A DNA stretch of 59,789 nt, the filler included, from Sphacelaria rigidula (lineage: Eukaryota), in NCBI GenBank assembly GCA_964200075.2. It is 8 parts of 8 records of this genome, joined end to end, with 100 filler letters (N's around TTAATTAATTAA, not from the genome) between each part and the next. Parts side by side here need not be neighbours in the genome. Positions count along the whole stretch, not along the records: positions 7,488 to 14,873 come from CAXNAA020015152.1; 7 more parts are not named here. The stretch is one strand, 5' to 3'. The translations under genes and the position numbers were made by a program. Below, piece by piece: positions 1-59,789 of the stretch (position 1 is the stretch's first letter; each line of letters starts with the position of its first letter). Below the pieces are notes generated by a model that was not told the origin of the DNA, searched no databases, and saw only the letters and a program-made list of their open reading frames with translations.

Positions 1-68
1 GAAAGGGATGCGTGGTCAATGGTCAAACGACTAAGGCAAGCAACAAATGAGTACGCCCCCCCCCCCCT
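1..68 (+). repeat. Dispersed repeat terminal module (family A; ...GGTCAATGGTCAAACGACTAAGGCAAGCAACAAATGAGTAC + poly-C)
   Basis: Near-identical copies at 14974-15039, 41388-41530 (tandem), 42012-42140 (+) and 29781-29830, 30168-30298, 53537-53657 (-). Confidence 0.9.
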
Positions 69-109
69 ATCGTAGGATGACTCGGCGCTAGTGGTGATGT
101 TGTTTCTCG

Positions 110-950
110 CTAATGGGGGGCCTTCATATTGTTCTGAAGTTCAAAATGCGCGCAGTATTCCCGACATGGTTGTTACCCAAAATCATCGTAAATGAAATCA
201 TTGCGGCCGCCATCAGTCAGGGAATCTCACATGGAAAACGCTCGGAAGAAACTATTTGTACGGGATCGAGGAAGAACCCAGACGTGGTGATTTGGCGTCG
301 TTGGATTCCCACTGATGATACGAATCAAAGACTAAAAAACCCTCGTGGCGGTTTCCCGTACACCCGCCGTAAATGGGCTACAAAAATCCTCAAAGCCGGC
401 AGTTTCAGAGATACGGGTTCTCGAAATGGATAAAAAACAATGTTGAAAGAATTTTTCGATATCCATCTCTCTACCGGCGCACGGGAATCTGGGTTGGAGA
501 CTCTTGGAAGCCGATACAAAATGCTTGAAAATGAACACAATGTCAAATTTGCTCGTGCCGAGGTGGTCCGAGGAACGTTTGTACAGCGGTTCGTCGCCTA
601 TATCGAAAACCTGAGCCCAAGCGGTCGACGTAAGCTTGAACGCACAATGGAAAGGTCGGTAGCATTCTATAATCAAGTAAGCAGGGCATTTGCGCACATT
701 AGTACACTTGTTCGCACGCGCGCGCGATTTCTCACGTGGAGGTCTCGAGCTGGACCCTGGACGTTTCCCCACGTGTGCTACGAGGTATTGATATATGGTT
801 TACGAATGTATCCTCTTTTTTCCTTTTTCCCTCAAATATCCGGGATCCCAGGAAGCAAAATGAGCCCCGGGACCCTCGGGACCCTTGATAATAGGCGAAA
901 CAAGTACGAGCTTCACCCGTTTTTTATTTTTGTTTCTTCATTTGTCGCAC
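110..950 (+). repeat. Dispersed non-coding repeat body (family C)
   Basis: Diverged reverse-complement match to about 53700-54600, where it abuts a family A module. Boundaries are approximate. Confidence 0.6.
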
Positions 951-1190
951 TTTGAACCTCTCTCCCTCCTCGGGACGAGTCCGTGGTTTCAAGGGATCAA
1001 ACTATTTCTCCTGGGAACTCAGAAAACTCGAGAAACCTGCGTGAAAAGTCGATGAGGAGTAAATTTTGAGCCTTTAACCTGAACCAGCCTGTATGACGGT
1101 ATGTCTGTCTCACACTTATTGTACGAAGTCCACCTGCTGCTCTACCCGCACGCTCCACGCATCACATGTCTATCATCTCTGCCTACTCAC

Positions 1191-1373
1191 TCGAAACCCG
1201 GCCTCGAACATCGACCTGATAGCGGCGGAGCCGGCTTCTCGGACCCCCAGCAAGTTCACGAGATGGCGGACTACGGGTGTCCGCAGCAGCGCACTGGCCA
1301 CTACACCTGACATGGGCCACATGTCAGGAAACTCGGCATGCAAAGCCGACATGCCAAGCACCGCTCCCAACGG
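1191..1373 (-). CDS. DGAT2/MOGAT-family acyltransferase, internal exon (PLGAVLG...ASALLRTPVVRHLVNLLGVREAG...GFR)
   Basis: Acceptor ctcaaag, donor gtgagt, 183 nt, phase 0/0. Continues PHGIV of the 2150-2278 exon. ASxLLRTPxxRH resembles the DAGAT block after the HPHG motif. Confidence 0.8.
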
Positions 1374-2149
1374 CTTTGAGATACAAATATTATGCAAGTT
1401 AGATGGGCAAGCAGGCAGGGATCGGAGGGTGGAGTGACCTTGTCAAATGTTCATGCTCAAGTTCACTTCATCGCAGAAGTGTTCATACTGTGCAGCCAGC
1501 TTATACGGGAAATATGCTGGGCACCCCGTGTGAGTGCTGCCATCCAATAGCGACGCCGGTTTCGTTAGTCGTCGACCTTGGAACCAGATATGTTTGGTTG
1601 ATCGATTCGCGCTCATCATAAGCAAATGTATCTGAGAGTAATGCCGCGATACCCCGCCCCCCAAGGACCGTGGCTGGTGTGGAGAGGCAAAATTGACATG
1701 TCAATCAAGATGACAAAACCCAAGCATACAGAGCAGCACAGAACTTCCACGCTTGGGATCGGTTTGGCCAACCTCGCCCATATAAGGCGATTCATACAGT
1801 CTGAAACTGCCCATCATGCGCTGTACGGCCACCTTCTTCGTGAGAGTTTGTGGTTGGGATGGGGGACGGGGCTATCGCGGCATGTCTACTCGCGAATCGT
1901 CATCATATGTATCGTCTACGATGCGCTGCGTTGTGTATGCAAATATGGTTAGAGTCGCTTCAAAGCTGCGTCTTGTTCTACATTAGCTAGGTATGCGACG
2001 CATAGCGCGACACCCTATTCTCGGACTCCGTATTCATCTGCTTATTGACGCTCGTGCAATGTGAGTCCTGCGCAAGAAATGTTTGGAGTCTCATGATGAA
2101 ATGATCGCCTTCATCGATCACAAACCCTCTCAATAGGACGTACACTTAC

Positions 2150-2278
2150 CACGATCCCATGCGGCGTCTGGGCAATCAGAAACGTCTTTCCCTCGTCCAC
2201 CATGTCCTGCAGTGCTTGACGGTCCTCAAAAACGGTCTCGAAGTTGAAGTACGTCTTCCACACGCCCAACAGTTGATG
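2150..2278 (-). CDS. DGAT2/MOGAT-family acyltransferase, exon with YF(P) and (H)PHG-like motifs (HQLLGVWKTYFNFETVFED...FLIAQTPHGIV)
   Basis: Acceptor ctgcag, donor gtaagt, 129 nt. Motif order and spacing match DGAT2. An alternative acceptor 9 nt upstream is possible. Confidence 0.8.
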
Positions 2279-2870
2279 CTGCAGGTGCTGAGGATTCGGC
2301 GTTCGGTATCTCAAACGTCTTTCGTTGTTCAAGGTTTTCAATCGGCGGCGGAGACGGCGACAGCGAGTCGAAGGTGTTTACGTTGGATATATGGTTATTC
2401 GATTTTATTTTGCATTGAGTATCGTAAATATTTTTGTAGCTGCCCATGTGTGCCGCCGCGCCCTGGGTCAAATGGTACAGCTTCCCCATTCGGTTAGACG
2501 AAGGTGGGATCGAAGCCCAGCAGCATTCGGGTTTCCTATCGTTCATGCACCCGATTTCCGTCGTTAACACATGAGGGTGCGACTAAAAAATGACTGTACC
2601 TGATGAGATTCCACCCGGTGAGGAAGTGCTGATCTAATCGATGCGCGATACCGTGATGCAATCAGACGTATACAGGGGGAGGAATGTTTTTTTTCGCTTC
2701 AAATGACGGACTACGGACTCGTCCCGGAGAAAGGTGTGTGTGAAAAGGAAGGGAAAGGTTGGAACGTGTGACCAACATATTCATGCAGCAGTTACCCACC
2801 ACCAGGACGAGCCAACGATACCCCGGCGTGCTCCGTCCCGGCTTTGTAGGGGCGGAACCCCTTATGGGGT

Positions 2871-3366
2871 TGGCGTCGGTTGGCGACGACGCTGTAAAAC
2901 ACGCCACTCACTGCGTAATCTAGGCAAACAGGTTGCCGATTTTGTTCGCGCGCCCTCGTTTTTGTTTTGCGGTGACCATTAGGGCGGTCGAGCTACATAT
3001 AGTGTGCGGGATGGGAGAACATCGAGTCCGCGCAAAGGAGATGATCGTGCTACGAAGTGTTTGAATGGTGAGACACCCATGAGGCAGTGTATAAACCGTG
3101 GCTGTCTCTGGAAATGGCGATACCAGAAACTGAAGCAACTCGTTGTAGGCTGTCATCCAAATGCAATATAACCAATGCTCTTCGGGTCAAACAATCTCAG
3201 CAGGATGCAGCTCACCCTTCGTGCGAGTCGCCGAGCACACCACGGCGCTTCGCGCTTGGTGGTTGACTACGAGACTGGTTGGGCGAAAAGTCGGCTTTCT
3301 CCGTCCCGGCTTTGCAGGAATGCGAGATCAATGGTCATATGACTGTGGCATGCAAGACCGTGAGTA
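2871..3366 (+). repeat. Dispersed repeat family B (about 500 bp), ending in a module homologous to family A
   Basis: Colinear similarity to 32003-32510 (+) and 55117-55425 (-). 3' fragments at 30840-30975 and 7488-7532. Confidence 0.8.
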
Positions 3367-3525
3367 TAGAGCAGTGTTACGGTAGGGGTACACGTTTTGC
3401 GCAAAATCTCGTCTGTTTCAGGGGCTCCTAACGATGCTAGATGTTCAGGATATGGCTCAGGGCGTCCCCGTTTGCAAATTCATTCGGGAAATCCTTAGCA
3501 CATGGGAACCGTAACCCTGGCGTAC

Positions 3526-3550
3526 CTTCACATATTCCGTAAGTTGTGTG
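3526..3550 (-). CDS. Putative 25-nt micro-exon of the DGAT2-like gene ((H)TQLTEYVK)
   Basis: cttatccag|...AAG|gtacgc. Phase 2/0 exactly bridges the 5737-5873 and 2150-2278 exons. Confidence 0.5.
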
Positions 3551-3916
3551 CTGGATAAGATTAAGGGCTCTTAACAACTTTCACAGCAGAAGTAAACAGT
3601 TGCGCACCCCTGCCGTGGCATCACTCTACACCAGCACGTGCCGGTAATTTGAAGAGATCAGTTCGTCTCTCAACCTATAGTGGCCCTTACATTCCGGTGT
3701 CGCGGGTTGCATCAGCACTATCGTCAGCGTTCCTTTGCTGCTCGTGCTGACACACTTTCAACGACGGATCCCATCTTCTGTCTCGCCCCGCAAATCGTAC
3801 GGTATCTGTCGGGAGTTGCACCCACAGTCTGTCGCCTTACCCGGCTTTTGTTGAACCCGTTTGACCACGGAGAGACGCCGCCGTGGTACAAACTGATGAT
3901 GCGTGATACACACTGG

Positions 3917-4124
3917 TGCAATGCTTGTGCGGACCGCGTGCGCTTTGGGCCGCATCGGAGTTCAAAACACCCCGGGACCGACGGTTTTGGATATTTTTCA
4001 AGACCGCTCGGGCCAGTTCCCGCAGGGACCGCGCCTCCAACCCTCACTTTGACCCTAACCTCAACCGTAGGGTGTTTAAAATCCGACGCGGTCCGAAAAG
4101 CATGGGATCCGCACACTCATTACA
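3917..4124. mobile_element. MITE with TG(T/C)AATG...CATTACA TIRs and internal degenerate telomere-like CCCTAA
   Basis: Diverged relative of 16997-17207 and 20081-20290. ACTGG is duplicated at the flanks. Confidence 0.65.
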
Positions 4125-5006
4125 CTGGTACCTATGATGATGACACTGAAGAGCGAGTCACGCATCCTAAACAATGATACCGCATAGGCAATATTTGCCG
4201 TGTCCATGGACGACGATCAATCACAGCCATCACAATTACTTGTGCTGTGTTGCGTTTCGTCCATGATATTGAAGGTTTGCACCGGTACGGAACGCCGCTG
4301 CGCCCTTATGAACTAGAACGGATGACTGATGCCATGGGGAGGTGATGCCAAGACAGCCCCCCCAAACCAGCGCCGAAACTGTCAAGAAGGACATGGTCGT
4401 ACAGCGCTTGATGATGGGTGGTTCCAGGCTGCGTGAAGCGCCTCATATGGGCGCCACTGACCAAAACAATCCCAAGCGTAGGAGTACCCAGCAGCTGCTA
4501 CTCAGTGCACTCCTATTTTGCCATTTCGATCCGCCTGTCGATTTTGCTTCGTCAAACCAGCCACTTTCCTAAGAGGTCTATCGCGGCTTCACTACTTGGT
4601 AGAGATGGACAAAACATGTCTCGGGTTTGAATTGTGAGTAGCCCGTTTTGTCCTCGAAAAATTCACCTATTGTGCATCGTCAGGGCACGCGACCATTTTC
4701 ATTCCAACGGGCTAGGGATATCTCGGATTGATTTTGGAACAGGAATGTCCCAAGTCATCTTCTTGTTCATCTCCTAACGCAAGGAGTTTCTTAATGAGAA
4801 ACATGTGACGCGAGTGTGCAACCGCTACCATGGTAGGGTCCGGATGTGAGTACAGGTATTGCAAGTATGATGTACGTGTCGTGTGTAAGAATGTGGCTTG
4901 CACCCAGTGCTTGGGGGGGATGCCGCCACGACACGACCAACAGGAAAGCCCGGCATCTCTTTACATACTGTAGAGCACACGCGAGACAGTTCGAAGGAAG
5001 TATTTA

Positions 5007-5361
5007 CACGCGGCCATTTGGCTACCTCCCGAAATGCCTCCGGAGGGATGCGCCGCCCTCCGGAGGCAAAACAAGCCCCCGGTGGCCTTCAATTCTTCTG
5101 GAAAAAACCAAACACTACCGTGTAGGAGGGCCGGGCCGCGCACCCCTCCGGAGGAGTGTGGGGGGTTCCAAAATCCCCAGGAGGGATGCGCGGCCCTCCA
5201 GAGGCAATTGCAAGCCTCCGGAGGCACTTCATCCCTATGGAGGAAACCAAAACGTACTCTTCTGGAGGGTCGCGCACCCCTCCGGAGGCGTTCAGTTCCT
5301 CTTGAGGCTCGAAGCGTTGACCGCCCTGGAGGAATTTTGGGGGTAGCCAAATGGCCGCGTG
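5007..5361. mobile_element. MITE with CACGCGGCCATTTGGCTAC TIRs and internal CCTCCGGAGG palindromes
   Basis: Clear inverted ends. A shorter second copy lies at 24708-24922. Confidence 0.8.
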
Positions 5362-5736
5362 GTTGACACATGGCTACGTAGACGCAGGATATGCTGCCCG
5401 CAACGATGATGGCGTCAGCAGTACTACTGGCACCTAATACTCTACAAAAAATATATCATCGATAAAAAAAGGAGCACGACAAATAACCCGGGGGTGGTGA
5501 CGTAGGGTAACTACGAAATTTCAGTATTTTAGCAAACAGGGCCGCACATGTGACGGAAATGCTATGAACACATTGAGGGTGACAAACATGACAGTGATGA
5601 GCCTATTTTGTGTCCTGAGCAGCTTTGCCTCCAGTTGCATGATTATACATACACACAAATAAGTACACAATATTTCGCTCACCACACGCAAGCACAAGGA
5701 GCATTGCTCAGACCCTAGTTGAGGCGTTCAACTCAC

Positions 5737-5873
5737 TGAAAAGTAAAAAGGTACATCGATATGCCGAGGAGGCAGGTCGGCAGAATGCAGATGCCACAGC
5801 CCCACGACAACCGCATGACGTAGACCAAGTATATCTCCGTCGCCGCGAATGTCGCGGTTCCACCGAAACACAC
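5737..5873 (-). CDS. Putative hydrophobic (transmembrane) upstream exon of the DGAT2-like gene (VCFGGTATFAATEIYLVYVMRLSWGCGICILPTCLLGISMYLFTF)
   Basis: acacag acceptor (or an alternative near 5909), gtgagt donor, open and hydrophobic frame. Position fits the DGAT2 N-terminal TM region. Confidence 0.55.
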
Positions 5874-6104
5874 CTGTGTAGGTTTCGACCAGGCCGTACA
5901 ATGGCACGGCTGTCAGGAAAGCTGGGGAAAACGAAATTACTCCGATTCTCTGGGGTTGTGATGAAGGAGGGGGGAGTAAAAGTTGAAATCTGTGCGACAG
6001 CCACAACGCGGCACCGCTGGTTCGCAAGGGCACACACCATGGAAGGGATACGGCGATTTCCACCATAGTCCAGCGGTTGCTATTATTCCACACCCTGGAC
6101 AATA

Positions 6105-7220
6105 CAATATGTTATCAATATATATTATTCGATCATATTGGAATTTTACGATATGTTGACGGCGTAATATATATTGGTACCCTTGGACTGCACACATATT
6201 GCGCGCCCAATATATATATATATATATTGATGTCGTGGGGCTGCATACATATTGCCCGCCAAATATATACTGGTACCATGGAGTTGAACACATATTGCCC
6301 CATCAATATATATATTGGGGCAGTGTGGGCGACGGTATATTGCACGACCAATATATATCAAGTACGCATTGGTTAGAACATATAGACCGGTCAATACATA
6401 TTGGGTCTGCGTGGGCGCCAATGTATTGGCCGGTCAATACATATATCGGATATTATAGGTATGGTGCACACTTCAAGAAAGATCCAGACGCGGTGGATGC
6501 CGGAGACTGTGGAGATCGGGAAAAGCTTTGAAGGGAGTTGCAGAACTTCGCGTACATTGCTACGAAGAGTTGTCCAATTCGTTTGATATATATGTATATA
6601 TATATACTGGTCAGAAGACATGGTGGCAGAAGAGGCGACCCGGTATATATGCCTTCTGATACCTATCTGGCCACCGGTACAGCCCACCCATCTCCTTCAC
6701 AGCATGTAATACATCTTCGGTGAACATCACGACGACAGAAAATGCGAGTCGGTATGCGTCTTTTGGTAACCGTGTGGTCACCGGTGCTGTGTTCCTTATA
6801 CCCTGGACTTTACAATATGTTCCAATATGATACAAATACTTTGTACTGGAGACAGCGCAAATATTGTCCTTTCAATATATATGGTGTTGAGATGTCCTCG
6901 GAGACATTGAAGCAACAACATATATTTCTCGTGCATGGTCGTGAAGAAATGCATGATAATATATATTGGACATGCATTTGCTCCGGGAAGAAAACATTCA
7001 AGATATATTGTGCATGCCGGCCGTGTATGTACTGAAGTGTCAACATATATTGAGTCGAAGCCATGCATAACATATTGTTACCATGATATATATTGGACGC
7101 AAACCATGCAAAAGTATTGTTTTTCCAAAATATATATTGCGCACGCTCATCGCATAGCTATTGTCCAGCCAATATATATATGTATATATTGAACACGCTC
7201 GCAGAGGAATATATTGAGCG
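6105..7220. repeat. Region densely studded with CAATATATAT/ATATATTG motifs in both orientations
   Basis: Dozens of motif copies read directly. Resembles subterminal-repeat-rich non-autonomous transposon sequence. Confidence 0.6.
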
Positions 7221-7387
7221 TTTTCGGCATGTTGTGATGATACTTTTCACGACCCCCCCCCCCCAGAAAAACTCAGCTAAAAGTGTCACGAAAAAATTGT
7301 TCATACAGCGCCTGATGTTCGGGTTCAGGCTGCATGAAGCGCCTCATATTGGCGACATTGGCTAGAAGAAACCCAAGCGGGGAGATT

Positions 7388-7487
7388 NNNNNNNNNNNNN
7401 NNNNNNNNNNNNNNNNNNNNNNNNNNNNNNNTTAATTAATTAANNNNNNNNNNNNNNNNNNNNNNNNNNNNNNNNNNNNNNNNNNNN
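7388..7487. other. Artificial contig linker N44-TTAATTAATTAA-N44 (also 14874-14973, 22360-22459, 29846-29945, 37332-37431, 44818-44917, 52304-52403)
   Basis: Identical 100-nt spacer with stops in all six frames, separating equal-length contigs. Confidence 0.99.
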
Positions 7488-8327
7488 AATGGTCTCATGA
7501 CTATGGCATGCATGATCATACACCCCCCCCCCCGAAAAACTCCAGGGTTAAAAAAAGGGACATAGGGTCTCGGATTGTTTTTTGGGCACTTTCGGATGAC
7601 ATTCAAATCACATTCAAAGCGGTGAGCGATTCAAAAACCATTCATCTGAAATACTGTATGCAGTAGCAGACTCTCACAAACAAGCCAAGGCTGGCAGCAC
7701 GCGGGTGAAAGAGCTATCTTTGATTCTGGATCTCGTGTGATGAAACGCCAAACCTGGCATATATCCGCAATATCACTTCGAGGTGTAGTGACCACGAGTA
7801 CTGTACTGTACTGTCTGTACCCGTATTGTTGTCAGGTGCAGACCCCAATCCTACTGTCATTTTGTTCGTAATCATGTAATCATCTTTGTTATAATATCAC
7901 CATACTAAAAATGGTATAAACATGCCAGTAACGGCAAACTTCAAATAAACTGGAGACGTCCTCACCAGTTCCAGTTAAACTCCGCTTCCAGTTTAACTGC
8001 CAGTGCAAACTGGTCCAGTTTACAGCCCTACATACTACCGTAGTGTAGCAGCATAGCACCACCATACTACGTGCGCACACTGACAAAACATTGATGCATG
8101 AACTATTATATAATGTGATATAGCACCCACTGGCGGAGCCGTGTTTGCCTCTCCTGTGTTTCTCATGTTCCCGGACGTGAACCAAGTATCACCGCTGAGA
8201 AACAGTCGACTATAGAAAATCTACGCTCTTGTTACTCCCTGACATGATTTACATTCATCTGCAAAGTGTTATCCTTGTCCGTTGTTCGCGCGGGTGCGTG
8301 TGTACATGTGTGCCCTCCCGTGAGCAG

Positions 8328-8434
8328 TATGAGTGGGCTGGCTCAGTTTGTTACCTCGAGGGGTCTCGGGACGCTGCAGGAATGGTGCGAAGTAGGGTAC
8401 AAGGCTGTGTTGACAGCAGATGAAGAGCTTTCGG
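8328..8434 (+). CDS. nrdJ: Class II (AdoCbl-dependent, monomeric-type) ribonucleotide reductase, exon (MSGLAQFVTSRGLGTLQEWCEVGYKAVLTADEELS)
   Basis: gagcag acceptor, gtaaga donor, phase 2/1. Splices in frame to the KPSGTVS exon. Confidence 0.8.
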
Positions 8435-9460
8435 GTAAGAAAATGGTTTTTCACGTGATTCTTTTCCCCTAGACGAGTGCCATTGGTCACGGAGTCATCT
8501 CACACGGAGCGAAAAGAAGGCCAAGCTCTGTTTTTTCATGTATTAGGCAAGTTCCCTGCACTGCAAAAAGATACCTTTGTCACCGAGATATCTTGGACGG
8601 CATGCAGTTATCGGTGGTGTGTTGCCGACGCAGTTCACGAGAAAATCAATGCTCAACCCCCCCCGCCCGGTTATGTAATCCGCAACTTTATGTTACTCGT
8701 CGCCGCTTGTTCTGTGATGGGTCCAACCATCGCTCATGGTTTTGTACGGCCATGAGACATTTTGATTCAAAAGCCCCTGTTTTTTTCAAGGTAAAATTTG
8801 ATTGGGCGACGTTGTAGTCAGCAATGCGGAGTGTACACGTTGGAAATGCTGATGCACAGAGAGAGACTGCCAGGCTTTTCAAAGTTGCCTGAGAGTGGCG
8901 TCACATGATTTGCAGCGTACTTCTTCAAAAGCATGTTGTGTGCATCTTCGAGACCTATGTTCGGGACCGATTAGCACGTTGTTGCCCACTAGTTAGCCCC
9001 ATGTTTTGTTTCACTCCAGATTATGCAATATCTCTTTATGCGAGAGTTTCTTCGCTAAATTCTTCTTGAGTTTGACAGTGCACGTTACAGATGCTCGTTG
9101 AAACGGCCATATATCCGCACGCACACACTAACATCTCCGACCTCGCGGCAAGTGTCACACTGGATCTTGTTGCTGTATATCGACTTAAATTCTGAAATCC
9201 ATCCCATCCTGCCTCTTTTCAAGAGGAGTACATTTTGAGTTTGAGCTTGTCGTGCTAGTTCGAATGTGTACTCGACCCTCGGACATGGACACAGACAAGC
9301 GTTCCATTACGCCACCTCTTGTTCTGTTTTGTTTGATCTTGCGGTTGTTATCAAGAGCATTCGAAAAACAAAATGTGACTAAGTTGCGTTCCGCTCCGTT
9401 CTGGATGCTTGCGTACTGTGCTCCCAAACGCCAAATGCAAATTCAAAACGCCCTGAACAG

Positions 9461-9544
9461 CTCGGTTTGGCATCCCGACCTCCATCAAGACAACCAGCAT
9501 TAAGCCCAGTGGAACGGTGTCCCTGCTTGCCGGTGCAACTCCAG
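9461..9544 (+). CDS. nrdJ: Class II ribonucleotide reductase, exon (ARFGIPTSIKTTSIKPSGTVSLLAGATPG)
   Basis: ctgaacag acceptor, gtcagt donor, phase 1/1. SIKxTxxKPSGTVS is the monomeric class II RNR signature. Confidence 0.9.
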
Positions 9545-10829
9545 GTCAGTTTTGAGGGAATGGGAGGAGGTGATAATATCTTCCAAACGCCGTGAGGGTC
9601 ACATGTACCGTATCCCACAGTACTCTGGGCTCCAGTAGGTCTACTGAGTACCCAAGCGTACCTGGAGTATCCGCTGCCGGAAGTGCTGAGCCGTTCCCGT
9701 TCCCGTACCCGTACCCTAGCCTACCCTGACCGCCTTTGATGCCTTCAATCGCCCTTTACCACAGGAAGATGGAGTATTTCTTCTATGAGCAACGCAGCCC
9801 GCCCTACCCCCATACTGGCCTGACCGTTTACTATGAAGCATGGGGTATAAAGCCTTCTGCAGTTCATTTCCATTCGCATACACTCATGTTGTTCCCCCGC
9901 TGTCGGGCGCGACGGAAACGAGAGAGCGTTCCAGAGTTTGCCAGTACAGTGCCGCCTGGATCCGCAGCCGCAAAATTCGCTTCCAAAAATGGTGTTTGTG
10001 TACCAGTTCAAACTCTCGTCAGGGCACGAGTGTGTCCATGTAAAAGTGACTGTCCCATGTGTGGAGCGGAAGGCACGCCCGAGTTGAACGGATGTTCCAC
10101 GCTTGAACGTATGCATTGGAAAATCGGTGTAAGCTCTGCCTTTTGTTCCAGCATACCGTATGTACGTCCGCCTAGTGCATTAGACGGCTCTCATGTGGCG
10201 AAAGGTGTGTTGCTCTTTGCCCGGTGTGAACTCGAAGCCCTCTTGGAGAGTAAACCCCTCGTCCGGAGATAGGATGCGTATGTGCATGTATTTGGTTTGT
10301 CAGGTTTGTCATCCCCCACCATGCCACACGCCTTTGGTTGGGGCTGGCATCATTGATCGCAATGATGCTTCCCCGAACGAAATATCCATGGTGCTATCAC
10401 AGCTTCTGGTGATCATACCAGTCGGCATCATGGGACATTTCATGCAACTTTTGTTAAAACACCGTGCACTTGATATGGTCAAGCATCCACGAGAGGTTCA
10501 TGGTGAACCGAATGATTCATGAAACCCTTCTCTGCCCCATTTTTGTGGAGTGCTATCATCATCATTGTTCTGCGGTGGGACGCAGAACCGTCGCCGTCGT
10601 GTGCGTGCGTGTTTCGAGCGTGTACTTGTGCTTTCGCATTTTCGAGCAGTGCGTGGCCACTCGAGAGCTCCACAATCTAAAGCCGAACTCACACCCTGTT
10701 GCTAGCTCTAAGCCTTAAACCCACACGTTCGGACCTCGAGTGTTCGTCAGTGAGGTATACTCATACCCTGCGTCGGTAGGCTATACATATGAGGTATGTG
10801 CAACATCATAATACTACAATCGAAGTGGC

Positions 10830-11440
10830 GTGCGTCCCATGGCAGCCTTGTATCATGGCAGTATAGCGGACGTGTCACAATTTTTTCATCATGGTACCAC
10901 CATGGGGAGTATAGCCCATGGACGTGACACAAGCCATGATAGCTGCATGAAAACATTATGGTACCAGGCGTTCATGACACTCACTGCCATGACAGTGCCG
11001 TAACCATTCACGAGAGCATCACGACGCTACCGCGGTCTGCCACGGTACTCTCGTCGTATACTTACTCATCGAGGGTACCGTGGGAAAAAGGGCCGCCACG
11101 GTACCCACGCACTTCCATCGGAGGATCTACCATTGCAGCTCATGGGGCCACACCCTGATGCATTGCAACATTGTCAGTCATTCCTCGTAGAAACGGATGT
11201 TACACATACTTAGATAAGCCGTTTTTACTTTTTTGGTGTTCGCCGGGGGAGTTTGGTGCAGATAGGCTATTGCGGCAAGTACCGAAATCGTTAAGAACTT
11301 TTTTTTCAGTGTTGACCATTCCAGACGCACCATGAATCGAATAAGTTCTGCAATATTTGAGTTCGGCGTTGTACACGCGCCATGGGCATGTCCTGCCATC
11401 GCCGTGGATTTCCATTGAAGCGAACACGTAAAACGTTCGC
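10830..11440. repeat. CCATG/CATGG-rich degenerate repeat in the RNR intron
   Basis: Recurrent ccatg/catggc motifs. Boundaries are approximate. Confidence 0.4.
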
Positions 11441-11704
11441 GGCAAACTGAAAAAGCAGCCAGAGAGCTACCTCGTATCGACTATTAATAAATCAACGCCA
11501 GCAATCAGACATTTTCTTGAAGGTGCTCTAGAACGGCACGATAATGCTGGTATATATTTTTTCCGTTTGAATCAGTGTGGATTGCTTGTCGTGAGAGGAG
11601 CCGATGCTATATTTACGCACTGTATGCTCCCGGTAGTTTATTGTACGTTGTGAAGCAACTCTGTTGGTTCCTCCGCTCCCGCCGTCCACGGTTCATGTCG
11701 GCAG

Positions 11705-11798
11705 GAATGCACTATCCGGAATCGAGGTTCTACCTGAGGAGGGTGAGGATTTCGTCGGATTCGGACGTGATCGAGCCGTTGAGAGATGCTGGATATAG
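11705..11798 (+). CDS. nrdJ: Class II ribonucleotide reductase, exon (GMHYPESRFYLRRVRISSDSDVIEPLRDAGY)
   Basis: cggcag acceptor, gtgagc donor, phase 1/2. GMH...Y.RR.R follows KPSGT in RTPR-type enzymes. Confidence 0.88.
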
Positions 11799-12347
11799 GT
11801 GAGCTCCTTAACCTTACGGTAGGCAACGGACCTTCCCATGCATGTGCTCGCTGTTTTTGTCGGGCGTTCGAACCCCTTCCTCCTCAGGACGAGTCTGTTG
11901 TCTGAAAGGACCAATCAACCAGTTTTTCCCCCCCGGTACCTTCTCCGATTTTTAGTATCCAGCATTAAATCAGCAGCGTTCAGTCCATGGTTTTCGTCTT
12001 ACCGGATAACGGGAAAGCTTTTGTCGACAAACATGAGATGAAATTTGATGATGAAAGTCGACGGGCTGCGGGGGCGGATGATCCGCTGCCTGCTAGCACA
12101 GCGCAAAGCAGGTACTGCCGAAGAAATGGATCAGTTAAGTCGTTGAGGGTACGGGCCCGTCCGAAGGAAAGGGGGGGAGTTTGAAAGTTGAGAAAAGAGC
12201 AATCCGGTTGCGGCATTATTCTGGATCATAATGAACGGGGCTCTATGTGCGTATGAGCAGGCGATAAGTTCTTGTCCACCGTTCTTGTGCTTGATTGAGT
12301 AACTGAATTTCGCCCATCGACTGATCCCCCGCAAACGTAGCCTTTTT

Positions 12348-12399
12348 CATTGGTCATCGGTCATTGGTCATTGGTCATTGGTCAGTGGTCATTGGTCAT
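12348..12399 (+). repeat. Heptamer tandem (TCATTGG)n, about 7 copies
   Basis: Read directly. Confidence 0.9.
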
Positions 12400-13380
12400 G
12401 AGTCATGAGGTGGAAATGACGGAGGTAAATTAACGAAACGCCTGCTGAAGGAAACTTGAGAAAGGGAGTGAAAATAAAAATGATGAACGAGAATAAATAG
12501 AGTGACGTGTAATATACGAAAGGCTGCTTTAACAAGTACGGAGTACTGCCGGTCCCCAGAAAAGCCCCAACAGCCCCCTGCGAGGCCTTCAGGTAAAAAC
12601 ACCCTACCAAAGGCAAGACTGTAAAGGCAGGTTGCAAATCAGTCAGCTGAAGACCGACCCTTCAGGCCGGAATTATCAGCCGCGAACATGTCCCAAGAAC
12701 CAGACGGGAACGCTGATACGAAAAAAGAAAACAAGAAAACAGAAGAACTGGAGAAAGAAAAGGAGTTGACCATGAATGGACACGCAACACAACTAGGAAA
12801 CAGAGCTAGAGGAACAACCGAAAAGATCAAAGGTATCACTTTCTGTGTATTTCCTCCTCCTGATCCCTAGTCAGTGACAGGGTGGGGCACTATCCCCATT
12901 CTTTCCAACTGGAAACCTCATGGGCTGCTGTCACCGCTGTTGTGCCAACGGTGGCAGTCCTCCTATTGCCGGCTGTCGTGGACAGGAGTGGCCGGGGTGT
13001 TCGCATCGCCATGCCTCCTCAAGCTCCCCCGCCCCCTTCCCGCCACCCAGATGTCATGTGTTCGGTGACAGTGACCCAACGTCATGGGCGTTTTGACCTT
13101 AACATCGTACACGAACCGCCCTGTTTGTTCTCCCTTACGTGAGATAGCCGCTAGGACAGACAGGTTCTCCTGAAGTCGATACCCGCGTGTTTCGAAAGCC
13201 GGTCAACCTGCTTGGTGCCTGGTGCAGCCAATCGTCCCCTGATGATCCACTGCGAGAGAAGCGCTTCGTCCTGCGGGACAAGCGCGCCCGCGGGCCGAAG
13301 TTGACGGGTGCGCATGATCGTCTCGATACGTTCGCATATGGTCATCTCGGGCACGGTCTTGTACAAACCATCGAATCATT

Positions 13381-13490
13381 CACGGGTGGCCACTGGGGTG
13401 CCTGTTACCTTCAATTTGGACGTTACAGACCTTGTGCAACATCTGTAACGTCCAAATTTGAGGATGCAGGCACCCCAGTGGCCACCCGTG
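13381..13490. mobile_element. Palindromic MITE, CACGGGTGGCCACTGGGGT TIR, 2-bp TSD (TT); CACTA/CMC-like
   Basis: Perfect terminal inverted repeat. The same TIR occurs at 21994-22286. Confidence 0.85.
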
Positions 13491-16400
13491 TTGTGCCCAA
13501 CGCGCGACCCTTCCTGCGGAACCTCTTGCGAAAGCCAAGTGCTCACGGCGCTGATGCTGCGCGTGATACCGATGGCAGTGTTTGCGTTTTGGCTGACGTC
13601 ATCGCCAGGATGTGTCCACTTGGCGGTACTGTATGCTTGTACAGTTTGCCCACCTCGTCGATGTGCAGTTCGATCTCTGGAGAGCTGAGTATTGACCATA
13701 TATGCGTGGCCGTCGTCTTGCTCTCTGGTACCGTGTGTCCGGACTCTTGGTAGACCACCACTACCACCACCATCATCCTACACAGCACGCCTGGACACCT
13801 CGAGATTTACGCCTCCGTGATTCGCGCACAGCGGTTTCCCACATCGCGCGTTGCACTCTCTCCAGTGGTGTCTTGTTCGGGCTTGCCATCCTCGTGCTTC
13901 GAAGCCGGGTCTAGATAGCCGCGCAGTGATGTACAACCACGTCAATCACTTCTCCGCCGAAGATGTTGCAGAATAGCGGAGGCGATACGTACGTTGGTAA
14001 GTCTGGCGTCAGACGCGATCACTCCATGCCTCACCATGCTTCACTGGTGAACCCGTGGTTTTCAATTTAACACGTAGTTTGAAGACTTTATGGATTTCTT
14101 GGCCCATTGCTTGCTGCACAAGAGATGGAAGCAACACTGATCATGGCGGGGTGAGCTGCAGGGGTGGCGAGGCAACGTCTTTCTCAAGTATCATATTATG
14201 ATGTTCACTCACTCCCCACAGGTTTCTCAGGTGATGATACTCGAAATAATCGGAAAATTTCGGGGAAACATCTCGGAAAGATCTCACCGGTCCCGAGACG
14301 AAGATAGCCGAAAGAGTCGAAATAATTTCAGATAATATTCTCTGACAGGTATCATCAATCACCAGCCCAAGGCCGCCCGAAGAATCAATTACACTCGCAA
14401 TGATACATAGGCACACTGAGTCCATACACCGTGTCCTACAGGCCGTCACAAATGGGAGAGTCATCCAACGAACACAGCCTTGCCTGGGGCCCTGGCGGAC
14501 GAAAAAACGCTTTGATACCTCGACATCATCCAGCTGTGCCCAAGCTCGTACGTCATCGTGAAAGGCATTCATCACCTTGAACGCCCAAGGTGGGGCTGTG
14601 AAGTGAGCCAGCGAGCACTTCCCACAGTTGCGTGCGGTCGATAAAGTCGTGCGCCTTCTAGCAAAGCGCATGTTCGCCGAGGTGCTGCTCGCCCGCCCCA
14701 ATTCGTGCGGTTGGCGTGCGATGAACAGTATGATGATGGTGGGTTGTTGGCGCCGAAACCCACTTGTTTTGTTCTCGAACATTTTTCGGGGTGAATTTTT
14801 GCATACGTCGGACGAGCCATCACTCGCCGAGACGAGTGCACTCGTTGATGTTTTTCGAAAACACAACGAGCATNNNNNNNNNNNNNNNNNNNNNNNNNNN
14901 NNNNNNNNNNNNNNNNNTTAATTAATTAANNNNNNNNNNNNNNNNNNNNNNNNNNNNNNNNNNNNNNNNNNNNGAAAGGGATGCGTGGTCAATGGTCAAA
15001 CGACTAAGGCAAGCAACCAATGAGTACGCCCCCTCCCCTGAGCATCTAGTGTTATTTTGTTTTTCTTGTCTTCGAGGTCTCTTTACGCGATGAGAGGACT
15101 GAAGATTTAGTCCAGCCTCCTACATGTTTGGAATTTTGATGACTTTCTCTGGATGTGTTTGTTGTTGCTACTGCTCAACCCCCCGCCGCCAGCCAAGAGA
15201 GCTCGCCGCACGGGAGTATTCCCTTACATCGTCTTGTTGCACGGGTCCTTAGTTACACCGTGTACTGCTAATGATACCGCCCTTATTGTAGGCCGTATTG
15301 ATGTCCAACGACTGTTTCAGGTTGAAGTGAGTTACTGCATCTCGACAAATCATCTGGTTGTGTTCGCTTGTTTGTTCTACCCCTATCCCGTGGCGCAGCC
15401 TGGTCAGCTGGCGGCACGGGTGTGTTCTCTTGCGTCGTTCCGTTGCTCGTGGTCGAGTGTTCCCCCGGGAATGACCACTCTTACCGCCCTTGTTGTAGGC
15501 CGTATCTCCGCCGGACGATTGCTTTGAGTTGGGTATTGCGTCCTGACGAATTGATCTTTTTTCAATTGACATCAAGTTTTGCTCATAACACGCGATAGTT
15601 GATCCGCCGGGCTGAACGAAAGGTTCTCACCAATGACACTTGGCTTTTTACCCTGAGTATCGTCTTGGATGGGCTCGTGCCCACTCGCGCAGGATTTTGA
15701 ATTTCGCACTTCGGGCACACGACACCTGAACATCGGCTGCATCCCCGCTTTCATCTCCCTGTTGCTGCGTAGCCCCCCCCCCATCGCATTGTACTTCACG
15801 GTCAACGCCTTTTTCAAGACAGATTTGATACTTCAAACGCCCTTCCACGGAAACGAGCGGGGTGCCACTCTCGCTGTACGCGACGAATGTGTCGGGACGG
15901 AGTCGAACAAAGACGTGGAGCTCACTTGGATCTACGCCCGACCAGAGCAGTTGCTGCGATGCTATGCCGCAACTGCGCTTTCCCTCCCCTCTTCCCGGAT
16001 TATCTGGCATTCCATCCTTGTTCCGTTGGTAGATGAAGTCTACGCGTGCGCACCATTTAGTGCTTTACTTTGTAGATGGACTTGCGTGTGTGTTGTCTTC
16101 TTCGACATAGGTGCGTGAGTGTCACGTAGATACAACGTTTTTCTTTTTGTGGATTGAACGTTTGATGCTATATCGGTTCGCAGCGATGCTCGCCTTTTAG
16201 AGGTGTGGGAGATTGGTTTTTTTTTCTCCGCTTCCTGCTTTTGTACGAGTGTAGTGTAGAAGAGCCCTTTCTCGTTGAATTTTGAAGTTCCTCGGCGCAA
16301 TTACATTGCACCGAGGTGATGATGATTCAACTGCATAAGGACTCGACTAGGATGGGCTAGTGTGATGAAGCTCAGAGGCGTCGCAAGATATACGCTGTGC

Positions 16401-16996
16401 GGATCTGCTCGTAGACCCTGGATTCCGTGACGCGTTGTGGTCGCGTCTGCTACTGTCATTAGTTAGGGTTGTTCAGCCGCGGCGGCAGACGGCGTCGCCC
16501 TATCTCAATCAGCTACCGGTTTGCCTTGGTCTCTACCCTGGACCATCACTACGCTCCACTCCTATGGCTGCGCCCCGGCTATGCTGAGTAAGAGAGGCTT
16601 GTAGATATAACATGATGCTAAGCCAACACGTGAGTTCCTAGCCAGTAGTCTGAACATGGATGGACCTACTGTGTGGTAGTCAAGGATGGGTAGCTAGGTC
16701 TGTGTGAAGTTGCCCACGTGGGAGCTTGGTGGGTCGGCACCATGGTATCTCCTGGCACTCATACTGAGAGGCCCCAGCCAGAACATTAGCTACGCTCTTC
16801 ATATGACAGCGGCGCATCGGTAATGTGGAAACGTCGGTGTTGCGGTTGTGGTGCGGCGGTGAACGGATACGATGGCGGCGGCGCAGCCATAATGGGGAAA
16901 TATATGTGTTGCCGCGCTGCGGCTGGCGTAAATAATGGTAAAAATGACGGTGGCGGCGTTGGCTCGGGTGTTACCGCGTTGATCAGCGGCTGCGGG

Positions 16997-17207
16997 TGTA
17001 ATGCGTGAGAGGACCGCGTGCTTAGAGAACCGCGCCGTAGTTCAAAACACCTCAGGATCGACGTTTCTCAAAATCAATCGGGCCAGTCCCTGGAGGTACC
17101 GCACCCCTGACTATAACCCTGACACTAACCCTAACCCTAACCCCAACTATAGAGATGTTCAGATTCCAATGTGGTCCTCTAAGCCCGCGGTCCTCTCACG
17201 CATTACA
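16997..17207. mobile_element. MITE with TGTAATGCGTGAGAGGACCGCG TIRs and internal (CCCTAA)n-like tract
   Basis: 22-bp TIR. GCGGG is duplicated at both flanks. A reverse copy lies at 20081-20290. Confidence 0.85.
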
Positions 17208-17365
17208 GCGGGGATGCCGGCGGGTCGGCGACGGTATTAGCTCCATAACCCCCCCTGCCGTCGAGCAGTATCAGCGGTGGTTGCAGAAGCTGTATACGCG
17301 GAACAGATCGTACGAAATGTACACCACTTGCCAGGGAACCAGACTTGATACCAACACCTGAGGCG

Positions 17366-18720
17366 TCAGACATGACGCTTATCGGACATGGAAAACGTCA
17401 TGAATAGTCGTGAATGCTCCGACGTGGGCGTATCGGCAGGGGGAGAAGACGTAGCGGGGGGGCCTGCCGGCTGCTGATGCTGCTGATATGGGTCGTGAGG
17501 TTGAATTGTGGACTGGTGTTGTTCGTGATGGGGGCTGTATTGCGGAGTAGGATAGTAAGATTGTTGCTGTTGTTGTAGATGGTGTTGCAACGGGAGTTCC
17601 GGTTGCTGGTAGTAGCCATGATGCTGAGGTGGTTGTTGCTCGGGATAGGAATGGTATGAAGGAGGGAGCAGTGGTTGTTGCTCGGCATGGTATGGTGGCG
17701 GGAGCTGTACGGAATGGGCGAATCCTGCGTTATCAACGGTATTGCCGTCTCGTGAGACGAAGTTGTCATTAGTGACGGAATTCTCGGATCGCTGTACAAA
17801 AATCGCATGACCGTGGGAGCTGCTGGATGAGTAATCACGAGGGGATGATTTCCTCCGTGATGTGCGGAGCGATGCTCTGGATTGCGATCTTGATAGTCTA
17901 GTCGGCGATCGAGATGTCTCCGCCCATCGCTTCGTAACGGGAAGCAATACCTCGATCATAGCATATATCGCAGTTGCGATCGTTGCATGATGAGGATTGG
18001 GGGTCTGGATTGGGTTGTACTTGGGGTTTGAGTTGGGGAAGGATTGGCGTCGGGATGGGAAATTTGGATGTGTGTATTTCGGTGAAATTTCGTGGTTGGA
18101 CGAATCATTGTGGCGGTGTGGTGACGGGTGCTGGTGTGAGGTACGATGCCCACTGCGGTCTGAGCCGCATTCCCTGCAGTGCTTATTTCTCCTGCCCCCC
18201 CGAGTCCCACATCACCTTGCCGATATGTCACTGTTGGAGGCATCATGAACTGTGGCAGAGAGCGGAGAGAGCGTGGTTATTTGGTGAGTCTACCCTACTC
18301 CTAGACAATTCCCATTCGGTATGGGCAGTCTTCACCGTATGGTGCAGGGTCTCAGCATCTATCTCAGCCATGGCAAGGAGTATACCACGCTGAATCTCGT
18401 ATTCCGAAGATAGCCTACGTGCATAGTGCCTGTTTGCATCAAACTCCGAAATTTCGGTACCGTACTGATATCTCTTATGGCGAATTAGGTTCGCCCTGCT
18501 CAGAAAAATCAAAGGGGATTCACCCAGTGACATCTGTATTCTAGGCTTGTACATTGTTGTTCCAGGCGAGCTTTCTCTGCAGTGGGGGAAACAGTGTAGT
18601 ACTGTACAAAATAGTCCCAGGCTTCGCTGGGGGAACAATGTGCATCCTGCTTCTTATCCGTGTTCTGCTCTTGAACAGCTGTCAAAATATCCAAGCATGT
18701 GCCGCCTATGTCGAAACATT
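17366..18720 (-). pseudogene. Decayed Ty1/copia gag (UBN2/Retrotran_gag_2-like) followed by a Q/P/S-rich linker
   Basis: Frameshifted SPSEAWDYFVQYY...EKARLEQQ / MSLGESPLIFLSRA...RHYARRLSSEYEIQRGILL...NHAL, which has the layout of a copia gag. Confidence 0.65.
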
Positions 18721-18769
18721 AAAAGGGGAAAAGTTGGTTGGTACTAATATCCAGAGGGGGACCGACTGA

Positions 18770-19773
18770 GGCCGTCTCTTGGCACATCATTTTTCGATCG
18801 AAAAAGTGCGGTGGAAAACGAATATTCCGATCTGATAATCCGTGATTTCAATCATGTTCAAAAACTCCTAGGATAGTTAAATAACTCACGACCCATCATA
18901 TTGGAGTTGTCCTTTTCCACCGCACATGTTCGATCGAAAAACAGTGTGCTCAGGGTCTATCTTAGCGCTCTTGTTTTCGATCGGAAAAATGAGGCGGTGG
19001 AATCGATTTGAGCGGAAATTTCTCGTTTTGATACAGTTGGGTGCAGATGGAGTTTCAAGCTTTCGATCGAAAAAAGACAGTGAAATTCGTGAAACGGTAC
19101 ATGGTCACTCGTGTACAGTACAGGCAGTCTGTACTGTTTGCACTGCTTGCAAGCAGGGTGTCTTGAGTGCGTGTGTGCGTGTTTCATGCAGGAGGATATA
19201 AAGGAGAAGCGGGCAACGTGCAGTGCAGATAGCCAAGGACTATCAGTTCTCTCTACTCATAATGCGACGTGAAAAGGGCTTCAGCAACGTGCAGCCTTGT
19301 ACTGCCTGCACTGTTGATGAGCGTACACGCAACTCGATTGCCCACCGTACCACGCAGTTCCGTCGCTGATGCCTACCATGAGAGAAGATGCGCAAGTTTT
19401 GCCGACAAAAAATAACCAAAGCACACCCAACTACTGTCGTGTATCTACCCCTGTGCTCAACTCGTGCTCTATGCTGCAGGGTTGCGGTGGTACCTGAGAA
19501 TGAGTTGGATGGAGTTTGCATGGTCCTGTGAACAGGTGTTATTTGCCATGGTGGTCTGTAAGGTAGGAGTCAAGTGCCGCTCCGTGCCTTTCGACCGCAT
19601 GTTTCCGATCGAAAACGACTGTTTTTTACCTCGTGACATTCTTCTCCGCGCGCCGCTAATTATGATTTTGAGTTGAAGCTTTCAAGGAACATAAAAGCGG
19701 TGGACCTATCAGATCGGCAAAACAAAATCGACCGCACTTTTTCGATCGAAAAAAGAAGTGCGAAGACACGCCC
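18770..19773. mobile_element. PIF/Harbinger-like non-autonomous element (about 1 kb) inserted in the copia gag
   Basis: About 43-bp imperfect TIRs (GG(C/G)CG...TTTTTCGATCGAAAAAGTGCGGT) with C-TGA / TCA-G flanks. The internal part recurs at about 45480-46112. Confidence 0.75.
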
Positions 19774-20080
19774 TCAGACACGGCTTGGTGACAAACTGTC
19801 GTGCCGACTCGATACAAGTGCAGAACGCGGAAGTGTTTTCGCAGTTGGATCGAGCGGAAGACCGTCGGTTACATCCTGGAATTATACACCATACAGGGGA
19901 GTGCGCCGTTGTGAATTACGGCTGGCAGTAGTGGCCAACTGTTGTGCACGATCGGATGCGGCGCAAGGTGCGCTCCTCGGGAATAATAGGGGAGGTGGGG
20001 TGCGAAGCCATGATGGGATCGGGTCAACACAACAGGCAGTGAACGAAACAGTAGTATGGCGAGGTCGCGCTTGCAATGGG

Positions 20081-20290
20081 TGTAATGCGTGAGAGGACCA
20101 CGTGCCTAGAGGACCGCATCGGGATTTGAACACCCCTATGCTTAGGCTTAGGGTAAGGGTTAATGTTAGGGTTAGAGTGAGGGGCGTGATACCTGTAGGG
20201 ACTGGCCAGATTGGTTTCGAAAACGTCAATCCTGAGGTATTTTGAACAAAGGCGCGGTCCTCAAAGCACGCGGTCCTCTCACGCATTACA
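20081..20290. mobile_element. Telomere-repeat-bearing MITE, second copy (reverse orientation)
   Basis: Same TIR, internal TTAGGG variants, AATGG duplicated at the flanks. Confidence 0.85.
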
Positions 20291-21993
20291 AATGGATATA
20301 TTGCACAGAAACGAGAACGGCGTGTACAGGGCAGCCAAGGCAGAGACCACTGAACTCGAGGCGGCACAGTAATGCACGCTAGTACTACAAGCGTAACTTG
20401 TGTGGGTGGAAAATCAGGCTAGATCGTGCACAGAAAAGAGCGCCAGAGAACAGAAAATACGTGCAGCTGTAATACCAGTACGCACGCATATGGGGATAAA
20501 CAAAATACGGGTGGTACCAAAAACTGCGGCTGACTGTTGTACAGGACGCACACGTACAGAAGTACAGCTAGTAATGCAGTCGACACGACACACAACAAGA
20601 GCTTGCTCGCGCTCCATATCTGAAGCCCCATATCTGATGCAATTTAGGGCGGGTACCCCCTGAGAAAGGGAGCCACACAACACGCTTGTCCTGTATATTC
20701 TCACGAACAGAGGCACGAGCCGTGTGTGCATCAGTTGCAGGCAAAGCTGTGTAATAATAGTTCACCCCAAATCAAGTCGCTGTTAGGCAGATCAGTCCAA
20801 GGCATTCATAGAATGAGAAATCCACTTGTACTATACAGTACTAACCAGAAGCTAATGGTCCCCACGACTAAGGATCACCGGTAGGGCTCACTTGGAACTG
20901 AGAGCAATGGCGGGCCAAAGCTGATTATGTTCAGGTAGCCACAAAGCGGGTGGCCACAAGTGAGGTTGGTTCACTCGATACCACCCTACGCCAAGAATTA
21001 TACCCACACATAGTCATTGTACAAGAACGAAAAGCCAACGACAGGTAAACGAACCAAGACGTTGCCGACCAATACATCGAGCATTCCGTCTGTAACAATT
21101 ATCACCTCGTGTATCATATCGACCTCGTCTATCATATCGCCAATCCCTGCCGAAGGGACATTCCGGCAATACTGTCCGTTGTGCACATGACATACAACAT
21201 AACAGTGGATCCTGGAAAATGGGGTCCATCTCCAAAATGAGGTTCAAGTGGCATGTCTTTTCTGCAGGGATGACGCGAGACAGTAACACAGAGCAAAACC
21301 CCCTTTCCCCCCAAAACTCTGCAGCAGTGAATCAGTTGTGGTTGAATGCACCCAAAGAATGCGGTGTACACCCGTGTCGATCACTAGAGAGAGAAACAAC
21401 GGCAGAGAGGAAGCTCCCCGCCCGTGTCCTTTATGTGCCCTCGCTGGGCGATTATCAATTGCTCGAGAGACTGGCATCATCGATGACCCCAGCATGTACC
21501 CAATTTTCGATTTTCCAGAACATCGAGGTGCGGAGAGATTCCCTCTCTTCTTGTCTGTGGCTAATGCGAAGATGAATTTCTCTCTGCCTCTCTTTTTGGA
21601 CAGGACGCGCCTCTGTGCGCTGAAAAAAATGTCGTCGAAAAATAGGGCAATGCTCCCGTCACCGCTACTACTGTTCCCTGTCACACACATGCCAGAAAGG
21701 GCGGTGGTGCAGCGAAAACAACAGATATATCCAATTTGGACTTGGGGGTGTTATTCATCGTTGATTTTACCCGATATGTATGTGATCGATCCTCTGGGTG
21801 CTGTAGACTCTAGCCACCATTGTTACCTAAGGTTAGAGAGATTGTGTAGGTGGAGTTGCGGGTCTGATTGCCGGACTCTGTGATGGGTGACCTCCATGAC
21901 GAGAAGACTTGGTTTCGCTACTCTGGTGGAGAGAAACTATGGCTCTGTTCTTCTGTACTATGCTAAGGGTTGATACATAAATAACTAAAGCTG

Positions 21994-22286
21994 CACGGGT
22001 GGCCACTGGGGTCTGTAACCTGGCCATTTTGGGACCTTATCCACCTTTGGCAAGGTCCGCGGGTTGGGTAGATCACTTAAGAGCATTCGCACAGCATGGA
22101 CAGGTTAGAAACAAGGCATGTTCCAGTCTACAGGGGAGTCACCCGCCTATAGACTGGGACATGTTTTGTTTCGATCCTGTACATGCTGTGCGAATGCTCT
22201 TCAGTTGTCTACCCAACCCGCGGACCTTGCCAAAGGTGGATAAGGTCCCAAAATGGCCAGGTTATAGACCCCAGTGGCCACCCGTG
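21994..22286. mobile_element. Long fold-back MITE, CACGGGTGG TIR, 2-bp TSD (TG); CACTA/CMC-like
   Basis: Arms of over 100 bp are near-complementary. Shares its TIR with 13381-13490. Confidence 0.88.
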
Positions 22287-24707
22287 TGCTGAAGTCCATG
22301 TGCCCGTGATGGGAGGAGTCCACATGGCGATCTAATCTTGAGTGACAGAGGTCTATAATNNNNNNNNNNNNNNNNNNNNNNNNNNNNNNNNNNNNNNNNN
22401 NNNTTAATTAATTAANNNNNNNNNNNNNNNNNNNNNNNNNNNNNNNNNNNNNNNNNNNNTATTATTATTATTACAATTATTATTACTACCCTATTTATTG
22501 ATGACGTAATGTCTCCCCGCTCCAACGCTGCAATCAAGTCGGCCGCGTCCGCTTTTCCCATACTGTAGCCAAGTCACAAATGATCATTTTCGAAACAGTA
22601 TTTTATACACGCTTTTACCATCGAATTGTTGGACTACGCCTCGATCATCCACCACGGAACTATTTTCGTCGCTTGCGGCACCATACCCTGGGAACGTATC
22701 AACCATTCTATTGTGGCCTGCGGCAGCATCGCGGAGCCCTGCTTGGCTCTCTCTTGCTTGGCTCTCTCAACAAATTGAAAAAGAGCACCTACGATAAACA
22801 GCGCTCACCACGACACAGATTACAAAACAGCACTACCCAGGAGCATCACCCACGCATCATCAACCGCGTCGTGTTTGCTTCAACAGAACAACATAACAAC
22901 ATATCATGAAGACTGTATGATATCTGCTGCTGTTGTTTCTTGGTCATGTCGTTCACCATACCGTGGGAAGATACATCGAACGGTATTACAGGTTTTTGCC
23001 ATTCAAATATTGCAACGGTCGATTGTGGCTTGCAGCAGCATCACCTCCTGCTTGGCTCTCTCAACAAATTGAAAAAGAGCACGTGCGATACAGTGTTTAC
23101 CACGACACAGATCATGAGTCCAAAAGGGTATGACGACTGTAACTTACGCTTCTGTTTGTTGCGATTGTTATGTGGGTGTCTGCCAGTTTGTTCGGGTGAG
23201 CTCTTGACCGAATAGCATGCTTCTTTTATTACGTTGCTATCTCCACACCCCTCTCCGACTGCGGAGTAATCATCTGTGGGAGAAGTTGTCGGCACTACGC
23301 GGTACTTACTGGCTGTACTGTTGTAGAGAACGTGACATTTACTGTTCGCTGTGGCCATCGACTGCATCATACACCGACAACACTCCACGCACCCAAGAGA
23401 TGATAAAATATGAGTCCACCTTCGCTACACGCTGCCAAGACGGACAGTAAATCCAATACGAAACTTCTCACCGTTTGTTCGCACCGCACACATTGCCCAC
23501 AGACTCTGCAGCTCGCATCGAACTGTCCCAAGATGAGCGCGATTTTCTTTACTGTCACGGTTGGTATTCACCAAACACTTGAATATAGCTTTGCGCCTGG
23601 AGGTGGGGTCCCTCACTACAGCCCTTCCTGCGCCCGCGTTATCGCTCATTCTCCCACTATGTGTCACTGCCTATTGACGCTACACTCTTGGCTCGTGGCG
23701 TGGTGTGGTTATTCCTTCATGGCTGGCGATTGTGTACTGCATGTACCATCCATACGTATGTTCCATCATGCTTCATCATCGCTTCCTATTTTGAGACCCG
23801 TGGTTATGATTTCATCATCGCTTCCGACGGAAAGCGATTTCCAATACAAAAAAATGTGGTGATTGCAGCGTTGTGGTTTTCGAAGCCTTGTAGAGTTCAA
23901 GGGCAGGTAGAGTAGAGTATGTACTTTTGAGTATGCTCCTGCTCGACGAACGCATACGAGAGAAGTATTGACCATAATATCCTTCTTGCAGGCAAAAACA
24001 AACGAGCGACTCTTGCAAGAGTCGGACAAATAACGAGTCGTCTGGAAATTACTTGGTTTTAGTATAATTGATTCGAATAGTACAAATTAATCCCTAAGCT
24101 TTGTTTTCAGCGTTGCAACCCAGGAACACGCAGCCCAGACACGTGGAATGACGCAAAAGTTGCGTGGATACCCCTTGAACCAGCGGTCAATTTTCTTCCC
24201 CCTTTTGGGCAATCAGGCCAAAGAAATCGTGGATTTGGTTATTCGTAGTCGTGATGATTCGTTTTAACCGTGGACTCTTGATATTATTTTCACACCAACT
24301 ACAAGGCCGGAGCGTCTTCGCTATTTTTGAGTTGGGTGCTTCGAGCCCAAATACACCCACTGGGTTATAGCCCTTTCCAGGGCACGTCCCGCGCTCAGCA
24401 GGAAAAATCGAACCATGAACTATTATTTTTTCTGCAGGTTTTGAGGCTCGGCTTGAAAAGCACGTGGAAATAAGGATCAACGCCGGAATGTCTCACTGGT
24501 GCGGAGGTGTATGTGGCGTCTGAAAGGAACAGCGTTACCTTGACGCATGATTTCTCCCTGTCACGGATGTAGTCTAAAATCAAAATCAAGTGTATCGCAA
24601 GAAACGAAGGAAAAGGGGCGATGGTTCAGGATGGTTAGTAGAGTGTCGCCAAACAGCCCGGACACTTTTTGGAGGCTAGCAACCCCCCCGCGTTTAGCAC
24701 CCCTACA

Positions 24708-24922
24708 CACGCAGCCATTTGGCTACACCCCGAAATGCCTCCGGAGGGATGCGCGGCCCTCCGAGGCAAAGCAAGCCTCCGTAGGCCTTCAATCCCGCTG
24801 GAGGAAACCAAACACTACTGCCCTGGAGGGCCGCGCACCCCTCCAGAGGCGTTTAGTTCCTATGGAGGCTCGAAACGTTTACTGCTCTGAAGGAATTTTC
24901 GGGATCGCCGAATGGCCGCGTG
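24708..24922. mobile_element. MITE, second copy of the 5007-5361 family
   Basis: Shared TIR and internal sequence. Confidence 0.8.
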
Positions 24923-26038
24923 CCTAACGCTCATCATGTTAGCTGTTGGGCTTGAAGCCCATATTTGCTTATACTTTGTACTTATTAGTTATGGTTGACA
25001 TCGTTTTCGCTTCTCGCAATTTCGTTCAAACCACCACGCGTGCGAGAACCGTGGCTTTGGTACCTGCGGCGGTGCTGCCACGTGCGTCAGCCGTGGCTTA
25101 CCACTAGTTCTATTTATCAATAGCGTAATGTCGCCAGCTCCCACACTGCAGACAAGTGCGAGGGTGTCCGGATTGCCCATACTGTAGCCAAGACACAAAT
25201 GATCCTTATTGGAACAATATTTTGTACCAGACTTGGACTGAAGAGGAGGAAACAGTCACCATTCTCGATCAAACTGCAAACGCAGGTCGAAAAGTACTCC
25301 GTGCCAAACGGTCAACGTGAATAAGTACCCATTGAATTTTGAAAACCCAGTATTCTGTATACTACCAATCCGACACATCGCACCCGTGCACAGTAATCCA
25401 GTGTTTTACTGAGAGAGGAGAGCTCAAGCATTGTCCCACGTGGCCGGCAGACAGTTTGATCATTTTTTTGTATAAGAGCAGCACTATAGAGTAGAGTTAT
25501 GTACAGTGCATTAGCTCCTTCACTTGATCAGCGGTGTATCCCGCAGTCTGGACAACACCGTGAACGGCAGACGATTTTATCAAATGTTCTGTACAAGAGT
25601 AGCACTATAGAGTACAGTATGTACAGTGTTAGGGCTGAATCTCCTACTCAGCGCTGAGGTCTATGTGTAAGAAAAGGTCGTGGGACCTATGTTGTTGAAT
25701 TGATTCCCTTGTTGATAAATTTATATTATACTCTCCACCAAAACGTAAAAATCCAGAAACGTGCACTGCCAAAAAGGGGGGTGGTCAATCGTGAAGAGCC
25801 ATTCATGTACAAAAACAACACGTCAGAACCTAATTCCTCGGCCACGCGATTGGGCGTGTGCCTCTTCAGCGGATTCTTGCTGCAACCAACAAATCGGGTA
25901 TACCCTTAATAACATAACCGTATCTCTTATTTCCCCTTCACCCATATGTCATAATCCAACCACAATATTCATTTCCCAAGCTTCCAGGTCTGAGTACATG
26001 TATCCATCATTGAGTGTGAGTACATTCGATTAGCCCTC

Positions 26039-27208
26039 CTACTCACGGCTCAACTCTACCCAATTCCCAAGTCTCATACTCTCATATTTGATTAGCCCTC
26101 CTACTACCGACCGCCTATCAGCTGCCTTACTTGCATAGTCTGCGTCTGCAGAAACATGAAAGCTCAACCCGTGTATTTTTCCTCTGCGAAAAGAAATCCC
26201 CAGCGAACTTGTTCGCCTAACATACCCCAAAATACCAAGCGCAGCACGCCAATGAAGGTGTTATGATGAGGCACAGTACCTCGCTACTGCACATACTGCG
26301 TTAGATATGTCTGGCCTCGTTTGAGTTGCCAGCCACATCAGTGACCCTATCAATTCCCGAAACTGAAATTCCGTTGCCTGTTCTTCTACCCTGAACTCTT
26401 CAAGTCTCGCACCAACAGCGATGGGGATACTCTTTCTTCACTCTACTCCGTATTCCTTCGCCAACTCTTCTGCGTATGTTTGTTGTGAAATTTTCAGAGT
26501 CCCCCTTGCAATATCTCTCTCATAGTACAGTCCAGAATACCAACGCAAATCCCCGAGGTTTTTGACTGGAACCATCGTCTTGAGATCTTTACCAAACTCG
26601 TCACATCTGTCCTTCTCTCCCACTGCGAATATATCATCTACATGTACTACAATGGTGATAATCACCCTGCCATTCTCAATCAACCGAAATACACATGAAT
26701 CCGCCAAGCACTGATCAAATCCCAAGACAAATAAATATTCCGCCAGATGATTATGTCACTGTCTACTTGCCTGTTTCAATCCATACAAACTTTTGTTGAG
26801 TCTTACTTTTTTACCAGATAAACTACCACAACCAAGTGGCAACCGCATGAAAACATCCTCGTCCAACTCAGACTGCACAAAAGCTTGTTCGATGTCAAAA
26901 TGGCGCAACGCAAGATTTTTCTCACAAGCCAGAGTCGCCAACAAACGTACGCTAGAAACTGCTACAGTGGGGGCATACAACTCTCCAAAATCTATGTTTT
27001 CCCTCTACATATCTCCTGTTGCTACTAGTCTCGACTTCATCTTCGTGGGCCATCCAAACTCGTCCGCCTTCCAGTTATATAGCCACTTTGCATGGATATA
27101 GTTGTCCACGAGTTGCTCTTCCGCTGAGTCTGTCGCCCCCGCCTCCAGAATTCCCCGCCATTCCCGCCCCATCGAGTCCCTCCATAAATCACCGCACTCC
27201 GAGCGCAC
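26039..27208 (-). pseudogene. Copia reverse transcriptase (RVT_2) and RNase H start, disrupted
   Basis: KSRLVA, YAPT, FDIEQAFVQ, LNKSLYGLKQASR, VVHVDD and ADADYA...RRSV motifs split across several ORFs. Confidence 0.93.
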
Positions 27209-27608
27209 CGCCTGCGTATATCCGTTGGGGACCTTGAGATCCTTTGCTGGACAATGTGGGAGTTCCGGTGGGATGTGCGGCGGGCGCTGCTCACGTAAAG
27301 CGTTATCTATATCTTCACGCGTCGCCAGCCTCGTCGCGAGTCACATCGGTATCCCCCCGGGTCCCCCCTTCTCAACATCGTTGCCCTGTCGCCCGGCATC
27401 AACCACGCCGCGCGTGAGGAGAGCAGACAGCAAAGATCTCTTATCCATCTGCTGCCTGAATCCCCAGCTGTGGTGCAAGAGTGCAGCCTTGTCTGTCTTG
27501 TATTGTGTCGACCCTGACCGCGTCCGCCCTGGCTGCCGGGGGTATGTTTCCAGATCCAGCTCCTTCCTCACGTTGATTGGAAGCGGCGAGAAAGAATGGT
27601 CCATCACT

Positions 27609-29081
27609 TCAGGGGCGGATGATGCATCTCGCGACGCAGTCGAGGAAGATGCTGACGGTATCGGGGACGGGATCGGGGCCGAAGAGCCGGAGAAGATCGG
27701 CGGGGATTTCGGTGGCGATCGGTGCATCGGCGGAGTGGACGGATCCGTCGGCGGCGGTAGTAACGGCTGAGTCGGCGGAGTCGGCGGGCGCGGCGGCGGC
27801 AGGATCGGCTGAGTCAGCGGAGTTTGCTGGCGCGGCGGCGGTGGCGGCGGCTCGAACTCCACTGTGTGATATGTCGGCGGGAGCAGCGGTGTGGCAACGG
27901 CGGTGGTGGTGCTGCCATGAACCTCCTCCTCCCCGACGAGCGGCGTTTGGATCCTCCCCTCCGGACCCTCCCCCCCCGGCGAGCGGCGTCCCGTGATGCT
28001 GCTCTGCTGACGGCGCGGCGGCGGCGGCGACGGTACTGGAATGGGTCTCCTCCCCGCCGACGATCGGCGTTGCCGACGACTGCAGTGGCACACGCGGTAC
28101 CGTCCAGACAACGTTGTTGGTGTAGCAGACAGCACCGGTAGCAGCCTTCAGGACCTTGACCGTCGATGAAAGAGGATTACTGTCATTATTGAGGTAATGG
28201 CAGGCCACGGACTGAGCATCCATCTTGCCTCGGTGGTTGACCCGCATCATGCCGGGTTGCAGAAACGGCACAATCTGTAGCGGCGGGCGCTTGCCGGTGA
28301 ACACTTCATACCGCGACAGTCTTCCCGGGTTCGCCGTAGTAGCGGAACGGTTGAACCCGTCCGCTGCCCACACCGCGGCCTCCAGCCACAGGCGCTCCAT
28401 GTTCTCCCCCAGGTGAGGTATGTTGTCGAAGCGGCACTCCGGGAACAGACGTCGCGCTTCAAGACGGGCGGGATGGCCCCCCTTCATGACTCTCCAAATT
28501 GCATTTTCCACCACAGCGTTGTGCTTCGGAGTGTCAGGGGCAGTGTACTCACGACGAATCGTTGCATCGTCGCAGAATGCGCCGAAATCGTTGGAGGTGA
28601 ACTCGGCCCCGTTGTCCATGCGAAAACAACCGGGGGTACCGATGGCGCTGACGTCGGCAATGAAACGTTTCACCTTCGCCAGCGTGTCAGACTTACGTGC
28701 GAGGCCATAAAATATCATGAAGCGTGACTTGCTGTCGACGCAGCCCAGCATATGGGTTGATGCGCCCAAAGTACGAGGGTATGGACCGGTGAGGTCGAGA
28801 CGTACCCCGCCAAGTACAGTCATTGCCCTCGTTCCCAGTCTTCGCGGAATACCTGCTCGCTGTCCCTTCGCTTCCAAACACCCAGCACACGGCGCCAGTA
28901 CCCCCGTCAATGAAATGCCCTGTTGTTTTTCAGTTTCTCGGAGTAACGTCTCATGAATGTGGGGGAGGGAAACGTGGAAAAAAATGATGTCGACTTCTTG
29001 CGTTGGTTTTCCAACTGAAAATGGGTCAGGGCTGGGGGCAAGAACAGCAAGGGCCGTCCCGGTTTTAGCCAAAACTCCCAT
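27609..29081 (-). pseudogene. Copia integrase (zinc-binding remnant plus rve core), frameshifted into a P/A-rich tail
   Basis: H..H...CAGC, DLTGP, VDSKSR, RMDNGAEF, YTAPDTPKHNAVVE. Confidence 0.93.
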
Positions 29082-29089
29082 TCCTTCAC

Positions 29090-29780
29090 TCAGAAAACGC
29101 GGGAAAAAATCTTGGGGGGGGTCGTGCCAAATCCAGCCATCAGGGCTTCATCCTTTAATACACTCAAGTCTGGACAGTGAAGCCCTCGGACTGCACGGAG
29201 GGAAGCAACACCATTCGTGGGAGCCGTTACAACGCTTGCCGGTGAAGCGGACTGGAAACCAACACTTGAAGTTACCACGTTCGCCGGAGGAACGGACTGG
29301 ACACGAACGCTTGGGGGAGGGGCAGTTACAACGCTTGCCGGTGAAGCGGACTGTACCCCAACACTTGAAGTTACCACGTTCACCGGAGGAACGGACTGGA
29401 CACGAACGCTTGGGTGAGGGGCAGTTACAACGCTTGCAGCTGGTACGGTAAGCGGGGGGTTCTCATATGTTGACGGTAAACGTGTGGCCCTTTGTGACGA
29501 AGACCGCTCATTGCGATCGAAGCGAGGCCTACCGTCAAACATGTGTACTCCTGTTTCAGTTAAGAGTACATCATGCTTCTTCTGCACTTGGTGCAGAGAA
29601 AAACGGTTGAAGTGTATTCCTTCAAGTACGTAAACGTCAGTCAGTTGCACGCAAAGTTCGGAGGACGCACCGATAGATGTCGGGGCGGTGGAATTTCCCA
29701 TGTGGAATTTAAGCTTCAAACTCCCTACTGCTCTGACGGGGAGAATTTTTCCGTTCTCCACAATCGCGTGCTCATTTCCT
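29090..29780 (-). pseudogene. Copia protease-adjacent beta-barrel region and linker
   Basis: NGKILPVRAVGSLKL...LTDVYVLEGIHFNRFSL. Truncated upstream by a family A module. Confidence 0.75.
29226..29437. repeat. In-frame 99-bp tandem duplication (about 2.1 copies) in copia pol
   Basis: GTTACAACGCTTGC recurs at 29226, 29325 and 29424. Confidence 0.9.
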
Positions 29781-31000
29781 CTGGGGGGGGGGGGCGTACT
29801 CATTTGTTTCTTGCCTTAGTCATTTGACCCTTGAAAAACGAACCCNNNNNNNNNNNNNNNNNNNNNNNNNNNNNNNNNNNNNNNNNNNNTTAATTAATTA
29901 ANNNNNNNNNNNNNNNNNNNNNNNNNNNNNNNNNNNNNNNNNNNNGCCTTGAGTCATGAAGAATGGTTGACTGCGTGGATTACAACTGATGTACGAACCG
30001 CATGATTTATTCATTGAGATGATGACTTTGAGTTGACTCACGAGTTGATTTGTCCTAACCGTGCACCATTTCGCCTGCCCCTGCTGCCTTCCTATTCTTG
30101 AGTTTAGCTACACACTCCTTTACTTCATCTGTGGTAAACCCTCTCTGCAACTCTTCTTTTTTTCTGCTGGGGGGGGAGGGGGCGAGCAGGTACTCAATTA
30201 CCGTTTTCCTTAGTCTTTTGACCAGTGACCACGCATTCCAATCGAGACGGAGCGCCATTCCTTCTCCCAATAGATATCTTCAACATTTAGGTGCTCACTA
30301 CTGTTCTATACACTACACAAAACATTTGACACATCTGATAAAATCACCACGTCTAAGTAGCGCAGAATTAATACCACTGTGAAAGCGCATGTCACACCCA
30401 TGACCGTGCACGCGGTGAACCCCTGCGGGCTAAGGTCAACCTGGTCAGGCCTTGTTTGCTCGTCGGGCACTCCGACATTTGACTGGTGAAAGACTTGCGA
30501 TATTTTCACTCATGGATACAGACGTTCAAAATCTGGGCGACCTACGCTCTCGCCCAATAATGGGCTCCACGTATGTGTATGTTTTATCAAAAACAAGTAG
30601 CAACACGATTTTGCAACATGTATTCTCCCAATTTCGAACCATAAGAGTTGGCAATTCCGAAAAACAACACGAAACTGCTCAAAATATACGCTCTTTTTCG
30701 ACCATGATATTTCTATTTTTGAGTCATGAGATGGTGAAAAGTGATGGTCTGGAGCCACATGCCAGATTCGTATGTGGAAATTCGTCATAATTTGCATCCG
30801 ATCATAATCCCCCCCCGCCCCGGGCGCGCGCCCTCGCGCCCGAAAATTCGCGCTTGGTGATTACGAGCCTGGCCCGGCGAAAACTGGGTGTGCTCAACCC
30901 GGTTTTGTAGGGGTGCGAGGTCAATGGTCATATGATTGCGGAATGTAAGATCACGAGTACACGCCCTCCCCCCCCAGCGCACGCCCTCTTCGTCTCTTAC

Positions 31001-31272
31001 CCGCCCGATACAGCATCCCGCGCAGCCTTCATATCCAAGATCAGTCTCGCCATTGCCCGCATCTGCGCAGAAATGTCCGGCTGCGCGCCCACCAGATGAC
31101 TCGACAGAGTCTCTGCACCCCCCTCCTCCTCTCCCAAAGAGTTGTCCAGTAAGCCAGGCGGGTAAACCACCCTAGCGGCGGCCGCCGACGGCGCAACGAT
31201 AGGTAAAGCTAAGTATTCGTTCGACAAAGATTCCAGCAGTGTCGCCGGCGACGATGTAAACGGGCCAATCAC
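31001..31272 (-). CDS. Exon encoding part of a type I periplasmic-binding / ANF-receptor-like ligand-binding domain
   Basis: gcccag acceptor, gtaaga donor, 272 nt open. VIGPFTSS...LPIVAPSA...QPDISAQMRAMARLI resembles VIGPxSS / P.ISPxA / PSDxxQxxA. Confidence 0.6.
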
Positions 31273-32002
31273 CTGGGCAATAGGACGGCAAAGTGGCGGG
31301 GGCGCAGCAGGTCGAGTTGGGGGCGGATGTTCATTAGGCCCTTGAGCGCGAAAGAGGGTAGAGGTCGACCCTACGTCGATTGACCACCCAGAAGCACGCA
31401 AAAATATCTTCGTTGGCTACTGTAGATAAAACTATCAAGAAAGCCAGGGGTTGGCGTTTCCAGAATGCACTGTGGTGTGTTGTTGTCAGTGGAGATGGCT
31501 CGAAGGGGCAAAAAAAACATATTGTGGCGACGGAGACTGCCGATCTTGAGGGTCAACCGACAGTATATTGTATCGAAAAGCAGCCTCGATTCCGAAGGAG
31601 GGGTAAAATTCCGGAAATAGAGTGCTCGAGAGCAGAACTGACATCTTAGACCGAATCCAACGGCAATAGATCTACTCCGATTTGCTATTTGACTCATTTG
31701 AATGTCACGTTAAGGCTGATAAAAAAGCAGAAATACCTCGGGGACTGGCTTCCAACAATGGACCACGCTCATGACTGCTGCTGACTGTACCAACCACCTG
31801 GCCTACCCCCGAGTACTTGCACCAGCCCGCCGCACCAAGCTACTACGCTACACTGCCCACACTGCCATACCGCCTCCACTCTCGGCTGCAGTCTACCGGA
31901 AAGACGCATGAGACTACGCCGTCCACACAAGCCGTCAGCCACCGGGACAATGGCCCAAGGTACCGGAGGCAAATGTGACCCTAGATTTATGTTGAATTCA
32001 CG

Positions 32003-32510
32003 GTGGCGTCGGCGTTGGTTGGCACTACGCCGAAAAATACGGCACTCCCTGCGTAAGCTAGGCTACCAGGTTGCCGATTTTTCGCGCGCTCGAGTTTTTT
32101 TTGCGGTAACCATGATGGTGATCGAGCCGGATCATATTTTGCGGAGTGGGAGAACCTCAACTCCGCGCAAAAGGGGTGGTCACACGACGTCATGTTTGAA
32201 TGATGAGACACCCAGGAGGCAGTATGTAAGCCGTGGTTGTCTCTGGAAGTGGCAATACCAGAGAATAAAGCAACTCATTGTTGGCTGTCATTCGAACGCA
32301 AGATAATCAGTAGGCTTCGGGCCGAAAAATCTCAGCAGGTTGCAGGTCACCCTTCATGCGACTCGCCGGACACATGACGCGCTTCGCGCGTGGTGATTGA
32401 TTGCGAGCCTGGTCCAGCGAAAACCCGGCGTGCTCCGTCCCGGCTTCGTAGGGGTGCGAGGTCGATGGTCATATAATTACTGCATGCAAGATCATGAGTA
32501 CATCCCCCAT
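32003..32510 (+). repeat. Dispersed repeat family B copy
   Basis: Colinear with 2871-3366. Confidence 0.8.
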
Positions 32511-32608
32511 CTCACGAGTACCATCATTCGAATTTGTTTTTGTTCATTTCGGCCTTGGCGCGAAGGGTTCATCCGAGGTATGATTGTTCCAGAACGGGCC
32601 CTATTTTT

Positions 32609-33491
32609 CAGGGATGTGCAAGGAGGACAATCCGCTCCGCGGTGCAAATTATTATTTTTTTAAACCTCACAGGGCGGAGCGGTTATCCGAATATGCGAAA
32701 AGACACGGATTATGACGAAGCGGATACCCTCGATTAAAAATGTCACGGATTATTGCGGAGCGGATATCCGGCCTTGATTATGTCACGGAGCGGAGCGGAG
32801 TTTTTGTCTTTGGTACGGAACGGAGCGGAGCGGATATCCGCTAATGGGGAAAATCACGGATTGTCACGGAGCGGATATCCGCCCGCTGCAAAAGCACAGA
32901 TTACTGCGGAGCGGATGTCCGTCGCACGGATTTCTTCACGGAGCGGACTGTCCCCCTCCGTGGAACAAACCGCACAAACCGCGTCATTCCCCCACGGTGC
33001 ACCGTGGCGATACTCCGTTGCAACGACACTGTTCTCCGCGAAAATGGTATGGATATCCGCGGAAAAGTATCAAGAAATGCGGAAGGGGTCATTTTGCTGG
33101 GACATTCAGATGCTAGACAGGGGAGACGGCGCAAAAAATGCTCCACATACAACGTCGCGTTTCTTCGCGAACTTATGGAAGTATAGCCACACCCCTGAGA
33201 TTACCCTTGCACCAGCGTCCACCGCCACATTGACCACCGTGCGTCGAACGCTTTCTACGGTCTTGGCGAGAGGTGTGGGGATGGGCACAGTAGAATCGGA
33301 AGAGTTCTCGCGTGGAGGAGGAGGAGGAGGAGGAGGAGAATCGGAGGCAGGTGTGGAGGCGGACACCTCTACTCCACCTCAGCCTCTGAAGTAGGAGATT
33401 GCTGGGCACTGTGTTTGGTATTGGAACCCATGGCATCAACCATCCGAGGTCCGCGCACCGCCGCCGTGTTCGGATTACGCTTTCCAGTGAG

Positions 33492-33522
<31 letters not shown>

Positions 33523-34050
33523 GTTCAAACCGCGATTGTCATTTTTCGCAGCAGAATTTCAGAACCGCATCGGTGAATTGTTTAACCAGAACAATATTTG
33601 TTATATTTCGAATTCCAAGTTATCCGGCGTTCGAAATAATTTCGTCCGTGGAAATTCGTGGCTTTTCAACGGTTCGATCTGTAAATTATGCTGCGGAGAG
33701 CGCACGGATGGACTACGGAGTAGATAGAACCGCTTCGCAGAAAAAAACGCGTTTCACGGTTCCAATCGTGCAGCTGTAGTCCATACGGAGCGGAGCCGAG
33801 CGGATATCCGTACACCGGAAAACTCACGGAATGTTGCAGGGCGGATGTCCGGCCTTGATTATGTCACGGAGCGGAGCGGATCTTTTCGAATATGGCACCG
33901 AGCGGAGCGGATATCCGCTTGTGAGAAAAGTCACGGATTGTCACCAAGCGGATATCCGTCCCCCACAAATGCCAAGGAGCGGTGCGGTTTGACAAACCGC
34001 ACCGTAATAATCCGCCGCGCGGATTTATTTTTAATCCGTACATATCCCTG
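32609..34050 (-). mobile_element. Non-autonomous hAT-like element with ACGGAGCGGA subterminal arrays and a truncated transposase N-terminus
   Basis: CAGGGAT(G/A)TG TIRs and an 8-bp TSD CTATTTTT/CAATTTTT. Internal ORF 33106-33366 (-) contains SGVWLYF...VVC, like the start of a BED zinc finger. Confidence 0.85.
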
Positions 34051-35859
34051 CAATTTTTACGCTGGGCTATGTAGCACTCAAGTGAAATGCGGCCCCGAGG
34101 TTCAGCTTACGGGCCGAGTAAGGGGTAGCAAGCATCACCATGAGATGCCGTGTGATAGCTGACGTCACAATCTGTGTCCGTTGCGATTTGATCATTCTGT
34201 TGCGCATAGGGGATCTCATGGCACACGGGGGTGCTGCAGGGAGCGGAGAGGTTCATGATCTCTTGGCACGATATCGAGGAAGAGGCTAGCCGGCAACGTG
34301 CGATTAAACGGGAGATTTGAGGAGAGGAGGGAGGAGATGGAAGAATGCGTAACCACCTTGTACCGAACTGAAAATGGCGGAAGTGGCAGGACCCCCATCA
34401 TTTCCCCTTTTACTATTTTTCTACTGACTGCTGACTCCACCGCACTCCTCCCCCCGACATGGCGTGTGTTGTAATGTGGTGCTCCTCCTCTTATGCCTAG
34501 TATATTCGAACGCATACTGTCCCTCTAGAGGTACAAGGTTAGAACCCTGCGACTCGTACCGCTTTGGCTGGTGATCGTGGCTCTCGAGTGTGGCTCCCGT
34601 CCTGTTTGGCCTCGCGTGTTGAGTGAGCCAATGGGCCCTGCCTACAGTAGCCCGAATGGTCGCATATGACATCGGAACTTAGAGCGCTAGCAGTAGTCCT
34701 TTAGTTTTCCTTTTTTTCCTTCTTTTTTAGTATTTTATTATATTTGTTTTTATTTATTTTTTATCGCATCTGTGTGAATTGTTTCTGGGTTCGATTAATT
34801 TCATGATTTTTTTTATACCCTAGCTTGGGGTAGTTAGCCTGTGACCACGGAAGGCGTCCGCATCAGATGACCAGTACAGAGTACTGCGCAAATATCGGAA
34901 CGGTTTTGAATGTGAAGACAGCATAGTGTGCGGCTAGAGAACGGTTGGGCTGGCGACCAGGTTTCACCTCTCCCGGTAGTAATGAATGTGATATTCGTGT
35001 ATTAGTGTATGATAAGTTGATGTTTATGCAAAGGTACTGCTATGTATTTTGGCTCCTCGGTGTATATTTGTTGATGCTGTTTACGTAGACTCGTGTACCT
35101 ACGTCTTTTCCTATCGGTTGTTGAAGTTATACTAGATCTGTAGTTCCGTGGTGCTCCCTGGTGTATATTGATACCTGTTCTACTGTACTGTGCTCTTTGG
35201 GTTCCATCACTCTTGTATCCTTCTCTGCTCCCTCTCTTTTGCATTGTCTCTCTATTTGCGTGTTCTTTCCTCCGGTTGTATCAAGTAGCAGTCTGATCCC
35301 TCGCCTCCGTAGGGTTCATGGATGACAGCTACACTCCCAAAATAGTGAGATCGAAATAGATGACCGCCCGTCTGTTCCCACGGCCTTTTGTTTTTAACGA
35401 TTGGGTGTGAGTGTGAATTTTGCCCATGACTTTTTCCATCGAAAGCAGGGGTTGGGTAACGTATTCCCCTGAGGCGGTCGAGAATAAGGAAATTCGGAAA
35501 TGGTTTCCAAAAACCTCATTCTTCCTCTTTCTTCGCCAGAATACGGAATTGAACGGTACGTTCACCACCACGATACTGGCCTGTAGAGGCCGGTCATTGT
35601 TCGTTTTTTTTTTTAGTCTGTGTCGCTCTGATCTTTGCTTTTTCTTCTTGTCTTCTTTTCTTAGTCTATTCTGTCTGTTTCCATATTTCTGTTCCTTTCT
35701 CTCTTCTTAAGCGAGCGTTTTCTTGTTTTATCTCGGGTGTGTCCATCATGTGACCCGGGCTGGATCCCTGGGTGTTCAGCTAAAGTGCGACACGCGGTAG
35801 GATTATTGACGGATAATTCTACTACACAAAACTATTGCCAACCTATTTCACGTACAAAA

Positions 35860-36693
35860 CAAGTCACTTGATCAAACAGTCGGGGAAGCAAGTTACTTGA
35901 AGTAGGTATGGGTGAGCCTGTTCACTTTATCTTAGAATAGCTGAGGCAAACTACTTCAAGTAAGTATAGGTGAACCAAGCCACTCGAACTTGGACTAGCT
36001 GAGGCAGGATGCTTGATCCAAGAGTTGGGAGTAAAATTACCTGAACTGAGTATGGATTTTAGGCCACTTGATGTTAGACTAGCTATTGCAAGTTACTTGT
36101 ACCGAGTATAGGTGAGCCAAGTCACTAGATGTCAGACTAGCTGAGGCAGGTTACTTGATCTAAGAGTTGGGAATGCAAATTTCTAGAACTGAGTGTGAGG
36201 TAACCAAATCTCCTGATTGTACAAAGGGTGAGGCAAGTCACTTGATCTTACAGTGTTGGTGAGCTAGGTCACTTGATCTTAGAGTAGCTGAGGCAAGTCA
36301 CATGAAGTAAGTATAGGTGAATCAAGTCACTCGAACTTGGGCTAGCTGAAGCAGGTTACTCGATCTAAGAGTTGGGGGGGAAAGTTACTTGGAGTGAGTA
36401 TGGTTTCTAGGCTGCTCGACCTTAGACTAGCTACGTCAAGTTACTTGAACTGAATATAGGTGAGCCAAGTCATTAGACCTTAGACTAGCTGAGGCAAGTT
36501 ACTTGCTGGGTGCAAGAGTTGGGGAGGTAAGGTACAAGAACTGAGTGTGGGGTGACCGAGTCTCTTGATCGTACAGGTGGTGAGCCAAGGCACTTCATCT
36601 CAGGCTCGCTGAGGCAAGTTACTTGGACAAATATCACATATTTCTACAGTTGGTGCCTGGGTGAATAAGGGAAGTTGCTTGATCTGAGTACAG
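35860..36693. repeat. Degenerate array of about 28 x 29-bp monomers with palindromic core CAAGT(T/C)ACTTG and a higher-order period of about 347 bp
   Basis: The core recurs every 29-30 nt. AAGTAAGTATAGGTGAA occurs at 35958 and 36305. Confidence 0.88.
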
Positions 36694-38699
36694 CTGCTGT
36701 GGCGAAAGAGAATCTGTTTGGAATTCAGGAGTTTGAAGACGCGGGGAGACTAGTCAAAAATGCGGCGGGACTCTCTCCCCCGAAGACGAGCACACAACGG
36801 GACCACGGTTTCTACCGTACAATCGTAGATGCCGTAAGGCAATGAACGCAGTGCATCACAATCGAACGGCCCGACACAAAGCGCGTTGGGCCTTGTCGCC
36901 ATAGACGAAGCAATCAATTGAACGTATGAATTCGTCGAACACATTCGCCAACAGAAAATGCTTTCAGGAAAAAGAAATCGGCCGGCTATGCGAGGGGGGA
37001 GATCTGGCGGTCTTTTTTCATCTACAGTTGCGGCCCGCAATCGAGAAAAAAGTTAGTCAAGAAAATGAGGCTGGGCCTTACACGGAAAATAAGAAAAAAT
37101 GGGCTAAGAAACACACCTCAAACTGGGCGACAAGATAAGAAACATGAAAATAAGAAACAGCGCGAATACATACCTAAAATAGGCATAAAAAATAAGAAAC
37201 TAGGTGACTGGGGAGCCCCTTCCCAACTAAGAAACGTACAGTACCTTCTATATCTAGACCCCCCCCCCCCCCCCCCCCCCCCCCCTCCTTTTTTTTTGGG
37301 GTGGCGCCCCCTTCAGTTTCGTCTCTCTTCTNNNNNNNNNNNNNNNNNNNNNNNNNNNNNNNNNNNNNNNNNNNNTTAATTAATTAANNNNNNNNNNNNN
37401 NNNNNNNNNNNNNNNNNNNNNNNNNNNNNNNCGCCTGTTAGTAAATCGAGCTTATATTTTGCGCTTTTCCAAACGAGCTTATATTTCGCCCCAGAGGAAG
37501 TAGTATTTACGGTACTGGAAAGGCGAACCTACGCCTGTGACCACGTGTTCGAGAGATCGGGCTAATGTGCGGAAAAAAAATCTGACGACGATACATGTGT
37601 GAGATTACCCCCAGAACGAGGCCAGGTAAAGTGAATAATCCTGTATGTAGTCATCGGCCTCAGGCTGAACACAGTGTAAACGACACTTTTTTTACGCTTG
37701 CAGCCTTGGCTCTTGTTCTGGCATCGCAGTTTCATAATTGTGCACAACTCGCAGCTCAGTGCACAGCGAGAAGGGGCCACAGCTCGCGCAAGCCACCGAC
37801 TGCCAATTTTATGGGCGCTGGGCCAAAGAGCCTAGTCGCGCCCGTTGCGGCATCGTCGTTGTTGAGTTGTAAACAAAATCGCGAGGCAACTCCCATCTAC
37901 GGTCGTGATGGTCAACGCCATGCGACGTTGTTTATTTACGGCTCCCATCGTTTCTGGTCATAGCTCATGCTACGCCAGGAAGTGAATGGAACTTTGGGCA
38001 TCGAAGTGTAGATGGGAAGTAAGGTCGTTCCAGCCATACGAATTCTGGCCGGAGTGTTTTTGTCGTGCTTATCGTGCTCTCGAACAGGGCCTGGCACACA
38101 CATCAAACACAGTGGGGTAAGTTTTTAAGACATTTGACTATTTTTCCAGGTGTAACCGTTTTCATGCACCAGTGTTGTGTTCGACATGGCCAACCATGGA
38201 CCATGTCACGGTCACATTTACAAAAAACCCATGAGGTTGGTTCAGTTGATCTGAGAAATTTCAACTTAACCTGAAGTACCCGAGTGATTAATCGCAACTT
38301 TTTGCAGATCCAGATCGCCTGCGGCAAGAGTCGGCCTAAAGAGGATTGAAGTGACCGTCTTGATTGTTCTGTTTTTGGTGGAATGATCTACCTTACGCAG
38401 TGCGAACGCTCTGCGCCATGGCGTTGAGCTCGCCAAAAGATAGCGATGGGAGAGGATCTCTGTTCCTACCGTATATCGCGATACAAAAGTATGAGGGACA
38501 CGTGGCTGTTGAGGCTAAGGTACACAAGACCCAAGAAGTGTCCTGTCCCGCAATAATATCGTTCCGAAAGGAGGCCTGGAGTCCAAGGTGTTCGTTGCTG
38601 TGTAGTACACACAGCACAGCGCACCTGGTAGGAGCGTGGGAGTCGCGCATGGGGATGCTGCCGACCTAGCGGGTAACCTCACGCGGCGCAGACGTCACG

Positions 38700-38742
38700 T
38701 TTTTATCGTTTTTATCGTTTTTATCGTTTTTATCGTTTTTAT
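38700..38742 (+). repeat. (TTTTTATCG)n nonamer tandem, about 5 copies
   Basis: Read directly. Confidence 0.9.
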
Positions 38743-40144
38743 CGGTTCATCAAAATATCATATGTGGCATAATCGCCGGTACCAACATCCTGGGGAATGT
38801 CTGGGTACGCGCTTTATTCAACCTAGTATATTAGGGCCTATGCCAGGATGGGTAGGGTGAATCGAGTACAGAGTCGGGCTAGAGGACATTGAAGGAGGTT
38901 CACTCGTTGAGGAAAGCCTTACCTGGATGGTGAAGAGGGATGCTTTCAACTCCGAGACTACCTGGGTGGGGGGGCACTCCCGCCTTGGTGCCTACCCGTA
39001 CATCCTACCCTCAGTTACTTTTCAGCCCAAGGGCTGGGTACGAAAGATACGGCGAGTGGGGCGCACACGAATGCGCCGCACGAAACTAGACATTACGAAG
39101 TGCATGGTCCAAGGTTTCCATCTGTCCTTGCGGACGAAAAACAAACAAACTAATATATTATCGGCACACGACACCTTATCTTTGCTGTGGCATGCTCACT
39201 CGAAAGCGACGATGCGCGGCGCAATTATCCCAATTTCGGGGGGGAAAATTGACACAAGAGAAACAACACATTGGCCGGCCCTCTCTCGACGATCAACCTT
39301 CTTCCTTTTATTTCCTTCACTTACTTAAAAGGAGCTGGAGACAGCCCAAAATTTTGCACCGCACGGAGTTGGGATAAGAAGAAAAAATCAAATGCTGATC
39401 GTTGAGATGGGGTAGGCTTATGCGTTGTTTCTCTGCTGTCAATTTTTCACCCCCAAAATTGAAAAATTGCACCGCGCATAGCCTGTGACCCGTTGCGGCG
39501 GAGCCTTGGCCGGGCCAGCTCGTACTCGTGAAAGTTCAGCCCGTTCATATCCTTGATTTGCCACACTCAGTACTACAGCAACACAGTGCAGTAGTAGACA
39601 ACCGCACCGCACCACACCACACCACACGTGAGGTACAGCTCCACAGGTGCCCATCTGCATCTAAGCTGTCACCGACAGACGTGACTCCCAGCTCGATATG
39701 TCAGGACAGCAGCGACCTGTCTTGACAACGTGGTCGTCCAAGCCACGAGCACGGTAACGTACATAACCCTCAGTCAGTATATATGCGGAGAGACGTGCCA
39801 AGCGAATACTGTTCGCACCAGTTTGGGCACGGTACTTGCTGCTGACAGTGCCTGGCCTCTCCCACCCATCCCTCGTCGGACACAAAGCAAGTCACTCTCT
39901 CGTCCATTTCCACCCCGGATCCCTTGCGAGCTGTTGCTGTAGTAGGGTTCCATTGTGTCAACTCTAGCAGCTCCTGTCTTCTTGGTGGCTATCAAGGCAG
40001 CAGCTTCTTGCTCGTGGCGTAGACCCGATCGGCGTAGGTGTTTGCGTCGCCATGCCTCCTCCAACTCCTCCGCTCTCATGTATTCCGCACAGTCTGTTGC
40101 TTACTTTCCTTCTTCACTTTGTTTTTGTTTTCGTGCCCGTGCAG

Positions 40145-40185
40145 ATGCGGCTGCCACCAGAGGTCAACAGGGCCGTTTACGTCAG
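40145..40185 (+). CDS. SF3B6: Splicing factor 3B subunit 6 (p14), exon MRLPPEVNRAVYVR
   Basis: Polypyrimidine tract plus gtgcag acceptor, gtagg donor. RLPPEVNR is the p14 signature. Confidence 0.92.
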
Positions 40186-40973
40186 GTAGGATCTTGCGCC
40201 CATATATACGTGTGTGTACATATATTGATAGACATGAAAGGCGCTGCGCCGGACGGGACTTCACCCCCTCCGGCTTACATACGGTAGTAGGTGCCGGTGT
40301 CTCTTGATGGAGCAGGATGGAGGAGAAGGGAGGGTTGGAGGAGGTCCCACTTCAAGTCTTTGATGAAAAATAAACTGAGTAGTCACGAGTGTTACACTCG
40401 AAAAAGACTACCCAATATGCAGTGGTGTAAATTCCGGCCGGGGCGGGGTGGGGGGCAAGAGTCAGTTGGGTGTACTGGTATACTAATACACGCGCACACG
40501 TGCCGCGCATGCACATGATGAGATTCGACTTGATCCTTTTGGGGCCACCGCGCGTGTGCGTTCGTTGCTCAAATTGTACTCCGTTTCTTTTCATGTGTTT
40601 GTGCGGGTGCCATGGTGCAGTCGGCCACTCTCTCCATGATTCCACGCTGTGGGAAAAATTCAAGTTCGCAACTGAAAGGGTGATGTACAGCTCTTGTACC
40701 ACCTCCAGTTTTTGGATGGTACAGGGCTAAGAGTTCGGTGTGCCACGTCCGTTAACAACGTTTTGGTTGTGCTGAGGTAATATTTTGGGAATCGGTGTTC
40801 CTCTAGACCGCGCGTGAAGGCGGAGCGTACATCGTGGCACATGTACACTGAAATAGGTCATGAAAAAAAAACCCTAGCGGCCATGTCATTGGAGTCCTCA
40901 TAAGCGTATATGTCCACAGACGACCTTAACGCTGCCCGTCCACACCCCTCGGCATGTCGCCCGTGTCAAACAG

Positions 40974-41043
40974 AAACTTACCGTTCAAGATTTCTGCGGA
41001 TGAGATGTACGACATATTCGGGAAATACGGGGCTATTCGACAG
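40974..41043 (+). CDS. SF3B6: SF3B6 (p14), exon [23 protein letters not shown]
   Basis: aaacag acceptor, gtatg donor, phases consistent, RRM sequence highly conserved. Confidence 0.95.
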
Positions 41044-41602
41044 GTATGTTTGGACAAAACAGACGGATGGTTTGTTTCAAGAGGGCCACGGAAATTTATT
41101 TGTTTCCTGGTGCTTTTCTGCTATGGGGGTACATAAATTTGCTTATTCCAAATGATCATTTTGCTGCTTGGTAGGGCAAGCGGTTTGGTTTCTGTTTGTT
41201 TATATTTCGAATGCGTATGTGCGCGTGTCTGTGTGCTTTGCTGCTACTGTTTTACCGCTTGTTGTATATTAACCACGGCTACTCTCATGGCGGTGGCCAC
41301 TCAGCGAGCACAACCGGTGCGCTCGGGCGAGAGACCGATGACATTTCAGAAACTGATGGTTTCCGATTCCCCCTCCCCCCCCCCCCAGACGGTGCTCCGT
41401 CTCGAAAGGGATGCGTGGTCAATGGTCAAATGACTAAGGCAAGCAACAAATGAGTACGCCCCCCCCCTCCCCCAGCCAGCCAATGGTCACACGACTAAGG
41501 CAAGCAACAAATGAGTACGCCCCCCCCCCCAGCCAGCCAAACATGAACTTTCTCCTTTTTGCAGCAAACAGTATTCGTTCCTACCAAATTCGTTGTTTCT
41601 CA

Positions 41603-41791
41603 GGCGGTGTCTTAGCACATTAGTTTTGGATCGAAATTGTGGGGTGGAAAACAAAAATCCTGATCTGATCGGTCGTAATTTCAACCATCGTCGAAAATTG
41701 TGAAGATGGTTGAAATCACGACCTATCAGATCGGGATTTTTGTTTTCCACCGCACAATTTTGATCGAAGACTGATGTGCTACGACAGGGCC
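41603..41791. mobile_element. Palindromic PIF/Harbinger-like MITE with TCA TSD, in the SF3B6 intron
   Basis: Fold-back arms, direct TCA on both sides, arms homologous to the left end of 18770-19773. Confidence 0.85.
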
Positions 41792-42189
41792 TCAAGTGGA
41801 CCTATGCTTGTGTTACAATATTTTGCTCTCTTTATCAGTGACTACAAAATTGCACTATACATGGCCATTTTTCCTTTCACGTGACACAAACATCTTGAAA
41901 CGGATTTCCCACTATGGACGATCGATCAATTCCCGAGTCGTTTTTCACGCCCCCCCCCCTCCCGCTCCCCCGGCCCCGCTTACGTTTTTGTGTAATGTAT
42001 GGCAGAAACGTAATGAGCACCGAAATGTTGGAGGTGTCTCTGTTGGGGGTAGGAACGGTGCTCCGTCTCGACAGGGAAGCGTGGTCAATGGTCGAACGAT
42101 TAAGGCAAGCAACAATTGAGTACCCCCACCCCCACCCCCCGCTGACAACACCGAACTATTTTATGGAAAATGACTCGTGTTTGCACTAG

Positions 42190-42327
42190 ATCCGCCTGGG
42201 GGACCGGCAAGACACTAGAGGGACGGCGTTTGTGGTGTACGAAGACATCTACGACGCCAAGGCAGCGGTGGATCACCTCAGCGGGTTCAACGTGTGCGGT
42301 CGATATCTCATCGTCCTCTATTACCAG
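42190..42327 (+). CDS. SF3B6: SF3B6 (p14), exon [46 protein letters not shown]
   Basis: cactag acceptor and p14 RNP1 GTAFVVYED. Probable GC donor. The last exon was not found in the contig. Confidence 0.95.
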
Positions 42328-43214
42328 GCAAGCAAATGGCATGCGTGCATATTAAGATGCCACGGGTGCATAAATATTCCGCTTGTGAACTTGTATATCA
42401 ACCATGGGCATTGCATTTGTTCAAACAAATTGGTATGCGGAAAACATACCACATTTACTTGCAGATTATATATATATATACTTTTTTACCAAATCAAGGG
42501 TTAGTAGAGTGGGGTCGTTATTGTCGCCCTCACACCAGTTCCTTGTGCGGTTTGGTTGGTAGTTCATGGGCGCAGTACGTGTCACGGCGCGGCCTTGAGA
42601 TGCACTGTCATTCTTTGTGTTTCCCTCGTGACTGCCTACACCTACTCTCACCCCCATCCCGTAGCACACGGGAGAAAGATGAATCGACCCCCTGCGACTT
42701 CGGACTAGCCTCCCGGGTCGAGGAGTGGGGGAGAAAGAGGGTTATAAGTGCGACAAAAAGTAGAAACAGCACGAGGCTAAGCAGGCGAACTACTAGTATC
42801 ACCAGAGCAAAACAATAATCTGCACATTTTGTTTTCCTCCATCAAACGTTTGAAAAATAATCGATTTCCTTTCCTTTGTTCGTGCTTCATGAATGCTACG
42901 TTGTACTGCTACTGCGCCCCACAAGTGTAATGGTCCGACTGTAGCCATTAGGGTGAAGAGAACGAGGGTTCGATTCCCGATGCGTTGGAGTTTTCTTCGT
43001 GATATCTGATTTCCACCGTGGAAAGCGTGAAGACGTGAGTAAACAAAGTAGTCGACTGAGTTTGTTTGACGTGAGTTGACGCGGTGCGGGAGTGCTGGTA
43101 AAGTAAAGTAGTCGACTGTATTGGGAACCAATGTTTCACGCGTCGGACGAGCGCGAGTATGACTCGTGGCACTTGCACTCGTTGGGCTGCTCGTTGACCG
43201 TAAAAATTAATATT

Positions 43215-43495
43215 GCGAGTACTCGAGTCCTCTCTCGTTGTGGAAAAAAATAATAGGGCGAGCACTCGAGTCATTGCTCGTCGTGGAAAATTAGTAGAGG
43301 AAGCACTCGAGTCATTACTCGTTGTGGAAAAAAGTAATGGAGCGAGCACTTGAGTCATTGCTCGGTGTGGAAAAAATTTGATAGGGCGAGTACTCGAGTC
43401 GTTGCTCGTTGTGGAAAAAATTAATGGGGCGAGTACCGGTGTAATTACTCGCGGTGGAGAAGTAAATGACTCGAGCACATGAGTCACTGCTCGTG
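43215..43495. repeat. Minisatellite, about 6.5 x 43 bp (GCGAGYACTCGAGTCATTGCTCGTTGTGGAAAAAA...)
   Basis: Units start near 43215, 43258, 43300, 43342, 43386, 43429 and 43472. Confidence 0.85.
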
Positions 43496-44074
43496 ATGAA
43501 CGACTTGAGTGGATGAGTCAGCAACCGACGAGCAAATATTTACAACGATCTGTTGGACGATCTTGAGCCGCGATTCTTCAAGTTCCTATGCATATGTACA
43601 TGTACAAGCGTCAACCTCCGAAGCTCGTTTATTTGATTCAGGCACCCCCCCCCCCCCCCCCCCCCCCCCCCACAGATCAGTTATACTAAAGCGGCGGGGA
43701 GTATCTCTTGAGTATCACAGTAGTCAGCGTCAGAAGTATGCAGAATCCGTAATTCCTTCGTTTCTCAAAGATTGGCCAAATTTGTCTACTTGCCACCGCT
43801 CATCACAGTGACTATTGGATGCCAAAAAGTGGGCATCCGGAGATATTTTAATCTTCTTGACAATTATTGAAATAAAAGTTATCTGCGATCAATAATGAGT
43901 GACTTACAGGCTTGACCGATCTTCGGGGGTCCTGCGAAAATACGACCCCAGGCTTGAGCTTTTCGGTATTTTCGGTGGACCGACTCGATCCGGATCATAC
44001 AAGTGAAGACTCAAGAATGATTGTTTTTTGAAATTCCACCTAGGCACTGCGCAAAAGCAGGAAAACTATGTCTC

Positions 44075-44540
44075 TTGGACCATTTACGGTCAATAACACG
44101 CTCCTGATAAACGGGGTCTTTACCCGGTATCACCCCCACAACACCAACTTGGGCGATTGCGATTTGAGCACGGTTTGCTTGTTTTGCCAAAACTATCCAC
44201 GCTAGCACTTTCGAGTGCTCATGGAAAATTTCATGCGAAAAAAACGCGAAACTAGACCATCCGCAGAAAATACTAGACAGGTCTGTGCAGTATCGGAGGG
44301 AAACACGATCTCGACCGTTATTGTGAATAATTTTATAAGTATTCGTTTATCTGAATATTTACCGTTTCGTCGCTGAAGAGCAGGAAAATTCCTGTTATTG
44401 GACCAATAACGGTCAATAACACCCTCCTGATAAACGGGGATTCAAGTCCGTATCGCCCCCAAAACACCAACTTGAGCACTGCAGTTTGAGCGCGGCCTAC
44501 GCTTTCTCCCTAAATTTACCGGCGCTAGCACTTTCAAGTA
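44075..44540 (+). repeat. Two direct copies (about 44075-44217 and 44400-44540) of a 140-bp repeat; reverse copy at about 56490-56630
   Basis: ACGGTCAATAACAC.CTCCTGATAAACGGGG...GCTAGCACTTTC is shared. Confidence 0.7.
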
Positions 44541-45044
44541 GTAGTGAGGAATAGTACCCCAGAAAAACTCAAAAGATGAAACAACTACAGCCTGGTTCAC
44601 GGTGATCACCCAAAATTGTGTCATCAGTAAATGCCTTCCGCAATACACACCCAATAGTCGCATATATGGTATCATACTGACCGCAATGAAAATACGAAGA
44701 GGGTGACATAGCCAGATTTTTGTTTAAGGCCATAGCGGTGGCGCTGTGGACGAAAATGTGTCTCAGCCAATCAGCGACCTTCAAACTGTTCCGAGATCGA
44801 AATTACGAATACCAAGCNNNNNNNNNNNNNNNNNNNNNNNNNNNNNNNNNNNNNNNNNNNNTTAATTAATTAANNNNNNNNNNNNNNNNNNNNNNNNNNN
44901 NNNNNNNNNNNNNNNNNCGTACCTGGGTTGTAACGCTGAAATGAGTCATGGGATTCATTCATGACGAGTCAACTTATTATACTAAAACGAAGTAATTTCC
45001 TGACGAATCATCATTTGTCCCAACCGTGTAATTTTCCACGGGAA

Positions 45045-45336
45045 TCATAGGTAAGGTACCGTACCGACTGTACTCTCGGTGAATTAGGTATGAGTTTTGA
45101 AAATACCCTAATGAGCGGGTGCGGTAGGTACCGGTATCTCGAAATACCATGGTTTCGTAGGTATCGTAGGTGCGACATTTGAAAATATCCGATTGGGCAG
45201 GTACGGAAGGTACTGGTATCTCGAAATACCGTGATATCATGGGTATCGTAGGTATGAGTTCAAAGAATACCCGATTGGACCGGTATCAGTAGGGTATGAG
45301 ATGTCCCAAGTACCGGTACCGGGTACTGCCTTACCC
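45045..45336. mobile_element. MITE-like element built of GGTATCGTAGGTA / AAATACCCGATT motifs; second copy at about 46270-46597
   Basis: Two colinear copies with short inverted ends. Confidence 0.65.
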
Positions 45337-45479
45337 GCTGTAGCGATTTCAAAACTGTCATCCGGCAATGCGGAGAAGCGTTCCAGGGCGAATCTCAACA
45401 CTTTTTATTTCTATCGAAAACATGGGGCGATGGGATTGACTTGAGCGAAAATCGCTCATTTTTGTCGACATGGGTCACG

Positions 45480-46112
45480 GCAAATTTTGAAGCTTTCAAT
45501 CGAGAAAAGGCAGTGAAATTCGTGAAACGGTACATGGTCACTCACGTACAGTACATACAGTCTGTACTGCCTGGACTGCTTGCAAACAGTGTGTCTTGAG
45601 AGCGTGTGTGCGTGTTTCGTACAGTAAGATTAAGGTTTCGAAGATAAGTGGGCAACGTGCGGCGCAGACAGCCCAGGACGTGACCAAGACTTGAAGAACG
45701 TGCAGTTTTGTACTGCCTGCACTGTTCAGAAGCGTGCACGCAACTCGGTTGCCCACCGTACAATGCAGTTCCGTCGCTGATCCTATCATGAAAGAAGATG
45801 CGCAAGTTCTTGCCAACAAAAAATAAACAAGGCATACCCAACTCGTACTCGATACTGCAGAGTTGCGGTGGTAGCTGAGAATGAGTTGGATGGAGTTAGT
45901 ATGGTTCTGTGAACGGGTGTTATCTGACGGGGTGGTCTGTAAGATGGGAGTCAAGTGCCGCTTCGTGTCTTTCGACTGAATGTTTTGGATCGAAAAAGCT
46001 CCTTTTTTTTTGTAGTTTTTCTCCGCGCACTACCATTGATAAATTTGAGTTCAAGCCTTTCAAGAACAAGAAATGCGGTGGACCTCAGATCGAGAAAAGA
46101 AATCGACCGCAC
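45480..46112 (+). mobile_element. Internal portion of the Harbinger-like family seen at 18770-19773
   Basis: Colinear similarity to about 19055-19740. Confidence 0.8.
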
Positions 46113-47119
46113 TTCAGACCAGATAATGATCAGTTCATTTAAATGTATCCGAACACAAGAGACGGGGAGAATCTGGGTATTTCTTGCTCGTGGAAGCAAG
46201 ACGTATCTGCTCCGACAATTTTTGGCCTTTGCATAAGTTTCAGCTGCTGCACCTTGGGGAGTGCATCGCGTCTGGTATTTACCGGGTGTACCCCCGGTAT
46301 TTCCCTGGGTATCCCATATCGTCGTATGCATGGATATCGTAGGTATGAGTTTTGAAAATACCCGATTGAGCGGATACGGTAGGTAATGAAATCTCGAAAT
46401 ACCGTGATATCGTAGATATCGTAGGTACGACATTTGGAAATACCCGATCGAGCGGGTACGGTAGGTATTGAAATATCGAAATACCGTGGTATCGTGGGTA
46501 TCATAGGTATGACATTAAAAAATACCCGATTGGACCGGTATCGGTAGGGTATGATGAGATGTCCCAAATACCGGTATCGGGTACCTACCTCACCTTACGG
46601 TGCTTGTGTAATTTTCCATGGGAAACTTCCTATAAGTAATGGTAAACTTGGGTAGTTTTTTCGGCTGTTCTGCGAACAGGCCCCAAGCCCCCTGCCAAAA
46701 GCCACCCCCTCCCGCTCCCTAGAAATCCTGGATGTCCCTGGGCTGTCAGTCTGTGAAACTGCCCCGAGACTACGCTTGCTGTATAAAGGTGAATACATAA
46801 CGTGATGTGTTGGGGTACAACAACGCAAATTGGCTTCTTCGCGGCGCAAAATGTCTATTCGCAAAAAACTTGCGTAAAAAAGAACGGGAGACCCAGATGA
46901 CCCATCCTGGTAGTCACAGAGTAAACCCACCCAAAACCACGGTCAATCGGTCAACGTGAGTTTGAAACTTTTGTGTTCCAAGTGACGGCACACCTTTTTA
47001 GATTACACGTGGATGAGCATGTTCATGAGAAAAAGTGGAGAACTCCTGATCGCTTCTGAGCCAATTCAAACGTATGCATGTTGTCGCTGCGCCGCTATTG
47101 TGGGGGTATATTATCACTA

Positions 47120-47240
47120 CCAGTTGCCCGGTACCTCCGTCGCTAACCTCGAAATCTTTTGGCGGTTGGGACGTGAGTTCGAATCTTGATGAAGTAACGC
47201 CATGTGGGATTTTTCCTCATACATTGCCCACCAGTGGAGA
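47120..47240 (+). mobile_element. Degenerate tRNA-derived SINE head
   Basis: B-box-like GAGTTCGAATC and similarity to the reverse complement of 52404-52458. Confidence 0.4.
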
Positions 47241-50200
47241 GCGACTACGTCGTGGGTACACAAAAATCGATTCACGGTCGACGAGGGACAGGGGCCGCTC
47301 AACCCTTCTCGCGGCAACAAGGAAGGCAAGCACCGCAGAAGGAAGGTAGAAACCTATAGCAAAGTTCTCAGTGAAAGTGTCGTTGTGTTGACCGTCCTCC
47401 TGTGCGAACCCGGCTCAGGCGCCCACAAATACCGAAACGTGTAAACTGCACCGAAACGTGTAGACTGGCGTTCAGAATAGATAGGATGACAACACACACA
47501 TGCTTTTATCTTTCCCGAGTGGTGCTTGCCGATCATCGTTTCTTCACTCTCACATCAAACTCCTTCCCTTCCTCGGTGCGAGTCTGTGGTCTCAAGGGAT
47601 CATCCAAAGTCCCTCCGGTCGTGACCACTGTTGCAATATTCGCGGACATACTCTGTGCCAATGATTTTGCAGCTTTAGTACTTCGGGGGCACTGCAGACA
47701 CACCTCGAGAGCGTGTTAATGTTGCACTACATGTAACATCGCTTTAACTAGATACTCCGTGTTATGCATGCGATAAGGTCTGGAAAAATACACCGCAAAA
47801 TCAGCAAGTAGATCAATGCTATAATCATCAGTCTCCCTCGACGAACTTCGAGTCAATTTCACCGTCGACAACGTATGGATTGGCGACGGATGCCTCTTCG
47901 AAACCACCGGCACCAGTTGCCCGTATTTGTACAAGCCTGTACGTTCTTGTCAATTTCGCCCGTCAGAGACGCGATCACGAAACGCAGGGCAACGCTATTG
48001 CGCATGCGAGTGGCACATGCTAAAAACCATTTTTCAAGGCCACCACTACTGTTCCTTCAGCCTCGAAAAATAGTACGATGTTCGCTGGCCGTGCTTTCGA
48101 TTTCACTTCTCATCGTCAAATCACGGCAGGGGTATATATCACAGCAGCAGTTCATGACATTGGTGCTTGTGAGCGTCAGCCCTACAGCGCAAAAATGGTC
48201 TTAGCTGACTTCCTGTGGAATAGATATTCGTGTACGCTGTCCACATGGTATAGGACCTACTCATGTATCGTCAATACTCAAACGCTGTGCATCTAGTATA
48301 CGATATTTCTACCAACATCGGCGGAAACAACCACTGAAAGCAACAGTTAGAACGGCGGTTACGCCGCACATGGCTCTAGGTGGCGAATCCAAGATTTCTG
48401 GGGCTTGTACTACACGGGTGATGAACACATCAGGAGGACTATGTTGTACTCAAGGGGGGTCGTAGCATGATACTATTGTACTTGTTTGAGAATTGAATTC
48501 TGTCGACCAGCCCTGTCTTCGTGCTCAAAGTTGGCACAACACTGTGCAGTCAGCGTTGGAAATGGGCTGTGTACCCAAAGCTAAGCACGGTACGCTTCGA
48601 CGTCTCGGTACTCGTGATGTTGGCCCACTTCTGTCCCGTTGTTGATTTCACGGCACGGACGAAACCTCTTCAAATCTTCGCGATAAAATATTTCACGGGC
48701 TGTTCAGTAGATCACCCGCATACCTCATATCTAAATGGTGTGTAGATCACGCGAATATCTCACTTGTTCAGTTAGACTACTTGGAGCACGAGAATTGTGC
48801 ACCTGATGTCAGCACTAGATACCAATACCAAAGGAGCGACAAACTTCGCCTTGCCTCGTCTCTCGCCCCTCATTTTGCTGCAAAAGCGTCGAGTATACGT
48901 TCCCCCATGTAATATTATAACGATGATTATTACAACCGGCAATGCCCGCTGGGTGCTGCAGTTTGCCCTGGCGAATTGGGGGTCACGCGTGCAGCATACA
49001 ACCCGAAATGCCGCGATTTCTGTCATCATCCACATAACACGAGAGCATTTGGACCGGCATAAATATCAAGAATGACCGGCGCAACACCGTTATCAGTTGT
49101 TCGACTGCTGAACCGTGTACACAATATTTCCTTGATTCGCGAAGCAAGCAGTGTCATTGCTTCTCACTTTTTTTTATTTTGACAAATTGAATTTTTCCTT
49201 TTCGTATATTACCTTCTTCTATTTTGTTTTTTCATGATTTGAAATACAGATAAATCCGTTATTCTTTCATCTGAAGGAAAAACTGTACCTATTTTGGGTG
49301 TAGGGTGTTCTTCAAGGGGTCATCTCCTATCATTTCAATGCTAATATCTATAATGTAGACTTAGCTAATTGGTATCTTCATTCATGTTCTCATCGCACAC
49401 AGCCGTAGCGCGCTGTTCCTATCTTCGCCACGGGTTCTGCCACAACAGCGCTGTGCGCTGGTCAACACAAGGAATGGCCGGCGAGGTCGCAGACCGCGGA
49501 AAGAGGAAAAAACGTCATGTGTGACTTCTACAGCTGAGTGTTCATTGCAGAAATCATCAAATGCCGCAAATCAGCTTTCCTAGGCGATTTGCCGTGTATG
49601 ATGGATCATTTGACCAGTCAAACTTACAAAAACAGTACGTAAATCCATTGATTTCAAGCCTGATGCCTGAACGGAACTTCCTTCGAAAATACACGTGGTT
49701 GATTGGAGGAGTTTTTAGACACGGATCTTCGGAGGACGGAAATCTCACGGGATACTCGTCGATACGGGACGGCATCGCCTGTGCCGTCCCGTCGCGACCC
49801 CTCCACCGTTTCCCCCGTTCCCATCTTTCGACGGTTTTTACAGAATTCCCCTCACCTTTCCCCATTCTACTTTACGAGAGGTGCATCCCGTGAACGCGGC
49901 GGGTTCCCCTCATCAATTTCAATGGGAAATGATGGACTTCATGTGCACCCTGGATCTGAGCCAAATGTGAGACACTCCAGTAGGAGAGTCCAACAGTATT
50001 CTCAGATTTGCAGTTGGCAGCATTCGTGCACAACAGTGTGTCCACTGCTGACATGAATCATCACGATCATTCAAGGTACAAGTGATGAATCGGAGGCGCT
50101 GGGTGTAACGAAAAAGGCCCGCCAGCGCTGTCTCAACTGATGGTGGGATGTTTCCTCCATCGGTGCATGATTCACTTCTACTACGCGAACTGGGCCAGCC

Positions 50201-51071
50201 TAAAAACAAATTTAAGCTCTCGAACCAATATATCATCAACACAGACGAGTTGGGTCATGATCCACATATCGTGTTGATCGTCTAACCAAGAGGAAGGTGC
50301 CCATCTGCTTAAAAGTCTGGCCGAATACTTCCTCGTTGATTAAACCCAAGTCTAGTAATTCCTATTCCGCACGGAGATAGCATCCATTCTAAAACCTATG
50401 TGAAACCCCCAACGATGCATTCAGCGGATGATGACGATTTTTGGTGTGGAGATTCCCTGGACCACGGGAAGACGGCAGATACCCTCACCTTCAACTTATT
50501 CGTTATCTCGAGATATGGCGCACATAAAGTTCCAAACAAAAATCAATGTATGACGAGCAGAGGCACTAGATGCCCTAAATCTGGATATCGCGTCTCAGTT
50601 TCTGAGAGCTGTGTTATTAATATGAAATTTCGTATAGAGAACCGCTAGTGGATAACAAAGTAGCTCTTTACCTTTTCTTCATTTTTTTTCGTTTTTTAGG
50701 GGAGTTTCGAGGATAAATGAACAGTGCTCTTGGGCCTTACCTCACTTTTTTGGCTCAATCTTCGGAACTATGATTTAAAACTTGGCATGGAGAACCACAG
50801 AGGTATGCTGAATAAAGAAAATGGGCCTTCATTTTTGGGGGGGGGAGAGGTTCGGGCGTTCTCGTAAAAAATGGTCGTCACCATACTAAAATACCCTAAT
50901 AAACCCAGAGAAAAAAATATAAATACCAACCTGACCCACTTTTTGTTCACTATGCCCAAGCGAAGTCCCACACAAAATTTCAATTACACAGACACCAGAC
51001 GTGGGCCGGTGAGTGGCCTGCAAAATACTGTTACGAATTCCTACCGACGCGGTTACTATTAATACACGCTT

Positions 51072-51590
51072 CATTCGTCGGCCAATATTCGGAGTTGAAC
51101 CCTAAAAATTGGTATGGACCATGAATACGGCAATACGGTATATAATAGTAACAAAAAAGTACCCGTGCACACGAAGACTTTTCCCCCCTGACTCAACCCT
51201 TTGGGAGACGTTGATGGAGAAGTGACAAATTACAATAATCAACGTTTTCTTGGGCAACATACGGTTGTTTTTCTCCAACTGTTGATGCAACCCACCAAAA
51301 CGGTGGATCACTCCGAGTTCAAGTATAATAATGTGACAGACTCGTGCACCGAACTCGAGGTGACGTTTTTCGGTGACGAAAGCTCGCACATGGGAGTTTG
51401 TCCTGTATTTCGCGAGTTCCAAAAGGGTTTTATAGGCGATAACCACTTTTCAGGTATAAATGAAATGCCATTAAATCGTGGAGAAAAACGAAGAAGTATT
51501 TGTGTGCACGGGTAATTTTTCTTCGTGTGCCCTTCTCATTGTCCATACCAAATTTTAGGGCCCAACCCTGAATATATTCGCCGGCGAATG
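51072..51590. mobile_element. MITE with about 110-bp imperfect TIRs
   Basis: CATTCG.CGG...CCCTAAAAATTGGTATGGAC...ACCCGTGCACAC is mirrored at the right end. Confidence 0.75.
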
Positions 51591-52403
51591 GGCCTGCAAC
51601 CTACAAATTCGCCCCCAGGCTGGCCCAACTCGTATACGTCGATGGTTGCCATATCTCCGTTCAATTGAACCGGTTTCGACGCCGGTTGTTGCTGTGCGGG
51701 CTCAAGAATCAGCGTCGTAACACCATTTCAAAACTCCAGCCGCAACGCCTTTGTAACGAGGTATTCAAATAAAAAGTTTACGCTAACTCGGCGCCGATTT
51801 GAGACAAAACAGAGCACATTTTGCTCACGGTGCCACATGCATCCCCCTTTTGCCCGAGAGTACTCGATCTGCCTGGTGTTGAGGTTAGGGTTACGATTAT
51901 GGTTAGAGTGATGGATCGACAAAAACAAAATGTGTTACAACCATGTTTTTTTTGCCGTGTACTCTCCCTCGATTATATATATTTTGCCGTTAGTACGGAA
52001 CAGTATTTCGCGCGACGCGGTTCGTATTTCTTGTAAAAAGAGGTACGGGATGGTCCGCCCGGGCCCCGCCTCTGCAGGCTTCCTTGTTTCAGATTTCCCG
52101 TCCCATAACGTCCCGACGATTTTACTGGGTCCCATTTTCTGTCTCCAGTCTTGCGCGAAAATAAAAACATTACCGGAATGCCCGCATAGAAGAACCATTC
52201 GACAAGCATTAGGATGATATCAGCCGTGAAGTAAACACAGTTCACACGAGAGGCGGGCCCGACACAAGGGAGTACCAGCCCAGCGCGTGGCATCGGTGGC
52301 AAGNNNNNNNNNNNNNNNNNNNNNNNNNNNNNNNNNNNNNNNNNNNNTTAATTAATTAANNNNNNNNNNNNNNNNNNNNNNNNNNNNNNNNNNNNNNNNN
52401 NNN

Positions 52404-52458
52404 CAACTCAACCATCAGAAAGTTACGAGGTTACCAACTGAGCCACCGGGGCGACCGG
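52404..52458 (-). mobile_element. tRNA-derived SINE 5' end, truncated by the contig edge
   Basis: The minus strand reads CCGGTCGCCCCGGTGGCTCAGTTGGTAACC, with a canonical pol III A box. Confidence 0.5.
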
Positions 52459-55116
52459 CTACTTGCAAAGCTCAAAACGCTCTGTTCGCTCAGAGCACGG
52501 CGAGCGCAGGGCAGGAGTGATGTGATACCCGTGGAGACACGGATTGATCTTGTTTCCCCGGAGAAACTGCCCCTCACTACCGTACACAAGTCCCAACGGT
52601 TCAGCGTCGACTACGGCGAGGCCCAAATGGGGACGGGCGATATCACTCTCACGGTGAACAGCTGGTCAGTAAACGAGATATAAAATGATGAGGTAGATCA
52701 CAAGGACTTCGCTGTTTGACGTTGTGTAGCACCTTCCTCCCCGTCGGTGCCAAAGATTTTTTTTTGTGGTGCCTTACTGGTATAGTGAAGGAGGGCGCCG
52801 GTATAGTGCGGTGGTTTGCCAGCCCGGCATGACCGGACTATGCTGACATCCCGCACTACACAGGTGGCGCCGCCACTTAACCCTGTTGGAACCGTTCATG
52901 GAAAAGTGACGATTTACAGACTAACCCATGCGAGCTTGGTGACGTTTTCATTTTCCCGAATCAACCGGATCGAAGCGCCCCCGTGGCCTGACGGCCTGCC
53001 TGTCACGATTAGGGTGGCTACCAGGTCTCTATCCACGAGTAGGCGATTACAGCACGCAGAGAGATGGCCTGCTTTTGTCGCTTGTCACAGCAGAAGGTGC
53101 TGTTTTGTGATCGTAGTCGACACCACTTCCCCCCCTACTGGCAGCCGAGACAGAATACTGCGCTGAGCAAGCATGGCACAGAGCAGGATCGTGCCCGACC
53201 CCTGCAGCGGTCGATCTTGGTGGAAGCATGCTCTTCATGATCAGAAGGGCCCTAGTTCGGACCTCGGCTCCCACGCGACGAAAGGAAAAGAATCCCGAAA
53301 GTCAAGCGGGCAACAAAAGTCGTGACATTGGTTGGGGACAAGAAAAACTGGCAGCTACTACAGCTTGCTGAATCAGCAATAAGAGTCTTCCGCGCAGATT
53401 GTTTGGTTTGTGAACCGCAACACACATAGAACATCTGCAGAGAGAGCACATGCACAAATACCCTCACCGCTAGCCGGCGAAAAAAGTCACCTCTATGGCC
53501 CTCTTTTAGTCAAAAGAAAGTACGAAGAGGGGCCCAGAGGGGGGGCGCACTAGTCTGTTGCTTGCCTTAGTCACTTGACCATTGACCACGCATGCCTTTC
53601 GAGACGGAGCAGCGTACCTACTCCTGATGGAGACACCTACAACATTTGGGTGCTCATTGCAGGTTGGTTCATGATGGACGCCCGAATGTTTTTCTCCAGC
53701 GATTTCCCACGCGATATTTTTGGAGCTGACCCTAAAATTTTCCACACGTGTGGTACGGAACATCAAGCAACTTGTGATGAATGTCTTTATTTTCTCGCCG
53801 GAAATCCGGGGTCCCGCGGGTCCGAGGGCTCATGTTGTCTCCCGGGACCCCGGATTTCTGGCGAAGAAATTGAAAATGAAAACGTGCTCGAGGAGGAAGT
53901 GTCGCAATATCCCGTAGCGCACGTGTGTGAAGTTTCAGGGTCTAACTTGAAGAAGAGAAATCGCGCGCGCGTGCGTTGTAGTATTCAAATGTGCGCGGAA
54001 CCCCGAAGTTCTTGAGTATAGTATGCTACCGCCCTTCTCGTCCGTTCAAGCTTCCATCGAACGCTTGGGATCAGTCATGGCGTTTGGCGTCGAAACTTTG
54101 TTCGCAACTTTTCCGGACTTCCTCGAGACGAATATATTTTGCATTTTGTTAATATGATATTATGTGTACCGGCTTCTTGGGGGATCTTCACACCGGGACC
54201 CCCGAAAGCCAGTAGAGAGCGGATAAGCTCTCCAGTATTATTCAACGTCTTTTATTTTCTTCGGAGCACCCATATCTACCAAATTGCCAAGTTCGAGGAT
54301 GATCGGAGATATTCTACGAAATTCACAAGGGAGAACGTTAAGAGGCTCTCTGCGTCTTCGATGCATAATATCAGTGGAAATCCGACGACGCCACAACGCC
54401 ACATCACAGATGCCACGGTTTGGGGTATAACTCGATCCCATGCAAACCGTTTTCGCATCTGTTTTTTTCCCGTTAGATTCCATCGCTAATGGCGGTTACT
54501 ACGATGTGAAACATGATGAAATTGGGTAAAAGTTGTTTCGGGAACCCCAATTTTGAATTTCCGAACAATTTGAAGGCACCGCATTGGCCGAGAAACATTG
54601 TTCATACTTGCGCCACGGCAAAAGACGCAAGAAAAGTCTGGCTATGCCACACTGTTTGCCTGCTCGTGGGGGTCACTATGATACGAAATATGTATATCGA
54701 GTCAGTTTTGCTTTCTGTGTCCAGTGGGGAATAAAATTTGTGCATTCACCGTGAACAAGCCTCGACGTGTCTTCCATACGTAACACAATAACCTTTTTAT
54801 ATATATGTATTGTCCTCTTTCTTTTTTCGCCGTCTGTGGTCACCATCTATCTCCTAGTGTAGCGATCGCAATCATGTGTTGTATCAAACGATTTCATGTC
54901 GTCTTCGTTAAGTTCCCACATTTCCCCCTCAAAACACGTCCCGGTCCTCCCTTTATAGTTCACGTTCCCCCACTACATGATTTCTTTTCTCCGTGGGTTT
55001 GCCACGGGGGTAATTCTGTGCATCTACTTTCTCCCCCACCCGACTACTGATATACCTCCTTCTTTCTGGAAGGGCACCACTCGAAATCGCACTTCCAACT
55101 TTTCATACCAAAGGAT

Positions 55117-55425
55117 GGGGGGGGTGTACTCATGATCATGCTTGCCATAGTCATCAGACCATTGACCTCGCATCCCTAGCAGTCCGGGACGGAGCACGCC
55201 GGGTTTCTGCTGGGCCAGGCTGGCAGTCATCGAGTGCGAAGCGCCGTGACTTGTTCGCCGTGTCGCATGAAGGCTGAGCTGCATCCTGCCATATTTGGTC
55301 GGCTCGAAGCACACGAACTATCTTGCATTTGGATAACAGGCTCCAATCAGTTACTGCATCATCTTGATGTCGCAACCTCTAGAGACAGCCGCGGATTACA
55401 ATGCTTCATGGGTGTCTCACCGTGC
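55117..55425 (-). repeat. Dispersed repeat family B copy ending in CATGAGTACA-poly-C
   Basis: Reverse-complement match to the 3' part of 2871-3366. Confidence 0.8.
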
Positions 55426-55982
55426 AAACACTGCGAAAGATCCGTAAAAGGCCGATTGAACTACAGGAGACCTTCTGGAAGCCAAAAGGTCCCGGCGTGC
55501 GATCTCTCCGACTACCTTCCCACGTACAGGTGTCTACACAGAGTAGTAACAGCGAGTAAGCCGAAAATTGAACTGTCGCATAAAACAGGAACCAATTCCA
55601 AAATAGATCTACTGTCTGGAGTGCTGTTCAAAGATATTCTTAACAGAGCCTGCGCACCAGAGGCTGAACAACGTCAGATAGGAAGATAAAAAAAAAAGAC
55701 AAGAAAAACAAAGAAAGGAAAAGCCGATGGCAACGAGGAAGGAGAACGGGGAACTATGTTCACCCTTGGGTTCTAGTCAAGTGGCATCTTCATAGTTACA
55801 CAACAGGCAGGGCGTGTCTAGCTGGCGTACACACGACATGGCGCCATCAGCAAAAAACAGAATCTGTTCAGTGTGTCCTATATTCAACCATGAAAACATA
55901 CATTACCTTCTGCGACGTCTGCTCCCTCTTTCTTTGTTCCCGCTCTTTCCTCCGAAACTCTTCTCGCACGCTCACGACACAG

Positions 55983-56074
55983 TACGCTGGAGCAGCAACT
56001 ATTTGTCCCGAACACAGGTGGATTTTGGAAGGGATCGAAGCCGCCGATAGTTACCTCTTCAATCTTCACAAATG
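55983..56074 (+). CDS. Aromatic L-amino-acid (tyrosine/DOPA-type) decarboxylase, PLP-lysine exon (YAGAATICPEHRWILEGIEAADSYLFNLHK)
   Basis: acacag acceptor, gtgagt donor, phase 0/2. Matches the YAG...CPE...ADS..FN.HKW block of group II decarboxylases. Confidence 0.93.
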
Positions 56075-57886
56075 GTGAGTGAATGACGGAGCGACTGGCT
56101 TACTGGATGGGGTGCCCGGATCGATGAGAAACGAGCGGAACGGACGCAGACGCCGGGCAGATCCATATGTTCACCTTAGTTATACTCAATATATGTAAAT
56201 ATATATTTCAAAGCAAGTTACTCTTGGTATTACGCCGATTGGTATCATGCTGTAGTTTTTATTCTCGTGGGTATTAGTTTTCGATCAATCAACTCCAAAG
56301 TTTCAATTTGTCGTATTTACAGTAACCAATGGTTTCCGGTTGTCAAAATTATTATTTTTTTTATGAATTTACCTTACTTCTTGTTTCTTCTTTCACTATT
56401 TTGACAACTTTGATTTTTACTCTACAGTAATTGGCGGTCTAACTATTCAGGGGTGTTTTGGGGCTTTCCTCACGCACTACTCTTCGATAGAACTCGAAAT
56501 TGCTAGCGTCGGTAGATTCTGGTACAATAAACAGATCATCCTCGGAACAGTGCACAGGTCGGTGTTAGTTGGTGTTATCGGGCGATACGAGTAAATACCC
56601 CGCTTATCAAGATGGTGCTATTGACCATGAAACACTGCTTTTCGGCTCTAGTGCAATGAGTAGGTAGAATTAAAAAAAGTAAACCTGTAAATTTCTTGAC
56701 AAATATGATCGGGAAAGACTCGATCGACCGAAAATATCGAAAAGTAAGAATCTGGGCTAAAACGTGGCAGGGCCCCCGATGACCGGTCAGCCCGTAAGTT
56801 ACTCATCATTGAGTACGGATTATTTTTTTTCCTTGGAATGTGGAGCGGATACAAATATTTTCAGATCACCAATGTGATAAGCGGTGGCAAGCGAAAAGAG
56901 TTCAATATAATGGCCAGTTACGAAAAATCACAAAATGCCACAAAAGAAATAGCTAGACCCCCCACTACTGTACGGTGGGCCTTGGGATAAAGTCGCGTTT
57001 TTCTCCCGAGCCCCGAGCGTCCTTGACTTGGACCTCGTGAGACAGACGGATCTAGCTGTGGAGACTGCGGTATAGTAATATTTTGTTCCTACTTCAAGCT
57101 TCCGTCGTTTTAGTTCATATTTTTTTTTCTTTCCGAGCCGTGGACGGCGACCTTGTCCTTAACTTCCGCAGCTTGCGTTGTTACTGATCGACTGCGTCGC
57201 GTCGCGTACCTAGCGTTGCCTCCCTTTGTCGTGTTTGCGTGCTTGTGTATGTGAGAGAGAGAAAGTGTAAGTGTCTCCTTTTTGTTCCGTTTTGACGTCA
57301 CAGTGAGTAAAGCAGTTACATACGTACAGTAGCTCTGCACATTGATCGTTTCGGAAACAAAGCGACACCATTGAAGAAAGGAAACGTCGAACGTGCCAGT
57401 GATCGCTTGTAATCGACTGCAGAAAATACATTATATTAGTATATTTGTGAACCATGAAAGAGAAACGCCTGGGGGGATGTTTCTGGCGAGAAACCTCTGT
57501 CGAAGCTTGTACAATGGGACATGCAGTTGCCCAAAATTATTGAAATATAAAGTGCATACAGTGAATGAGTGGGTACACTTTGCTTGATCGAAGGAATCGT
57601 CGCGTAGTTGTTTCACCTACAGTGTCTTTTTTTTTTTCTCCCTGTCTCGCGTCTCATGTTTTGTCTGTTTCGTGTGTACGCGCCTTCCCCCTCGTATCCC
57701 CCCGCACCCCCGTCATGTTCCTCCGCTTTTTTATTGTTCTCACCGCTGTTATTTTTTCTGTCGCCGGGATATGGGCGGCGTCTCCATGGTCTGCCATAAA
57801 TTACATCGACTACAAAAACAACAACGACAACCGCAAAAACGATGCAACGATCACTATCACAACACTGGAACATGACAACACATTAG

Positions 57887-58025
57887 GCTTTTGGTGAACT
57901 TCGACGCCACCGGCATGTGGGTGAAGCGAAGCGCCGCTCTCGTCGAGGCGCTATCGGTGACCCCCGCGTATCTCATGTCCAAGGAGTATCAGCGGGGTCA
58001 GGTGTCTGACTTCAGGGACTGGCAG
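57887..58025 (+). CDS. Aromatic L-amino-acid decarboxylase, next exon ((W)LLVNFDATGMWVK...TPAYL...VSDFRDWQ)
   Basis: cattag acceptor, gtaggt donor. TG|G restores HKW. WLLVNFD and D.RDWQ are AADC hallmarks. Confidence 0.93.
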
Positions 58026-59014
58026 GTAGGTTTGTGTCATGTTGCAGTGTATCTCATTCTCTAGTGCGTGTGTTTCATGCTCCAGGGTGCGTTATCCTCC
58101 AGTATGTGCGTGAGAGAAAAAGAGAGAGAGAGAATAGACCAAAACGTGTGCGAACTAGGGCTGACGCTGATAAAAGCAGGGCGGCGTGTTCACTGCGCCG
58201 AGTTGAGAGGGGGTTTCGGTGGGTTCAACTCCCACACTGTCTTGAACGAGGCTTTCCGAACGCCCGAGGCGAATGCCGCAAGGTGGTCTAGCCGCACACG
58301 AGCCCATTCGCGGGGTTGGTGATGAGTGAGGTTTCCTCCTTCCTTCAAGGAAGAAACAAAACAATACACGTGTGTTGTGTTTTAAGCCTGATGTGACTGC
58401 TCTATGGTCAGGCTCCATGCATGCAAAACTCATGTACTGTGCGCATTGTATTGATTGCTTGACGAACATGTTTACTGATCCATGACGAAAATCCAGTCGG
58501 AATCACAAGGAAAGACTTACGTATCCCCCAAATCGAGGTCGTCAAGATACTCCCTGACCCAGGAATATGTTTCTTGAGGCGAGAAGGAGCTCTTGTGACG
58601 AGACGACCCCGTGCTTGTCCTGCGCGCAAACAAAACGGAACGGAACGAAATAGAACTGAACAGAGCTGCTGTATGCTGGTTGTATGTACAAATAAAAGAT
58701 GCTTGTGTTTCTGATGACGGCAACAACAGCAACAGCAACAGCAACAACGAAAAACAAATGCTGTGTTTGTGTTTATATGGCGTTGGATCGATTAACCACC
58801 GTGAACACGGCTTGTACGAGCGACCCCCACGTGATCCTCAGGGGGGGGGGTTGGGTTACGTGTGCATCGGTTTGGTGCCAAAATAGCCGAAATATCGTCA
58901 CTACCCAAGGATGTTCGTTCATGGAGGGTGTTGTACTTTGTACAGCACGGGTAACGTACAACGTATTCCATGATACAGCCGGTTTAGACAAGGAGGTGCA
59001 AATTCGAACGTCGG

Positions 59015-59250
59015 CATCATTATTATCATCGCTGTTATTATTACTATGATAATTAGTAGGGTTAGCAGTAGGAGGAGGAGCAATAGCAGTAGTAGTAGTA
59101 GTAGCACTAGTAGTCCTAGTACTAGTACCATGATCATTAATAGGATTGGGAGGAGGAGGAGGAGGAGGAGGAGGAACACTAGTAGCAGCAGTAGTAGTAG
59201 TAGTGGCAGCAGCAGCTGCAGCAGCAGCATTGTCCTCATCCTCATCATCA
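59015..59250. repeat. Compound trinucleotide microsatellite (ATT/AGT/AGG/AGC/ATC)
   Basis: Read directly. Confidence 0.9.
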
Positions 59251-59705
59251 TGTGTTTCCGACGGCGGGTCTAGATGAAAGAGATGATGCTACTAGGTAAA
59301 AAAACGTATCAGTTGCCTTCCGTACTGTTTGCTTAGGCATTGGATTTCATCATCATCCGACTTGACCTGCCCCTGGTTGGTCACACCAATTTTCACTCGT
59401 GTGATGCTTTCAGAATTTCGCAGCAATTACCCTCACCCCTTCAGTTTTTGAGGAACGCTTCACCGTTTTCATTGTCGCCTGATCGATAGAAAATGTGAAA
59501 TCAGGTCCGCCATATACATATATGAGTCAATTGGTTGATTTCTTCGTGCTTCATCCACCACGCGAAATAAAGGCGAAGACCGGAGTTGCTGGAAGCAGAA
59601 AAATACCTCTCCTTGCTCATGATTTTGTTATTTCTTCCCGTCACACTTTCTACACCCCTTCCTCCCTCAAGAGGGGTCTGTAGTCTTGTGCGGATCAACT
59701 TATCT

Positions 59706-59781
59706 CCCCCCCCCCCCACCCCCCCCCCCCCCCCCCCCTCCCCCCCCCCCCCATCGCCTCCCCCCCTCCCCACCCCCCCCC
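59706..59781. repeat. Poly-C tract at the contig end (others at 37258-37287 and 43625-43651)
   Basis: Read directly. Confidence 0.9.
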
Positions 59782-59789
59782 TGTCGTTC

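Follow-up and report, generated by a model that had tools for sequence, protein, structure and literature searches.

Three consecutive exons of a probable class II ribonucleotide reductase gene of the monomeric type in the brown alga Sphacelaria rigidula

The prototype of the monomeric class II ribonucleotide reductases (RNR) is RTPR of Lactobacillus leichmannii (structure 1L1L). Euglena gracilis is also said to possess a monomeric class II RNR, a report ascribed to Torrents in 2006. Published accounts place enzymes of this type in Dictyostelium discoideum, where the protein is named NrdJ (PMC3605638), in Phytophthora spp. (PMC3019208, PMC2667541) and in Nannochloropsis gaditana (PMC3566019). 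Furthermore, the monomeric class II clan is described as taking in the Stramenopiles (PMC3605638), and Dictyostelium and Nannochloropsis are reported to have a class I RNR in addition (PMC3605638, PMC3566019). The enzyme type and its occurrence in stramenopiles are thus already in print, and brown-alga orthologues are already present in public databases, where P0001, P0002 and P0004-P0007 bear the label 'unnamed protein product'. Our literature search found no paper describing a class II RNR in brown algae.

Here, we describe three consecutive internal exons of what is very probably a nuclear, intron-rich and transcribed brown-alga gene encoding a class II RNR of the monomeric RTPR/NrdJm type. 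The value of the locus lies in a gene model confirmed with spliced transcripts and not in discovery.

Exons, introns and splicing

The window, i.e. the whole stretch of DNA that was analysed (59.8 kb), consists of eight 7.4-kb pieces with N spacers, and the gene lies in a 7386-b piece at 7488-14873. A tblastn comparison of the 843-aa Laminaria digitata protein P0002 with the whole window returned 13 rows. Three of these are collinear on the + strand and correspond to exons A, B and C; the other 10 have E-values from 0.11 to 9.8 and are scattered over both strands, so the collinear match exceeds chance. No exon beyond A, B and C was found by this search of the 59.8 kb, and Rfam gave 0 matches in the whole window at the gathering threshold. 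The gene's piece and the other seven pieces have one 47-b match in common only. Exon limits were set from the splice joints in contigs and from the flanking sequence, and the following features were obtained.

7488..8324, + strand: upstream intron, 3' part, >837 b, truncated by the start of the piece; high-copy repeat at 7488-8228
8325..8434, + strand: internal exon A, 110 b, P0002 residues 594-630; tblastn E 2.5e-12, 79% identity
Before 8325 and after 8434, + strand: borders of exon A in the flanking sequence, AG acceptor and GTAAG donor, respectively
8435..9460, + strand: intron, 1026 b, GT..AG, phase 1, single copy
9461..9544, + strand: internal exon B, 84 b, K-P-S-G-T-V block; tblastn E 1.2e-9, 96% identity
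9545..11704, + strand: intron, 2160 b, GT..AG, phase 1, single copy
11705..11798, + strand: internal exon C, 94 b, beginning with the G-M-H-Y-P-E block, GTGAGC donor; tblastn E 3.7e-11, 77% identity
11799..14873, + strand: downstream intron, 5' part, >3075 b, truncated by the end of the piece
12347-12399: (TCATTGG)n repeat within the downstream intron
14144..14872, - strand: open frame of 243 codons, antisense, in the downstream intron; relatives mostly RVT_1

The public runs used were X1, which is DNA-like, and X6, X7 and X8, which are RNA-like; the three RNA-like runs come from a single study and were available as contigs rather than reads. The RNA status of X6-X9 is a guess by computation (shares of 0.06-0.10, the exons making up 288 of 3701 bases), none of these runs being recorded as RNA. 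Stretches lacking X6-X8 cover were not counted as evidence, and beyond the piece the X6-X8 contigs were read only as 30-letter loose ends.

Both joints, 8434/9461 and 9544/11705, were present with GT-AG borders in a single contig from each of the three RNA-like runs, X6, X7 and X8. The corresponding skips of 1026 b (GT..AG, cut +1) and 2160 b (GT..AG, cut +3) were seen in 3/3 RNA-like runs and in 0 contigs of X1. Contig 5 of X1 (5414 nt) spans 7991-13404 unbroken and retains both introns, with 0 other letters in the 1026-b intron. In the RNA-like runs, depth was 0 over 9711-11686, within the 2160-b intron. Spliceosomal introns that are present in the DNA and removed in RNA-like contigs are a feature of a eukaryotic nuclear gene, and this feature was found here.

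The phases of the three exons are 2 / 1 / 1 / 2, so the frames agree across the joints; the spliced exons A, B and C give 95 codons with no stop and no frameshift. The three exons, their GT-AG sites, matching phases and translation, as proposed in the first-pass annotation from the sequence, were confirmed by eye and by script, and the joints in the X6-X8 contigs now supply the transcript support for the junctions that it had called for. Its placement of a starting ATG at 8328 did not hold: the ATG lies at 8329-8331 and encodes an internal methionine, the exon running from 8325 after an AG acceptor and the transcript continuing upstream.

The exon-joining contigs have lengths of 2680, 2735 and 2856 nt in X6, X7 and X8, respectively, with 1795-1920 nt ahead of the exons and 469-649 nt past them. 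This length suffices for a reading frame of ~770-840 aa as in P0002 and P0004. At 8324 the contigs run out of the piece into a loose end, which is in frame and reads RRIGC (standard code, read by eye), and past exon C they stay in frame with the motif RLEPAATDPEG (read by eye); on both sides the loose ends are an in-frame continuation of the orthologue sequence. The 469-649 nt that follow exon C occur nowhere in the piece. The full-length frame is probably intact. The piece itself encodes just 95 of roughly 800 residues, a mid-gene part; the gene's start codon and its codons for the NPCxE cysteine, the monomer-type insert and the C-terminal cysteine pair lie outside it, and the class assignment at this locus is made on these 95 residues. 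The other exons are missing because the window is composite, with a 7386-b piece between artificial spacers, and not because of gene decay.

Both complete introns are single-copy in X1, with a flat depth of 68-73. Summed X1 depth in the upstream intron ranges from 3,706 to 203,753, as compared to 68 over the exons, and high-copy stretches were found at 7488-8228 in this intron and at 13169-13662 and 14651-14873 in the downstream intron. Kilobase-scale introns with repeats had been proposed earlier; the scale stands (1026 and 2160 b), whereas the high-copy repeats belong to the incomplete flanking introns and both complete introns are free of them. The antisense open frame at 14144-14872 had no Pfam match of its own and no match among longer proteins. 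A phmmer search with it gave 34 relatives at E <= 0.001, and PF00078 RVT_1 was present in 9 of the 10 that were scanned; an Atlas lead connected it to RVT_1 clusters with a score of about 0.87-0.88. Judged by these relatives, the frame is a diverged reverse-transcriptase (retroelement) remnant.

Family assignment and relatives

When the exon frames were compared with NCBIfam, exon B matched TIGR02505 (RTPR) with 25.6 bits (E 3.1e-6, profile 501-528); the rival profiles NrdJ_Z (dimeric, TIGR02504) and PRK08665 reached 9.0 bits (E 0.44) and 8.6 bits, respectively. Exon C matched TIGR02505 with 14 bits (E 0.011) at profile positions 526-559, so exons B and C are adjacent in the profile. Exon A alone gave no RNR profile match in NCBIfam or Pfam, and Pfam gave no RNR match on the three exon frames. 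No class I NrdA profile fitted better than RTPR, Pfam being without a match on the exon frames. The dimeric class II type was rejected, as NrdJ_Z scored far below RTPR both on exon B and on P0002 (46.8 vs 332.6 bits). The earlier assignment to the monomeric class II type is thus upheld by TIGR02505 as the best profile on exons B and C and by the match of the orthologue P0002 to 1L1L. Furthermore, Pfam identified RNR_Alpha, RNR-II_ins_dom and Ribonuc_red_lgC in P0002, and the insertion domain PF21995 was found with 46.3 bits in P0002 and 41.4 bits in P0001. This domain, which mimics a dimer interface, is described as marking the monomeric subtype (Lundin 2010, PMC3019208).

Conservation was analysed with an alignment of 14 proteins, the columns being counted within the 95-residue fragment. 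The fragment keeps 33/33 invariant and 13/13 near-invariant columns (46/46), and its K-P-S-G-T-V...G-M-H block is letter-for-letter the same in 1L1L. The NPC.E motif (N528, P529, C530, E532), C287 and C541 are present in each of the 14 aligned proteins, and the C-terminal CxxxxC (C834, C839) is likewise invariant (14/14); the S. rigidula gene probably carries these catalytic motifs as well. We take C530 of NPCxE to be the thiyl-radical cysteine and C287 and C541 to be the redox cysteine pair, with the same roles for their counterparts in 1L1L, and the K-P-S-G-T-V loop is presumably the counterpart of the class I phosphate-binding loop.

The proteins closest to the fragment are those of brown algae. 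In a gap-free alignment over 95 aa, identity was 86% to Hapterophycus canaliculatus P0001, 83% to L. digitata P0002 and 81-82% to four Ectocarpus proteins (P0004-P0007); the best match in a homologue search with the 85-aa frame of exon C was 85%, the protein of S. rigidula itself not being among those retrieved. A phylogeny, which the first-pass annotation had suggested as a check, placed the fragment and all six brown-alga proteins in a 7-row clade (SH-aLRT 96), nested with Tribonema, Chrysoparadoxa and two further rows (97). Within the clade the fragment is sister to the other six with a support of 90, on 95 columns only. P0004 and P0006 were considered as two paralogues of Ectocarpus sp. 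6 and rejected as such; their end branches of 0.0078 and 0.0061 suggest alternative models of a single gene. The S. rigidula gene is a predicted orthologue of the Ectocarpus, Laminaria and Hapterophycus genes.

Alternative readings of the locus

The exons could instead belong to a transcribed remnant or a partial copy of the gene, either as a pseudogene or with a product that has lost nucleotide reduction, in which case class I RNR would be the alga's sole reductase. Such a remnant would fit the recovery of a fragment with no other exon in the window, and the part that the class II RNR plays in Dictyostelium is itself called 'enigmatic' (Crona et al., PMC3605638). We consider a remnant quite unlikely, since the composite window accounts for the missing exons, all 46 conserved columns are kept over 95 codons free of stops and frameshifts, and the contigs, whose length would accommodate a complete reading frame, carry on in frame at either end. 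Still less probable is a paralogue that resembles class II RNR but differs in cofactor or substrate and is no true RTPR equivalog. It would agree with whole-protein TIGR02505 scores of 332.6 (P0002), 314.3 (P0004), 274.7 (P0006) and 234.4 bits (P0001, a partial model), by which 0/4 brown-alga orthologues reach the curated equivalog cut-off of 340.05 bits, although this profile is adjusted to bacterial proteins and gaps occur in several of the gene models. A conserved N-terminal extension of ~150 aa, absent from bacterial-type proteins, would also suit a paralogue; against it stand the retention of NPC.E, the two cysteines of the barrel and the C-terminal CxxxxC by every aligned relative, the nearly end-to-end alignment of P0002 with 1L1L, and a literature that counts the members of this clade among the class II RNRs (PMC3019208, PMC3605638).

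Foreign DNA from bacteria, archaea or viruses, present as contamination or newly inserted but unassimilated, has to be weighed because relatives are found in many prokaryotic MAGs (146 confirmed stretches with up to 59% identity, those on short contigs being possibly mis-binned) and in 1222 phage records, all at <60% identity, with 30-42% among those listed and 41-42% for Actinobacteriophages. Of the 80 loci with a prokaryote label that were kept, 75 have a match about 1.9-2.0 kb long, the length expected if some 670 codons run without interruption, and in the other five it extends over 2.9-3.3 kb. Here, 95 codons alone are spread over 3.5 kb, and two GT-AG introns are retained in X1 and spliced out in RNA-like contigs, as the earlier argument against contamination had anticipated. 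Moreover, brown-alga proteins are the closest ones, the tree tracks host kinship (brown algae, then Tribonema and Chrysoparadoxa), and the next intron holds the retroelement remnant; an origin of this kind is extremely improbable. A nuclear, transcribed gene for a monomeric class II RNR is therefore the preferred reading.

Predicted function and comparison with known enzymes

By homology with L. leichmannii RTPR, the encoded enzyme would use adenosylcobalamin to form a thiyl radical on the NPCxE cysteine and, needing neither oxygen nor a di-iron subunit, would convert ribonucleotides to deoxyribonucleotides; the C-terminal cysteine pair may allow it to be re-reduced through thioredoxin. The 95 residues seen would constitute part of the barrel, including the K-P-S-G-T-V loop. 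The proposals of B12 coupling, iron sparing and a use under hypoxia, made in the first-pass annotation, have already been put forward for other eukaryotes (PMC3566019, PMC3605638). With such a B12-dependent enzyme, S. rigidula would be one more brown alga among the eukaryotes predicted to make DNA precursors without oxygen or iron as well as by the usual class I enzyme, a physiological role that would bear on the dependence of seaweeds on B12-producing bacteria.

All five full-length-like brown-alga models (P0002, P0004, P0005, P0006, P0007) have a conserved N-terminal extension of ~140-170 residues with an arginine-rich start. Basic leaders, though shorter ones, are also present in Hondaea, Balamuthia and two eukaryote-like proteins; bacterial-type proteins have no such extension. 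The contigs of S. rigidula have room for one in the 1795-1920 nt ahead of exon A. The extension might combine a mitochondrial or plastid targeting signal with a new domain, so that dNTPs would be made inside an organelle and not in the cytosol, but we regard this as unlikely. A mitochondrial location, if true, would site the enzyme where human cells are described as making adenosylcobalamin (PMC11439496). Our literature search found no paper joining class II RNR with mitochondrial targeting.

Among solved structures, the P0002 sequence matched 1L1L only (E 2e-88, chain residues 6-704 of 739). The L. leichmannii enzyme resembles P0002 nearly end to end, with about one third of the aligned positions identical (estimated by eye), and Cys287, Cys530 and Cys541 of P0002 are aligned opposite Cys119, Cys408 and Cys419 of 1L1L; a comparable identity to this structure, 33%, is given for Dictyostelium NrdJ (PMC3605638). 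The bacterial protein lacks the ~150-aa N-terminal extension of the brown-alga proteins, and its gene is intronless. Oomycete proteins belong to the same subtype and are 59-63% identical to P0002. Prokaryote-labelled MAG genes of the same family reach at best 52-59% (labels DPANN archaea, Pelagibacter, Flavobacteriales and Rickettsiales) and those of Hydrogenedentota MAGs 43-46%; none of the prokaryote-labelled and phage RTPR-type genes is as near as the stramenopile proteins. The Dictyostelium nrdJ ORF is described in its published account as having no introns (PMC3605638), whereas the S. rigidula gene is interrupted by introns of 1.0, 2.2 and >3 kb.

Exons, introns, and transcripts

Three internal exons of a monomeric class II ribonucleotide reductase (RNR) gene were located by direct reading and with a script:

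8325-8434, + strand, exon A
9461-9544, + strand, exon B
11705-11798, + strand, exon C

Exons A, B, and C have ..gtgag, ..gaacag, and ..cggcag ahead of their acceptors and gtaag, gtcag, and gtgag after their donors, respectively. The joined exons form a frame of 95 residues (the fragment) with no stop and with phases compatible across both introns. The three spliced exons with matching phases described in the first-pass annotation were confirmed, and its peptide equals the translation found here. The ATG at 8329 that it had taken as a start is internal: exon A begins four bases before, and its first base (8325) is the third base of a split cysteine codon. A tblastn search of the whole window with the 843-aa Laminaria digitata orthologue (P0002) gave 13 rows; three are collinear on the + strand (E 2.5e-12, 1.2e-9, and 3.7e-11; P0002 residues 594-631, 632-658, and 658-692), and the remaining 10 have E values of at least 0.11.

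Throughout the 59,789-base window, N runs are strictly periodic, with 44-N pairs flanking TTAATTAATTAA at a period of 7486 bases; the window therefore consists of eight pieces of 7386-7387 bases separated by artificial spacers:

7388-7487, 14874-14973, 22360-22459, 29846-29945, 37332-37431, 44818-44917, and 52304-52403, N44-TTAATTAATTAA-N44 spacers

The fragment lies entirely within piece 2 (7488-14873), which gives a 7.4 kb view of the locus. Genes overrun the piece ends in every one of the eight pieces.

Of eleven public runs listed, four contain at least half of the words sampled from the stretch. The share is 6-10% in four runs of a single 2021 study; exons account for 7.8% of the stretch. 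Piece 2 was compared with the contigs of three of the latter runs (X6, X7, and X8, RNA-like) and of the full-cover, DNA-like run X1. One contig each of X6, X7, and X8 (2680, 2735, and 2856 nt; Logan contigs rather than reads, from a single study, with RNA status inferred) covers precisely exons A, B, and C and omits 1026 and 2160 bases with GT..AG at the borders, so that both joints put forward for checking were recovered in all three runs. X1 contains neither of these joints, and its 5414-nt contig spans 7991-13404 with no differences. Depth in the RNA-like runs was 24-63 in exon bins and zero in bins 8723-9216 and 9711-11686. The X6-X8 contigs overshoot piece 2 by 1795-1920 nt (5') and 469-649 nt (3') and are long enough to hold a full reading frame; the next exons are over 837 b away on the upstream side of exons A-C and over 3075 b away on the downstream side. 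The 30-letter loose contig ends stay in frame with the orthologues (RRIGC 5' of exon A, RLEPAATDPEG 3' of exon C; standard code, read by eye). From the GT..AG joints and the in-frame ends we conclude that the gene is transcribed and spliced as predicted. Separately, a 151-nt contig of X6 (8406-8556, low depth of 3.1) runs past the exon A donor into the adjoining intron and may represent either unspliced precursor or traces of DNA.

Repeats and other open frames

Four further features were recorded:

12347-12406, + strand, (TCATTGG)n heptamer microsatellite, 7.6 copies, intron after exon C
14144-14872, - strand, 243-codon open frame, antisense to the gene, in the intron that follows exon C
27612-29147, - strand, 512-codon open frame, integrase core domain rve (E 2.3e-6, under the Pfam cut-off)
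about 55983-56075, + strand, PF00282 (pyridoxal-dependent decarboxylase) match in open frame 55668-56075 (E 1.6e-6, 27.6 bits, profile 237-267)

The 243-codon frame has no family match of its own. A cut-off of E <= 0.001 gives 34 relatives, among them a 165-aa protein 94% identical to it, and RVT_1 (reverse transcriptase) in nine of ten scanned relatives identifies it by homology as a diverged reverse-transcriptase remnant of a retroelement. High-copy DNA, judged by X1 depth, occupies 7488-8228, 13169-13662, and 14651-14873 in the incomplete flanking introns. The retroelement remnant is consistent with the host-type repeats claimed earlier, though it lies outside the two introns described there; both complete introns (1026 b and 2160 b) are single-copy in X1. 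The 512-codon frame probably belongs to an LTR retroelement or similar element, and the short PF00282 match in piece 8 is probably one exon of a gene for a PLP decarboxylase.

Assignment to class II RNR

Among RNR class profiles, the class II model NCBIfam TIGR02505 (adenosylcobalamin-dependent RTPR) ranked first for exons B and C, at adjacent profile positions; dimeric NrdJ models scored far below it on the exon frames, and Pfam gave no matches on these very short pieces. A homologue search with an 85-aa frame around exon C led to brown-alga proteins. Without gaps, the fragment is 86% identical to the Hapterophycus canaliculatus protein, 83% to that of Laminaria digitata, and 81-82% to four Ectocarpus proteins. 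In an alignment of 14 related proteins (brown algae, Tribonema, Chrysoparadoxa, oomycetes, Hondaea, Cafeteria, Balamuthia, and five unnamed proteins) all 33 invariant columns and all 13 near-invariant ones are preserved in the fragment. The only solved structure matched by P0002 is the Lactobacillus leichmannii RTPR 1L1L (E 2e-88), with P0002 cysteines opposite Cys119, Cys408, and Cys419; Pfam assigns P0002 an RNR_Alpha domain, a B12-RNR insertion domain, and an RNR barrel. TIGR02505 scores of the orthologues (234-333 bits) fall just short of the 340-bit equivalog cut-off. Profile rank, brown-alga orthologues, and the 1L1L match support the interpretation as a class II RNR gene.

P0002 and the Ectocarpus orthologues P0004-P0007 carry a conserved N-terminal extension of about 140-170 aa with an arginine-rich start ahead of the RNR core, and a R.LWT....T.HLG......LSQ block in it is common to Laminaria and Ectocarpus. 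Bacterial-type proteins of about 665 aa lack this extension; Hondaea, Balamuthia, and two unnamed proteins also have basic leaders. The extension, the one lead of interest and located outside the window, might be an organelle-targeting signal.

Relatives and known systems

A quick IQ-TREE analysis used 39 rows hand-picked from 121 proteins (18 organism-named, 20 unnamed, and the fragment). The fragment and all six brown-alga rows formed one clade (SH-aLRT 96), the fragment, with 95 columns only, being sister to the other six (support 90); this clade was nested with Tribonema, Chrysoparadoxa, and two unnamed rows (support 97). This branching mirrors host relationships, an argument for vertical inheritance in this part of the ochrophytes.

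Prokaryote genomes yielded 146 confirmed stretches; of the 80 kept, 75 have a match span of about 1.9-2.0 kb and five of 2.9-3.3 kb. The top loci (52-59% identical) are from MAGs labelled DPANN archaea, Pelagibacter, Flavobacteriales, and Rickettsiales, these labels being MAG bins, some of short contigs; Hydrogenedentota MAGs reach 43-46%. RTPR-type genes of DPANN-labelled bins (Nanoarchaeota, Woesearchaeota, Pacearchaeota; L003-L015 and others) are 52-57% identical to the brown-alga protein, and oomycete proteins are about equally close to it. All 1222 matching phage records are below 60% identity, actinobacteriophages (41-42%) being the best among the phage matches listed.

By homology, the enzyme would be an adenosylcobalamin-dependent, oxygen-independent reductase operating alongside a class I enzyme, and bacteria would supply the alga with B12. 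The papers found name no class II RNR in brown algae; the supplement tables of PMC11439496, outside the search, might list some, and brown-alga orthologues are already in public protein sets. Monomeric class II RNR was described in Euglena, Dictyostelium, Monosiga, and Phytophthora and read as bacterial transfers (Lundin et al. 2010, PMC3019208), and Zhang et al. (2009, PMC2667541) list Dictyostelium together with three species of Phytophthora as carriers of RNR II. A clan that groups Dictyostelium with Stramenopiles, Euglena, Naegleria, and Capsaspora was reported by Crona et al. (2013, PMC3605638), who describe the Dictyostelium gene as intronless and the role as "enigmatic", perhaps one in hypoxia tolerance. 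In Nannochloropsis, class II RNR occurs alongside class I and was tied to anaerobiosis (Jinkerson et al. 2013, PMC3566019); RNR-II of haptophytes, chlorarachniophytes, and Chlamydomonadales is given as cytosolic (Dorrell et al. 2024, PMC11439496 and preprint). The Sphacelaria rigidula gene is an ordinary orthologue of an enzyme already known, and its presence in this lineage is to be expected.
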